The notes: generated from the letters alone by a model not told the origin. A DNA stretch of 64,000 nt from an uncultured Thermoplasmatales archaeon (GCA_963807965.1 CAWEDU010000007.1:25865-89864); one strand, 5' to 3'. Numbered from the stretch's first letter, positions 1 through 64,000 are shown. Program-made: numbers and translations.

Positions 1-2
1 CA

Positions 3-3000
3 TCTGTTGGACCAACGGATGATGGAAGAATAAAACCGGATGTCGTAGCTCCGGGAACCAATGTTCTCTCCTGCAGGTCCTCCATAACGGGAGCAGGAAC
101 CGGATGGGGAGTTTACAACAGTGATTACATCTACATGGGGGGAACTTCGATGTCCACCCCCATTACTGCTGGAGCAGTTGTCCTGATGAGGGAATTCTTC
201 AACTCGACATTGGGTCTGAGCTCCCCTTCCGGAGCTCTTCTCAAGGCTTCACTGATAAACGGAGCAGTAGACCTTACTCCGGGACAGTATGGACCAGGGA
301 ATTCCACCGTCCAGGAGATACAGGGACGCCCGGATATGCACCAAGGTTGGGGAAGGATCAACATTTCCAATTCACTACAACCGGATAATGGCAACATGAC
401 CTTTCTAGATGACAAAGAGGGTCTATGGACTGGGAATGATATAACCTCATATTTTCAGGTAAAGGATTCAGAAAATGACCTTAGGATCACCTTGGCATAT
501 GCAGATTTTCCGGGAGCCCTGTATTCGTCCAAAGAACTTGTCAACGACCTTGATCTCATACTGATCGCACCCAATGGTACCGAGTATTACGGTAATGATT
601 GGTCATCTCCTTTCAACGATACATTTGATAGGACAAATCCCATTGAAGGGATAACTATCCAATCTCCAGCCGTTGGAACATGGAAGTTATTGATATCAGC
701 TTATAACATACCCATAGGCCCCCAGCATTTCGCCGTCGTTGTCTCTGGTGACATATCCAACCTTTCAAGTCTTGTTTCACTGGACAAGCAATTTTATTCT
801 ACCAAGGGAGACCCCATTTCGATAACCGTTATGGACCCGAACCTGGTTGGAAATGGAACGGCAATGGTCACTCTGAATTCCACAACCGATGGAACAGGGA
901 TCACACTGATCCTAACAGAGATCGGATCTTCCGGACTTTTCAAAGGAAAAGCGTGGACAAGGAATAATGCCACTGGGAACTCTTCATCTCTGCAGGTAAT
1001 GGAAGATGATATTATCATTGCAACCTACCAGGATGATGACCCGGCAGATACCTTTACCTCAACAGCAATTTCAAAAGACCCTGTTGAGGTGTTCTTAAAA
1101 GAGAAGATGGATCTCCATCTGACCCAGGGAGAATATGAGAGAGTATTCATTGAAGGTACCATCTCAACAGGAACGGAAGCCTGGTGGGTACTGGAAAGCT
1201 CGGGGATCGGTTGGAGACCTTTCCATGATGACGGTAATTCCACATACGGCGATACAACTCCGGATGACGGGAACATCACTGATGTTTGGATAGTACCTCA
1301 AAATATAACAGGCAGTTTCATGTTGAAAACAAGGGTCCTTGACCCATTCCTGGGGAATAGAACCTACTCACATTTTCCAATGTACTTCAATAGCTCGGTT
1401 CCAAGGTACCCCAAGAATGTTTCTGTCCAGGTCCTTCCACAGGGAAATTCTGTGAAGGTCTCCTGGGAAAACTCCAATGAGACAGATCTTTCCTACAATA
1501 ATATATATATCAACTCTTCATCCATTTCTGGTGGTAAGCAAGGGGAACACCCGACTGCAACTGACGGATGGTCCCTTATCGCATCTACGGTCTCATTGAT
1601 CGGTGAGATCGATATCGGAGGTCTTGTTGACGGATTGAAATACTCCTTCAGAGTATCTGTTGTTGACAAGAACGGGAATGAATCATCACTATCGGTTTTA
1701 TTCAACGCCACACCCCAGGACCTCATTCCTCCCGATGCTGTCATGGTCACAACACCTCGAACAATTGTGGGTATCATAACCTTCGAGTTCACAGGATCTA
1801 CCGATCTGGAGACCGTCCAAATGCAGTTCTACAATGACATCAATGGGAACGGTCTCATGGATGATGGAAATTGGGAGGTTGCTGGTGAGGGACCCTATAC
1901 TGGAGTTATCTGGGACACCAGGACCTCTGCCGGAGGTCCCGGGGATGTGGATTCCCTTTTCCTGAGGTATAGGGGTCTTGATGAAGCACTGAACATAGGA
2001 GATTGGTCTGTTAATGAGGATTTCCATATCGACAACACAGGCCCATCATCCGTATCTTTCTTGGACCCACCTTCAGCCGTGACCAATGTGGTCTCCCATC
2101 AAGTTTCAGGAACCTCTGAAATGAACGGAAGGGTAGAAGTCTGGAAGGACCATGTATTCTTGGAAGAACTTATGGTAAATTCCATCGGTGGGTTCGAATT
2201 TGTCCTCAACCTCACAGAAGGTAAGAACCATGTTAATTTGAGCGCCTATGATGAATTCGGAGCAGGTCCTACGAACATGAGCTACAACTTCACATTGGAT
2301 ACCAAGTTACCAGTTGCAAGATTGGATGTAGAGGACCAGAGCAATATCACCAGGAACATCGTTCCCGAAGGTCTCGAGCTGATATCTACTTCATTTGACA
2401 ACGGTGATGACCCTTACTTCACATATATCGAAAACTTCACATGGAGAGTGACCGACCCTCTCGGGATGGTCACTATCCATTACGGGAATGGTACACTTCC
2501 GTTCGAGCTTTCAATGTTGGGAAATTTCAGTATCCGATTGACAGTAAGGGATCCTGCAGGAAATATCAATTTTACCTTATTGGGTATCGAAGTTATCGAC
2601 ACAATAGCACCCACTGGAGAGATCCTGGGCCAATTTTCAGTGAATGAGGATGAGACAGCTTCCTTCGAGATAAATATCACCGATAATGATGTTCGGTGGT
2701 TCAATAGAGAAGGAGCGGGTGTTCTTTGGGAGGTCAATGGTGAAGATTACAACTGGACATCCACCGAGAGCACAGCGCACATTTCATTATCCGAACCTGG
2801 CCAATACACATTGAACCTTACGGTCACCGACGGGGGAGGCAACCAACTCCATATCACCAGAACGATCTCGGTAACCGACCTCACACCACCCGATGGTAAT
2901 ATCATTGGACCAACAACCGTTACTTTGGGGATACCCGCAACATTCAAACAGAACCTCACAGACAATAACAGGTCCTTCCCATCTGGGGCGGAATTCCACT

Positions 3001-4358
3001 GGAACCTTACATATCAGGAAGTAGTGGAACCCATGTCCGAATTCTTCGATGGAAAGATGTTCAACTTCACTTTCATATTGGCAGGTTCCTATTTACTTAC
3101 ACTCATTGCAAAGGATAGATCCGGTAATGAAAGAGAGGTCCAGATGCTTTTAAGGGCCATAGGAGACCTGACCCCACCTTCCATCAAGAGCATCACTCCC
3201 GAGGAGAATGAGAGCTTTCAGTTCTCAGAGGAACTAATGATCACGGTTTCATTCGATGAACCTTTGGACACCTCAACGATCACTCAAAGTGAACTTGTCA
3301 TGACAGACGATGAGGGAGGACATCTCAATATTACCATCAATATCAAAGGACCATCCGAAGTCCAGGTAATACCACAGGGACTGGAATATGGTAGGACATA
3401 TACCCTCAGGGTGGGAACCGGGATCAGTGACCTTTGGGATAATCAGCTCATATCAGGCATGACCGTTAATTATACGATAAGGACACATTTTTCTTTGGAC
3501 TACCCAGATGGAGTTTTTCCATCAAATGTAGACCAGAACTTCTCAGGTAACGAAGATGACATCTACAACATCACTTTGATGTTCACCAACCCTGTCCAAG
3601 TCTCGTCTGTTGTCAATGCATTGAGGGTCTTTTCCGTTAGGATAGAGGATACAAGTGGCTACCCAAGAGAAGTAAAGGAAGAGATCTCCTTCTTCGTGGT
3701 CAATCCAGGACCTGATGATCGAACGGTCGTCATCTCGATCCCCCTCGATAAAGGAACATCATACGAGATCAGTCTGGGAACAGAGGTCAGAGACATCTTC
3801 GACTATCAGCTCGACAAGGTCTACGGTTGGGAGTTTAAGACCTACATACCTGATGTCGCTGACAATGATGATGTTACAGAGGAGAAGAAAGAGGATCCAT
3901 TACCAAAATGGCTCTTGGACCCGACACTTTGGATCATTAGTGCTGTGATTATTATAATATTGTTCATAGTAATCACTGTGTATTCAAGGATACACAGAAA
4001 GAAGAAACTTGAAAGGATCTGGGCAGCCGGGATGGACGAGGCACCAAAAAAGAGGTCAAAGGAAGTTGAATATGACCCTCAACCTGATGAGGTTTCCAAT
4101 GACGACATGGGCTCGATCGAGGATGAGATTACCGCATCCAGACCACCACCTGACTACAACGACCTGTACGGAAGCTACAATGGATCAAACATGGGGCAAG
4201 GACAAGTCCCTGACCCACCAATTGATCCACAGATATCCTCCACCCCTATGACCGAGGGATCCGGCATCGATTGGGATGAGGATGAGGTTCCCGAGGATGA
4301 TGATGAAGAATGGGAGATGGAGGAAGAGACCACAGAGGATGAAATGGATTGGGATTGA
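3..4358 (+). CDS. Membrane-anchored S8 (subtilisin, KP-43-like) serine protease with FN3/Ig/PKD-like domains; 5'-partial
   Basis: Frame is open from base 3: GPTDDGRIKPDVVAPG...YMGGTSMSTP (catalytic Ser motif), then LLKASLINGA and HQGWGR. Ig-like repeats, a C-terminal TM helix, RKKK and an acidic tail follow. Confidence 0.9.
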   Translation, partial: SVGPTDDGRIKPDVVAPGTNVLSCRSSITGAGTGWGVYNSDYIYMGGTSMSTPITAGAVVLMREFFNSTLGLSSPSGALLKASLINGAVDLTPGQYGPGNSTVQEIQGRPDMHQGWGRINISNSLQPDNGNMTFLDDKEGLWTGNDITSYFQVKDSENDLRITLAYADFPGALYSSKELVNDLDLILIAPNGTEYYGNDWSSPFNDTFDRTNPIEGITIQSPAVGTWKLLISAYNIPIGPQHFAVVVSGDISNLSSLVSLDKQFYSTKGDPISITVMDPNLVGNGTAMVTLNSTTDGTGITLILTEIGSSGLFKGKAWTRNNATGNSSSLQVMEDDIIIATYQDDDPADTFTSTAISKDPVEVFLKEKMDLHLTQGEYERVFIEGTISTGTEAWWVLESSGIGWRPFHDDGNSTYGDTTPDDGNITDVWIVPQNITGSFMLKTRVLDPFLGNRTYSHFPMYFNSSVPRYPKNVSVQVLPQGNSVKVSWENSNETDLSYNNIYINSSSISGGKQGEHPTATDGWSLIASTVSLIGEIDIGGLVDGLKYSFRVSVVDKNGNESSLSVLFNATPQDLIPPDAVMVTTPRTIVGIITFEFTGSTDLETVQMQFYNDINGNGLMDDGNWEVAGEGPYTGVIWDTRTSAGGPGDVDSLFLRYRGLDEALNIGDWSVNEDFHIDNTGPSSVSFLDPPSAVTNVVSHQVSGTSEMNGRVEVWKDHVFLEELMVNSIGGFEFVLNLTEGKNHVNLSAYDEFGAGPTNMSYNFTLDTKLPVARLDVEDQSNITRNIVPEGLELISTSFDNGDDPYFTYIENFTWRVTDPLGMVTIHYGNGTLPFELSMLGNFSIRLTVRDPAGNINFTLLGIEVIDTIAPTGEILGQFSVNEDETASFEINITDNDVRWFNREGAGVLWEVNGEDYNWTSTESTAHISLSEPGQYTLNLTVTDGGGNQLHITRTISVTDLTPPDGNIIGPTTVTLGIPATFKQNLTDNNRSFPSGAEFHWNLTYQEVVEPMSEFFDGKMFNFTFILAGSYLLTLIAKDRSGNEREVQMLLRAIGDLTPPSIKSITPEENESFQFSEELMITVSFDEPLDTSTITQSELVMTDDEGGHLNITINIKGPSEVQVIPQGLEYGRTYTLRVGTGISDLWDNQLISGMTVNYTIRTHFSLDYPDGVFPSNVDQNFSGNEDDIYNITLMFTNPVQVSSVVNALRVFSVRIEDTSGYPREVKEEISFFVVNPGPDDRTVVISIPLDKGTSYEISLGTEVRDIFDYQLDKVYGWEFKTYIPDVADNDDVTEEKKEDPLPKWLLDPTLWIISAVIIIILFIVITVYSRIHRKKKLERIWAAGMDEAPKKRSKEVEYDPQPDEVSNDDMGSIEDEITASRPPPDYNDLYGSYNGSNMGQGQVPDPPIDPQISSTPMTEGSGIDWDEDEVPEDDDEEWEMEEETTEDEMDWD

Positions 4359-4498
4359 GCTTCGAAGCACCCTGTAACTCGGAAATAACTGGTATATCTG
4401 GGAATGAATTCCCCCTTTCGCCATTCACCGGGTAAATATTATTAAGGTCCACACAATTGGTTTAAGGACAAAACATAAAAAGGGTATTATCAAGGGGC

Positions 4499-4699
4499 TT
4501 GAAAATGACCATGGGATTAAAGATCCACAAGATGATCAGAGAGGATAGTAAGGACCCTCCTGAGATCAAAGAGGATGCAAAAAGGAGGAGGGACATGTCC
4601 GACAACATCCTAGAGATCATCTACAACAGGATCATGAACAAGAAAGAAAAAAGTCCCGTGGAAATCATTCCAGAAGAAGAAGAGACCTGGGATGATTGA
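4499..4699 (+). CDS. Small charged hypothetical protein
   Basis: 66-aa ORF filling the intergenic space after AT-rich promoter-like tracts; start uncertain. Confidence 0.5.
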   Translation: MKMTMGLKIHKMIREDSKDPPEIKEDAKRRRDMSDNILEIIYNRIMNKKEKSPVEIIPEEEETWDD

Positions 4700-4812
4700 A
4701 CCCAACTTCTTTTAAATAATAAGAGTGACTTAGTCCCTTGAACTATAGCTATGCTCTGGAGACGTAAGATTCATTGACTCCATTGCAGATGTTCTTTGAA
4801 CGAGGTGTTCAA

Positions 4813-5757
4813 ATGCTTAGGATGTGTAGAGAACATGGTTTCTTCAGAGGTGAGGAGTGTCCTATTTGCGGGGATGAGGGCAAATTCCTCATGAGCTCAT
4901 ACGAGCTGGAATCGCTTGGCAGGATCATGGCAGGGATATTAAGACATTTTCCAGACAGGTTCAACCTGGATATGGATGAGGAAGGTTTTATCGACATCTA
5001 CAAGATGGTCTCAGCTGTAAAAAGGAAGAGAGGTGACAGAATGAGGTGGCTCAGACCAACCCATATCATTGGACTGGTCGAGACCGATCCCAAAGGAAGG
5101 TATCAGGTTGACAACAATCATGTTAGAGCTACTTATGGCCATTCCCTTCATCTTTCAATGAGCCTCCCTACTGATGATATTCCCGAGAGATTATATTTCC
5201 CAACCAAACCCGAAGAACAGGAAGGAGTTCTGGAAAAGGGTCTGACCCCGGAGGACAGGACAATGGTCCACCTTTCCAAAACATGGGACGATGCATATGA
5301 AGCGGGAACTCACAGGGAAGGACCGGACCCCATAGTGCTAAGAATCAATGCAGAGGAGGCTCTCAATAATGGAATAATCATTCAAAGGGCCGGAAAGACT
5401 GTATTCACCGTAGAGGAGATCCCTCCCGAGTTCATATCCCTAGCTGACGAGGAAGATATGGAGATCTCCAGAAAGGAAATAGAAGAAAGAATGAAGGATA
5501 TCTATTACCAGGGACCTGGATCTGACAAGAAGAAGAAAGAGGAAGTGGAGGAATCAGAAGATATCGACCAAATCCCCGGGGATGATGAAGGGGATCCTGA
5601 AGAGGATGATAGTGATATCGAAATCAATGATGAACCTTCAGATGAGGATCTGGTCGACAAGCAAGGTGAGGAAGATGATGATTCCGAACTGGATGTCGAA
5701 GAGGATGACCTGACAGATGATATCCTCAAGATGAAGGATGACGTTTCTGACAAATGA
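4813..5757 (+). CDS. kptA: RNA 2'-phosphotransferase (Tpt1/KptA) with N-terminal Zn ribbon and long acidic tail
   Basis: CREHGFFRGEECPIC, ILRHFP, KGRY, RATYGHS and VHLS motifs; GAGGTG RBS before the ATG at 4813. Confidence 0.9.
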   Translation: MLRMCREHGFFRGEECPICGDEGKFLMSSYELESLGRIMAGILRHFPDRFNLDMDEEGFIDIYKMVSAVKRKRGDRMRWLRPTHIIGLVETDPKGRYQVDNNHVRATYGHSLHLSMSLPTDDIPERLYFPTKPEEQEGVLEKGLTPEDRTMVHLSKTWDDAYEAGTHREGPDPIVLRINAEEALNNGIIIQRAGKTVFTVEEIPPEFISLADEEDMEISRKEIEERMKDIYYQGPGSDKKKKEEVEESEDIDQIPGDDEGDPEEDDSDIEINDEPSDEDLVDKQGEEDDDSELDVEEDDLTDDILKMKDDVSDK

Positions 5758-5846
5758 AGATCCTATTTGAAAAGCTCATAAACGGTTAAATATGACCTTA
5801 AGATTAGGCCTACTTCCGGACAATGTCCGGTAAAGACCAACAGGCT

Positions 5847-5955
5847 GCAGAGGTAGCTCAGCCCGGTAAGGCGCGAGACTGGAAAAGACTTCGCTGTCAT
5901 CCGGACATCTCGTGGGAGTAATCCCTCGGGGGTTCAAATCCCCTCCTCTGCGCCA
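5847..5955 (+). tRNA. tRNA-Ser(GGA) with a 22-nt BHB intron (5885-5906) at 37/38 and encoded CCA
   Basis: Acceptor GCAGAGG/CCTCTGC, G discriminator plus CCA; anticodon stem CGAGA/TCTCG with loop CT-GGA-A[intron]A; long variable arm GGGA-GTAA-TCCC; T-loop TTCAAAT. BHB central helix CTGG/CCGG with AAA and ACA bulges. Confidence 0.95.
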
Positions 5956-6534
5956 TTCTTTCACCCTTTACACGAACGCAGAGAGAGTAATGGGTGCTAA
6001 TGACTTGAGGGGATTTGAACCCCGTAGGGTCCTGAGGCCACGGGACATTTACAACACGGGAGTGGTCTCAGGGTGAGCAAAATTTCCCATTTTGTGGAAG
6101 TTCAAATCCCCTCCTCTGCGCCATTCTTTCACCCTTTACACGAACGCAGAGAGAGTAATGGGTGCTAATGACTTGAGGGGATTTGAACCCCGTAGGGTCC
6201 TGAGGCCACGGGACATTTACAACACGGGAGTGGTCTCAGGGTGAGCAAAATTTCCCATTTTGTGGAAGTTCAAATCCCCTCCTCTGCGCCATTCTTCTCT
6301 CGTCAATTTCAAATAAACCGGAAGAATGACGCATGATATTGATAAGAAACGATGAAAAATGATGATATGTTGCAAATTATCGTTTTTCATCTCAGGGTTA
6401 GAATCTGGTTGAACGTCAATGACCTGACGATTCTTACCCTCCCCTCCTCTGCGCCATTCTTTCACCCTTTACACGAACGTAGAGAGGGTAATGGGTGCTA
6501 ATGACTTGAGGGGGTTTGAACCCCGGAGGGTCCT
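5932..6534. repeat. tRNA-3'-end-linked repeat array: two identical 168-bp units (5932-6099, 6100-6267), a third tRNA 3'-end copy (6268-6296), a unique segment, and a diverged partial unit (6440-6534)
   Basis: GTTCAAATCCCCTCCTCTGCGCCATTCTT at 5932, 6100 and 6268; TCCCCTCCTCTGCGCCATTCTT at 6440. Inverted GAGGGGATTTGAAC at 6007 and 6175, with a variant near 6508. Confidence 0.93.
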
Positions 6535-6643
6535 AAATCAAATTGATTTCAAAAAAACTAACAGCCAACTGGCTTTCACCAATCATATCGCAAATTATTT
6601 ATCAAGAGTAGGGTACTCAATTCAAATTCCCGGGTGGAGCATC

Positions 6644-8071
6644 ATGGCCGTTTCTGCAGCATCCGAAAGACTGGAAAGAGTCGAAAGATTCCTCGATAAG
6701 GTTGACAATGTCAAATCCCCAGGGGATCTTCAGGAGCCCTTCAAATCCTTATGGCTTAGGATACATGGTGAAAAACCTACCCTGATGTCAGAGGAGAGGA
6801 AGGAAGCTTTGATATCAGGTGGTCTGAAAGGAGGGATATTCGAAGATGTCCAGATATCTTCAGGTCCTTCCCCTAAGAATGTCAAGGGGTCCATTGAGGT
6901 CATCTCACCCAAACAGGTAGGACCAACAGTTGAAATGGAGGTCGAGGAGGAGGAGAAGGTCACATTCAAGATGGCAAAGGGAGACGACCTCAAGAATATG
7001 GAGTCCAAAGAAGGGGCTGCAAACGAGATGATAACCCTTCAAGGTTCTGTTAAAACCCTTTCGGGTCTGGGTGGAGAGGTTGCCAAGGTCTGGGAAGGTA
7101 TCCGAGACGTTGCTCAGGACTACAGAGATGGGAATTACATAAAGGCCCTTGATCTTGGAAAGAGCTTAGGGAATTTCCTTGGAACAGAAAAGTTCAAGAG
7201 ATCCGTGATGTCCGAACTTCAGAATAAACTAGCTGAATACCAGGAGCTTGGTGGCGATACCACAAAGGCCAAAGAGAGGTTCAAGGACCTTGCCTCTTCA
7301 TTTAAAGAAGATCGACCCGATTTCATTCAGATCGCGGGTGAGATCAACACCCTTGCTGAGGATAGTATTAAGGGGATAATTGAAGAGGAGATAGTTGCCG
7401 AGGTGAAAGCTTTACCAAAGAAAGAAGAACCGGTAAAAGAGAAAACCTCTGAGCTAAAAAGAACTCTAAAGAAGAAACCTGTCCAGCAACTTCCAAAGGA
7501 GATTGAGAAGCCCGTTCCGGAAGAAGGAGAGAAGGAACCTGATCCTGAAGAAGATATGAAAGAAGAAGAGAAACCTGTTATCAAGATCGTGACCGTCAAG
7601 AAACTGGTCCCTGTCCAGAAAGTGATGAAGCAGAGAATGGAAATGCGGCAGGAAATGGAAGACAAGACCAAAGAGGATGGATCTTCAGGAGACGTCATAG
7701 AACTTGATGAGTCATATAAAGTGTCCGAGGAAAAGGAAATAATCAAAGAGAAGGACCCAAAGACCAAAGGAAAAAAACAGAAGGGAGCAGAAAAACAGAA
7801 CGTTACATCGAAGGAGAAGGATACTAAAAAAGAAATTTCAGACAAGGCCCCTGACATACAAGACCCTTCTCCGGAAGAGATCCAATCCGCTTTCAAAAAA
7901 TACCAGTTTGTCTACAATGCCAGTATCAAGCTTAATGAGAAAGGAAAAGACATGTCCCAGATCTTCGACCTCATGCACTATGCGGAACAGGTAAGACAGA
8001 AAGGGAACATGAAGACCTATATCGGCGTCTGTGATCAGATGGAGAACATGTTGATCAAGTCACAGGGATGA
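6644..8071 (+). CDS. Hypothetical highly charged (Glu/Lys-rich) helical protein
   Basis: Long ORF; GGTGGAG RBS precedes the ATG at 6644 (the track start at 6491 lies inside the repeat). Confidence 0.75.
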   Translation: MAVSAASERLERVERFLDKVDNVKSPGDLQEPFKSLWLRIHGEKPTLMSEERKEALISGGLKGGIFEDVQISSGPSPKNVKGSIEVISPKQVGPTVEMEVEEEEKVTFKMAKGDDLKNMESKEGAANEMITLQGSVKTLSGLGGEVAKVWEGIRDVAQDYRDGNYIKALDLGKSLGNFLGTEKFKRSVMSELQNKLAEYQELGGDTTKAKERFKDLASSFKEDRPDFIQIAGEINTLAEDSIKGIIEEEIVAEVKALPKKEEPVKEKTSELKRTLKKKPVQQLPKEIEKPVPEEGEKEPDPEEDMKEEEKPVIKIVTVKKLVPVQKVMKQRMEMRQEMEDKTKEDGSSGDVIELDESYKVSEEKEIIKEKDPKTKGKKQKGAEKQNVTSKEKDTKKEISDKAPDIQDPSPEEIQSAFKKYQFVYNASIKLNEKGKDMSQIFDLMHYAEQVRQKGNMKTYIGVCDQMENMLIKSQG

Positions 8072-8309
8072 TTTTCACTCCTCCAATCTCTCATGAAAAA
8101 GGAAGTCTTAAATAACGTCCCGGCAGTGGTTAAAATATACCAGCAAGGAGCAGGGTAGATCTGTTCGCTGATAGGGCGTACCCAACTGATGCACGAAACC
8201 ACATGGCCAGTGCTGTACCAGGCAGGGAAACTTTATCTATTGTATCAGTAATACCCAAGCCCCACGTGGTACACTTCGATATAAGTGTAAACTTTAATGG
8301 AGGGAAATC

Positions 8310-11300
8310 ATGCGCAAAGGTGTTTTGGCCCTTGTCTTGTTCGGTCTTCTCATAGCGGGAAGCGTTACTGTAATGATAGGAGCGCCGGATGATACAACAG
8401 TGGATGCAGTCCAACAGGAGACGCCGACAAGGACGGACCCGTATAACCTGCTTACCGATTACGATGATGCAAAATGGGTCTCATCCAGCGGATGGGACAT
8501 CAACGATTATCAGCATCCCTGGAGACAGCCCTGGCATAACTGGACCAATTACCTCAGTTATGATATGTACGACCAGACCGAATTCTGGTTCAGATGCAAG
8601 AACATGACAGAGGACTATCAGTGGCTGGATGATGTGAATGCGACCACCAATGGTGATGAGGTGGGTCTGATGAAAGAGGATATCAATCTTACACAGTCCT
8701 ACGATGATCCCATGAACTTCTCATATCCCAGAGCGGACCGGAAACTTACCGCCAAATATAATGAGGACATGCACGATATGGGCGTCATCAACCTAACGTT
8801 CAATCCGTTGGGTCTTCTTCCAAACCCATTCTCCTGGACCAATCCTCTTCTGGGTGCGGGCAAAGAGCTCAATGTTGAGGTTTGGGTTGATACCAACGGA
8901 GATTTTGATTTCGAAGACCCATCACCTACTGCAAGTATAGAAGGTATAATGCGGTTCGACTTCAACTGGTGGGATACTCCATATGACCCGGCAAATCCAG
9001 GTGGTACCATAGAACCACATACAACTGTGGCCAAGGAAATGCAAGTACCACCCGTGGGAACCAACAGGCAGATGGAAGAGTACGCAGACGGGCTCGGATA
9101 CTGGCTGGATATCGATGATGACAATCACCCCAATGTTCCTGGTGACATCAACGGTGGAAGAATATGGGTTCTTATGTGGAGGAGCGATAACGAACCTGAT
9201 GATCTGGATAACAGGACCATGGATTTCATTCTCTATTGTGGATATACCGAGAAACTCAGCTGGATATCCATTCCTTACCTTCATCCGAAACAGCTACCTG
9301 TAGCCAACACCGGAGAGGACATGGGATTCCCGGAAAACCGTAATGAATGGGAGGATGATCCCGATTACGTTGAACCTATTTTCAATGAAGAATATCCTCA
9401 GATCAAAGAAGGTGAGATCATTACCTTCGATGCATCCCATTCCTACGATCCCCAGGATGACGTTGGAGTGGATAAGATCCCCTATGGATCCCCTGATTGG
9501 ATAGGGCCGGATAAGGGTGAGAACAACGGTGCTATCGATGACGGAACCGATATTGGGGACGGATGGAGATCCACCGATTACGGTGAGATTGACAGGTTGA
9601 AATACGAATGGGTTGCAAAGGTTTCCATTCCTGGAAACAAGGTGGAACAGACCATCAGGATGTCCGGTGGCCTGCAATCCTCACCCATTCTGGATTGGAA
9701 GGTCAAGCTTCCAGCAATGAACCCGAATCTCCCCGCTAAGGAGCAGTACCTCATTCTCAACGTGACCCTGACTGTTATCGATCCTGAGAGAAACCAGGCG
9801 ACACATGTGATTCAGGTTCTTGCATACAAATCCCAGAATGCTCCCCAGGTATCGCTTAGTGTGATTCCACAGATGCCAGCGGAATATGCCGGGATCGGAG
9901 AATCGTGGGTTCTGGTCAAACAACAGGTGGTCTTCAATGGATATGCCTTCGATCCCGACCCGAACTCAGAGTTGTTCTATCATTGGGACCTTGAGGGGCC
10001 ATACGGGGAATTCTACCATCATGAGCTCACAAACGTCTTGGATTATGTATTTGACGAGGAAGGAGAATGGAATATTACCTTGACCGTTTATGACGGACCA
10101 ACAGATAACATCAATACACTCTCCGGAAGCAAGGTATTACTCCTCCATGTTGTCGAGAACATGGATCCTGTTCCCGTTATCAGGGCAAGTCACAATCCCT
10201 CGATGGAGAACTATTTCCTAGAACGGATAAATTCATCCAAGAACAGGGTTATCTACTTCAACGGGTCACATTCCTTCGACCCTGATATCTGGGTCTCCGG
10301 AGTGAAGGATGTTGAAGATCACTACCAGGGTCTTCCCGGATTCGATGAAGATGGCGATGGTCTCCCTGATGTGGAACTGAAATACCAGTGGGATTGGGGA
10401 GATGGAACAAGGACCGAATCCTTCTCCACTGACCCACAGGCAGAATACAAATGGCAAGATAGAGGAGCATCACGGACCGGAAAGCTATTCTGGCCAGTTA
10501 AACTCACGGTTTGGGACGGCAGGAAACCCATAGAATCCCTTCCCTTCCAGGTTTACATTAATCTGCCTCCAACGGCCGAAGCAGGACCTACCCTCCCGCC
10601 TCCTGGAAAGGAGATAGAAGTGGGAATGCCAGTGACCTTCGATGGAGCAGGTTCCTATGATCCGAATGACGATCCCAACTATGATAACAAGAGGGATTCA
10701 GAATATGTGGATAACCTCATTTATACCTGGGACTTCGGAGATGGTTCCGGAACCGTCATCGGCCGTGTCATGGAACATGTTTACCAGAAGGCAGGAACCT
10801 TCACAGTTATGGTTTCTGTGACCGATGGGGAATACTCGGATACTGATACCACAAAAGTAAAGATCGTTCCCGCCAACCAGGGACCGATAGGTGTTGTGGA
10901 GATCACATCCGAATCCTGGCTGAACATCGATACCAGGGAAGTCTATACCAATGTAAGGATGACCTTTGATGCAGCCCAGTCCTATGATCCAGATGGTGAC
11001 GCCTACCTCGACGACAAGCTCGAGACCAGCCCACTTGATGACCTCTTCGGACTTACCTGGGACCTGGGAGATGGAACCATCTCCAAGCAGGCCAAGGTGG
11101 ACCATGTCTATGAAGATAATGGGATATTCAACGTATCCATCTTCATGACCGATGAAAAGGGACTGAACTGGTCAGAAACATACAAGATAGAGGTTTCAAA
11201 CAGAGCTCCATTTGCAATCTCGAAGGAAGGGTCACTGACATACTTCTATGATGAACAGCCAGTCATGCTTTCCGGAGACGGGTCCTATGATGATGACGGA

Positions 11301-11618
11301 GATATCATCGGTTACTACTGGGACTTTGGCGATGGAACCCACTCGGACACATCACTGGGGATCAACGGATACCAGCCCTCCAAGGTGGTTGCCCATCCCT
11401 ATGAGAAAACAGGTCTGTACACAGCCAAATTATTCGTTATGGATGATGATGGGAAGATCACCGAGTCACCATTCGAGATAACTGTCCAGATCAAGAATGA
11501 GGCAAAACCACCAGAAGAAGACTTCCCAACAGGTCTAGTAATAGGAGGCACAATAGCTTTTGTTGTGGTACTTGCCGTGGCATCGACCTTCTTTGTCTCC
11601 ATAAGGAAGAGGATATAA
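8310..11618 (+). CDS. Secreted, C-terminally anchored multi-PKD-domain surface protein
   Basis: Signal peptide; repeated FDASxSYDPD and YxWDFGDG motifs; C-terminal TM helix followed by RKRI. Confidence 0.88.
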   Translation: MRKGVLALVLFGLLIAGSVTVMIGAPDDTTVDAVQQETPTRTDPYNLLTDYDDAKWVSSSGWDINDYQHPWRQPWHNWTNYLSYDMYDQTEFWFRCKNMTEDYQWLDDVNATTNGDEVGLMKEDINLTQSYDDPMNFSYPRADRKLTAKYNEDMHDMGVINLTFNPLGLLPNPFSWTNPLLGAGKELNVEVWVDTNGDFDFEDPSPTASIEGIMRFDFNWWDTPYDPANPGGTIEPHTTVAKEMQVPPVGTNRQMEEYADGLGYWLDIDDDNHPNVPGDINGGRIWVLMWRSDNEPDDLDNRTMDFILYCGYTEKLSWISIPYLHPKQLPVANTGEDMGFPENRNEWEDDPDYVEPIFNEEYPQIKEGEIITFDASHSYDPQDDVGVDKIPYGSPDWIGPDKGENNGAIDDGTDIGDGWRSTDYGEIDRLKYEWVAKVSIPGNKVEQTIRMSGGLQSSPILDWKVKLPAMNPNLPAKEQYLILNVTLTVIDPERNQATHVIQVLAYKSQNAPQVSLSVIPQMPAEYAGIGESWVLVKQQVVFNGYAFDPDPNSELFYHWDLEGPYGEFYHHELTNVLDYVFDEEGEWNITLTVYDGPTDNINTLSGSKVLLLHVVENMDPVPVIRASHNPSMENYFLERINSSKNRVIYFNGSHSFDPDIWVSGVKDVEDHYQGLPGFDEDGDGLPDVELKYQWDWGDGTRTESFSTDPQAEYKWQDRGASRTGKLFWPVKLTVWDGRKPIESLPFQVYINLPPTAEAGPTLPPPGKEIEVGMPVTFDGAGSYDPNDDPNYDNKRDSEYVDNLIYTWDFGDGSGTVIGRVMEHVYQKAGTFTVMVSVTDGEYSDTDTTKVKIVPANQGPIGVVEITSESWLNIDTREVYTNVRMTFDAAQSYDPDGDAYLDDKLETSPLDDLFGLTWDLGDGTISKQAKVDHVYEDNGIFNVSIFMTDEKGLNWSETYKIEVSNRAPFAISKEGSLTYFYDEQPVMLSGDGSYDDDGDIIGYYWDFGDGTHSDTSLGINGYQPSKVVAHPYEKTGLYTAKLFVMDDDGKITESPFEITVQIKNEAKPPEEDFPTGLVIGGTIAFVVVLAVASTFFVSIRKRI

Positions 11619-11655
11619 ACGAGCTATCTGATGAAGGGGCTGAGGTGAAATATCG

Positions 11656-12258
11656 GTGAATATCCTTATCACCGGCTTCGGCCCCTTCGATCATTTTTCT
11701 TCTAATCCATCTCAGGATATAGCGAGAGCCCTTTCTGATCAGAACGATGATGTGGAATCCAGAACTCTCCCTGTAGTGTATGGAGAGGGAGGAAAGGCCC
11801 TTTTTAGTGCTCTGGAGGAATTGGACCCTGACCTTGTGATCTGCTTCGGTCTTAACGGAACGATCTCACATATAGCTCTTGAAGAGATAGCTCTGAACCT
11901 GAGATCTTCCGAAATCCCTGATTCTTCAGGAAGGATTGCAGTAGATGAGCCGATCTTTTCAGGAGAACCACTGGCACTTAGATCCTACCTTTCCAATAGA
12001 AGGATCCTGGATGAACTTCGGAATAACGGGATACCTGCAAGAATATCCTATTCTGCTGGAACATATCTCTGCAACGAAGTTTTCTTCACTTCTATGAAAT
12101 GGTGTAAGGAAAACGGCAGATCCGGAGGTTTCATACATGTGCCTATGGCAACCGAAATGATATCTTTGGATCCAAGGAGCTATTCCAGACCTCATATGTC
12201 CATGGAAATGATACTGGAAGCGGGGAAAAAGATCCTTGCTATCTCTAGGATCAAATGA
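11656..12258 (+). CDS. pcp: Pyroglutamyl-peptidase I (C15)
   Basis: ILITGFGPF, NPS, SAGTYLCN (Cys) and GFIHVP (His). Confidence 0.92.
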   Translation: MNILITGFGPFDHFSSNPSQDIARALSDQNDDVESRTLPVVYGEGGKALFSALEELDPDLVICFGLNGTISHIALEEIALNLRSSEIPDSSGRIAVDEPIFSGEPLALRSYLSNRRILDELRNNGIPARISYSAGTYLCNEVFFTSMKWCKENGRSGGFIHVPMATEMISLDPRSYSRPHMSMEMILEAGKKILAISRIK

Positions 12259-12706
12259 TGCTCGAGGGAACATCTTCCTGGTCCCTTCCACAGTAGAAGC
12301 ATCTGAAAAGCGGAGGCTCTACCGATGTCCTGATCAGTTTAGGTGAAACAGGTTCCTTTTGATTGGTGATACAATTTGGATTCTCACATTTGGCGATCCC
12401 CTCTATCTGTTCTGGGACCTCTACCGAGAACTTCTTCACGACTTTGAAGTCCCTGATGATGGATATAGTTGCATTTGGGGTCAACACTGCAAGTTTGTTG
12501 ACGTCTTTTGGGTCCAGCTCCATATCTTCGACCTTTACGAGGTCCTTCTTACCAAGCTTTTTAGAGTTGGTGTACATTGCAATGGCCACCTCTTTCTGGG
12601 ACCCGTTGCTTATCTTGAGGATCTTAATGACCTTCAGAGCCATTCCGGGTCTGATGTGGTCAATAACTGTTCCGCTCCTTATGGGTGTTATCTTGAGCTC
12701 CTTCAT
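12251..12706 (-). CDS. pyrI: Aspartate carbamoyltransferase regulatory chain
   Basis: GTVIDHI, KKDLVKVE, CENPNCITN, CFYC. Confidence 0.96.
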   Translation of the reverse strand: MKELKITPIRSGTVIDHIRPGMALKVIKILKISNGSQKEVAIAMYTNSKKLGKKDLVKVEDMELDPKDVNKLAVLTPNATISIIRDFKVVKKFSVEVPEQIEGIAKCENPNCITNQKEPVSPKLIRTSVEPPLFRCFYCGRDQEDVPSSII

Positions 12707-13632
12707 TATTCTCCCTCCAGAACGAGTTTGAGGAGTGCCATTCTTGTGGCAACTCCATTGAAGGCCTGAACGAAATACTTGGCATGAACTGTATCATCAA
12801 TATCAGGATGGATCTCATCTACACGAGGTAGCGGATGCATGACTATCATGCTTTCCTTTGCATCATTTATCATTCTCATATCGATCTTGAAGGCGTGGGC
12901 AACCTTGCGGTACTCGGCCTCATCGGCAAACCTCTCTTTCTGTATCCTGGTCATGTAGATCACATCAGACCTGGGAACCTCTTCTTTGAGGTTATCCGTG
13001 ATCGTGACATCGATCCCCATTTCTTTGATGTCATTTACTATATGCTCAGGCATTGGGATTATATCTGGAGCCACAAAGCTCATGGAAGCTCCCATCCTGG
13101 CAAGTGCCAGTGAAAGGGAATGAACAGTCCTTCCGTATCTCAGGTCACCTGCAATTGTAACATGCAGGTCCTCTATCTTCCCAAGCTCCTCTCTGATCGT
13201 GAAAAGGTCTAATAACGTCTGAGTGGGATGCTGACCGGCTCCATCTCCCCCATTGATCACTGGTGCCTTGGAGAAAGTTGAAGCTAATCTTGCCGCACCC
13301 TCACGGGGGTGTCTGATAGCGATAACATCAGAATAACCATCGGCCATCCGGATAGTGTCAGCAAGAGTCTCTCCTTTAATGAGCGAAGAGCCTTCCTGAC
13401 CTGCTATGGTTATCACACCACCTCCAAGCCTAAGCATTGCTGTCTCGAAAGAAAGACGTGTTCTCGTGGAAGGTTCGAAAAATAAAGATGCCAGGACCTT
13501 TCCGTCAAGAAGCCTGGACCTCTCCTCACCCCTCGCTATCTTTACCATTCCACTGGCTGAATCCAATATCGTGGAGATCTCTCCCAGGCTAAGATCCCCG
13601 ATGTTTACGATGTCCCTACCCAATAGAGTCAA
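12706..13632 (-). CDS. pyrB: Aspartate carbamoyltransferase catalytic chain
   Basis: FFEPSTRTRLSF, HPTQTLLD, HPLPR. Likely TTG start at 13632 after GGTGGA; the track's 13746 start is probably over-extended. Confidence 0.95.
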   Translation of the reverse strand: MTLLGRDIVNIGDLSLGEISTILDSASGMVKIARGEERSRLLDGKVLASLFFEPSTRTRLSFETAMLRLGGGVITIAGQEGSSLIKGETLADTIRMADGYSDVIAIRHPREGAARLASTFSKAPVINGGDGAGQHPTQTLLDLFTIREELGKIEDLHVTIAGDLRYGRTVHSLSLALARMGASMSFVAPDIIPMPEHIVNDIKEMGIDVTITDNLKEEVPRSDVIYMTRIQKERFADEAEYRKVAHAFKIDMRMINDAKESMIVMHPLPRVDEIHPDIDDTVHAKYFVQAFNGVATRMALLKLVLEGE

Positions 13633-13760
13633 ACATGTCCACCAAAAAGGGGGATATTTACCCAACCATTTAAAGACTCTCCATGGACCGAGGGTAGAAA
13701 CCCGTTTCAAGAAAGAGTCACTATCGACAATCTTAAGATTATACACATTATAATGACCCC

Positions 13761-14600
13761 ATGGGTAGATCGGACGGGATCAGAGTTAAGGATGTTCCAA
13801 ATTACAGAAGGATCATGCCTTTCTTCATGAGGACCAAGCAGGATTCATTGATCAATTATACCCTGGATGTCCCTGCTGAAATGGCAATTGAATTCGCTGA
13901 AAGGATGTCGAAGGAATTTGGTCAGAAGGTTACTCCTTTCCATCTTATTCTCCATGCGCTATATAAGACCCATGTGGCCTATCCTGATCTGAACAGGTTT
14001 GTGAAGGGAGGGGTCCTGTGGCAGAGGAAAGGTATTTGGTTCTCTTTCTCAATAAAAAAGGAGTTTACAACCTCTTCCCCAATTTCAATAGTCAAGAGAG
14101 AGTTCAAGCCTGGATTTACCCTCAAGGATACGGTGATGGTCTCAAGGAAAGATATACTGGAAGGTAGGGACCTGAAGAAGAAGGATCAAGCAGAGAAAGA
14201 ATCAGGGCTCTTTCTTTGGATCCCGGCCCCAATAATGAAATGTCTCTACCCCATCTACAAGTTCCTGGACGAATACGACCTCTTACCTGCTTCATATACT
14301 CGTAAGGATCCACTTTATGCTTCAGCTTTCATTGCCAATGTGGGGGCATTCGATGCAGACACAGGATACCATCATCTCTATGAGCTGGGTACTATCCCTA
14401 TGTTCATTGTATTGGGAAAGATCGGAAAGAAGCCTTTTGTCGAGAGTGACGAGGTCGTTGCAAAACTTGTGATACCTTTCAAGGGAACAGCGGATGAGAG
14501 GGTTGTTGATGGATTTTACTATTACAGAGCTCTGGACTATTTCAGGGATCAGCTCCTTGAACCAGAAAGACTCCTTGATCCTCCAAAATTGGTGGAATGA
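13761..14600 (+). CDS. Stand-alone 2-oxoacid dehydrogenase E2-like acyltransferase catalytic domain
   Basis: YPDLNRF, FIANVG and DERVVDG (variant of DHRxxDG); no lipoyl domain. Confidence 0.75.
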   Translation: MGRSDGIRVKDVPNYRRIMPFFMRTKQDSLINYTLDVPAEMAIEFAERMSKEFGQKVTPFHLILHALYKTHVAYPDLNRFVKGGVLWQRKGIWFSFSIKKEFTTSSPISIVKREFKPGFTLKDTVMVSRKDILEGRDLKKKDQAEKESGLFLWIPAPIMKCLYPIYKFLDEYDLLPASYTRKDPLYASAFIANVGAFDADTGYHHLYELGTIPMFIVLGKIGKKPFVESDEVVAKLVIPFKGTADERVVDGFYYYRALDYFRDQLLEPERLLDPPKLVE

Positions 14601-15334
14601 TGATTGAAGAAAAAACCCTTAGGATCCAGAGGTACCTGGCAAGAAGTGGAATGGGGTCAAGAAGGGCATGTGAACGGTATCTTGAAGAGGGTAGGATCAA
14701 AGTCAACGGAGCGGTAGTCGTTGAGCCTGGGTCCAAGGTCTTCCCGGGAGATGAGGTCCTTCTTGATGGGGACAAAGTAGAATTGAATGTTTTGAGATAT
14801 TTCATAATAAACAAACCTAAAGGTTACATAAGTGTGAATCTGGACCAAAAAGGCAGGAAATGGGTTGTCGATATCATCCCTGGTGGAAGGGAGATGGGAT
14901 TATTCCCTGTCGGCCGTCTAGACCTAGACACCTCTGGATTAATGGTTCTTACTAATGATGGGGAGATCGGAAACAGGATATCACATCCAAGATTTGGAGT
15001 AATGAAAGAATACCGAGCATTGATCAAAGGGATCTGGACTAATACACAATTGAAAGATGAAATAGAAAACGGAATCGTTCTTGAAAATGGAGACCTTGTT
15101 AACGATGTGATCGCCCATTCCGCAGTCAATAAAGAGGGAAGGACCATTGCCGTTATCAGGATACATGAGGGGCGCAAGCATGTCATCCGTAGAATTTTCC
15201 AAGCTATCGGGACCAGGGTCCTTGAGCTGGAAAGAACAAAGATAGGGGGTTTGGAGCTTTCAGGTATACCTCCAGGTGGTTATATTGAGGTCTCAAGAGA
15301 GGAGATTGAAAAGGCATTCAATTATCAGGAGTAA
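14597..15334 (+). CDS. RsuA/RluB-family rRNA pseudouridine synthase
   Basis: S4 domain (RIQRYLA...SRR), NKPKG, GRLDLDTSGL, EGRKHVIRR. Confidence 0.92.
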   Translation: MMIEEKTLRIQRYLARSGMGSRRACERYLEEGRIKVNGAVVVEPGSKVFPGDEVLLDGDKVELNVLRYFIINKPKGYISVNLDQKGRKWVVDIIPGGREMGLFPVGRLDLDTSGLMVLTNDGEIGNRISHPRFGVMKEYRALIKGIWTNTQLKDEIENGIVLENGDLVNDVIAHSAVNKEGRTIAVIRIHEGRKHVIRRIFQAIGTRVLELERTKIGGLELSGIPPGGYIEVSREEIEKAFNYQE

Positions 15335-15571
15335 GTTCAGAATTCTGATAATTATACATGGACTTTTTAATACTTCATCATAAGATTGATTGACCAAGAT
15401 CAAAGGAAAAAAATGGACCGTCCAGAAAAATAATATGTACATACATGCACATATATATTAGTGGTTTATGTGGATTTATAAAGTTACAGGTTAAAATACC
15501 TGATATTATTATATTTTTACATATCCCAACCAAGATGGCCCTAGGTCCAATCAATGGAAGAAGGTGAAAAT

Positions 15572-16830
15572 ATGATAGCAAAAGCTGGCATCCTGAAAGG
15601 TTCGATCGGAGTGTTCACTGCATTATTATTACTTCTTGGATTACTGTCGATCATACCATCAGATCCTGATGCAACTGATACAATAGAAGTCCCAGACCAT
15701 GCTCAAGCTGAGAGGATACTCTTAGATGACGGAACCCAGATAGGGACTCTTTACATCTGGAGCAATGACCTGAAAGTACTATTTGTAAAATATATTCTTG
15801 ATGATGAGGGGTGGGAGATGAAAAGATCTGATCTTTCATTTGGAACCCAGCTGTCAGATATCTTCCAGAGGAATGGTGATCCGATCCCCGAGATGTTTCC
15901 ATTTACAAATAACCATGATCCAAAGGTCTCTGACTATCTATATAAGATCGATATAGAAGGGGCATATACCAAGGAGGACATCCTTTACTTGGCAGCCCAT
16001 TGTAAGTGCTTACAATACCACTGAACCCTCACAGAAAGATGTTGAAAGATCTGGATGGACAGGAGAGAATACTTTCCTGAGAACCTCAAATGCAAGATAT
16101 TTCATTTACAGATTCTCGAGAGAAGAGGTTTGGCCCCCTTCAGGGACAGCATCATTCGGATTCGAGGACCTTCCTCTTGAAGTGGAAGAAGGAAGCGATT
16201 TGAAACCAAATGATTGGGATTATAATGATCTGGTCTTTGACGTTTCAATAAGGACATCATACTTTGAGAATAAATTAATGTGGATGGAATGGACCTTCTA
16301 TGCTGAGGAGAGGACCGCAAGCTTCTCACATTTACTTGAACATCCTTATACCTGCGGAGACCTTCAAATCCAATGGGAACTGTGAGATAACCTATTTCGC
16401 AAATGAAAGCAAGGATATTATCGAATCCACAGAGGTTCCCTTTGAAATGGATACTGATTTCGACATTGGAATTTTTAATAATGGATATACCAACGATGCA
16501 GTCGATCAGAAACAGGTCACTACCATAAAAATTAGTTTTGAGCAAGGATTCAATTTCGACCTGAGCCATTATGGATATAATGAATTAGATGCCCACGCAA
16601 CCGGGCTGTTCTTCGATCCTTATCTTTATGTTAAGGGAACTAATGAAGAGATACATATCGGTGATGTCAGGATCGTTTTCGTCCCTGAGAACTGGGAATG
16701 GCCAACACCTGATGAAACACCGATCTGGGAAGTCTATCCATACAATTTCCTTACCGGAGATGGTGTATACCATGATGAGACAACTAATGAACCGATCTTC
16801 GTTGGCGACTGGTATCTTGTAAGAGAATAG
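15572..16830 (+). pseudogene. Secreted LruC/DUF4842-like protein with two +1 frame breaks (~16001, ~16332)
   Basis: Three consecutive frames join: ...LYLAAH|VSAY...GFEDLP...DWDYNDLV...FSH|YLNILIP...VPENWEWPTPDETPIWEVYP. May be intact in vivo if the breaks are sequencing errors. Confidence 0.7.
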
Positions 16831-16895
16831 ATATTGGAATAACCTGAATTTCAAGTCGAATAATATCTGAACCAGTTTCTTAAAAACTGCTGTCA

Positions 16896-17723
16896 TCAAA
16901 GGCCCTTTAAAAGAGCCTGAGATCCACTATATGTGATCTGAAAAAGTTTGGTTTCATGATCCAAGGCGACCCATCCTAGGAAGACCATCTCGTTCAGAAC
17001 AGTTGAGGCTTCGAGAGAGACCATACCTAGATGATCTGTCAGATCATCTGTTGTGGATGGATGTTCATCTAGATATCTCAGAACCTTCATATACCTCTCT
17101 TCGATAGTCTGCTGATTATCATTGAAATAATGGTCCATGAACATCTCCAACCATCTTCCTAGTATGGGATGAGCCCTGAGTTGAAATTGATCATTTCCCA
17201 CAATATTGAATTCCCAGATATCCTTCGATCCCTGAACCGATCTCTCCACCAATGTATCACCATCGATTGTATATGATACTCCTCCAATGCTATTTATTCC
17301 GATCCCGGTTTCCCTTTGCTGAAAATTCATGGGCATTTCATGCCCATCCTTAACAAACATGCACCCCTTGAAAAAATTGCATACTTGTTCGTAGATATCC
17401 CTTGTAATCGCTTTTTCGACCGATGGAGTGACACCAACCAATGAAATATGAGCATCAATCCCGTTTGAATGGACCAGAGGGATCACCTTTGCATTCCCTT
17501 CATCTGGTATTGGAAAGCTTCCATCATTCTCAATGGACAGTAGATTTGAATATGGTATGATCTCCTGGAAAGGACCTGATGCAAGTATAATTCTATGCGA
17601 TGACAGGATCAAAAGACCTGACATCCATGACCGCTGAGGGAATAGTTGGCCATTCTTTCCAGCCTTATGGCGAAATCTGACAATCACCTTCCTTAGAAGA
17701 CTTTCACGGGAGGAAAGCTTCAA
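16896..17723 (-). CDS. CheF-like protein (PH-like N-terminal domain, C-terminal winged HTH)
   Basis: WMSGLLILSSHRIILA...IPYSNL resembles the archaeal CheF N-terminal pattern; C-terminal wHTH ending in ITYSG. Confidence 0.55.
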   Translation of the reverse strand: MKLSSRESLLRKVIVRFRHKAGKNGQLFPQRSWMSGLLILSSHRIILASGPFQEIIPYSNLLSIENDGSFPIPDEGNAKVIPLVHSNGIDAHISLVGVTPSVEKAITRDIYEQVCNFFKGCMFVKDGHEMPMNFQQRETGIGINSIGGVSYTIDGDTLVERSVQGSKDIWEFNIVGNDQFQLRAHPILGRWLEMFMDHYFNDNQQTIEERYMKVLRYLDEHPSTTDDLTDHLGMVSLEASTVLNEMVFLGWVALDHETKLFQITYSGSQALLKGL

Positions 17724-17737
17724 TTGATTTCAGCCTC

Positions 17738-18463
17738 CTATTTTTCCCAAGCCGGGATTTCCATTTTAAACCTTGTTCCCATTACCTTTTGATCCTTCAT
17801 GACATCTTCAAGTGTGATATTACCACCATATCGACTGATAACCGACCTGACGACGGAGAGACCCATACCCTTACCCTGAACATCTCCCATTTTTATAGAA
17901 TTGTCAAATCGGGTGAAAACCTTGTCCTTCAGACTGTTAGAGATACCCTTCCCACTATCCTCATAGATCAATCGGACCATTTCATCCATATTGCTTGAAG
18001 CTATCTTGACGGATGCCCTTGACTCTTTACTGTATTTCATCGAGTTTATTAGAAGTTGAATGAACACATCCAGAAGGAACCTATCCGCCTTCACTATACA
18101 TTCCCCTTCCTTAAAATCTATGTCCAGGTCAAGTTGTTTTGAATCTATCTGGTATACTGCAGATTCTGAGGCCTTTCTTAGGGTCTGATAAGGGTCCACA
18201 GGTTCTCCCACGAACTTCTCATCTGAAAGATTTACCAATAATCTGACATTATCCACCAGATGTGAGATGGATTTCAGTTCAGACATGGAATTGGAAAGGT
18301 ACCTGGTAAGTGTTGGATCGTCTTCGACCATGGAAAGAACTAATTCAAGATATCCCATGGAACCGTATATATGATTGTTGATATCATGCGATAACAGGGT
18401 CATCAATATCCTAGTCTTCCTGTCTTCGATGTTCGACTTTTCATTTTCATTTTCACTGGCCAT
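17738..18463 (-). CDS. Soluble sensor-less histidine kinase (HisKA + HATPase_c)
   Basis: H-box SHDINN, N-box LLINSMKY, G1 DSGKGI, F-box VFTRF, G2 GKGMGL; GGAGG RBS. Confidence 0.9.
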   Translation of the reverse strand: MASENENEKSNIEDRKTRILMTLLSHDINNHIYGSMGYLELVLSMVEDDPTLTRYLSNSMSELKSISHLVDNVRLLVNLSDEKFVGEPVDPYQTLRKASESAVYQIDSKQLDLDIDFKEGECIVKADRFLLDVFIQLLINSMKYSKESRASVKIASSNMDEMVRLIYEDSGKGISNSLKDKVFTRFDNSIKMGDVQGKGMGLSVVRSVISRYGGNITLEDVMKDQKVMGTRFKMEIPAWEK

Positions 18464-18604
18464 GTAGCGGTCCTCCAATTAGACCCGATCATTTCCTTCA
18501 TATCAATCCTTGAAGGATATTAGTAAATCTTCCCCTCCTATTACCACACAAGGAAATCAAGTTCATAACCCAATCAATAAATCATATGCCACAATTATCC
18601 GATC

Positions 18605-19408
18605 GTGGCCTTTGATCCGATCTCTCTGAGCATACTTCTTCTTGCAGGGATAATTATCGCTTGTTTGGGAGCTATGACGGGCCTTGGAGGGGGCTTCCTC
18701 TGTGTTCCCTTCCTCCTTTTGGCATGGAACCTTGGAAGGGGAGATGCTGTTCTTATTTCACTAACGATGATCCTTGCTAATTCGACCTCATCGTCCGTTT
18801 CCTATCTAAGGTCCAAGATGGTTGACCTTCCGGTGGCAGGAATGCTCGCGGTTACAGCAGTACCGGCCCTCTATGTTGGTTATATCCTCTTGCAGTCCAT
18901 GAAAGCTTCTACTTTTGATCTCATTTTTTCCATTTTGCTGCTATCCGTTACAATTTATATTCTTATTTCGAGGTCAAGGAAGAAACTGAAGATCGATAAA
19001 AAAAATGATGCCAAAGGAGATACGGAAAAAAGAGTGATGATACCCTATATCTCTATGCCCCTCTCATTTCTTGCCGGGATAGCTTCCTCTGCATTTGGGA
19101 TCGGTGGAGGGGCGATCTTCATGCCTCTTCAAGTAGGTCTCCTAAAAATGGATGTGAAGAAGGCCATTGCAACGTCAATGTTCCTTTTGATGATCCTTAC
19201 AGGTTTTAGGGTGGTGATCATATCGAGGTTATCCTTCGATCCCTGGATAGCTCTCCCTCTTGCTCTTGGTGCTATTATCGGTGCTCAGCTGGGATCTATT
19301 ATTGTTAAGAGACTTAATGGGGAGGTTCTCCTCTATATACTTTCATCATTCCTTTCCCTGATCGCATTGTATATGGGTGGTGGGGCAATAATTGATCTCA
19401 TTTCATAA
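18605..19408 (+). CDS. TauE/SafE (TSUP) family membrane transporter
   Basis: Duplicated GLGGG/GIGGG motifs, AIATS and multiple TM segments. Confidence 0.88.
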   Translation: MAFDPISLSILLLAGIIIACLGAMTGLGGGFLCVPFLLLAWNLGRGDAVLISLTMILANSTSSSVSYLRSKMVDLPVAGMLAVTAVPALYVGYILLQSMKASTFDLIFSILLLSVTIYILISRSRKKLKIDKKNDAKGDTEKRVMIPYISMPLSFLAGIASSAFGIGGGAIFMPLQVGLLKMDVKKAIATSMFLLMILTGFRVVIISRLSFDPWIALPLALGAIIGAQLGSIIVKRLNGEVLLYILSSFLSLIALYMGGGAIIDLIS

Positions 19409-19433
19409 CTAAACATTGAAAAAAGGATCCTTA

Positions 19434-20084
19434 TTATTTATCTTGTTCTTCCTTATTGATCTCTTCCTCATCTCCTTCCTCCGTTACCTCCTCATTGTAC
19501 CCATCTAATGTCATTTTTGAGATCCGATCAAGGACACGTTCCTTTACATGGTCCTTGACCTTCTTCTTGGAGACGGAGGATATTCCGAAAACCTCTGAGA
19601 ATTTGTGAGTAGTTGTCAATATCTTGGTAGAGCCCTCCTTTCTGGTTCTGACCAGACCGAGAGCAATGAGTTCCTTCACATGGTCATATATCTTGGACCC
19701 GTACATCTCAACGAGTTCAGATTGTCTCATTGGCTGATGATATGCTATGAGAGCAGCTGTCTTTAGAAGTTTAGGATTCACTTCGGGTAATGCAAGAGCA
19801 GATATCCTATCCACATAAGGTTCCCTGATCCTGAGGGAATACTTCTTTCCAGCTTTAATTACCTCAAGTGAAGTGTCCCTTCTGGAATAGGATGATATCA
19901 GTTTCTTCAGGTAAAGTGAAACGAGGGATGCATCAATACCGGTAGAAATAGAGAGGTCATCGATAGAAACAGGTTTCCCCGCTGAAAAAAGAGCTGCTTC
20001 AATGAGAAGATGCGAGGGAAGTTCCTCCAATGGCCCCTTCTCATCAATTATTACTTGCGGATACTTCTCTTGTTCCCCCTCCAA
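19434..20084 (-). CDS. scpB: SMC-Scp complex subunit ScpB
   Basis: IEAALFSAGKP, TAALIAYHQP, TTHKFSEVFG; lies downstream of scpA and smc. Confidence 0.93.
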   Translation of the reverse strand: MEGEQEKYPQVIIDEKGPLEELPSHLLIEAALFSAGKPVSIDDLSISTGIDASLVSLYLKKLISSYSRRDTSLEVIKAGKKYSLRIREPYVDRISALALPEVNPKLLKTAALIAYHQPMRQSELVEMYGSKIYDHVKELIALGLVRTRKEGSTKILTTTHKFSEVFGISSVSKKKVKDHVKERVLDRISKMTLDGYNEEVTEEGDEEEINKEEQDK

Positions 20085-20096
20085 AATCCTACCTCC

Positions 20097-21117
20097 TCAG
20101 GTATTCCAGTTAGGTGGAATGGGTTTCTCTTCCACAATAAGCTCGAGAGATCTCTCCAACTTTGTCTCTCCATCAATAACCTTTTCCTCATTAAGATCGA
20201 GATCACCAAATCTTAGACCCTCTTTGTCCCTTCCAATATTCTTGACCATTATTTCTCCAACCGGAAAGGACCTCTGCCAAACCTTGATCATACTATTGTA
20301 AGCAAGGAAAAGGAGAGATATAAAAATGGAACTGCCATCAAGTTCAAATCCTTTTTCAATGGTAGACAATGGGATAGGATGACCATTGAACTTGTTGATC
20401 CTCTGCCAGGTTAGTCTAATCTCCTCTTCTGTGTTCTCCTTGAAAACCTTCTGGTTAATATTTGACCGGTTGGTTAGATCCTGCATCTTACGGTTTTCTA
20501 CTCTTCTTCTTCTATCCTCCTGAAGGACCTGGACCTCATCTTGGACGTCTTCAAGAGCGTTCAGTAGGTCCACCAGGGTTACCGGTCGATCTCCCTTGTG
20601 AATAATGGATTCGGCTATTGGTGAGTGTTTGTTTCCAAGGATCCCTCTTGTCACTTTGAAGGTCTCATCATCCTCCATCCAGTCATAGAATTGATCCTCA
20701 TCCATTTCCTCCTCTTGAGGGACCATCTCGGCTTTTTTAAGGGTGGTGGCGCTCTTCAACATGTGGACAGTATATGCCATTCTGATCAGCTTACCGATCA
20801 CGACCAGATTCAATCTATCCTCCTTTTCAAGTTTCTTGAGGAACATCCTGCAGAATCTTACAAGGTCAACATCCCAAGGGTCCATGTATTCTTCGGTTGC
20901 AAGTTCGAGGACCATTGCTATTGAACGTGAATAGGAGTCCTTTATAGTGACATGTACACCTTCCTTGAGCTGAGACATTACACCCAGATAGGTGTCAAGT
21001 CTCGAGGTACATATCCTCATTTGAATCATCGATCAATGACTTATGGAACATAAGGTGCCTGAAAACCTCTTCCTCGATATCCAAGGATAATTGTCTGGTA
21101 GCAGCTTCAGGGATCAT
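20097..21117 (-). CDS. scpA: Kleisin ScpA, with one +1 frame break near 21006
   Basis: ATG overlapping the smc stop gives MIPEAA...RHLMFHKSLIDD..EDMY and continues in the +1 frame as SRLDTY...MDPWDVDL...VTLVDLLNAL...FISLLFLA. Confidence 0.85.
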
Positions 21118-24100
21118 GCGGCTTCACCTTCCTGGGTAAGGCTTCCCTGATCAGCAGCGCTCCCTTTCTCATACTTCTCCACTTCCTTGAGGTCTACTCT
21201 TCCAAGGATCACAGATTCTCCGTTCTGGAGGGTAACCCCATAAAGGTGATGAGACTCTTTTAAACTTATCTTCCTCAAAGATATCATAACGAACTGAGCA
21301 AAGGTTGCATTATCCCTGATCATTTTAGCAATTATCTCCGCATTGACAGCATCGAGGTTCTGGTCCACCTCGTCAAGCAAATAGAAAGGTGAAGGGTCCC
21401 ATGCTTGAACGGAGAAAATAAAGGCCATAGAGGTAAGGGATTTCTCTCCACCTGAAAGAGCTCCAAGCCTTGTCATCTTCTTACCGGGGGGTTTGACATG
21501 TATGTTCAATCCCCCTGACAAAGGATCATCAGGATATTCCAGTTCGAAACATGCCTCTCCACCACCGGAAACAAGCTTGTATATCTCCCTGAAATTCTGA
21601 TCGACCCCTTTGAAAACATGGAGGAATTCGGACTTACGCTTGTCATTTATCTCATTGATAAGACCTTCAAGCTCCCTCTTCTCTTTCTCAAGGGCCTTGA
21701 CCTCTGTTGATACTTCCTCCTTTCTCCTTTCTATCTCATCATATTCCTCAAGGGCTTTCAGATTGACATTACCAACATTTTCTAAAATGGATTCAAGTTC
21801 CCTGACTGTCCTTTGAAGTTCCCTATCAGACGGCCATGGTCTTTCGGGAAGTGCAATATCCTTGTGGTTCTGAAGTTCCCTCAGAATGTCTGCCAGCTTC
21901 TCCTCGGCTATCCTGATATTGGTCCTCTGTGTAATTATGATCTGGTCTTGGGTCTGGGCCTCTGATCTTGATCTCTCCCTTAAACCAAGGATCCTCTCAA
22001 TATCACGTCCTAGCTGGTTCAACCTATCGTAAAATCCTTTTGTCTTTGCATCGATAGATGTAAGGACCTTTTCAAGGGCTTTGACCTCTGTGCTGTATCT
22101 TACCTCTTTTTCCATGGCTTCCTTCTTTTCCAGTTGGACCTTCTCCATGTTACCAGAGATCTCCGTCAGTCTTGAGGTCATATCCGTTGACCTCTCATGG
22201 AAGATCTTAATCTGGGTCCTGGAATCTTCTCTGGAGGTCTCCAATTTCTTGATATCCTCCTCAAGGTCGGTTGCAATGGCCCTGAGCTCTTTGATCTTAT
22301 CCCTCACAGCTTTTGGAGTTGCCCTATCCAATCTTTCCTGGAGGTCATCCCGCTCTCCAGTCTTCTTCGAGATAACAACATCCATCTCCCTGATACTGCC
22401 ATCGTGTTCCAAAACAGCATTCTCCAATCTTTTGACCTCTTTGCTGGTTTCATCAAGAATGGAAGATTTCTCCTCAATCTGTTCCTTTGACTGCTTCAAT
22501 ATCTCCGAATTCCTCTTCTTTCTGGATTCAATATCCATTTGATCGCCGGTGATCTTCCTAATCTCCTTCTCCAGGGTGTTAACTTTTTCCCTCACCTCGT
22601 TCAATGCACCAGTAAGGGATTCGGATTCCTGCATGCGTTCCTTTAATTTTGCCGAAACGGATTCAAGCTCGGATGCGGACCTTCTTCCAAAACCATCCGA
22701 TCCGCCCCTTCTCCGTGACATTGATCCACCTGTAATGTCCCCTCCTGAACCAGCGATCTCTCCATCTAGTGTTACTAACCTCACTCCCCCCATCAATCTT
22801 CTTAGAGAGTCTAGTTTATCAACGACAACAGTATCTCCAAAAGTCCAAAGGAAAGCTGAACGGTATTGTTCATCGAAATCTATAAGGTCCACGGCAAGAC
22901 CAAGAACATGTGGATCGTCCTTTATCATGAGAGATTTTGCTCCTGGTCGCCGGGTGGACAATTTTGAAAGCGGAAGAAAGGTAGCCCTTCCCATTTTCTT
23001 CCTTTTCAACCTCTCGATACATCTGGAGACGACCTCATCATCATCAACAACTATGGATGATATCCTTCCTCCTGCAGCAACCTCAAGAGCTGTAGAATAT
23101 TCCTGCGGAACATTTCCGAGTTCTCCTATGGTTCCAATAATGCCCCCTATCTCGCCCTTATCCCTGGCAGTCAGAATATCCTCAACTGCCATATTCACAC
23201 CTTTGGACAATTTCTCAGAGGTCTCCAGTTCCACCTTCATCTGTGTATATAACCTGTTGAGTGAAGTGATCTCCGATTCCAGTTCCCTCATTCTCTTCCC
23301 AAGGTGTTTCTCCTCGTTCCTTGCCTCCATATATTCCTTCTGAAGTCTCTTTACTCGATCTCCAGAGGACAACCTGTCCATTTCCTTCACCTGATCGATC
23401 ATGTCCTTTATCTCATAATCGAGTGTGGAGACCATCTGCTGGAGGTCAGCTATGGTGGTGTTCTTAGCTTCCAAAAGGGCATTCGCCTGTCCACGTTCTA
23501 TAACCCTCTCCGATCTCTCTTCCCTGAGGGATTCCAGTTCCTTTGAGATCTTTCCCAGGTCTCTCCTCATATCAAGGAGTGCCATATCCGATCTTTCGAG
23601 CTCGGTCTCCAGATCGTTCATCTCACCTTTTTTCTCAAGGACCTTACCATTAAGGTCCTTTAATGATGCCTCAGCCGACTCTTGTTCCTTCGTCAGGGCT
23701 GTTATCTTTTTTGAGATATCCTTTATCTCACCTTCACGTATCCCTTTCTCCCTTTCAAGATCGATCAATGCATCTTCAGCTGTCTCGACAACATCCTTCG
23801 CCCTCATCATCTCGAGTCTAGCTTCGTCCAGTTTCAATTTCAACCTTTGTCCTTCTTCTCCGGTGATGTCAGCTATCTTCTGTTCTACCTCTCTTGCTTC
23901 CTTCTCAGATTTGATCCTCTCGGACTCAAGACGGTCCAACTCTGCTCTGAGTTCGATTTTTCTATTCTCAGCATTTTTAATAGCTTTATTGTAACTATCC
24001 AGTTCCCCTTCGACAGCCTCTTTCTGCACTGAATAAAACAGAGCCTTACTCTGGTTGATCCTTTCCTGTGCTTCCCTGAACCTTTCCGCCTCCTCCTTTT

Positions 24101-24740
24101 CCTTCTTCAATTCCCTGAGCCTTCCTTTGATGAAGTCCAGATGCCATCCGATTTTTTCCATGTTGGATTCGGTCACCTCTTTTTTCTTCAGAGCAACCCT
24201 TATCTCCTCGTCATATTTTCTTATACCAGCGATATCGTCTATCTCTTCCCTGATCTTCACTGGGGTCTTGTTTATAAATTCAGAGATATGTCCTTGAAGG
24301 ACTATGTTGTACCCTTCAGCGGAAAGATGTGCATGGGTCAGAATATTTTCAAATTCTCCCTGAGATGATGGTTTATTATTGACATAGAAATAACTTAATG
24401 TGGAATCCGGATCGGTGGTAGAAATTCGTATGATCCTTTTCAATGATACCTCATCCCTATCTACTGGAATGGTCCTATCACAATTATCAAAAACCAAAGT
24501 GACCTTGCATTCCTTTGCGGATTTCCATTTATCATTTCCATGGAAAATGAGATCTGATAACCTCTTGGCCCTTACAGTCTTAGATGAACGAGGTCCGAGG
24601 ACGAAAAGTATGGCATCAGCAACATTTGACTTGCCAGAACCGTTTGGACCGGTAATTCCCGTAAATCCGTTATAGATCGGGATGGTGACCTTCTTTCTGA
24701 AGGTCTTGAAATTCTCCATCCTTATCTCTTTCAGATACAT
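21114..24740 (-). CDS. smc: Chromosome segregation ATPase SMC
   Basis: GPNGSGKSN, hinge GRATFLPL, LSGGEKS, LLDEVD and long coiled coils. Confidence 0.97.
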   Translation of the reverse strand: MYLKEIRMENFKTFRKKVTIPIYNGFTGITGPNGSGKSNVADAILFVLGPRSSKTVRAKRLSDLIFHGNDKWKSAKECKVTLVFDNCDRTIPVDRDEVSLKRIIRISTTDPDSTLSYFYVNNKPSSQGEFENILTHAHLSAEGYNIVLQGHISEFINKTPVKIREEIDDIAGIRKYDEEIRVALKKKEVTESNMEKIGWHLDFIKGRLRELKKEKEEAERFREAQERINQSKALFYSVQKEAVEGELDSYNKAIKNAENRKIELRAELDRLESERIKSEKEAREVEQKIADITGEEGQRLKLKLDEARLEMMRAKDVVETAEDALIDLEREKGIREGEIKDISKKITALTKEQESAEASLKDLNGKVLEKKGEMNDLETELERSDMALLDMRRDLGKISKELESLREERSERVIERGQANALLEAKNTTIADLQQMVSTLDYEIKDMIDQVKEMDRLSSGDRVKRLQKEYMEARNEEKHLGKRMRELESEITSLNRLYTQMKVELETSEKLSKGVNMAVEDILTARDKGEIGGIIGTIGELGNVPQEYSTALEVAAGGRISSIVVDDDEVVSRCIERLKRKKMGRATFLPLSKLSTRRPGAKSLMIKDDPHVLGLAVDLIDFDEQYRSAFLWTFGDTVVVDKLDSLRRLMGGVRLVTLDGEIAGSGGDITGGSMSRRRGGSDGFGRRSASELESVSAKLKERMQESESLTGALNEVREKVNTLEKEIRKITGDQMDIESRKKRNSEILKQSKEQIEEKSSILDETSKEVKRLENAVLEHDGSIREMDVVISKKTGERDDLQERLDRATPKAVRDKIKELRAIATDLEEDIKKLETSREDSRTQIKIFHERSTDMTSRLTEISGNMEKVQLEKKEAMEKEVRYSTEVKALEKVLTSIDAKTKGFYDRLNQLGRDIERILGLRERSRSEAQTQDQIIITQRTNIRIAEEKLADILRELQNHKDIALPERPWPSDRELQRTVRELESILENVGNVNLKALEEYDEIERRKEEVSTEVKALEKEKRELEGLINEINDKRKSEFLHVFKGVDQNFREIYKLVSGGGEACFELEYPDDPLSGGLNIHVKPPGKKMTRLGALSGGEKSLTSMAFIFSVQAWDPSPFYLLDEVDQNLDAVNAEIIAKMIRDNATFAQFVMISLRKISLKESHHLYGVTLQNGESVILGRVDLKEVEKYEKGSAADQGSLTQEGEAA

Positions 24741-24890
24741 CCGGCCACCTCGCTAATGTCAAATAGCTCTCAATACGTACCAACTATGGTCCTATCTGCA
24801 AGTGATCCCATCCCACTGTACAACATCTATAACCGCATCACGAATATATAAATAACTATGCCTTGGACCTGTTGAAAACTATCTAAAATA

Positions 24891-25844
24891 TCAGAAGTGG
24901 TTCCGTCTTTTTCTAAGGATAAGTATGAAGGCTGAAATCAGAATGATGAAGATAATGAAGGATATACCCATCATTATTTCGGAAATTCCTGGTCTGAATG
25001 GACCTGGTTCCGAGTGGGTCCTAACATGGAAAGTAAAGTCCCGAGGAGGAATTTCTCCCGGTTTTTCACTTTCCAATCTCATTACAAGATCACTTTCCTG
25101 TCCATCTCCTCCTGATTGTCTCATCCTCACCTTTATCAACTTTGTCTGGTAAGAGACTATATGGAAGCTCTCTTCTTCTATAACCACTTCCAATCCCAGA
25201 GGTATCTCACTCGCTTCCAATACTAGGTCAACTGCCATATTGCGATGATTGTAGACCTCGAAAACAACCGTTTCCCACTTTCCCACTTCCATTTCGATCT
25301 CTTCGTAGTTCATGACATTGGTCATGTCGATATATCCAAAAGGTGGGATGTAGATGACCGTAAGATAATGGTCTGGATAACCGCTTCCCTGCCCAGTCTG
25401 GTAGTACTCCCACCTAAGTTCAACATCGAGATCGATCCTGGTATCACCTATAAGATCGGTGAGGACCCAGATATTCATATCGAATTCCATTGTTGGGTCG
25501 TCCTTATTGAAATACAATTCCTCAATGTCTGAATTCTGTGCAAGGTTGGAAAAAAGAGATAAGGTCACCTGGCAAAGGACAGTTGGTGGCACTACGTCAG
25601 GAATGATGCATGTGACAGTTCCCAATATCGTTGTATCTCCGCCAGAGATGGGATCGGGGTCCAATTCATACTCATCCTGGCTGAAGGATAGAGTGACGTT
25701 TGGAGCCGGATACAACTGTTCTCCCGGAGCTCTAGTGTATTCAACCTCTCCGGGAACCTCCGTGACCTGTCCACTAATATGAGGGAGTGAGAAGAAAATA
25801 ATGGATACAAGAATCGTAATGAGAATTGATCTAAATCTTCCCAT
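24891..25844 (-). CDS. Secreted Ig-like membrane-anchored protein (paralog of 30730-31677)
   Basis: Signal peptide, beta-rich domains, C-terminal TM helix plus RKRR. Confidence 0.7.
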   Translation of the reverse strand: MGRFRSILITILVSIIFFSLPHISGQVTEVPGEVEYTRAPGEQLYPAPNVTLSFSQDEYELDPDPISGGDTTILGTVTCIIPDVVPPTVLCQVTLSLFSNLAQNSDIEELYFNKDDPTMEFDMNIWVLTDLIGDTRIDLDVELRWEYYQTGQGSGYPDHYLTVIYIPPFGYIDMTNVMNYEEIEMEVGKWETVVFEVYNHRNMAVDLVLEASEIPLGLEVVIEEESFHIVSYQTKLIKVRMRQSGGDGQESDLVMRLESEKPGEIPPRDFTFHVRTHSEPGPFRPGISEIMMGISFIIFIILISAFILILRKRRNHF

Positions 25845-25960
25845 ATCAGCATATTGGTTGGATAGGAGAAAACCTTTTCCGTGAAAAGACCAGTCTACCG
25901 ATAAACTTACAAGAAGTTGGTTCTTTCCATAGGTGAACAAATGGTTTATCTTCCAAAGGA

Positions 25961-26392
25961 GTGATCATTATCCCAGTAGAATACAGGCATGTTAAGGAAT
26001 GGGAGACATCAGAGATCATTGACCTATACAAGGCAGGATCATGGTGGAGGGATGATTATGATCCCACGGGCATAGGACCTCTGATAAGAGGTTCCTTTGA
26101 TTTTGTGATCGCTTATGACACGATTTTGAAAAAGGCTGTTGGGATGGGGAGGACAATCTCAGACGGTGTGAGCGATGCTTACATTCAAGACGTTGTGGTC
26201 TTCCAGGATAGGAGGGGGGAAGGTATAGGTAAAGGTATCATATCTGAACTTGTGAAACATGCCAGGGAATCCGGTCTGGCCTGGATCGGTCTTATCGCCG
26301 AAAGGGATACAATGGGTTTTTATGAACCGCTTGGATTCAGGACCTTTAAAGGTACACCCATGCTTCTTCGAAATGAGGGGGATGAGAAATGA
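25961..26392 (+). CDS. GNAT N-acetyltransferase
   Basis: GMGRTISDG, IQDVVV...RGEGIG, FYEPLGF. Confidence 0.9.
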   Translation: MIIIPVEYRHVKEWETSEIIDLYKAGSWWRDDYDPTGIGPLIRGSFDFVIAYDTILKKAVGMGRTISDGVSDAYIQDVVVFQDRRGEGIGKGIISELVKHARESGLAWIGLIAERDTMGFYEPLGFRTFKGTPMLLRNEGDEK

Positions 26393-27276
26393 GGTTGGAG
26401 GATTTCAAGAAGGTGGACTTAGAAGATGCGGATATGTTCAGGAGACACTATGAGAAGTATCCCTTGGAACATTCCGATTACATTCATTCGGATATGATGT
26501 CATGGTCACATTATATGGATTACCTGTATGCATGGATGGACGATAGCATCTTATTGATCACGGTAATGGAGGGTATAAAAAGGATTAGACCGCCAATAGG
26601 AGATCTTTCAAGGGAGAAGTTCTTGAAAGTAATGGACATGACAGGTTTGAAAGGGTTGGAACCTATTGTGTCAATGATAGGTCAGAGGACCTATGGTTGG
26701 ATGAAGGAGGAATTCCCCGGGCTTGAATACTTACCTCACAGAGATTTCTTCGAATACGTTTACAGCTCATCTGACCTGGCGGACCTTCCGGGTAAGAGAT
26801 ACCTCAAGATAAGGAACTATCTCAACAAGTTCCGTAGGGAAAATCATTACCAGGTTGAACAGATAGATGGTGGGAACATAGAGGAAGTGAAGGATTTTCT
26901 CAGAAGATGGTGTATGATGAAAGGATGTGAAGAAGAACCCTTCTTGCTTTCAGAAAGGCAGGCCAATATGTACTCTCTCGAGCATATGGAGGAACTTGGT
27001 GTCTCAGGTATAACTATACGTGTTGGAGAAAGGATCGAAGCTCTTTCCATCTTCGAGAGGATGACCGATGATACCGCATTGGTCCACTTCGAAAAGGCCA
27101 ATTTCGAGATCTTAGGATCATACCAGGCAATAAACAATGAAACAGCCATGATCTTGAAGGATAGATTCAAGTTCATCAACAGGGAAGCGGACATGGGAGT
27201 GGCAGGACTGAGAAAAGCAAAGGAAAAATACGGACCCCATCATATGTTGAAGGTCTTCGATGCAACCAAGTTCTAA
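26389..27276 (+). CDS. DUF2156 / aminoacyl-phosphatidylglycerol transferase C-terminal-like protein
   Basis: YVY...LADLPGKRY...RN..NKF, VHFEKA, INREADMGVAGLRKAK. Confidence 0.85.
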   Translation: MRLEDFKKVDLEDADMFRRHYEKYPLEHSDYIHSDMMSWSHYMDYLYAWMDDSILLITVMEGIKRIRPPIGDLSREKFLKVMDMTGLKGLEPIVSMIGQRTYGWMKEEFPGLEYLPHRDFFEYVYSSSDLADLPGKRYLKIRNYLNKFRRENHYQVEQIDGGNIEEVKDFLRRWCMMKGCEEEPFLLSERQANMYSLEHMEELGVSGITIRVGERIEALSIFERMTDDTALVHFEKANFEILGSYQAINNETAMILKDRFKFINREADMGVAGLRKAKEKYGPHHMLKVFDATKF

Positions 27277-30200
27277 TAGTTATCTTCAGAATTGTCCATA
27301 TTCATTCTTTTTGACTGTATAAGAACAAAAACAATGACTGATAAGGATACAAAGATGATCATCAATGGGATGATATAAAAGATCAAGGGGATTTCACTAC
27401 CTTCATCAGTCTGATCATCTTCGATATTATCTGGATATTCTGACCCTGTGGAAAGAACCCTCAAAAGGAGGACCTTTGAAATGGTTCTTCCTGATATATC
27501 CGACACTTCCAGTCTGAGATAGTATATTCCGGCATCGAAGGAATGGTTAAATGATCCCCTGTCCGAAAGGAATTTATCACCAATCCTCCAATAGAATAGA
27601 GGTTCAAATCCTTCGGGATCCATTGAGTTACTTGCATCGAATGTCACATTTTCTCCTTCCAGGAATGTGACCTCATCTGATCCACCGAATTCAGTTCCAT
27701 TCACTTTCAAGGATAATACAGGTGTTCTATCCATTACCATTACAACAGCTGTAACGGTGTTTGTCAAAATCCCATCTCCAACTTTGAGAGCGATTGTGTG
27801 CATCCCCTCTGGAAGTGCCAGCACATATTGAGCTTCATTTGAGATGGACACTCCGTCTATGGACCATTGGTATGTTAGAGACTTTCCCTCAGGATCATAA
27901 CTTCCAATAGATGAAAGCTTGATGGATTCGGTCACATTGAAACGCTGTCCGTTCTTTGGACTATGTATGATGGCAATTGGTTCAATATCTGTTTCGATCT
28001 CTTTCGGAATAACATTGAATTGGATGTAGGTCGATGAGGTCTCCTTACCATCCGAAATGATAAGGGTCAATCGATGGGTACCTGGGGAAAAGGTAAGAAT
28101 GTCATCCTTTGAATATGATACAATACCGTCCAGGTCATCCTCCCACAGGTAAGAAATTGGATCGTCTTCGAGGTCGTAGGTCCCCTCAGCAGATATCTGT
28201 ATCTTATCCTCTTCTTGATATGTAGACCAAGGAAGAGGACTTTCAATATATGGAATCGGGGGTGTATTTGGGTCCATGACGGAAAAGAAGATATTGTCAG
28301 TATCCTTTAGACCGTCCTGGTCCTCTACGGTCAAAGATAGATTATGATCCCCTGCCTGGAAGTTCCTATCGATGCCTTCACTTTCCGACAGTATGGACCT
28401 ATCATTCTCATCTCTCCACATATAAGTGAGGGGATCATCGTCCGGATCGGTGCTATTTTTTCCAGAAAGGTGTACGGTCATTCCAAACTCAAGTATCGCC
28501 CCGCTCTCCAGACCGTCAATGGAGGCGATCGGTGGTCGATTGGGCTGGATTATTCTTATGGATAACGTGTCCGTATCTATCAAACCGGAACCATTGAAAA
28601 TATGAAAATCAACAATATGGTCACCCAGTGGTAATGTCTTTGAAAAGGTTCTTTCTGTTGAAAGATATTCCGAGCTACCTCTCATTTTCCAGATATAGTA
28701 GATATCACCCTGATCGGGGATGGAGGGTTCAAGAATCCCTTCGAATTCCAGGATCTCTCCAATATCATAGGTGCCTTCCAGGGGGGATAGGATGGATGCC
28801 TTTGGATGTACAATTGACCTTGATACGTTCACCCTGACCGAAAAGAAGGTCCTGCTCAGAGGTCTTGCCATTCCTGGTATTACCATATGCCATTCCCTTG
28901 CATCAGAAAGGATGACGGACCCGTTGCCTCCTTTGGAGAGGTTCAATACTGCAGCTGGGAAGAATTCAGACCCCGTCCTGTATGCTTCCAGGTTCTCATC
29001 ATCTAAAAAATATATGTCAAGCCGGGTCCTATCAGGATACCCTTTCTCAATTGATGTGAAATATCCCCATGGGTCCCTGTGGAACCTTGTCCTCTGATCA
29101 ATATCCTCTGCCAGAACTTCAATCCTGAACCCGTACCCTGGTCCATCCTGGAGACCGGTCAGGTTCACTTTCAATGGCATTGAGGTATTCAGGGTAACGT
29201 TAAAAACATGATTCCCTCCGGGAGAGGTAGTTGGAAAAGCCAGAGGCAAATATGATGTTTCATTCAACCATCCCTCAATTGGAGAGAGAACTTGGACGAA
29301 GTAGGCGAAGTTCGAACCCACCTTAAAGCCAGCCTCACCATTGACATCTGTTGCATTTCCAAGAAGAGGTATGACGCCATAATAATTCGTTGAAGGTTGG
29401 GAAAGGACCTTGACCATGGCCCCATCCACCGGTATGCCATTCATATCTCTGACGACTACTGTAAGGTTGGTAGTGGGTGTATATAGATCGGTATTCGTGA
29501 AGAATGATTCATCAGGGTCCATGTTGGTCATTACAGTGACCGACCCTGGCATCCCCTCTGCCATGGGATCGTCGATCCGTTGACTGTAACCCTCCCACTG
29601 ATGCCAACCGCGTTCATAGAATTCATTCCAAGCATGCATCATATCAAAATTTATCGTAACCACAGTTGGAATAAGTGCGGTCTTTGCAGCTGCCACTAAG
29701 ACCTCTGCGTTCTCACCGCAAAGGCCCATGTGCTGTTTGTAAAGTGAAACCGGTTGATGATCTCTTCTCATTCCCTCCATGTAACCAAAGGACATGACCT
29801 GGGATTCCCATTGGGTCACTGCTCCAATTGCTCCGTTGTTGAGAGCCATGTTTTTAGTACCATTCCAAAGGGTGGACTCATTCAACAGTAGATCTCGAAG
29901 GACATGATAACCTGGATCGTCAGCTGTGTAGAGAAAATTCCTCCAGAAAAGCCCCATTGACGGATCGTTGGTCTTCTTAAAGGTAGTCAGATTGATGTAA
30001 GATGCCTCTTCCATCTCATTTCTAGGCATCATAAGGTATCTGTAGTAAATATCCTCAGGTAGTGTAACATTCCCTGATGGAGTTGAGTACACCACTGTCG
30101 AATGCTGTCCATCTGATCTGACAGTATCAGTAATGGATGCATAGGTGACCTCTTCTTCAACCTTGTACATCATTTCAATATTCTCTACTATCAGATCAAG

Positions 30201-30665
30201 TACCGTGAAGTATGAGTTCAAGCTATCAGGACTGGAATATGCCACATAGAAGGCGATCTCATCTATGTATCTGATGTCTATATCGGGATCTGTAAGCAGT
30301 GAAGTATACTTCCAGGTATTGTAAGAGTTGATGTCATGGAACTTCCAAGAAAGAGTCCTGTTCAACCATTGAGGAGACGCATCAATGGCAGCCTTGATCG
30401 TGTAATTATGAGAAAGATATGGATTGAATAAGGAGCTGTTCTTGACCATCTCACCGGTTTGGACATCCAGGTCAAGTACAAGATCGTTACTCTTGTTAAG
30501 ATATGTATTCCATTGTCCAGAGAAAGTATCGGCCCATTCAATATCAGCACCGTCATTTCTCAAAGGGATCGATGAGGCAATGGTTTTATTGATATCAATA
30601 TGTATCAACCCTTGAAGTAACAAGAACAAAACAATGAGCAGGATTTTACTTTTCAATTGTCTCAC
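27273..30665 (-). CDS. Secreted transglutaminase-like (Cys) domain protein with PKD/Ig repeats and C-terminal anchor
   Basis: GLCGEN...HAWNEF...WHQWE; repeated SxDPD/E..LTYxW; C-terminal TM helix. Confidence 0.8.
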   Translation of the reverse strand: MRQLKSKILLIVLFLLLQGLIHIDINKTIASSIPLRNDGADIEWADTFSGQWNTYLNKSNDLVLDLDVQTGEMVKNSSLFNPYLSHNYTIKAAIDASPQWLNRTLSWKFHDINSYNTWKYTSLLTDPDIDIRYIDEIAFYVAYSSPDSLNSYFTVLDLIVENIEMMYKVEEEVTYASITDTVRSDGQHSTVVYSTPSGNVTLPEDIYYRYLMMPRNEMEEASYINLTTFKKTNDPSMGLFWRNFLYTADDPGYHVLRDLLLNESTLWNGTKNMALNNGAIGAVTQWESQVMSFGYMEGMRRDHQPVSLYKQHMGLCGENAEVLVAAAKTALIPTVVTINFDMMHAWNEFYERGWHQWEGYSQRIDDPMAEGMPGSVTVMTNMDPDESFFTNTDLYTPTTNLTVVVRDMNGIPVDGAMVKVLSQPSTNYYGVIPLLGNATDVNGEAGFKVGSNFAYFVQVLSPIEGWLNETSYLPLAFPTTSPGGNHVFNVTLNTSMPLKVNLTGLQDGPGYGFRIEVLAEDIDQRTRFHRDPWGYFTSIEKGYPDRTRLDIYFLDDENLEAYRTGSEFFPAAVLNLSKGGNGSVILSDAREWHMVIPGMARPLSRTFFSVRVNVSRSIVHPKASILSPLEGTYDIGEILEFEGILEPSIPDQGDIYYIWKMRGSSEYLSTERTFSKTLPLGDHIVDFHIFNGSGLIDTDTLSIRIIQPNRPPIASIDGLESGAILEFGMTVHLSGKNSTDPDDDPLTYMWRDENDRSILSESEGIDRNFQAGDHNLSLTVEDQDGLKDTDNIFFSVMDPNTPPIPYIESPLPWSTYQEEDKIQISAEGTYDLEDDPISYLWEDDLDGIVSYSKDDILTFSPGTHRLTLIISDGKETSSTYIQFNVIPKEIETDIEPIAIIHSPKNGQRFNVTESIKLSSIGSYDPEGKSLTYQWSIDGVSISNEAQYVLALPEGMHTIALKVGDGILTNTVTAVVMVMDRTPVLSLKVNGTEFGGSDEVTFLEGENVTFDASNSMDPEGFEPLFYWRIGDKFLSDRGSFNHSFDAGIYYLRLEVSDISGRTISKVLLLRVLSTGSEYPDNIEDDQTDEGSEIPLIFYIIPLMIIFVSLSVIVFVLIQSKRMNMDNSEDNY

Positions 30666-30729
30666 CTGGACCGAATGCTATCTTGGAGTTCAGTCTTAAA
30701 TTGAATTGAGAGGGATTTTCAAAGTTTAT

Positions 30730-31677
30730 TTACCTTTTCTTCATTGATCTTTGAACGATCCTTCTTAAACCCTCGGGATTAAAGACCACAAACCAGACTG
30801 ACACGGTCGACAGGAGTATCAAGACCGCTCCACCTATTGGAAGCCAGAAACCTGTCTCTACATCAGATATGGACCATTTTGTAACAAATTGAAGGAAATA
30901 TATGGAACTGTTGTACCTACCCGGATACATTGATGAAACCTCGATCTTAATTGTATTTGAACTGGAGAAACCCGTCTTCTGCCTCATCCTTATCTTGACA
31001 TATCCTTCACCTCTGCTCTCTATGGTGATCCTCCTTAGATCGAGAACATAGTCAACCTCATCCGGACAGGATATCATTGAGATATTGAATCGGTCAATTC
31101 CATTCCCCTCGTTCATTATCCTAAGAGTAACTGTTCTCCATTCACCAACTGGTACCCTCTCTGTGATGATCGTCCTGTGGACCGAGAAAGCTCCATATTG
31201 TTTCACCTTAAGGTTGATCTGGCCTCGTCCCCAATAGTAGATCTGGTTCGGATCGTCAGGATGGACCACGTAAGCAAGGATCCAAATTTCTGCATCCAGG
31301 TCGGCCTGGAGCCCATAAGAAGGGGATACCAGTACAGTATAATTTGTATTAGGTTCTTCTCGGGAGATCGGGATCTTGGGAATACGGTATTCCGAAAGAA
31401 TATCTCCGGTAACCATCATTATTATTTGGAATACTTTGGAGTCGTTCTCCCGACCCTGGTAGAAGGCTTTGATCGTTCCAGATACCGAGAATGTATTGTT
31501 TGATCCTGGTTCTACAGAGACATTTTTAAACAATCCATCATAGGTTATATGGGTTCGTGGGAAGAACCATTCATCAGGATCTTCCTGTCCAGAAACATCT
31601 GGTAGAGGAAAGGGTAATCCTAGAAGAAGTAATAGTAAAACCATTGAAGTCTTCAATATCGAATTCCTATTGATCAT
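30730..31677 (-). CDS. Secreted Ig-like membrane-anchored protein
   Basis: Signal peptide, NEGNGIDRF and C-terminal TM helix; shares VGxWxTV and RMRQ with 24891-25844. Confidence 0.7.
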   Translation of the reverse strand: MINRNSILKTSMVLLLLLLGLPFPLPDVSGQEDPDEWFFPRTHITYDGLFKNVSVEPGSNNTFSVSGTIKAFYQGRENDSKVFQIIMMVTGDILSEYRIPKIPISREEPNTNYTVLVSPSYGLQADLDAEIWILAYVVHPDDPNQIYYWGRGQINLKVKQYGAFSVHRTIITERVPVGEWRTVTLRIMNEGNGIDRFNISMISCPDEVDYVLDLRRITIESRGEGYVKIRMRQKTGFSSSNTIKIEVSSMYPGRYNSSIYFLQFVTKWSISDVETGFWLPIGGAVLILLSTVSVWFVVFNPEGLRRIVQRSMKKR

Positions 31678-31743
31678 CCTTCCCGGAAGGAATAGAGTAT
31701 CAAGATATTATACTGATTCGGTCAGATGAGTTGTATGTAGAGT

Positions 31744-33291
31744 TCAAACATGAGGAACGGTCCTGAGCCATTCCACATCCGAGATGTAGAGGTCCCTTAT
31801 ATCCTTCCTGTCAAGTACCATCATGGCCAGTCTTTCCAAGCCCAGGCCCCAGGCAAGAACAGGGAGTTCTATTCCGGCAGGTCCGGTCACCTCCGGTCTG
31901 AAGATGCCCGCTCCTCCAAGTTCCATCCATTTACCATGGAACAAAACATCAACCTCAAGGGAGGGCTCTGTATAGGGGAAATAACCGGGTCTGACCCTGA
32001 TGTCAGAAAAACCCATCTTCTCATAGAAATCCTTGAGGAGTCCTACAAGCATGTTCATGGAGGCTCCTTCTTCAACAAGTATACCCTCGATCTGGTGGAA
32101 CTCGGGCAGGTGGGTGGAATCGATCGATTCGTTCCTGAATACTTTTTCTATAGAGAAGACCTTGATGGGTGGTTCCGGGTGATCAAAACAATATCTAATA
32201 GTGTTAACTGTGGTATGCGTCCTTAAAATGGCCTTATCTGCTTTCTCCCTGGACCACCTGTAACCCCAGCCTCTAGAACCGGTATTCCCTCCTGTCTCGT
32301 GTACCTCTGAGAAGGTCTTGTATGGGTCCAATCCTTTTCTCTCATTGAATTCCATTGGATCCATTTTTCCCACTGTTTCCACATAAAAAGTATCATGTTC
32401 CTCCCTTGCAGGATGATCCTGTGGAATAAACAGGGCGTCCATGTTCCAGAGTTCAAGTTCGGCATAGTTTCCTGATATCTCTTTGAAACCCATCTCCAAG
32501 AAAATCCTTCTTATCTTCTCGATGATATTTGTAACTGGGTGGATACGCCCCCCTGAGGGGGTGGTGGCCATCGTATTGACATCATATTTTCGAAACTCCA
32601 CATCCATCCACTTTCCTGTTCGAAGAAGTTCGGGTGTCAGTTGTGATACCTCTCTCTTGATCTCAAGACCGGACACTGCGATCTTCCGTCCCAGATCCGT
32701 CAGCTCCAACCGTCTTTGGACCTCTTCCTTTTCGGTAATGACATCCTTTCTACCCTTCAGAGACCGGTAGATATCCACTGCAATATCTTCTAAGTCCATC
32801 TCTTTCCTGGAGAGGATATCAATCAATTCCTCATCCTCACCTTTCTTTCCGAGGGCCTTCTTTCCCGTTTCCGTGACGACGAGGTAAGTCTCCCCTTCCT
32901 CTTTGCGGACCTTTGCCCATTTCTTCCTATTTAACCAACCTATCGATATTCCTATCTCGGAACTGGACAATTTTCCTTTTTCTTCGAGCTCTTTTAAGCT
33001 TGCTGCACCTTGGTTCTTCCCGAGGTATTCAAGCACTTTCCTCTCTGGTAAACCCTGGGTAGAATATGTTTTTCTTCCGAGAGAGACCTTATGGAGGAAC
33101 TCTTCATGGATGATCAGGAGACCTTTTGTTCTGAGCCATGAGGCTGCGCTCATTACCTCGACCTCCTTGGCAAAACCACCCTTCCTGACTGCTTTATCAG
33201 GCCTCAATGACCTCTCATCTTTCAACGCGAGGAGAAGTCTTTTCTCATTGAGACTTAGTTCATCCTTGATCCTATCCATCTCACTTGCCAA
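31744..33291 (-). CDS. pheS: Phenylalanine--tRNA ligase alpha subunit (archaeal long form)
   Basis: WNMDALFIPQDHPAR, LRTHTT, FRNE...HLPEFHQIEG, YFPYTEPS, GLGLERL. Confidence 0.97.
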   Translation of the reverse strand: MASEMDRIKDELSLNEKRLLLALKDERSLRPDKAVRKGGFAKEVEVMSAASWLRTKGLLIIHEEFLHKVSLGRKTYSTQGLPERKVLEYLGKNQGAASLKELEEKGKLSSSEIGISIGWLNRKKWAKVRKEEGETYLVVTETGKKALGKKGEDEELIDILSRKEMDLEDIAVDIYRSLKGRKDVITEKEEVQRRLELTDLGRKIAVSGLEIKREVSQLTPELLRTGKWMDVEFRKYDVNTMATTPSGGRIHPVTNIIEKIRRIFLEMGFKEISGNYAELELWNMDALFIPQDHPAREEHDTFYVETVGKMDPMEFNERKGLDPYKTFSEVHETGGNTGSRGWGYRWSREKADKAILRTHTTVNTIRYCFDHPEPPIKVFSIEKVFRNESIDSTHLPEFHQIEGILVEEGASMNMLVGLLKDFYEKMGFSDIRVRPGYFPYTEPSLEVDVLFHGKWMELGGAGIFRPEVTGPAGIELPVLAWGLGLERLAMMVLDRKDIRDLYISDVEWLRTVPHV

Positions 33292-33325
33292 GGGATCACC
33301 CGCCGGTCTGCATATCGCCTAACAT

Positions 33326-33901
33326 TTAAACCAATTTCTCCATCAAGAGCTCGAGATATGACCTTCTTTCCGTTTTTTCAAGCTCCCAATCTTCAAGGAA
33401 CTTAAGGACTCGAGCTTCTCCTCTCTTGATGTCATCGTCCATGACCTCCACCTCAAGGAAGCAGCCAAGGTCGGGTAATAGATCAATACACGCTTCCATA
33501 TCATCTAAGGTGTATGTTCTCCTCTCCTTGATCACTTTCAATACCTTTCGAAATCCCAGTCTTTCCAGGATCTCTCTCATCCCACCTCCACCAGGGATCT
33601 TTAGTTCCATTTCATATCTTGCTTTGGACCTTTGAGATAATTTAGGACCTTTGTAGGTCAGATATACCTGGACTCGACCATCATCATGGTCCTTGACGGT
33701 CCTAATTCTCAATGCTTCATCGGTCTGGGAGAAATCCCTGCTCGGGTGAGAAAGATATGTGTCACTCATGATCAACTTTGAATCTTCATCCCAACCGGAG
33801 TCCACAAGGATCTGGATCATCTCATGGGCGGCCTCCTCCTGTTCAGCCGGGAGAAGGCTGGTGGATAACCAGACCTTCACCTCTACCTCATTTACGGCCA
33901 T
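33326..33901 (-). CDS. cyaB: CYTH-domain protein (class IV adenylate cyclase-like)
   Basis: EVEVK, DEALRIR, LTYKGPK, FLEVE, SYLELL. Confidence 0.88.
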   Translation of the reverse strand: MAVNEVEVKVWLSTSLLPAEQEEAAHEMIQILVDSGWDEDSKLIMSDTYLSHPSRDFSQTDEALRIRTVKDHDDGRVQVYLTYKGPKLSQRSKARYEMELKIPGGGGMREILERLGFRKVLKVIKERRTYTLDDMEACIDLLPDLGCFLEVEVMDDDIKRGEARVLKFLEDWELEKTERRSYLELLMEKLV

Positions 33902-33988
33902 GGGGGTGGACCTCATTGATGGTTTTTAGACCCTTCGGGGGAAAAACCATAAGCAATACCAGTCCATCTCCCTCAAAGAACTGGGGCT

Positions 33989-35425
33989 GTGTTGATGACA
34001 GGGAAAAGAGAAGTATCGTCCAGGGAGACCGAATTGTCTATGGAGAGGAAGATGATCTGGGAGATAGCGACGGATAAACAACTTTTGGAGATAGAGAAAC
34101 TCTCGAAGGATTACATGGATTTCATTTCCAGGGCAAAGACCGAGAGATTAACAACAGATATCCTTGTGGAAATGTTGGAGAGTGCAGGATTCAGGGATAT
34201 CAAGGAATGTAAGGAATTGGTCCCTGGATCGAAAGCTTACGTGGTCAACCGAAACAAGAACGTTGCGGCTTTCAATATTGGAAAGGATAAAATAACCAAT
34301 GGTGCAAACCTCGTTTCCTCTCATTCGGACGCACCCAGACTCGATCTTAAACAAAATCCCCTTTACGAGGACATGGATACAAAATTGGCCCTCCTGAAAA
34401 CCCATTATTATGGTGGGATCAAGAAATACCAATGGGTGAACATCCCTCTTGCCATTCACGGCAAGGTGATCCTGGATTCCGGAAAGGAAGTGGACATACA
34501 CATAGGTGAATCCCAGGATGATCCAATATTCACCATATGTGACCTCCTACCACACCTGTATAGAAAGAAACAGGGAGAGAGGAAGCTCATGGAAGGGATC
34601 ACAGGGGAGGAATTGAATGTTCTCCTTGCATCATTGCCATTTTCGGATAAGAAATCCAAGAAGAAGGTCAAGCTTTGGGTCCTCGACCATCTGAATAAGG
34701 AATACGGAATGGTTGAAGAGGATTTTGTATCAGCTGAGCTTGAAGTGGTTCCTGCCGGTCCTGCAAGGGAAGTTGGTTTTGACAGATCGATGATAGGGGC
34801 TTATGGGCAGGATGACAGGATCTGTGCTTACACCTCGATAAAGGCATTGATGGACATCAAGAACCCCCAAAGGACCGCAATGGCCCTAGTGATCGATAAG
34901 GAAGAGATTGGTTCAGATGGCCCGACCTCCATCAAGTCAAGGTTCCTGGAGGAGGTCTATTCATCCATCCTGGAATCCTCTGAACCTGATTATCCTGACA
35001 GAAAATTGAGACAGGCCCTTTCCAATACCAAAGCGATCTCTTCGGATGTGAACGGTGCGGTGAATCCTTCTTTCAAACAGGTGCATGAGCTTCAAAACGC
35101 TGCAAGGATAGGATTGGGAATATGCGTGACCAAATATACTGGGTCCGGGGGGAAATATTCATCCAACGACGCGAGTGCAGAGTTCATGGGCATGATCAGG
35201 AAGACATTGAACACAGCAAAAGTCCCCTGGCAAACAGGAGAACTTGGGAAGGTTGACGAAGGGGGTGGGGGGACGATAGCTAAATTCCTTGCAGAACACA
35301 ATATGGATGTTGTGGATGCTGGACCTGCGTTGATATCCATGCACTCACCTATGGAAATATCCTCAAAGGCCGATGTATGGGCTACATACAAGGCCTATAC
35401 CTCATTCTATAAAATGAAAATTTGA
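33989..35425 (+). CDS. M18 family aminopeptidase
   Basis: HSDAPRLDLK, HYYGGIKKYQW, GQDDRIC, DKEEIGS, SMHSP. Confidence 0.93.
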   Translation: MLMTGKREVSSRETELSMERKMIWEIATDKQLLEIEKLSKDYMDFISRAKTERLTTDILVEMLESAGFRDIKECKELVPGSKAYVVNRNKNVAAFNIGKDKITNGANLVSSHSDAPRLDLKQNPLYEDMDTKLALLKTHYYGGIKKYQWVNIPLAIHGKVILDSGKEVDIHIGESQDDPIFTICDLLPHLYRKKQGERKLMEGITGEELNVLLASLPFSDKKSKKKVKLWVLDHLNKEYGMVEEDFVSAELEVVPAGPAREVGFDRSMIGAYGQDDRICAYTSIKALMDIKNPQRTAMALVIDKEEIGSDGPTSIKSRFLEEVYSSILESSEPDYPDRKLRQALSNTKAISSDVNGAVNPSFKQVHELQNAARIGLGICVTKYTGSGGKYSSNDASAEFMGMIRKTLNTAKVPWQTGELGKVDEGGGGTIAKFLAEHNMDVVDAGPALISMHSPMEISSKADVWATYKAYTSFYKMKI

Positions 35426-35468
35426 GAATATCTCTATCCGGGAACCGAAGAAGAAAGAAAGATATGAA

Positions 35469-35496
35469 AGCCAGGGAGGTCTGGACCACCCTGGCT
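35469..35496. terminator. GC-rich hairpin between convergent aminopeptidase and ferredoxin genes
   Basis: AGCCAGGG...CCCTGGCT inverted repeat with inner GGT/ACC pairing. Confidence 0.5.
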
Positions 35497-35510
35497 ACCA
35501 TTGTGGGATT

Positions 35511-35681
35511 CTATAGCGATAGGGCCTGGACCGGGCAGGCACCGACGCAGGCACCGCAATCAACGCAGGTTCCCTCGTCCACATCCGCTTTTCCGTCAAC
35601 CATAGAAAGTGCCTGGACCGGACAGGTCCCGACGCAAGCTCCGCATCCGATGCAAGTATCCTTGTCTATCTTAACAGCCAT
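35511..35681 (-). CDS. 2[4Fe-4S] ferredoxin, 56 aa (below the ORF-track cutoff)
   Basis: MAVKIDKDTCIGCGACVGTCPVQAL...TCVDCGACVGACPVQALSL; GAGGTG RBS. Confidence 0.95.
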   Translation of the reverse strand: MAVKIDKDTCIGCGACVGTCPVQALSMVDGKADVDEGTCVDCGACVGACPVQALSL

Positions 35682-35825
35682 TTTCACACCTCGAAATAGT
35701 CCCCGAGATCGGGGTTCGCCTTCGATAACGGGTTGCTATATTAAACTTTGTCGGGAGAGGGACGATCCTTGGATAAATGGTGATACCATCGGTCTATATA
35801 TCCGAGGGAATCCATTGATGGACTA

Positions 35826-36929
35826 TTGAAGCTTTTCATAGAATCCAGTGATGGAATTGATCGTCTTTGCAGATCGATATCTGAGGTACCTATATCCCAA
35901 AACGATCTGTTGGACCGCCTTGAAAGAGAGATATTTCCATTACTGGATTTTAACAGCTGGGTATCACATTTAATGTCAAATATCCCAGAAGCCCATGCAG
36001 TGACCTTTGGAGCGGTCGCATCAGCCTTGGGAACCGTAAAGGCCTCAAGGTCTGTTGGAAGCTGGTCAGTTGATCCAGACAATATTTCACATAGGTTGGT
36101 ATATTCAGATGGACGAGTACCGGTCCCTTCCATCACTGAACTTTCGTCGGAAATTGACCTCGAACTCAGAGGAAAGGATCTCTACGTTCCGGAAAGATCC
36201 ATGATCGAGGAGATCGTTTTGGAAAATCCTCCCTTCAACTCTCTTAGAGACCTACAGAAGAAGTCATCCGCTTTAATATCTGATGAAAAAAGTTCATTTA
36301 AACGGATTGCTGGGATAGACATCTCATCAAAGGGAGATCACCATTTTTGTGCAGTTTGTTCTATGGACATCCTGGGGAAAAACATTGTGAAGATCTGTCA
36401 TAAGGGAATGCCAGGGATCCCTTATGTAAGTGGATTCCTTTTCTTCAGAGAAGCACCGATCATTCTACCCACTTTAAAAACAGGTTTGAATACTGGTTTG
36501 ATCGATGAAAGAACGCTTATTGTCATGGATGGGAACGGATATCTTCATCCTGAAAGGATGGGGATTGCCTGTCAGATAGGGGCCGTTACAGGTTTGATGA
36601 CCTGTGGTGTTGCAAAAAAATTGATCATCGGAAGGATAGGGGATTGGGTGAATGTCAACAGCAAAGAAGAGATTGCAGTGGTCCAAGATGGTGGAGAAAT
36701 CATTGGTTATGCTTCCAGGCATGGAGGAGGAAGACCGATCTTCATTTCAAAAGGCAACAGGACAGACCTGAAAGAGGTTGCAGAGGTTTTGATAAGTATG
36801 AAGAAAGGTCGTCTCCCTGATCCTATCAAAGCATCACATAATGAGGCAAATAGATGTAGAAGGTCAGAATCCCCATCTTGCAACCTTCAGGTCCTTCCTC
36901 TTCCTCTCCATGAAGGTATAGACCGATGA
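35826..36929 (+). CDS. nfi: Endonuclease V fused to an N-terminal O6-alkylguanine-transferase-like DNA-binding domain
   Basis: IPE..AVTFGAVASALG...ASRSVG...SHRLVYSDG, then IAGID, PYVSGFLFFRE, DGNGYLHP and GVAK. Confidence 0.88.
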   Translation: MKLFIESSDGIDRLCRSISEVPISQNDLLDRLEREIFPLLDFNSWVSHLMSNIPEAHAVTFGAVASALGTVKASRSVGSWSVDPDNISHRLVYSDGRVPVPSITELSSEIDLELRGKDLYVPERSMIEEIVLENPPFNSLRDLQKKSSALISDEKSSFKRIAGIDISSKGDHHFCAVCSMDILGKNIVKICHKGMPGIPYVSGFLFFREAPIILPTLKTGLNTGLIDERTLIVMDGNGYLHPERMGIACQIGAVTGLMTCGVAKKLIIGRIGDWVNVNSKEEIAVVQDGGEIIGYASRHGGGRPIFISKGNRTDLKEVAEVLISMKKGRLPDPIKASHNEANRCRRSESPSCNLQVLPLPLHEGIDR

Positions 36930-37406
36930 ATGCTCTGATCCGTTCAGGATCATCATTATGGCCTTGGAAGCAACCTTCATACCCTCAATATCACCAATTA
37001 TGGCAGCTGTATTCCCCTTGATCGAGACCTGGCAATCGGTGAGCTCCTCGATGATATGCCTGGTTTTCCCTCCAGATCCGATCAATCTTGATCTGACCTG
37101 AAGGATCCTCTTTCTGGATTTACCGGAGTAATCCCTGATATCGAACTCCTCATAATACATATCATCATCAAGGAGCTTCAAGGCTGCCTCGGGAGAAAAA
37201 CCCCTCCCAATGGCTCTGAGAACATCCCTCATCCTGAAAGAAAGATATGGATCGTCCGACATATCATCCAACAGAGTGACCTCTCCTGTCTCGGAATCGA
37301 CCTCAATATCGGTCTTTCCCTTTTCTTTCAGGTCCTTGAGGGTCTCACCCTTCTTTCCAATAAGGACTCCCACCCTGTCCAGTGGGACCTTGAATCTGTA
37401 TACCAT
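36864..37406 (-). CDS. KH-domain rRNA-processing protein (Pno1/Dim2-like)
   Basis: RVGVLIGKKG, AIGRGFSPE, RLIGSGGKTR, GSEHSSVY. Confidence 0.92.
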   Translation of the reverse strand: MVYRFKVPLDRVGVLIGKKGETLKDLKEKGKTDIEVDSETGEVTLLDDMSDDPYLSFRMRDVLRAIGRGFSPEAALKLLDDDMYYEEFDIRDYSGKSRKRILQVRSRLIGSGGKTRHIIEELTDCQVSIKGNTAAIIGDIEGMKVASKAIMMILNGSEHSSVYTFMERKRKDLKVARWGF

Positions 37407-37638
37407 CTATGGTCCCTGCACGTGTAGATTGAGGTTGGGTATAAAAGGTTTCTCGAGGACAGCTGGTTCCAAGAGATAACAAAGAGGAAAACAGTTATAA
37501 TCAATACCGGTATAGACGATTAGAGAAGAGATTTATCATACTTTGAAAAAGCAGATTTTCACTTGTTCGAAAAATGAGGGAAACGGTAATAAACGAATCT
37601 GTATGTTTCTATTAAACACACCTTTAGGAGAATGGTCA

Positions 37639-38847
37639 ATGGCTGCCCTTGAAGATAACCAGTTGAAAATACTTCTTGATGAGGCACTCTGGCAGGTTGA
37701 AGAGGCCAAGAGGAGAGACCTGTCCATTACCAGGGCAATGAACTTCATCAATCTTTCCAAGGAAGCACTTGGATATTCAAACCGGAAATTATCAATAGGC
37801 CTCTTAACCAAGGCGAGGGAAACAATGTTCAACGACCTTGTTGAAAAGGTGATACAGAATCAGGAAGAGGGAAGCGATGCTGTATCAAGAATGAAATTGG
37901 ATCGAACCATCAAGGAGGCAAGAGGGAGATTCTCCAAAGGGAACCTGAAGGAAGCCTATGACCTTATAATCTCCACCATAGAACCTAAGGAAGAAACCGA
38001 ATGCAGATTCGAAGAGAACGAAGTGATATGTAATGATGATGGTTCCGCTGAGAAGTACTCAAATGCCCTCGACTCCTTGCAAAGGGTCTGGTTGAAAATG
38101 AAACAAGAGGAGTCCCGGGGCAAGGATATGTCCAAAGCCAAGAAGATCGTGAATGAAGCCAAGAGCAGCCTTTCCAAGGGACGTTATGACCACGTTCTGG
38201 AGCTCTGCAAGGAGATCACAGATGTTATCCTCTCCCCTCAGGACCGATTAAAAGAGGAGGTAGAGGAGACCATCGATGATATCTCAAGGACTCTAAGTGC
38301 TCTTTTCCCAGAGGAGCCAAGGTCCCCTAAAGAGAAGTTCTTCAAGAACCAGATCGAGGAACTGATATCCCTGGCTAATGATAAGATGTCTGAGGATAAG
38401 CCCGCAGAAGCCATCAACTCTTCAAGAAAGGCAAAAGAGATCCTTGAAAGGCTAGAAACGGAGTCCATCAAGGGAGATATCCCAAAGATGATAATCGAAC
38501 TCAGAGGTTCAATAGATGAACTGAAAACAAATGATGTGGACGTTTCCTACGAGGAGTACCTCTTAAAACAGGTGGAGGAGACTTTCTGGAAAGGCGAATA
38601 TATAAGGGCCCGCAAGATCGCCAACAAATTATCATCAATAATGAAGGATTCCAGAATCCATCTTATGGTCACCGATCTTTCAACCAAGATGATAGATCTA
38701 GATATTCTATTGAAGGAGAAGGTAGGCCAGGAAGGATACATGGAAGCAAGGGAATTCCTGGACAAAGCAAAGATCTTGATGGACCAGTCCGCCTATGATA
38801 TGGCATCTGGATTCCTGGAGAAAGCTGGAAACGCACTGAATAATTGA
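37639..38847 (+). CDS. Hypothetical alpha-helical repeat protein
   Basis: Long helical ORF with AGGAG RBS; no catalytic motif recognised. Confidence 0.75.
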   Translation: MAALEDNQLKILLDEALWQVEEAKRRDLSITRAMNFINLSKEALGYSNRKLSIGLLTKARETMFNDLVEKVIQNQEEGSDAVSRMKLDRTIKEARGRFSKGNLKEAYDLIISTIEPKEETECRFEENEVICNDDGSAEKYSNALDSLQRVWLKMKQEESRGKDMSKAKKIVNEAKSSLSKGRYDHVLELCKEITDVILSPQDRLKEEVEETIDDISRTLSALFPEEPRSPKEKFFKNQIEELISLANDKMSEDKPAEAINSSRKAKEILERLETESIKGDIPKMIIELRGSIDELKTNDVDVSYEEYLLKQVEETFWKGEYIRARKIANKLSSIMKDSRIHLMVTDLSTKMIDLDILLKEKVGQEGYMEAREFLDKAKILMDQSAYDMASGFLEKAGNALNN

Positions 38848-39995
38848 TCTATGTCAAAGATTATATCCGTCCTTACTTTACAAGTGATGTGTTCAAGAGG
38901 ATAGCTCTCATTCAGATACTGGCAGGAGGGGCCTTCCTCTCCTCTTTTACATACATAGCCATTTTAGCAAACGAGGTTGGTCTTTCAAGGACCGGGATCG
39001 TCATAATGGCGATGCTCTATTCCTTTGCACAATTCTTTTCATCATATATCTTTGGCAGACTAGCTGACAGGTTTGGTAAGAGAAAGATACTTCTCCTGGG
39101 CCTGGTCTCTTTAACCCTTCTCGTTCTTATCCAGGCACTTGGGAACTCGACATCCACACTAATTGGCTTCAGGTTCATGGCAGGAATAGGATTCGGGATG
39201 TACCCAGCAGCTTTGGCTGCTTACGCATTCGAAGCGAGAGCGAGCATAGGTAGATTCTCAGCCTTCAATTCATTGGGGTGGGGCTCAGCCCTCCTCATAG
39301 CCGGACCTATTGCTGATCTATTTGGGGTCCGGGCAGTATTCTACATGGCCTCTGCAATGGTCATGATCTCATTCCTGATAGCATTGGGGCTCAAACCGAT
39401 ACCTGAGATCAGGATCCGATCTCCACTTATTCCGATCAAACTGATAAACAGGAACAGGGAGATCATAATCCCATTCATTCTAAGACATGCATCTGCATCA
39501 TCAATATGGGTCCTGTGGCCTCTTTTCCTCAAAGAAGAGATAGGTCTTAGCCTCCTACAGATCGGTCTGGTCCAAGCGGTCAATGCTTTCACACAGTTTG
39601 GATCTATGTTCCTTTTGGGTGACAGGATCAGTCCCAGAAAATCGGTTGGTCTGGGATTGATCTTTTCTTCACTTGCCGTGTTATCTTTCATAGTTGTGAG
39701 GTCCTTCCCCTTCTTCCTCGTCACTCAGGTCCTGCTTGGTCTATCCTGGGCAAACCTCTATGTTGGCTCTCTGAGGTCCATGCTTATTAAGAACAAGGAG
39801 AGGGCATCTGCAGTGGGATTGCTTAACTCATCCATCAGTCTTTCAGCATTGATCGGACCTATGCTGGCTCTGGTCCTTGTGGAACTTCTTCCTGATATAC
39901 CTTATGAAGGTCCCATGATCCTTGCTGGATCGGCCTCATTCCTTGCATTCATCTATTATACATTGAAAGGGAGTAGAAGGGTGCCTTTCAGATGA
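38844..39995 (+). CDS. MFS transporter
   Basis: Motif A GRLADRFGKRK; about 12 TM segments. Confidence 0.9.
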   Translation: MIYVKDYIRPYFTSDVFKRIALIQILAGGAFLSSFTYIAILANEVGLSRTGIVIMAMLYSFAQFFSSYIFGRLADRFGKRKILLLGLVSLTLLVLIQALGNSTSTLIGFRFMAGIGFGMYPAALAAYAFEARASIGRFSAFNSLGWGSALLIAGPIADLFGVRAVFYMASAMVMISFLIALGLKPIPEIRIRSPLIPIKLINRNREIIIPFILRHASASSIWVLWPLFLKEEIGLSLLQIGLVQAVNAFTQFGSMFLLGDRISPRKSVGLGLIFSSLAVLSFIVVRSFPFFLVTQVLLGLSWANLYVGSLRSMLIKNKERASAVGLLNSSISLSALIGPMLALVLVELLPDIPYEGPMILAGSASFLAFIYYTLKGSRRVPFR

Positions 39996-40054
39996 TCGGA
40001 ATATTGCATCCCAATAGATTTATTTAGGGATCCTCCGCTCCCGAAAATGATACC

Positions 40055-41089
40055 ATGCCCTTGGCCCCCATACCTCTATACTATCACCCGGATTATTCAC
40101 AGGTTACACAAACCCCGGGTCATCCGGAATCTCCAGACAGGGTCGAGGCAATAATGGATCTTATGAAAGAGATCGAACTGCCTGTAAGAATAATGACCCC
40201 TGAACAAGTTGACCCGAAATCCCTTTTAAAGGTCCATGATGAGAACCATATCAACAGGATCAGGGACTTCGGTATTGGTTACATGGATCCGGATACCTAT
40301 CATCATGAGAGGACCTTCGATATGTCACTTCGAGCAGCAGGCGGTGTTGTATCAGCAATGGACCTTGCGGTCAGGGAAAAAAGAGCTGTATTCTCAATTC
40401 CAAGGCCTCCGGGTCACCATGCAGGCTACAATTACAATATGGGATTCTGTTATTTCAACAACGTAGCCCTTGCTGCCAGATCAGCTCTTGAAACCTATGA
40501 TGACATATCACGGGTGGCCATAATCGATATCGACGCCCATCATGGCAATGGAACAAACGATATCTTTGCAAGGGACCCGGATGTGCTCTATATTTCGACC
40601 CACCAGTGGGGAATATTCCCAGGTACCGGTCATCATAACGATATCGGAAGAGGACCTGGAGAAGGAAAGACCGTGAATATGCCTCTAATGGGGGGATCCG
40701 GAGACCCTTCCTTCGTAGAATGCATGGATGAATTGATAGTGCCGATAACAGAAGAATTCTCTCCCGACCTGTTATTGGTATCAATCGGAGGTGATTCACA
40801 CACAATGGACCCTCTAACCTCCCTGACACTTTCCACCCCGGGATATCTTGACCTTATCTCCAAGATCAAGGATGTTGGAGATAGGGTATCCAATGAGAGA
40901 GTGGTCTATGAGCTGGAGGGTGGATATCACCCTAGAGCCCTCGCGGAGATCTTCGTCGGGTCAATGGCACTCTACCTGGAAGAACCCATGGAAACACCTC
41001 AAAGATATACTGAAACCAGGGAGGCGATGCCTGACAATATGAGGATCAAGCAGTTCAGGGACGTGCAATCTTCCTATTGGAAGGTATAG
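40055..41089 (+). CDS. Histone deacetylase-family (Zn) amidohydrolase
   Basis: HPESPDR, RPPGHHA, GFCYFNN, DIDAHHGNGT, LEGGY. Confidence 0.95.
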   Translation: MPLAPIPLYYHPDYSQVTQTPGHPESPDRVEAIMDLMKEIELPVRIMTPEQVDPKSLLKVHDENHINRIRDFGIGYMDPDTYHHERTFDMSLRAAGGVVSAMDLAVREKRAVFSIPRPPGHHAGYNYNMGFCYFNNVALAARSALETYDDISRVAIIDIDAHHGNGTNDIFARDPDVLYISTHQWGIFPGTGHHNDIGRGPGEGKTVNMPLMGGSGDPSFVECMDELIVPITEEFSPDLLLVSIGGDSHTMDPLTSLTLSTPGYLDLISKIKDVGDRVSNERVVYELEGGYHPRALAEIFVGSMALYLEEPMETPQRYTETREAMPDNMRIKQFRDVQSSYWKV

Positions 41090-41092
41090 GAC

Positions 41093-42241
41093 CTATCCAT
41101 GCTTTCTTGAACCCTTCTGGGCTTTTGACTTTTCTTTCTTCAGCTGCTGCTCAATGTGGATGAAAGCATTCCCTATGGCAACCAGAAGGTCCCAATCATA
41201 GGCTTCCCTTGAAATGACCTCTGTGGGAGTTGTCAATTTAACGTTGACAGTGTACTTGTCCTCGTCTGTATCGTGGTGATGATGTCTTATCCTGATTGTG
41301 ATCGCTGATACCTGTGTGAACTTCTCGATCCTTGATGAGAATTTCTTGAATACGGTATCGAGTTCCGAGGCATCCATTAACTTGACGTCATCAATACCAG
41401 CTACCTGTATGAGCGGACCTCCACGGGAGGGACCTCTCATGAAAAGTTCCAGCAGGTCAACCTCGTTAATAGATCCCGCTAATTCGTCTCCATCCAGAAC
41501 ATATACAGTATCGACCTCCTGGTCGACCATGATGTCCATGAGTTTACTCAATGGGTCCGTTCTGAGCAATGCCTGTGGCATTTCGGTGAGAGAGTCTATA
41601 GACCTATCTCTGTGGACCTTCTCCCCCTGGAAGTCCCCTTTTGAGGGTCTCCTTCTTGGGGCTTCCAGGTAGGTGACGAGATCTTTGGTGCTAATGGTGC
41701 CCAAGAACCTCTTCTCTTCATCGACCACTGCGGCTGAGGTATCTCCAGCAAGATCTATCAATGTGAGAGCCTTTCTCATTCCAAGACCCGTATCTATTGT
41801 GGTTGGGGCGAAGTTCATAATGGACTCAACCTGAGTATTCCTCAATTCCTCGTCCTCCCTTAGGATTTTTATGATATCCTTTCGAGATATCATCCCCAAC
41901 ACATCGGTCTTATGGGTCACAGGAAGGGAGGAAAAATCCCTAGTGATCAACCATTCGGCCACCTTGTGGATCTTATCAGTGGATTTCACCTTGGGTGGAC
42001 TGATCATAAAACCCTTCACATGGGCAGAAATTGCCATCTTCCTTCTTCGGGTTATTGTCCTGAAGGTTAAAAGACCCTTTAGCTTGCCCCTTTCTACGAC
42101 TGGAAGTTCCTTCACATTAAATTTCTTCATTTTTCCCAGTGCCTCTGACAGAGGGTCCAGGGGCTCCACGGTCCATTCGACTTTTGACATTACGTCCTCT
42201 ACCCGCCTGTTGTACAAATCCCGTCTGAGCATATCACACAT
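41093..42241 (-). CDS. Four-CBS-domain protein with C-terminal HPF/RaiA-like domain (putative ribosome hibernation factor)
   Basis: Tandem CBS repeats, then IQVAG...KKFSSRIEK...YTVNVKL...DWDLLVAIGNAF..IEQQLKK, which matches the HPF pattern by eye. Confidence 0.72.
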   Translation of the reverse strand: MCDMLRRDLYNRRVEDVMSKVEWTVEPLDPLSEALGKMKKFNVKELPVVERGKLKGLLTFRTITRRRKMAISAHVKGFMISPPKVKSTDKIHKVAEWLITRDFSSLPVTHKTDVLGMISRKDIIKILREDEELRNTQVESIMNFAPTTIDTGLGMRKALTLIDLAGDTSAAVVDEEKRFLGTISTKDLVTYLEAPRRRPSKGDFQGEKVHRDRSIDSLTEMPQALLRTDPLSKLMDIMVDQEVDTVYVLDGDELAGSINEVDLLELFMRGPSRGGPLIQVAGIDDVKLMDASELDTVFKKFSSRIEKFTQVSAITIRIRHHHHDTDEDKYTVNVKLTTPTEVISREAYDWDLLVAIGNAFIHIEQQLKKEKSKAQKGSRKHG

Positions 42242-42373
42242 CTCCTTCGGAAAAATATCCGATGGCCTTTGTCCTTGTTAAGAGAGGTATGGTCCGTATA
42301 TCAACGTTTTCATTGAAGAATTCATCCTTGAAAGGGAGAAACCATTTATTACCCCGGTCTCGATCGGGCAGAT

Positions 42374-42895
42374 ATGTCCGGAGAAGAGAAACTCTCAGGG
42401 GGAAATCACCTCGTTGGTATAGATGAATGCAAGGTCCATATCTTAATGGGATCCGGAAGCGACCTACCTGTGGCAAAAAAAGCTGTAAGCATACTTGAGG
42501 AACTAAAGGTCCCGTACTCGGTTACAATAGCATCAGCCCACAGGACACCAGGCCTTGTTGAAGAAAAAGTTAAAGGCTCTACTGCCAAGGTATTCATTGC
42601 TATCGCAGGTCTTTCAGCAGCCCTACCTGGAGTGGTAGCGGCCCATACCCTAATGCCAGTGATCGGAGTACCAGTTTCAGGAAAGCTCAATCTTGACTCC
42701 ATCCTCTCCATAGTCCAGATGCCTCCCGGGATCCCGGTTGGATCGGTTGGACTAGATAGAGGTGATAATGCTGCTTTGCTGGCAGTAAGGATCCTTGCCG
42801 CTTCTGACCCCTCATATCTCATAGCCCTTGAGGACCATTTGATAAGAATGAGAGAGAAGGTTCTGAGATCCGGCAGGGATCTGGTCGGTGAATGA
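42374..42895 (+). CDS. purE: AIR carboxylase / N5-CAIR mutase
   Basis: [33 protein letters not shown]. Confidence 0.95.
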
Positions 42896-44725
42896 TGATG
42901 CGTGATACAATCGCCGTGATCGATAACGGAGGCCAATTCGCACACCTGATAGCCACAAAGATCAGGGACAGGGTGAAAGTAAAGACGGTGATCATGGATC
43001 CCTCAACATTGCCGACCGATCTCGAAGGAATGAAAGGTATAATCCTTTCAGGTGGGCCGGATTCCATACATGAAGAAGGTTCAGTAAGGATCGAACCGGG
43101 CATCCTGGAGCTTGATATTCCCATTTTAGGTCTCTGTTACGGTATGCATCAGATAGCGATCCATTACGGAGGGATAGTTCAGGGATCGGATCTCAAGGAG
43201 TATGGCTTCGCTTCTCTAAAGACCGTTGATGATCCGGTATTCGATGGGATCGAACAGGACGACAGGATCTGGATGAGCCATGGTGACAAGGTCACTGAGA
43301 TCCCGCCGGGTTTCAGGACGATCGGAGCAACGGAAAACTGTCCGATCGCCGCATTTTCTGATCCCTTAAGGAAAAGATGGGGTTTCCAATTCCACCCCGA
43401 AGTTGAAGATACCATCCATGGTATCGAAATGCTTGACAACTTTGTGACCAAGATCTGCAAGGCTACTCCTGATTGGACTACAAGATCAAACCTGGAAGGG
43501 ATCATAAAAGGGATCCAGGATGAAGCCTCGGACAGAAAGGTTCTCTGCCTTGTTTCCGGAGGTGTGGATTCAACAGTGGTAGCTGCATTATTGAATCGGG
43601 CCCTTCCAGATGAAAAGTTGATGTTCGTCCACATTGACACTGGCCTGATGAGAGAGAATGAATCAAAAAAAGTGGAGAGAGCCCTGAGGGAACAGGGATT
43701 GAAGGATTTCAAAGTCGTGGATGCATCTGAAAGGTATCTGAAGGAGCTCTCAGGAAAGGTGGACCCTGAGGAGAAGAGGAAGATGATCGGCAGGCTCTTC
43801 ATCGATATCATCAACGATGAGGCAGCCTTTACAAGGGATGAAGATTGGGTCCTTGCTCAGGGTACACTCTATCCGGATACCATCGAGAGTGGGGGGACAA
43901 AGAACGCTGATGTCATCAAGACACATCACAACAGGGTCGATGTGATAATGGAGATGATATCGGAGGGAAGGGTGATCGAACCTGTCAAGGACCTATACAA
44001 GGCCGAGGTTCGAGAAGTTGGAGAGATGCTGGGTCTTCCAAAAGAGCTTGTTCACAGGCATCCGTTCCCGGGACCTGGACTTGGTATAAGGGCCCTTTGC
44101 CAGAACTGCGATCTGATCCAGGATAACCTTTCAGCTGTTGTAGACGTACAACCCTTGGTGGATAAGGCAATTGAAGCTGATGAATGGTCCAGAGGAAAGG
44201 TGAAAGGCATGGTCCTTCCGGTCCTATCCGTTGGAGTGAAAGGTGATGCGCGGTCCTACGAGCATCCCGTTGCCCTATGGTTGAAAAGAGAGAACCTGAA
44301 CTGGAAGGAGTTGAAGCTTTTCTCAACCAGACTAGTGAATAGGGTCAGAGGCATCAATAGGTGCATATTGATGTTGGACCCACTTGATCCTGAGAAACCC
44401 TTCCCCTGTTGAGAGATATATCACAAAGGATAGGATGGACCTCCTGAGGAAAGCCGATTCGATAGTGATGGATGGGCTCAGGTACTATGGTCTTTACGAT
44501 TCCATCTGGCAATGTCCAACGGTCCTGATCCCTGTGGGGTATGGTTCAGGGGAGATGGTCGTGATTAGACCTGTCTGGTCCAGGAGGGCAATGACAGCAG
44601 AGGTATCCGAACTTCCTGATGCATTCTTTGATGATATAGTTGAGAAATTGATGGGCCTTGATGGAGTGGATGGAGTGGCTGTGGATGTCACATCCAAACC
44701 CCCTGGTACTATTGAGTGGGAGTGA
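42892..44725 (+). CDS. guaA: Glutamine-hydrolysing GMP synthase, fused form, with one +1 frame break at ~44377-44410
   Basis: [31 protein letters not shown]; the C-terminal [11 protein letters not shown] lies in the +1 frame (ORF 44384-44725). Confidence 0.92.
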
Positions 44726-44828
44726 TCAGTTTACACATACAGAGATAATCTTTATCAACTCCTCCAATCAATTTCGATAAAGTCCCGGAAGGGAAGAGGG
44801 TAATCCTGACTATATTGGAGGTGGGATA

Positions 44829-47800
44829 GTGGGAAGAAGAAATCTGAGTCTGTTGTTTGTTGTGCTTTTATCAGCTTCAATGCTGAAAATTGACGTTGAT
44901 GGTATCGAGACCGAGATTTTTCAAGATAACATGGCAGTGGATGATCCTCCCATGGATTTCACTCCGATTGTCATCGACGGGAATGATGATCTGATAAGCC
45001 AATCTTCAACCTACAACTGGACCGGAAACGGAACAGAATCGAATCCGTATATTATCGAGGGATTGGTCATACCAAGTTATGATGGATATGCTCTTGAAAT
45101 CAAGAACGTCGATCTTCATATCAACATAAAGAATTGTTCTTCGCAAACCTACCGCCATGAACCCGTTATTTATCTGGAAAATGTCAGTAATATCAAAATG
45201 GAAAATATCACATTACAGGATATGGGTCAATTAATCTATGCATATCAATGTTCTTTTATTGAACTGAGTGATATAAAGACCGTTTTTCAAATTTCTGAAT
45301 ATTGGGGTAATTTCTATGATTGCGAAAATCTTTCAATTTCCCACTCTATATTAATAGGTAGAACCTTAATAACAAAGTGCATCAATTTAACTTTCTCAAA
45401 CAATATCCAGAGTCATTATTACCCTTTTATTCAAACAACCAATAATATCAACATTTTTAAGAATATATTCAATGATAATGGTAATATCAGATTCTCATCT
45501 TGTAATAATATTAATCTCTTGAACAATATATTGAATGATACTGGTCTAATCAGATTCTCATCTTGTGATGATGTTGTCATACAAAATAACAGCAGAGGCC
45601 CCTTATATCCGGATGGATTCTCAATAGAAAATTGTGAACGAGTTATCATTTTGAATAACAATATAAGCGGATCAGGTGGACAGATAGACCTTTCCTCATC
45701 AAGAAACGTAACTATGTATGACAACCAATTTGGCAGATGGGGCTTGAAGGTCGGTGGGGAGCTATCGGACATCTATAGCATGGAAATCCCACTAAACAAC
45801 ACCATAGACGGTCTTCCGATATTGGTATTAATGGACAACAATCTCACACCATTCAAAGAGAATCCGAATTATTCTCAATTGATAATGATCAACATGTCCT
45901 CATTGAGAATTTCAGGAAATGACCACGAAGCGTATCCTGAATGTTTTAAGTTGATTTATTCGAATGATATTCATATTGATAACCTGTCAATTTCCAAAAG
46001 CTTTTTTGGAATTTCAATTCATGGATGTTCAAGGATCTCAATAGAGAATTGTACAATGGAAGATCTCCAGGCAAGCTTCATTGAAGTAGAGAATTCTGAA
46101 GAACTATATATGAAAGAATGCAATTTTATTAATGGTTCGGGTGATTGTTTCAATATAATCGATTCCAGTGAACTCAGGTTTATTTCCTGCAATATAACTG
46201 ATAATCATGGAAGTAAGATATTTGAAATGAGATCCTCTGTTGACAGTGTTTTTATAGGACTCAATATAAAAACAGGATACGTTCCCTTTGATATCAGAAA
46301 TTGTGAACAAGTCCGTATTGAAGGATGCAATATTTCCACATCATCTTCTGTGAATATTAAAAACAGCAATTCCATAATTATAAGAAAAAATAGAATTGAA
46401 ACCTTTTACGGTGGTGTTTCACTCGAAGATAATAATGAAATTCATGTTGTAGATAACATAATTATCTCCGGATCCGATACCGGAGTATATCAGGAGGATT
46501 GTTTTTCCGTAAGCTATTATTCCAACCTGCTGATGGGGGGAGGTTTTCTTTTCATCACCGATCCTCCTGATGACCTTGATATTATATTACCTTCTAACAA
46601 TTCACTTGACGAAAAACCTGTATTATTCATGAAACCCGGTGACTATCATGTTATCGGAAAGGATGAGGTCTGGGGGCAGATCATCATCAACAAAGTGAAT
46701 AATTACAGGATCGAGGATCTGAACCATTGCCAACAGGACTCACCCCATTCAGGCCTTTTCCTCTTCCGGTTTGAAAATCCACAACCTGAGTTTTAAAGAT
46801 ACCGGCAGTTGTATAAGAACCAATAATTGCGGATCCATGAGAATCACATCCAGTAAGTTCTCCAATTCATCAACTTGTATCTTGGCGGAATACTCCCAGG
46901 GTTTATTTATTGAAAAATGCTTTTTCAACAATTCTGACATTGGTATTCTGGTAATAGGCGATAGAATCGATGAAATAAAAAATGCCAAGATCCTGGATTG
47001 TTCCTTTACCGATGTAAGGACATCCATACTTGTTGAATATTTCAATATCATTGATGTGGATGGTTGCTTATTCAAGGGAGGTTTACAGGCCATCAGATTT
47101 CAAGGAGGATCAAAGGGATTCATCAGAAATTGTGATCTGCGAGATATCTCTGGTACTGGAGTATCCTTCTCTAGCTCTGAAACCACGGTGGATCACAATA
47201 TTTTCATCAACGTGTCAACTGGTCTGGGACTGGGCGAGGCAAAAGGACAAAGGGTTCATGACAACCTGTTTGCAGAATGCCCAGGTTATGCAATCCTCGC
47301 CGATAATCCCTATGATGAATCAACTACCTTGTTCTATTCTAATATCTTCATAAATAACAACGGAGCCGGAGAGGAATTCAATTCCAGCCATATCCAGGCA
47401 AGATGCGAAAATAACTATGATTACTGGAATAACAGTTATCTACGTGGGAATTACTGGAGCGACTGGACAGGTCCTGATCTGAACAACGACGGGATAGTGG
47501 ACGATCCGTACCCGCTTTCCGGGGATGCAAACATGGATAATTATCCGCTGGTCGATCATCCCTTCAAATTGATCGGTCCTCCTATAAACATCTCTGGAAC
47601 AACCGGGAATGGAAATGTATCTGTCAGATGGGACGAACCTGAATGGAATCGTCTTGATTCTATCGAGGGTTTCAAGATATACAGAGATTCCCAGGGGGAG
47701 GAGACCCAGGTTTTCGATGTTGAAGGTGGCATGGACTCATTCAATGATACCACCATAGTCAATGAAAAGAGATATACCTATAGGATTACGACGCTCAATC

Positions 47801-49468
47801 AATATGGTGAAAGTGTGCTGTCAGAGTCCATTGATCTGACAGGAGATGGAACATCACCATTCTTCTATAAACTGGATCCTGCCAATAATACCATCTTCAA
47901 CAGATCTGATGTGAAGCTTGAATGGGAAGTACTGGATGATGGTACGGGTTTTCATGAAGCATGGATTTCACTCGATGATGGAGAATGGTTCAGGGCAGAT
48001 TCGTTGAACCAACACACTCTTATCAATCTGACTGACGGCAGTCATCATGTTACAGTCAAAGCAATCGACAAAGTGGGTAATCATGTGACGAGGATGGTCT
48101 CTATTATCGTAGATACTACTCCACCTAACCTGGACATCTGGTCGGACCTGGATGTGGAGATTACGAACAGGACGACGGTCGGGATCAACTGGTCCGGCGA
48201 GGATATCACTACCGGAATCGGATATTACATGATAAGCATCAACTACGGCGGTTGGGAATACTGGAGTAATAATACGAGTTTCTCTTTCAACAATATTTCA
48301 ACCGGAAACCATACACTCAGGGTCATGGGTGTTGATAATGCAGGAAATCAGAACGTGACCGCACTCGGATTCCAGTGCGATACCGATCGACCCTTCATTC
48401 ATTTCACATCTCCCGATCCAGGCACCCTGATCGAGGAGGATGCGGTTACTTTCAACTGGGACCTGACGGAAACGGGATCTGGATTGAGGGAAATTCTTTT
48501 CTCACTCGACGATGAAGATTTCTACTTGATTCCCAACACGGGAACCATAACCATATCGGATATTGATCTGGGTAAACATGAAGCCAGAATAAGGGCAGTT
48601 GATCTTGCTGGAAACTGGGCTCAGGATAATATCGAATTCATGACCGGAGAGATTGCCACAATGGTATCGATATCACCCGAGGGTAACAATGTTCCCTTGG
48701 ATTCAACAGTCGAGGTGGTCCTGTCGAAGAATATCGCAATGATGGATCTCCGTCTTGAGGAAGAAAACGGAACACTCACCATCTCCAGGAATAAGGCTGT
48801 TTTCACTCCGGATACAGCATTGGATCCATCCACACAATACAGGGTCAATTTCTCTGGTTTCGACATTGACGGACTTCCATTCGATCCTTTCAACTGGACC
48901 TTCACAACGATCGGAAATGCCGAGGTCAAAGGAACACTTGTGGATGAATATTCCAACATCTTAAGAGATGTCGAGGTTTATGCAAACGGAATACTGATGA
49001 TGAAAACCGGACAAACAGGAGAGTTCTTCCTGTCTCTGGAGAACGGTCATTACAAGCTGATCTTCTATAAAGAGGGATACGATAATTCAACCATGGATAT
49101 CGATGTGATCATGGGAGATGAGAAGGACCTTGGTGAGATCGTTCTGTTGAAGGAGAATAACGACCGATGAAGGAGAAAAAAATGCAGATGAGTTCCCGAT
49201 AATCCCGGTCCTGATCCTGGTCATTCTCGTGGTATTGATCATTATCATCGCCTTGATCATAGTTGCCAGGAGAAAAACGTCTGCGAATGATGAAGGAAAT
49301 GAGGATAATGAAAGAATCACCGAAGGAGAAGATGTTGGTGATCTGATAAAGGAATCCGCCTCAACCTATGAGGATCTCTACGGTTCCCCTCCAATAATTG
49401 ATTATTCAAACACAGAGGCAGGTAAAGAAGATTATTTCATGGAATATGACAATCCGCCAATGGAATGA
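44829..49468 (+). CDS. Large surface protein (right-handed beta-helix/NosD repeats, FN3, Ig, TM anchor) with two +1 breaks (~46725, ~49165)
   Basis: PIVIDGN...GNGTESNPYIIE, beta-helix repeats, GNYWSDW.GPD.NNDGIVD.PY, then FN3. The TM helix and tail are in the next frame (DEFPIIPVLIL...RRK). Confidence 0.82.
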
Positions 49469-50052
49469 ATCAAAATATTAGACTGGTCCTCGCCTCCTCC
49501 TCTCCCAGAAGAAGGAGATTGATGGAAGAAGCCGGGTATGAGTTCATGGTTATGGAACCCTCAGCAGAAGAGGTCCTCTCGGGTAATCCTGAAGAACTTG
49601 TGGTGGAAAATGCCAGGAGGAAGGCAGTATCCGTGTTAGGTGAATCTGGCGACATCATCATCGGTGCCGATACAATAGGTGTCTGCAATGGTAATTTACT
49701 TGGAAAACCAAAGGACCTTGAAGATGCCAGAAGGATGCTCCTCCTTCAGCAAGATCATCCTTGTAAAGTGATATCCGGGTTGGTTGTCCACGATGTGAAG
49801 AAAGGTAAGACCATCCATGGATACGAGGTATCCATTGTGGAAATGGATGGTGGAATGGAGGGTGTCGAGGAATACCTCTCGACCGGTCAATGGAAGGGGA
49901 AAGCAGGGTCCTTCGGCATTCAGGACAGAGGACCAATTGGTGCGAAGGTGGTCTTCGGAGAAGAGGACAATGTGATTGGCATGCCCATGACACTTCTTAG
50001 AAGGCTTCTATCCCTTTCTGGTTTCGAGTATCCGGAAAGGACCCCTTCGTGA
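49465..50052 (+). CDS. maf: Maf nucleotide pyrophosphatase
   Basis: LASSSPRRR, GADT, GKP, GKAGSFGIQ, NVIGMP. Confidence 0.93.
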   Translation: MNQNIRLVLASSSPRRRRLMEEAGYEFMVMEPSAEEVLSGNPEELVVENARRKAVSVLGESGDIIIGADTIGVCNGNLLGKPKDLEDARRMLLLQQDHPCKVISGLVVHDVKKGKTIHGYEVSIVEMDGGMEGVEEYLSTGQWKGKAGSFGIQDRGPIGAKVVFGEEDNVIGMPMTLLRRLLSLSGFEYPERTPS

Positions 50053-50088
50053 ATGAATTGGTATAAAAAATGATTCATTTGTAAGAAA

Positions 50089-50364
50089 TCATGCATTGAT
50101 TTCTTTTCTGATCTGGCCCTTAATCATATCCACTGTTAAAAGATTCTTCTTTGAAGGTTCAGGGACCTTCCAACCCATCTCCTTGGAAAAATCTATCCAG
50201 GATTGAATTGCATCCATTACTTCGTTCAGTGCTTCGTTCGGAGTTTCCCCGAACGCACTGCATCCCTCAAGCTCGGGTACAACTGCGATATAACCTTCAT
50301 CTTCCTCACTGTAGAATATTTCGATCGCGTATTTGAACATTAAAGAAACCCTTTCCTTATTCAT
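50089..50364 (-). CDS. hicB: HicB-family antitoxin
   Basis: YIAVVPELEGCSAFGETPNEAL...VPEP. Confidence 0.88.
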   Translation of the reverse strand: MNKERVSLMFKYAIEIFYSEEDEGYIAVVPELEGCSAFGETPNEALNEVMDAIQSWIDFSKEMGWKVPEPSKKNLLTVDMIKGQIRKEINA

Positions 50365-50617
50365 CCTGAGATTCCCCCTGAAGCATATTATGTTTTTCTA
50401 TCATCTTAATAAATTGCTTAACTTGATATGGTTTTACCTTTCCACGCTTTCTTTGAATGACAATCCTCTTGTTGATCCCTACCTTACCAAGAACTTCATG
50501 ACTCCCCCTTCCCTGTCTATGGATGAATCCCAATTCAAGAGCTATTCTAATAAAGATATTGTAATCGACATTTTTCGGGTTTTCTTTCATCTTATAAATT
50601 TCCCTTTTCAGGTCCAT
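50357..50617 (-). CDS. hicA: HicA-family toxin
   Basis: LGF...GRGSHE, KPYQVKQF; basic; overlaps hicB. Confidence 0.85.
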   Translation of the reverse strand: MDLKREIYKMKENPKNVDYNIFIRIALELGFIHRQGRGSHEVLGKVGINKRIVIQRKRGKVKPYQVKQFIKMIEKHNMLQGESQDE

Positions 50618-50689
50618 TCCGCCACCAAAATACATCCATCGAATCGCTTTAATAAATTGAACAAAGGGAGAGATGGGTATGAAATTACT

Positions 50690-53671
50690 CTAGCTTCTTC
50701 TCATCCTCAGGTTCGAGGCGATATCGATCCTTGATGAGAACAGTGATACAAGATAGATAGCCAGCACCATTGATGAAATGGTGACCAGATGAATGATCAG
50801 TATGGATGGGGGGAAGACAACTCCGTTTTCTATTGTGATCCTGTTCTCAACATCGATATTGGATCCGAAATCTCCTATTGATGTTGCCCAGTCACCTGTG
50901 AATACTGTTTGGAAAGCATAACTGACAATGAAGCCTGTCATCGTTCCAATGAATAACCCAGCAATAAGGACCACCAATCCTTCGGATAGCAGTAGTCTAA
51001 AGACATTATCCCTGGTAGCACCTCTGGCAAGGACCTCTGCAAACTCCCTTCTCCTTGCTGTATTCTGGACAACCTGGATCAGGAAAAGTCCTACTACGAC
51101 CGCGATCAGGACACAAGAGAATTGGACTATAAGCATCAGGTCCATTCCTTTGTTTGCCGGTATATCCTTGATATTTTCTAATTCCTCATCCCTATCGACG
51201 ATCACTGCTGGTCCCTCGTCCCAACTTAGAGCTGTAATATTCTCCTCTACCTGTTCATTATCACCCTTAACATCCACGAGATAGGACCAGGTTCCTGGCA
51301 AATATGATTCAGGAATATTATCCTTTGAAATGTATATTGCGGGTTCCTCGTAAAGGTCCGTAAGGAAGTAGTGGTCACCCTCACCCCACCTCTCTTCATC
51401 AATGAGTTCAGATGCGGTCCTGCTTCTCAATCCGGATAAATGATCCACGATCCCTACGATCCTGCATTCAAGATAGATCTCGGTATATTCCTGAAAATCG
51501 TCTTCGGGACTTACTCTCCATTGCCACTGGTAACCAAGGGTGATGTTTATCCTGTCACCAACGACAAGCGAATTTTCCCTGGATGCCATCCTGTTGACTA
51601 TCACTGGAATAGGATTTACAGGACCATCCAGTTTATCTATCCATCCGCCATCGATCAGCAGTTCCCTCGAAGGGGAGACTACTTTCTGGTATTCGTCCGT
51701 TTCAAAGGCAATCAGACTACCCCAACCCCAGTCTCCATATTGGTCATTACCGATCTGATAACTGACATCCAAGTTCTGAACTGTTATGGCCTCATTGACG
51801 CCCTCGATCGAACTTATGTTCGACCCCATATCCCCATTGGCACCGGATACTGCTACATAGAGATCCGTTGGGACAGAAGAATCTAGGCTGGCCTCAATAC
51901 CATTCTCCCTCGTCTCCATCTGGGAAAGGACCAGTATCCCGAATGAGACCGTGATCGAGATGAGGATGGCCATTATTGTAACACTTCTCTTCCGATATTT
52001 TAGACCGGACACAAGGAGCATATGAAGTTCCCTGTTAAAGGACCTGAATGGTCTCGCTACCAGGTCCATGGTCTGTGGGATGCCTTGAACAAGAAGTCTG
52101 GACCCGGAGAGGATCAACAAGAATGGAAGGAAGAGGACCAGCAAAGGTTTGACAACCTCGGTGATTGAATACAATGCCAGCTGGAAAAGCCCCTCGGGTC
52201 TCCTCTCATTGAAGAAGGACATTGTTCCGATCAGAAGGAGTATGATGGATATTATCACAATATCCTTTCCCGGCTTGTATTCCTTCTCCTTTCTTTCCGG
52301 GGAACCTCTTACAGCCTGGAGTATGTCCATCTTCGAGAGCCTGTTCATTGACCGTAATCTGATAATTGTGACAAGAACACATGAAATGGCCAGAAGTGTG
52401 ATGACCATTGTGCTTCCGGGGATAAGGGATAGGATCCCGACGGTCTTTCCGAGGAAGAAAGATATGAAAATTGCTGACAGGGCTGTTCCCGCCAGTATTC
52501 CAAACAGTGTCCCGACAGATCCGTGTATGAGGGATTCCAGCATCAACATCCAGAATATCTGCCGTTTCGTTGCTCCTTTTACTTTGAGAAGAGAGATCTC
52601 CTGGACCTTGCTATCCATGCCTATTCTGGAACCCACAAGGACAAGATAGAAACAAAGGAGAAAGAGAGGGAATGAGAGAATGACGAGAAATACTCTCATT
52701 GTGATGGACCAGAAGATATAATTCTCGTAGATCTCATCCACCCTGTCATCCTCGATGTGGAAGCCGTTTACTTCCACTGTACTCTGGAGATCTTCCTTGA
52801 GTTCCCTTGCCTCTCTGCGTGTCTTCTGGACATCATCAATATTGGAGAAGAAATCCGGGTTCATCTTGAACAGGATCTTGGAGTAGGATTCGTAGTAGTA
52901 GTCAATTTTGGAGCTTACTCTTTGTTCCAGTAATGTTGATCCTTTCAGACCGAGGAAGATATTGTAGGTCTGGGGATAGATTTGATTCGAAAGGGATAAC
53001 AGACCAGGAGTGTCGATTATTTGCGATACATTGACCGATATGTTTATTGGAATTCTTTCGGTTAAATATAGTCCGGGAGGAGGAATATAAAATACATCAC
53101 CCTCACCAGAGGAGGTTATTATCTTTCTAGGTACCGCTCCATTGGTAGTTGTATTAACCTCCTCCAACCAAACATCTACCCATTGGTAATAGGTCAAATT
53201 GAAACTGTCTCCAACTGAAAGGCCAAGGTCCTCTGCCATGGAAGATGAGATCACACAAGAATCCCCATCATCGGGAAGATCGATACCATCCTTCTCGAAT
53301 AGGAACCTGGCTGCTCCTTCATCAAGTCCGTAAATGCCCAAATATTCCTCCTCAAGCTCAAGGCCCCCGAGTTCTCTGAAAAGACCAGAGTCCTCTATCC
53401 CCTCGAGGTCCCTCACCTGGTCCATCATTTCCGAAAGACCTGAACTGCTTTGACTATCATCATCTCCAGAGTACCAACTGTAAGCCTTGAAATGGAAATC
53501 GACCTCATCCAGCTGGTCCTTGAAGAGATCAGAAACAATGGCATCAGAGGTCATGAAGGACCCGGTGATAAAGGCAATTGAAATTAAAACACCGAACATC
53601 GATCCAAAGGTTGCAGCCTTGTTGGAACCCTGGTTCCTGAGAAGTATCCTGATGAAAGGAATGAATCCCAT
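50690..53671 (-). CDS. FtsX/MacB-like ABC permease (duplicated)
   Basis: EISLLKVKGAT and EFAEVLARGAT motifs; two large extracytoplasmic domains. Confidence 0.88.
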   Translation of the reverse strand: MGFIPFIRILLRNQGSNKAATFGSMFGVLISIAFITGSFMTSDAIVSDLFKDQLDEVDFHFKAYSWYSGDDDSQSSSGLSEMMDQVRDLEGIEDSGLFRELGGLELEEEYLGIYGLDEGAARFLFEKDGIDLPDDGDSCVISSSMAEDLGLSVGDSFNLTYYQWVDVWLEEVNTTTNGAVPRKIITSSGEGDVFYIPPPGLYLTERIPINISVNVSQIIDTPGLLSLSNQIYPQTYNIFLGLKGSTLLEQRVSSKIDYYYESYSKILFKMNPDFFSNIDDVQKTRREARELKEDLQSTVEVNGFHIEDDRVDEIYENYIFWSITMRVFLVILSFPLFLLCFYLVLVGSRIGMDSKVQEISLLKVKGATKRQIFWMLMLESLIHGSVGTLFGILAGTALSAIFISFFLGKTVGILSLIPGSTMVITLLAISCVLVTIIRLRSMNRLSKMDILQAVRGSPERKEKEYKPGKDIVIISIILLLIGTMSFFNERRPEGLFQLALYSITEVVKPLLVLFLPFLLILSGSRLLVQGIPQTMDLVARPFRSFNRELHMLLVSGLKYRKRSVTIMAILISITVSFGILVLSQMETRENGIEASLDSSVPTDLYVAVSGANGDMGSNISSIEGVNEAITVQNLDVSYQIGNDQYGDWGWGSLIAFETDEYQKVVSPSRELLIDGGWIDKLDGPVNPIPVIVNRMASRENSLVVGDRINITLGYQWQWRVSPEDDFQEYTEIYLECRIVGIVDHLSGLRSRTASELIDEERWGEGDHYFLTDLYEEPAIYISKDNIPESYLPGTWSYLVDVKGDNEQVEENITALSWDEGPAVIVDRDEELENIKDIPANKGMDLMLIVQFSCVLIAVVVGLFLIQVVQNTARRREFAEVLARGATRDNVFRLLLSEGLVVLIAGLFIGTMTGFIVSYAFQTVFTGDWATSIGDFGSNIDVENRITIENGVVFPPSILIIHLVTISSMVLAIYLVSLFSSRIDIASNLRMRRS

Positions 53672-53672
53672 T

Positions 53673-54428
53673 TCATTCCTCCGATACTATCCTTCCATCA
53701 ATGATCCTGAGGGTCCTGTCTGCCATCTGAGAAATGCGGCTGTCATGGGTGACTATTATCTCGGTCTTTCCCATCTGCTTTGAAAGTTCCCGAAATATCT
53801 TCATTATCTCCTTTCCGGTCTCGGAATCCAGTTCACCGGTAGGTTCGTCCGCAAGTATGATCTCGGGATCGTTTCCCAATGCCACCGCAAAGGCTACCCT
53901 CTGCTGCTCACCTCCCGAAAGTTGATCTGGCCTGTGACCCTGCCTATCCTTCAATCCAACTGCTTTCAAAAGATCGTCGGCCCTCTCCTTGATGGCTGAA
54001 GAGTTGAGCCCGTTGATCCTCATAGGGAGCTCAATATTCTCTCTAGCTGTCAATGTATTGATTAGATTGAAATTCTGGAAAATGAAACCTATCTTCTCCC
54101 TCCTGAAGTTGGAAAGCTGTTTCTCTCCCATCTTCTTCAGGTCGGTTCCGTCGACATAGATCCTGCCCGCAGTTGGAGTGTCCAGGGCCCCGAAGATGTT
54201 GAGGAGAGTTGTCTTCCCACATCCAGAGGGCCCTACGATGGCCACTACCTCACCTCTCTTGATGGTAATATCCACTCCTCTCAGGGCTGTGACCTCAAGT
54301 TCTCCAGAGGAATAGACCTTGATCAGCTCCCTGGCCCATATTACATCATCCTTTTCGGGCATTTCTTCCCTGGTGGATCTCTTTCTCTTCATTTCGGGAA
54401 GGTTCAATTCCTTGAAAGGAGAAGGCAT
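53673..54428 (-). CDS. LolD/MacB-type ABC ATPase
   Basis: GPSGCGKT, LSGGEQQR, ADEPTG. Confidence 0.95.
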   Translation of the reverse strand: MPSPFKELNLPEMKRKRSTREEMPEKDDVIWARELIKVYSSGELEVTALRGVDITIKRGEVVAIVGPSGCGKTTLLNIFGALDTPTAGRIYVDGTDLKKMGEKQLSNFRREKIGFIFQNFNLINTLTARENIELPMRINGLNSSAIKERADDLLKAVGLKDRQGHRPDQLSGGEQQRVAFAVALGNDPEIILADEPTGELDSETGKEIMKIFRELSKQMGKTEIIVTHDSRISQMADRTLRIIDGRIVSEE

Positions 54429-54527
54429 GACCAGGTCTAGAAACTCTATGTTAATAAAGGATATTGATACATGTATAGGACAGGATGGTCAACAATCAGG
54501 TGAGGTAGTTGTTATTGAAACTGACAA

Positions 54528-54767
54528 TTACTTCTTCTTCAGATCTTCAAGCATCTCCCCTACGCCTTTTGACTCCTTCTCGAGCCATTCCCGGTACTTC
54601 TCAAGTAGTTCGATCTTCTCCTCCTTGGAAAAGAAATGTCTTCCACAATGTTCCGGGTGGTGGTCCATTCCGTGCATTCTCATACCCATCATCATCATAT
54701 CTTCGTGAGGTCCCATTCCATGGAACCCTTTGCATCTATAGTGTCCGTGCATATTGATTTTCTCCAT
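54528..54767 (-). CDS. Small His/Met/Cys-rich protein with C-terminal coiled coil (DUF5320-like)
   Basis: MHGHYRC...HEDMMMMGMRMHGMDHHPEHC followed by SKEEKIELLEKY..WLEKE. Confidence 0.65.
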   Translation of the reverse strand: MEKINMHGHYRCKGFHGMGPHEDMMMMGMRMHGMDHHPEHCGRHFFSKEEKIELLEKYREWLEKESKGVGEMLEDLKKK

Positions 54768-54880
54768 TGTCGGGAATGCGATATCGCATTACCAATATCG
54801 GATATACGATACTAATATTTCAATCTATCGGATTTGCGATAGTTTTTAATTCCCAGCGGTTATATATCGATAATCCGATA
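54768..54880. promoter_or_regulatory. Array of TATCG-N6-CGATA palindromic operator boxes in a divergent promoter
   Basis: Perfect boxes at 54796-54811, 54826-54841 and 54865-54880; one-mismatch boxes at 54768-54783 and 54782-54797. Confidence 0.75.
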
Positions 54881-54887
54881 CCATATC

Positions 54888-55247
54888 ATGCACGGGCACC
54901 ACCATCACCACATGATGAAGGGTTTCCTGAGCTTTATTGTGCTTTGGAGTTTGAGGAAGGAATCTAAAACCGGGATGGAGATCGCAAGGGAGCTGGAGGA
55001 GAGAAAAGGTCATATGCCCAGCCCTGGAACCATATATCCTGTCCTGAAGATGATGACATTCAGGGGACTTCTGAAGGTGGATAATGAGAAGAGATACACC
55101 CTGACAGAAGCTGGAAAAGAGGAGCTGGACAAATCCCTGGACCATTTCTTCTCCATTTTCTTTGACATTGATGAAATGAAGGAAGCCTGCAGATGCAATC
55201 CCGATAATGACCATTCCCAAGGTGGGAAAGACTGTCCTTGTGAGTGA
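54888..55247 (+). CDS. PadR-family transcriptional regulator with poly-His N-terminus and Cys-rich C-terminus
   Basis: SPGTIYPVL, YTLTEAG; MHGHHHHH; CRC...CPCE. Confidence 0.9.
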   Translation: MHGHHHHHMMKGFLSFIVLWSLRKESKTGMEIARELEERKGHMPSPGTIYPVLKMMTFRGLLKVDNEKRYTLTEAGKEELDKSLDHFFSIFFDIDEMKEACRCNPDNDHSQGGKDCPCE

Positions 55248-55732
55248 TTGGAATGAATTTCGAATATTCTCCAATAGGTTATGTTAGGTCCCCCTTCAAG
55301 GACCCTTCCGGAATGCCTATCCAGAATAGAGGAGGAAAAGGGATAGTGGGAACAGTAGAGGTCCTTGATGAATTTGTGGAGGGGATTTCAGACCTCGATG
55401 GCTTCTCCCATATCATCCTTCTTTGTCATCTTCATATGAGCAGTGGTTACCATCTGAAGGTCGTTCCATTCATTGATGATGTAGAAAGAGGAGTGTTCTC
55501 CACAAGGGCTCCAAGAAGACCAAATCCCATCGGATTACATGTTGTTAGGCTTGAAAGGATTGAGGGCAATGTTCTCTATATCAAGGACCTGGACATGATT
55601 GATGGAACTCCGGTCCTTGATATAAAACCATATTTTCCCATGGTCAATGAAGAAGATGATGTGAAGATAGGCTGGATCGAAGGGAAACATGATAGGTTCG
55701 ATTCCATGGAATCCGATGAAAGGTTCGAATAA
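55244..55732 (+). CDS. trmO: tRNA (t6A37)-N6-methyltransferase TrmO/TsaA
   Basis: GVFSTRAPRRPNPIG, DGTPVLDIKPY. Confidence 0.92.
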   Translation: MIGMNFEYSPIGYVRSPFKDPSGMPIQNRGGKGIVGTVEVLDEFVEGISDLDGFSHIILLCHLHMSSGYHLKVVPFIDDVERGVFSTRAPRRPNPIGLHVVRLERIEGNVLYIKDLDMIDGTPVLDIKPYFPMVNEEDDVKIGWIEGKHDRFDSMESDERFE

Positions 55733-55752
55733 TGTTATAATTTTTTTGATCT

Positions 55753-56586
55753 TCAGTTAAGATCATTATTACCCTCAAAATAGATTGTCTCTACGATTTC
55801 CAAGGGGAATGTATTGCTGTAGGCTTCGATCCGATAGTAACCAGGTTCCAGTTCCTCATTCCAGTGATCAGAAAAGAATGTGATATTACGATAGATGGTC
55901 TCCCCAGGGGTTAGGTTGAATTCAAGGTAGACCGGTAAATGACCGCCACTGGATTCAAAGATAGTCATTCCATTTTCATCATAGATATTTATATGGGTCC
56001 AGGGGAAATGAGGAGCTGAACAATTTATAGAGTAATCCCTTGCATTTGTATAGGAGACGATCGCAAGTCCCATACCATCCACCGTTTCACCGGAAATTCC
56101 CATATCCACCAACGGAGTGTGATTGAACCCGGTAGAATTTCGATATGACTCTTCAGCAGTGATTACCTCGACCTTTAGGAGGTAATGACCGTATGGGAGG
56201 AATGTGGTTCGATTAATCATATTCCATTCTGTGTTCAAATAGAAATGATGTGTGATGAATCCCTCGGGCTCGATGGATCCAGTACCGGTCAAGCTCACAA
56301 TCGATGTATCGGACCAGATCAAAATACCATCCATGCTGGAAACATTTATGTTTATCATTGCTGGATCCTCATCATCAATTTTGAAACTACTATTACCGGT
56401 ATTGGTGATATTGACCTGGATATCATAATCTTCCATGTACTCTACGAGATCGATCCCGATCTCAAGATGCGCAGTATTCCCACTACCGTTTTCTTTCTCG
56501 AAGGATATTATAGTGTATGATAGGATCGATATTACAAGTAATAGGAACAAGATTGATGTTCCAGTTAGAACAACACTCTTTCTCAT
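55753..56586 (-). CDS. Secreted protein with tandem Ig-like (BsuPI-like) domains
   Basis: N-terminal TM/signal; NITNTG, LPYGHY and LEPGYY. Confidence 0.6.
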   Translation of the reverse strand: MRKSVVLTGTSILFLLLVISILSYTIISFEKENGSGNTAHLEIGIDLVEYMEDYDIQVNITNTGNSSFKIDDEDPAMININVSSMDGILIWSDTSIVSLTGTGSIEPEGFITHHFYLNTEWNMINRTTFLPYGHYLLKVEVITAEESYRNSTGFNHTPLVDMGISGETVDGMGLAIVSYTNARDYSINCSAPHFPWTHINIYDENGMTIFESSGGHLPVYLEFNLTPGETIYRNITFFSDHWNEELEPGYYRIEAYSNTFPLEIVETIYFEGNNDLN

Positions 56587-56641
56587 CCCATTTTCATATC
56601 CAAAGCGAATATTAGATGCTTTTCTTCACAAGTGAATAAAA

Positions 56642-57070
56642 TTAGGTTTTAATTTCGTTTATCATAATTTCATTGGTGATTTCGGCGGTTTTAGAAAGCA
56701 TGGCAGACACACCGCAGTATCTCTCCTTCGAAAGCTTCACGGCTTTCTTCACCTTCTCGATATCCATTCCTTCTCCTTTGAAGCTGTAAGTCAGATGTAT
56801 CTTGGTGTAAACCTTCGGATGATCCTCCGCCCTTTCATGTGTCTCGGATACGATGAACTCATCGTATTCCACCTTCATCTTCTTCAAGATCGAAATCACA
56901 TCCATCTGGGTGCATCCGATGAGAGCCTGAAGGACCAGTTCCATAGGAGTTGGTGCTGATTCAAGGCCCCCTACCTCCTTCTTGGTATCCATGGGGACCA
57001 TGTGTCCGCTATCTGTCATTCCCGCTAACGCAAGTCCCTCTACAACCCTGCTGTAGGCCATTTGGTTCAA
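56642..57070 (-). CDS. OsmC-family protein
   Basis: PTPMELVLQALIGC...RYCGVSAML. Confidence 0.92.
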   Translation of the reverse strand: MNQMAYSRVVEGLALAGMTDSGHMVPMDTKKEVGGLESAPTPMELVLQALIGCTQMDVISILKKMKVEYDEFIVSETHERAEDHPKVYTKIHLTYSFKGEGMDIEKVKKAVKLSKERYCGVSAMLSKTAEITNEIMINEIKT

Positions 57071-57157
57071 CTCCTGCTTCTATGCAGTCCAAACACACAT
57101 CCGTTTATTATCTTTCTCCCCCACATTTGAGGACCCTTGGACCTGAAACACCCGTTC

Positions 57158-58120
57158 TCAAGAATTGCTCAGAGATATGATCTTGTCAGCCAAACATTCA
57201 CATTCCGATTCCCAATCTTTTAATCTTTCCTTTCCCCCATGGCAAACCATGGATGAGAAACCCTTAACCTCCTCCAACCTGTTTGAAAAGGAAGATACCG
57301 TCCGTGCAGAACCTTTCAGTATTGAGGATAACTCCATATTGTTCTTTTTGATCACGAGTTCCAATTTCCTTACAACCTTCTCCTCGTTGCCATTTAGGAT
57401 TGAATCTCTCATCACTAAAAGATCATAGATGTCCTTGAATCTCTCCCTTCCAAATCCACCCACATTGCAGGTGGCAAGTATCTTGTCCGCAAAAAGGTCT
57501 GCGGGGCTTTCCATTCGGGTCTGAATCTCGGTCTTGGGTTTTTCATGGTCATTGATGAAGAAATTTGGAACCTTGAGAACTGATTCCATTGCAGGCATCC
57601 AATGGTTCTTGATGTTTATCTGAACCCTTATACTCTTGGACATTATTCTCTTATCCTTGACAATTTCAAATTCTCCGAACCTTGAAGGCATCCTTCTCCT
57701 GAAGCTCATGGTCCCCGTATGATCATCATAGAAGTCGAAATGAAAACCTCCAAATGCTATGTCACGAACATAGCATGTTCTTCCTGTTGATGCCAGCTTC
57801 TTGTTTTTCTTTAAAAAATGGTCCTTGAGAGCTGTTGGATTGGAGATATTGCCGTTCATGTCCAGATCAACTGATGCTCTCTGTTCCGCTGAGGGTATGA
57901 AGCATTGTACAGCTGTACCTCCTTTGAGAAATAAATGTTCATCATCTTGTAGAACATCCAATGTATCCTCAAGCCAGAATACGGTCTCGACCAATCTTGC
58001 AGGAACTCCCGAGGCAGCCTGTATCTCTCTAAATCTCTGGAACGAGATCTGATCCTTACTCCATATTCCAACAATTGATAATATCCTGTTCTTCTCATCC
58101 CTGTCAAGATCTATCCTCAT
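57158..58120 (-). CDS. AbiEii-type nucleotidyltransferase (type IV TA toxin)
   Basis: LKGGTA, RASVDLD, ADKILA, RFKDIYDL. Confidence 0.85.
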   Translation of the reverse strand: MRIDLDRDEKNRILSIVGIWSKDQISFQRFREIQAASGVPARLVETVFWLEDTLDVLQDDEHLFLKGGTAVQCFIPSAEQRASVDLDMNGNISNPTALKDHFLKKNKKLASTGRTCYVRDIAFGGFHFDFYDDHTGTMSFRRRMPSRFGEFEIVKDKRIMSKSIRVQINIKNHWMPAMESVLKVPNFFINDHEKPKTEIQTRMESPADLFADKILATCNVGGFGRERFKDIYDLLVMRDSILNGNEEKVVRKLELVIKKNNMELSSILKGSARTVSSFSNRLEEVKGFSSMVCHGGKERLKDWESECECLADKIISLSNS

Positions 58121-58932
58121 CCTATCACCGTGTTCAATGCAAGATCCAATGAATGGTGATCCACCAGTTCCGGTTGTTCCATTCCCAATCGGGATATTCT
58201 GTCAGGGATCATGATCCCGATTTTCCGGGATATGATCAGGACAGTTGATGAAATTTTGTTCTGCAAACCATGTTCAGTGGAATAATCGATCAAAGTGTTC
58301 AGATCAATGCCCCCTTCAATAAGGTTTTGTACAAGTAACAGATGGGCACCGTAATCAGTGCAATCCAAGGTTTCGAATGTTTCCACCATTCCTCTTTCAA
58401 CGGAAGATATCCAAACTTCTGAATCATACAGATTTTCTCTTTTCACATCAACAGGCATTATATCAATACTACGTGTTATGAAGTTCAATCCGGATATCTT
58501 CCCAACTGTTTCCAATCTTATCCTATCCTTTCGGGAAGGATCCTTGATATTCAGAAGTATGGAGTCAGTATCATAATCCAAAGGTATCACAGACCCCCTG
58601 GCAGAATGAAATCCACCTATGTAATATCGATTTCCGAACAAATAGTCTATCCTTTGCAGTGCATCTCCGATCTGTTTGAGATATCCTGCCATGGATAATA
58701 CCATATTCGATAGATCATCCATATATGGAAAATTCTCATCAATTTCGATCATCCCATTCCTCTCCAGAAGGACCCCTGCACCTATAAGTTCCTCAACCTG
58801 ATCGTATGTTCCATGCATACTGCCCCCGGTCTCCCTGTAAATCCGAACAACCTTTAAAGGGCCTGAACCAAGGATCGACTCGACTATCCTGACCTTGGTT
58901 TTCGTACCAAATATCGTTTCAAGGGGATGCAT
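58117..58932 (-). CDS. wHTH protein, putative AbiEi-like antitoxin
   Basis: LETIFGTKTKVRIV wHTH, YYIGG..A, SSVERGMVE; ATGA-coupled to the toxin gene. Start at 58932 preferred to the track's 59235. Confidence 0.65.
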   Translation of the reverse strand: MHPLETIFGTKTKVRIVESILGSGPLKVVRIYRETGGSMHGTYDQVEELIGAGVLLERNGMIEIDENFPYMDDLSNMVLSMAGYLKQIGDALQRIDYLFGNRYYIGGFHSARGSVIPLDYDTDSILLNIKDPSRKDRIRLETVGKISGLNFITRSIDIMPVDVKRENLYDSEVWISSVERGMVETFETLDCTDYGAHLLLVQNLIEGGIDLNTLIDYSTEHGLQNKISSTVLIISRKIGIMIPDRISRLGMEQPELVDHHSLDLALNTVIG

Positions 58933-59162
58933 ATTGAAACATATGAATTCATCACATATAATAATTTCCATAATTGGTGAGGAATTTATATTTTTTCCAT
59001 TAATGGTGAAGGATGAAGGGTTTTCATGATGAAAAATAAAAAAGGGCCTGATGAAAAACAAGCAATTCCTACAATTAAACAAGGCCCTTGGATATGTAAA
59101 GCAGTTAAATATGATACCTTCTTTCTCCCCGTGTTCTTTGTACAACAACGGAGGAAAAGCCC

Positions 59163-62100
59163 ATGAACGATAATGAGAAAGAAGGTCAGACCCAGCTAAG
59201 TGATTCGGTCGCCCTCGAAGAGGAGGTGCTAGCACGCTGGAGAGACCTCGATATAATTAGAAGGCTCCTCCGCCACAACGAAGGGAAAGAATATTTCAGA
59301 TTCCTGGAAGGACCTCCCACTGCAAACGCTCCTCCAGGAGTCCACCATATCTTCGCAAGGACCATTAAGGATACTGTTGACAGACACCGGAACATGAAAG
59401 GTTACTTCGTTCCGAGGATGGGAGGTTGGGACTGCCATGGACTCCCTGTGGAACTGGCTGTTGAAAGGAAACTTGGCATCGAGAACAAGGACCAGATTGA
59501 GGAATACGGAATAGAACCTTTCATCAAGGAATGCAGGAGATCGGTGTTCACTTACATCGACCACTGGTCCAAGATGACGGAAAGGATCGGATATGTTCTG
59601 GACCTTGAGGATCCCTACATAACCATGAAGGACTCTTACATAGAATCCGTCTGGTGGTCACTGAAGGAGATATGGAAAAAGGGACTGCTGGAGGAAGGAC
59701 ATCAGATTGTTCCTTTCTGCCCAAGATGTGGTACCTCCCTTTCCTCACATGAGGTCGCCCAGGGTTATAGAGAAGTGGAAGAACCTTCCATCTTCATCAA
59801 GTTCAAGGTAGCCACACAGGAGAACACCTACCTCCTTGCCTGGACCACAACTCCCTGGACGCTTCTTTCAAATGTCGCTCTAGCGGTCCATCCCGACGAG
59901 TTCTACCTGAGGATCAAATACAAGGATCAGGAGATCATCCTTGCAGAGGCAAGGGCTAAGGTCCTGCTTAAGGAGGACCAGTACCGAGGTCCTCCAGAGG
60001 ATCATGGGATCAGATCTGGAGGGATTAAAATATCATCCCCTTTTCGATTTCATGAAACCGGATAAACCAGGATATTTTGTCACGACAGCAAATTTCGTAA
60101 CAATGGATGACGGAACCGGGATCGTTCATATGGCCCCTGCTTTCGGAGAGGACGATTTCCAGGTTGGTATCCAATACGACCTTCCTTTCATCCAGGCAGT
60201 TCATCCCAACGGGACCTTCAAAGAAGAGGTGACTCCCTGGAAAGGGATCTTCGTCAAGGATGCAGACCCATTGATCATCAAGGATCTGGATAAAAGAGGG
60301 CTTCTTGAAGGCGTCCATAACTATGCCCACCAATATCCATTCTGCTGGAGGTGCGACACTCCCCTTCTATACTACGCCAGAAAATCGATCTTTGTAAGAA
60401 TGTCCCGTCTCAGGAAGGAGTTGATGGATAATAATGCACAGATCAACTGGTATCCATCGAACATCAAGAATGGCAGGTTCGGGAACTTCCTTGAGGAGGT
60501 AAAGGACTGGAACCTTTCCAGGGAAAGGTACTGGGGAACCCCTCTTCCAATGTGGAGATGCTCGAACGGACACGATCACGTGATAGGGTCCAGAGAGGAA
60601 ATAAGGGAACTTACAGGGTCAAACGATATTCCCGAACTTCACAGACCATATGTGGACGAGATAACGTTCCCCTGTAAGGAATGCGGGGAGGAAATGAAAA
60701 GGGTCAATTACGTGATTGACTGCTGGTATGATTCGGGATCCTCATTCTTTGCTGCACTTCATTATCCCTTCGAGAACGTGGAAGAGTTCAAGAGGCAATT
60801 CCCCCGGGATTACATCGCTGAAGGGATCGACCAGACAAGGGGATGGTTCTATTCTCTTCTTGCTATTTCAACCACAGTATTCGACGGTCCTTCTTACAAG
60901 AACGTTATCTGTCATGCCCTTGTCCTGGATGGAGAAGGAAAGAAGATGTCGAAATCCAAGGGCAATGTCATCGATCCCTGGGATGTGATTGGTAAGGACG
61001 GTGCTGATGCCATCAGATGGTATCTACTGGCTTCCTCTCAACCATGGAAACCGAAGCTGTTCTCACAAGAAGCTGTCAACGAGGCCAACAGGTCCTTCCT
61101 GGGAACCCTCAGAAACGTACTGGGATTCTACAGGACCTATGCTGGACTTGATGGTTATAAACCAATAGAAAGAACTGATCCAAGCCAGAGGTCAGATGTA
61201 GATAGATGGCTTCTTTCCAGACTCAATTCCCTTGTCAAAGATGTGGATCGGATGATGATGGATTTCGATCTGACCGGATCTTCACAGGCGATCAAATACT
61301 TCGTTATTGAGGACCTCTCGAACTGGTACGTTAGGGTTAACAGGAGACGGTTCTGGGGAAGTGAAGACTCCATGGAGAAGAGGACAGCATATGATACATT
61401 GGCTGAAAGCCTGCTTACTGTTTCTAAGCTTGCCGCCCCATTCGTTCCCTTCCACTCGGAGAAGGTCTATCAGGACCTGGGATTTGAAAGTAGTAAGGAT
61501 TCTGTCCATTTCGAGGACTATCCTGAGTTCGATGAAATGCTCCAAGATAAGGGACTCGAAGAGAAAATGGAATTACTCAAGCAAGTGGTGGAGCTGGGAA
61601 GATCTTCCAGGAGTTCGAAAAATTCAAAGATCAGACAACCTCTCTCTCGAGCGGTTGTGAAGGGATCTGATCCGTTCAGCGAAGGTCTTATCTCGATAAT
61701 CAGATCCGAGCTCAATGTAAAGGAGGTCATCTTCGAAAATGACCTCTCGGCTTACTTCGAGATAACAGCCGAGCCTGACCCGAAGAAGTTGGGACCTAAA
61801 TTAAAAGCTGCATCCAGGAAGGTCACGGAACAGCTTCAAGAGATGGACCCCAGGGAATTGGCCAAAGTGGTAAAGGAAACCGGGATCGAATTGGAAATCG
61901 AAGGGGAAAGCTATCACCTTACAGAAGAGGATTTCAGATTCCACGAGGTCTTGGGCGAGAGGTGGGCGCTTGGTGGAGAGGGTGACCTGGAGGTTATCCT
62001 GGACCTGGAATTGACCGGCGACCTCATCAATGAAGGTGTAGCCCGGGAGGTCGTAAGAAGGATCCAGACAATGAGGAAGGACATGGACCTGGAATACGAT

Positions 62101-62271
62101 GCCAGGATATCCATCTCACTCCATGGGGATCCTCAGATCCTTAAGGGAGTTGAAGCTTTCAGGGAATATATCATCCATGAGACACTTGCCGATTCACTGG
62201 AGATCGATGCTTCAGTAGAAGGAACAGAATGGAAATTGGACCTGGGATCATTGGTCATCAGTATTATTTGA
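59163..62271 (+). CDS. ileS: Isoleucine--tRNA ligase (IleRS2-type) with one +1 frame break at 59985
   Basis: EGPPTAN..PGVHH, GWDCHGLPVE, WTTTPWTL, GTGIVH, EGIDQTRGWFY, KMSKS; the join reads KEDQY|EVLQRIMG. Confidence 0.95.
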
Positions 62272-62322
62272 TCAATTGGAAACCTTCAGATACTCCGACT
62301 TACGTAATGGACAAATGATAGA

Positions 62323-62610
62323 ATGGATGAAGGTAAGGATCAAACACTGGCAATTATCTCATTGATAACTGCACTTGTTGGTTTCGTCATGATGCCCTTT
62401 TCAATGTCGATATTGGCCATTATAACCGGAAGGATCCAATTGAACAAGATCAAGGAGGATCCTCTTAACTATGGCGGAGAGACATTGGCCCTTGTAGGTT
62501 TCTGGATAGGTGTGATCAGGGGTGTGACGTTCCTTATCATCGGGGTATTATCGATTATTTTCATCCTTCTCATATTCGGACTACCATTCATATTCATTTT
62601 AGGCTCATGA
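62323..62610 (+). CDS. DUF4190-like small membrane protein
   Basis: LAIISLI...LAIITG...I..DP..YGGETLALVG. Confidence 0.75.
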   Translation: MDEGKDQTLAIISLITALVGFVMMPFSMSILAIITGRIQLNKIKEDPLNYGGETLALVGFWIGVIRGVTFLIIGVLSIIFILLIFGLPFIFILGS

Positions 62611-62697
62611 TCTCCCTATCCTGCCTTACTTTCATACTCCTCTATAAAAACATTATAATGGTAATCGATAATGTCCGTTCGTTAAGGAAGGGAATCG

Positions 62698-63135
62698 ATG
62701 TCAACATTCTCCAAGGATGTTCGTGTTAACGCTTCAAAAGGAGAAGTGCTCAGGATCGGACAGTCCATACTGGAGGAGATGGGTCTTCTTTTTCAAGATA
62801 GAGATTATTCCCATTTACAATTCAAGGAGAAATACAGGTTCGATCCTTTCAATCCCGTCGAAATGAGAATTGAGGTAAAGGAAAGAGGAAACGAATCCAT
62901 TATCCATCTCGAAGGAGAGAATATGGGTATTGGCCCTTATCAGGACACCCATGTGAAGCGATTGGTCTTCGAGCTAATGGATAGATTGGAAGAATGTCTC
63001 GGACCAGATCATGAATCTTCCAGGATCAAGGACCCAGAGATCGTTAGGGAGCTGGAATTACTTACAAACCTTCACAATAGTGGTGTCCTTACAGACCACG
63101 AATTCCAGAGAGCAAAGAACAGGGTCCTACATTGA
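62698..63135 (+). CDS. SHOCT-domain protein
   Basis: C-terminal ELELLTNLHNSGVLTDHEFQRAK. Confidence 0.8.
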   Translation: MSTFSKDVRVNASKGEVLRIGQSILEEMGLLFQDRDYSHLQFKEKYRFDPFNPVEMRIEVKERGNESIIHLEGENMGIGPYQDTHVKRLVFELMDRLEECLGPDHESSRIKDPEIVRELELLTNLHNSGVLTDHEFQRAKNRVLH

Positions 63136-63283
63136 ATCTCACACATTAGTCGTTTTTGGATACCAGCGGATTCCCACCAATTAAAGTTAAATATTTTAAT
63201 TTCGATGTCGAAAACCACAGGGTGGAAATTGAATTTTTTGTTCATCACGCATTCAATCCTCTCTTCTTAGCCCCACCTTGTTC

Positions 63284-63326
63284 AAACGAGGGGGTTCTCG
63301 TTCGCGAGTGTTTCACCCCCTCGTTT
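63284..63326. terminator. Strong hairpin between convergent genes
   Basis: AAACGAGGGGGT...ACCCCCTCGTTT enclosing CTCG-TTCG-CGAG. Confidence 0.55.
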
Positions 63327-63331
63327 CTCCT

Positions 63332-63760
63332 CTATTTTCTGCGAGCTAAACCTTGATCAAGGACCCTGTTTACCATTTCATCACAGACCTGGATATGGGT
63401 TTCCTCTCTGTTGTGATGGAATATCTTGTATTCAACTCCCCCCAGTAGATCCTTTAATCGGGAATTGAGGTCCCGTACGTTCGAGGATCTGACAGAATAA
63501 TCTCCCAATACTTGTTTCACCAGAAGTTCCGAATCAGAGTGGAGTACAAGATCTTTGAATCCCCTGGACAAGGCCCATTCCATGGCCATGATCATTGCCC
63601 TGTATTCAGCCTGGTTATTGGTTGCTTTTCCTATCCTTCTAGCCATTTTCCGGAGTATCCGATCATTTCCATTTTCAATGACCAGTGCCATAAAAGCGGT
63701 TGCAGCGGGACCAGGGTTTCCCCTTGATCCTCCATCAGTATAAATGTGGACAGTGCTCAG
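63332..63760 (-). CDS. rnhA: Ribonuclease HI (archaeal/bacterial type), probable CTG start
   Basis: IYTDGGSRGNPGPAA, TNNQAEY, DSELLV. Frame extends upstream of the track start to a CTG after GGAGGTG, bounded by an in-frame TGA. Confidence 0.88.
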   Translation of the reverse strand: MSTVHIYTDGGSRGNPGPAATAFMALVIENGNDRILRKMARRIGKATNNQAEYRAMIMAMEWALSRGFKDLVLHSDSELLVKQVLGDYSVRSSNVRDLNSRLKDLLGGVEYKIFHHNREETHIQVCDEMVNRVLDQGLARRK

Positions 63761-63763
63761 AAT

Positions 63764-64000
63764 TCACACCTCCAGGTCTGAAAAATATTCCTCAACATCC
63801 AGAAGGGCTTCATTCAATATCCGATCCTTCATCTCCTTCACACCACAGGCTACCATGAGAACATCTGATGATGTCTCGGTTATCCTCGTTCTAATACAGT
63901 CCCTGTGAGGGTAGAGATGGATAACGCCAAGATCATCGGCCATTACCGGGATCCCAGGCTCTAAAGCCTCCTCCTTCCCCCCTATTCCATGGAAGGTTTC
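63764..64000 (-). CDS. B3/B4 (PheRS-beta editing-like) domain protein, 5'-partial
   Basis: ETFHGIGG...YPHRDCIRTRITE..SDVLMVACGV. Confidence 0.7.
   Translation of the reverse strand, partial: ETFHGIGGKEEALEPGIPVMADDLGVIHLYPHRDCIRTRITETSSDVLMVACGVKEMKDRILNEALLDVEEYFSDLEV

Follow-up and report, generated by a model that had tools for sequence, protein, structure and literature searches.

Short structured units closed by tRNA 3'-end copies form tandem arrays behind tRNA genes in an uncultivated Thermoplasmatales lineage

We analysed a window of 64,000 nucleotides (C7:25865-89864), meaning the whole stretch of DNA under study, taken from an assembly of 3.05 Mb in 22 contigs that is 83% complete (G000). 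Concerning its lineage, 16 of the 17 loci with exact motif matches were found in uncultivated MAGs of Thermoplasmatota or Thermoplasmatales. A tRNA-Ser(GGA) gene with an encoded CCA lies on the plus strand at 5847-5955 and contains a 22-nt intron at about 5885-5906 (ARAGORN i(39,22)). The gene was recognized by the Rfam tRNA model (RF00005; 41.2 bits, E 1e-06, at 5847-5952) and by ARAGORN with intron search (-i), which called tRNA-Ser(gga) with its 22-nt intron at C7 31711-31819, corresponding to 5847-5955 of the window; default ARAGORN, run without intron search, missed it in the window. Upstream of the tRNA and outside the array, a gene for a Tpt1/KptA-type RNA 2'-phosphotransferase is found on the same strand (4774-5757; PF01885, E 3.2e-23). 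This gene sits directly 5' of the intron-bearing tRNA, and the C-terminal tail of its product is long, acidic, and repeat-rich. The downstream border of the array is a conserved plus-strand gene of unassigned function (6644-8071), taken from the ORF list with its start context aligned by eye at orthologous loci; no Pfam family matched its product. The mechanical ORF runs from 6491 to 8071 and begins within the last unit of the array, while conservation in the relatives starts at the ATG at 6644, so gene prediction may place its start too far upstream, inside the array.

Between these two borders, the order is tRNA, A, A, B, A', where the letters stand for module families described below and all units are on the plus strand. 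Direct repeats equal to the 3' part of the tRNA bound the units, and the proximal tRNA is intact. The repeat is 29 nt long and comprises the T-loop, the 3' T-stem, the acceptor 3' strand, the discriminator, CCA, and five flank bases. Its first copy is within the tRNA (5932-5960), and copies start at 5932, 6100, 6268 (100%), and 6433 (83%), with spacings of 168, 168, and 165. A 21-mer made of the 3' T-stem strand, the acceptor strand, CCA, and the five flank bases is exact at 5940, 6108, 6276, and 6441 and did not occur in any of 100 shuffles of the window. The tRNA-Ser 3' end recurs from the T-loop on at 6100 and 6268, and from the 3' T-stem strand on at 6441. Tandem Repeats Finder reported a period of 168 with 2.2 copies and 100% matches over 5932-6296, and a third copy of the 168-nt unit, at 67%, is present at 6433-6600.

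Unit 1 is a module A (5956-6123), assigned from a match to the covariance model R1 at 6004-6123 (112.3 bits) and from structure and covariation. It consists of a left hairpin (about 5962-5997), an anti-T-loop segment (6007-6029), hairpin b (6031-6072), hairpin c (6077-6095), and a tRNA 3'-end copy (6100-6123). Unit 2 (6124-6291; anti-T segment 6175-6197, tRNA-end copy 6268-6291) is a second module A, 100% identical to unit 1 in the assembly. Unit 3 is a module B (6292-6456; nhmmer match 6290-6453, E 1.9e-37), in which hairpin 0 pairs the preceding tRNA-end copy and its flank with their complement (6286-6332) and is followed by hairpin 1 (about 6350-6392), hairpin 2 (about 6395-6439), and a tRNA-end copy (6441-6456). 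Unit 4, or A', is a truncated older copy of the left part of A (6457-6534; 95% versus unit 1 over 78 nt, after which the likeness breaks off); it retains the left hairpin and the anti-T segment (6508-6530) and lacks hairpins b and c as well as the terminal tRNA copy. Thus, the four recurrences of the tRNA end, the identity of the first two units, and the diverged partial nature of the fourth, all reported in a first-pass annotation of this DNA, were recovered; the third segment, described there as unrelated but of similar length, does differ from A but is itself a member of a repeated family. No gene is present in the 165-168 nt of the units. As they carry neither a gene nor an integrase, they can at most be non-autonomous derivatives of tRNA-targeting elements. 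The motif CGTCAAT recurs in the loops of hairpins 0 and 2 in most copies of B (window 6304-6311 and 6419-6425) and might serve as a site of protein binding or nicking.

The two A units are identical over 168 nt, which exceeds typical short reads. Moreover, no Logan contig spans the two-A repeat, the two-copy count being that of the assembly alone, and a sister species (G020) has a single A at its tRNA-Ser(GGA) locus. These points would fit an assembly echo, with the second A unit spurious and the remaining array real. We consider such an echo unlikely, since modules of one kind often stand in tandem behind other tRNAs and in further assemblies, as at tRNA-Gly(ccc), tRNA-Leu(gag) (three units), and tRNA-Ala(tgc) (four units).

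The body of unit 1 has copies of 75-81% elsewhere in the genome, tens of bases behind different tRNAs and on the same strand. We looked for copies of tRNA ends around the 44 tRNAs called by ARAGORN. A direct downstream copy of their own last 14 nt (at most one mismatch) was present for 25 of them, mostly at +100 to +200 and often repeated two or three times, 115-200 nt apart; upstream copies were found for only two of the 44, and inverted copies for two. Three module families could be told apart, the commonest units being 100-200 nt long. Family A is composed of the left hairpin, a T-loop complement, the long hairpin b, the short hairpin c, GGAA, and then the tRNA sequence from the T-loop on. 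Family B starts with hairpin 0, formed by the preceding tRNA tail and flank with their complement and having an AT-rich loop, followed by two hairpins and the tRNA sequence from the 3' T-stem on. Family C holds a complement of the acceptor 3' strand, an A-rich hairpin, and then the tRNA tail. The length of the repeat depends on the module, with 24-29, 16-21, and about 14 nt.

Profiles of the three families gave 50 nhmmer matches in the genome. Within 1200 nt downstream and on the same strand, 24 of 42 tRNAs have an A, B, or C module (three B units, for example, behind tRNA-Leu(gag)), and none of the 42 has one upstream; when modules and tail copies are combined, 28 of 42 tRNA genes are followed by one or the other. 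Eleven of the 50 matches are located more than 1200 nt from any called tRNA. Four of these lie deep in long arrays (on C13 and in a tRNA-Met array on C14), two are weak opposite-strand matches over B modules, and five are at four orphan loci, where an Rfam search found no tRNA and which adjoin solitary tRNA-end fragments. A separate pattern was seen at the other end of the gene: seven of the 44 tRNAs, among them tRNA-Ser(gct) on C6, tRNA-Pro(cgg) on C14, and tRNA-Leu(gag) on C9, are preceded 135-676 nt upstream by one or two direct repeats of their own first 16 nt, and no such copy lies downstream. These upstream copies mirror the 3'-end copies and suggest a second set of units that uses the tRNA 5' end.

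To follow module A in other genomes, we used the covariance model R1 built for it. R1 matched 21 places in the genome studied here, all 23 other genomes of the family (1-24 matches each), both genomes of the sister family and, weakly, four further genomes of the class, giving 30 of 37 genomes in the class. In an even sample of the phylum, 22 of 151 genomes were matched, all but one inside the class. Among 86 matches in DNA from eight genera, 78 lie no more than 1200 nt downstream of a tRNA on the same strand, and about 20 isoacceptors are involved. A metagenome scan returned 10 loci, four of them with a real A according to the model. The exact A, B, and C motifs had no match among the viral contigs of IMG/VR; hence no free donor form is known.

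Since the downstream gene is conserved, orthologous tRNA-Ser(GGA) loci can be compared. The order is tRNA, A, A, B, A' in G000, tRNA, A, B, A' in G020, and tRNA, B, A' in G023, so that related genomes are polymorphic for the presence or absence of units at the repeats. The truncated unit 4 is present in all three. The other 13 loci, from other genera, have 0-2 repeats and other sets of modules. Distal units are shared and decayed, and tRNA-proximal units are variable and identical; the oldest units are therefore those farthest from the tRNA, an order that is predicted by insertion at a tRNA-proximal site. As a separate observation, the encoded CCA of the tRNA and the T-run behind it (window 5953-5960; compared at loci L033-L048) depend on the adjacent unit: A-type and B-type units open with CCA and a T-run, and the tRNA-Ser(GGA) genes of G022 and G003 are without CCA. 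A tree built from the central portion of A, outside the tRNA-derived sequence, required 21 changes of genus label against a shuffled mean of 37.7 and 39 changes of tRNA label against 53 when shuffled, in a poorly resolved topology (77 columns; 38 of 64 inner branches open). As far as such a tree can tell, this suggests both inheritance at the locus and spread or homogenization between loci within a lineage.

Next to sequence, the folds of the modules are conserved. We derived consensus structures from alignments of 32 copies of A (with RNAalifold) and 26 copies of B. Module A has three helices, in which 94.5% of cells are paired versus 80.6% in shuffles, and 18 of the 28 pairs show changes on both sides; none of 500 shuffles was as good, and slid controls were only 32-54% paired. 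Its closing helix, formed by the anti-T-loop segment and the tRNA-end copy, changes along with the variant of the T-loop (UA 13, CG 14). On the tRNA-sense strand, G·T or T·G wobbles outnumber A·C or C·A mismatches by 40 to 9, across all three helices. This lopsided wobble indicates that the tRNA-sense strand is the one on which the fold of A is under selection, whether in the form of RNA or of single-stranded DNA. In module B, 89.3% of cells are paired versus 68.6% when shuffled, with double changes in 25 of 27 pairs, and the tail complement covaries with the local tRNA (GC 13, AU 6); B has no strand asymmetry (25 vs 26). In the window, unit A folds at -60.2 kcal/mol (z -2.9) and unit B at -48.1 kcal/mol (z -3.9). 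Since the folded minus strand of A is almost as stable, energy alone cannot pick the strand. In the fold of the window's A, a GCAGAGA stretch is paired to the acceptor 3' strand while GCCA stays unpaired, as in the top half of a tRNA. No Rfam family matched the units, and nothing was matched by the covariance model of the RtT RNA (RF00391) at E values of up to 1 in 5000-7500. We also considered the 23-nt T-arm complementarity at 6007-6029 as a locus-specific antisense copy and rejected it: past the T-loop, the segment forms a small hairpin that every A unit retains, which leaves only about 14 nt of tRNA origin.

Units with cargo are found at the same kind of repeats. On C13 (G000:C13:36172-56171, minus strand), one tRNA-end 13-mer occurs seven times where 0.16 are expected; the copies are 0.2-5.4 kb apart and the array reaches the contig end. 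Its cassettes encode two AbiEi/AbiEii pairs, a DUF2202 protein, and several proteins that matched no family, and the GC content of C13 is 41.6% versus about 45% elsewhere. The tRNA-Met array (G000:C14:104700-124699) has at least nine units over 20 kb, with MNT/HepT and AbiE genes as cargo and a 16-kb unit coding for a protein of 2427 aa that has RHS repeats as well as PKD and GLUG domains; its cargo units were also seen to have a common conserved left end (ATTCTTGACGA...). The tRNA-Pro(cgg) array carries Fic and an AAA ATPase. Searches of 10 unnamed cargo proteins against PHROGs and NCBIfam revealed no recombinase, and the right ends of cargo-bearing units are mostly without well-kept hairpins. 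In the tRNA-Met array, the final base of the repeat (C or T) goes with the right-hand unit. Whether CCA follows a tRNA is likewise set by the right-hand unit. This indicates that each unit brings its own copy of the repeat end, which fits a crossover inside a shared site and not a target-site duplication.

We then searched for enzymes. In agreement with the first-pass annotation, which saw no integrase or cas gene in the window, contig C7 has no PF00589 integrase and no Cas1. The 83% complete genome as a whole gave no Cas1, no Y1 transposase, no reverse transcriptase, and no TnpB over the cut-off. It has three IS110-family transposase genes (G000 C2:276-758, C18:818-1300, and C1:175838-176320; two at contig starts), none of which adjoins a tRNA module, and a host Xer-type recombinase on C3. 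Four PF00589 matches were obtained in the genome, three of them at contig ends. One of these is truncated by the C4 contig end; it is a member of a 242-aa tyrosine recombinase family that is associated with modules in two relatives: in G014 the gene is directly behind tRNA-Ser(gct) and two B units, and in G018 it is behind tRNA-Val(gac) and an A-like module, where the element starts with a first hairpin of the same kind as that of B. The two proteins are 60% identical, and both contigs stop just after the integrase, so that the far ends of the elements fall outside. At the four other integrase loci there is no tRNA and no A, B, or C module; the copy in G022, like the one in the genome studied here, is cut by a contig end. 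This integrase family is found in 7 of the 37 class genomes, all in the present family, versus 30 of 37 for module A; a patchy distribution is expected of a mobile gene. From sequence, the mover of the units could be the 242-aa integrase, the host Xer-type recombinase, or another enzyme. Aside from this, the end of C9 (G000:C9:428500-430700) has a tyrosine recombinase in a 399-aa frame. The DNA there is AT-rich and does not resemble the remaining genome, which could mean a foreign element or else a binning or assembly chimera, the contamination estimate being 4.8%.

The reading that we favour, with about even confidence, is that the units are non-autonomous mini-elements which site-specific recombination accumulates at tRNA 3' ends. 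We infer recombination as the route of insertion, with hairpins that would serve recombination or maintenance instead of a cellular RNA function. Each unit would hold its own copy of the tRNA 3' segment, and a donor or circular form would have a single att-like site between conserved hairpins. Recombination within the shared segment would place the unit beside the tRNA, and the left end of the unit would supply the new tRNA tail (here CCA and the T-run), leaving the tRNA intact, with the previous tail and all older units displaced outward. The recombinase would act in trans, the 242-aa tyrosine integrase family being the candidate. This reading draws on units bounded by tRNA ends, on their differing number between sister species, on repeats in common with cargo islands, and on the integrase present in two relatives. 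An att-site graveyard of mini-elements, as proposed in the first-pass annotation, comes close to it as far as stacked att sites are concerned, but the word graveyard undersells conserved structured families that follow most tRNAs. Several observations speak against mini-elements. The covariation of the hairpins and the G·T excess in A are marks of a functional RNA and not of double-stranded att arms, and the antisense segments in A, B, and C are unexplained by classical attP anatomy. Moreover, the integrase is far less widespread than module A, and IMG/VR has no match, C7 no recombinase, and the window no coding unit. Among the short Logan contigs at this locus, neither an excised circle nor an empty site was observed.

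A possible but rather doubtful alternative is that the units are functional structured RNAs of tRNA loci, each ending at a tRNA-like 3' tail before the T-run. Their transcription would start either together with that of the tRNA or at a TATA-like AT-rich loop within the unit (from its sequence, that of B could be a promoter), and they might act in processing, termination, as decoys, or in regulation. The arrays would then gain and lose units when tRNA-end copies recombine unequally, and the cargo islands would have no relation to the units beyond using the same tRNA att sites. The covariation and sense-strand wobble in the three helices of A, the pairing and double changes of B, the antisense segments that covary with the local tRNA in both, the resemblance of the window's A to a tRNA top half with GCCA free, and the occurrence of A in every other genome of the family are what an RNA would lead one to expect. 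Contigs from RNA libraries cover 5825-5978, which takes in the tRNA and 23 nt, and those of a relative span the A/B junction at 6182-6332, but their presence in such libraries does not prove transcription. On the other hand, the number and type of units vary between sister species, with none at some orthologues, which would be odd for a needed RNA; B lacks strand asymmetry, and the units have no Rfam family. Furthermore, T-runs come right after most tRNA ends. T-runs stop archaeal transcription and should therefore limit read-through. For the release of co-transcribed RNAs at CCA marks, which the first-pass annotation offered as its other explanation, the G·T excess in A counts in favour, but the RNA evidence is weak and a T-run follows each CCA. 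The DNA and RNA readings may also both hold, as selection could favour a mobile unit whose fold does no harm, or is of use, once transcribed.

The asymmetry of A would also fit folding of one DNA strand, and a quite improbable reading builds on this. According to it, a folded single strand rebuilds the image of a double-stranded target, or the antisense segment guides the unit to a tRNA gene, and a recombinase then inserts the unit at any matching tRNA. All module types pair a tRNA-derived segment with its complement as the closing or first helix, and the layout of repeat, body or cargo, inverse segment, hairpins, and repeat mirrors integron cassette arrays. In addition, one integrase family is found behind arrays at two tRNAs (Ser-gct and Val-gac), and hairpin b signatures are common to different tRNAs within a genus. 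Against it, cargo units mostly lack well-kept right-end hairpins, the IS110-type genes are not beside modules, and the antisense segments of B and C are tRNA-specific, so that a switch of tRNA would need re-templating, for which we know of no mechanism. In its broadest form, and as a speculation with little probability, this archaeal order would use nearly every tRNA gene as an integron-like platform, with cassettes, both small ones and larger ones that bring defence and toxin genes, captured at the tRNA tail via attachment sites that fold as single strands. In these sites the tRNA-end copy would pair with a built-in antisense copy and so rebuild the target, which would then be chosen by nucleic-acid pairing and not by protein-DNA contacts alone.

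Finally, casposons insert at tRNA 3' ends with duplications, and direct repeats of the local target do flank short non-coding units with terminal inverted complementarity, but a MITE-like or casposon-like origin, in which a transposase or casposase cuts tRNA 3' ends with a long stagger and the repeats are target-site duplications, is very improbable given a repeat length that depends on the module, a terminal repeat base that moves with the right-hand unit, and an 83% complete genome with no Cas1, Y1 transposase, or over-cut-off TnpB.

If the mini-elements are indeed mobile, they would build many small gene-capture sites without harm to tRNA genes and would explain why defence and toxin-antitoxin genes gather behind archaeal tRNAs. 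The minimal units, about 150 nt long and without a gene, would expose the bare recombination apparatus of a compact, possibly pairing-guided system of site-specific insertion. If instead the units are RNAs, they would represent a new kind of structured RNA that is linked to tRNAs and found behind most of them in a whole archaeal family. Under either reading, annotation pipelines miss the units, and the units break assemblies at tRNA loci.

We compared the arrays with known systems; a search of openly available full texts returned no description of the modules. In archaea, elements integrated at tRNA genes are associated with "gene capture". Site-specific accretion is described for the integrase-less cis-mobilizable elements of streptococcal ICEs and for ssrA-linked islands of Dehalococcoides (PMC5704250, PMC3146451). 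The likeness to elements integrated or accreted at tRNA genes includes direct repeats that copy the tRNA 3' part, a restored proximal tRNA, tandem stacking, some units with cargo and without an integrase, and an integrase-bearing unit in some genomes. Features of cis-mobilizable elements found here are att-like repeats on both sides, the lack of an integrase, and tandem arrangement with elements at the same site; the small integrase behind arrays in G014 and G018 would be a candidate for the cognate enzyme. Unlike such elements, the commonest units here are 100-200 nt long with conserved hairpins only, belong to at least three structured families, follow most tRNA genes, and embed a tRNA antisense segment.

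The RtT repeats are tandem units of ~170-180 nt directly behind a tRNA, every one of which ends with tRNA 3'-end sequence, and in this they resemble the arrays described here. They differ in being confined to a single locus, whereas the units studied here lie behind 28 of 42 tRNAs, fall into several families, include cargo units, and do not match RF00391. The function of the RtT repeats of E. coli tyrT/tyrV (Rfam RF00391; rttR, tpr) is described as unsettled (10.1101/2024.07.17.603846).

Integron cassettes and attC sites have in common with our arrays that units are joined at a short core, that units end in an imperfect inverted repeat that may fold on one strand, that empty and cargo units coexist, and that the cargo is rich in toxin-antitoxin genes. 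In contrast to integrons, there is no IntI beside the array and no attI with a promoter, a Tpt1-type gene being upstream of the tRNA; the core is the local tRNA tail and not GTTRRRY, and there are about 28 platforms per genome versus one. CRISPR arrays are similar in their short repeat, regular spacing, and a fixed end alongside. Here, however, the repeat is a tRNA fragment, the intervening segments are repeated structured families, and no cas1 was found in the 83% complete genome, so the repeat/spacer logic once suggested for this locus does not hold. The combination of gene-less structured units of ~150 nt, several families, tRNA antisense segments, and occupation of most tRNA genes across a family is present in none of the compared systems. 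Altogether, the nearest kinds are tRNA-gene elements and their accreted derivatives, the nearest single-locus look-alike is RtT, and the nearest in logic are integron cassettes.
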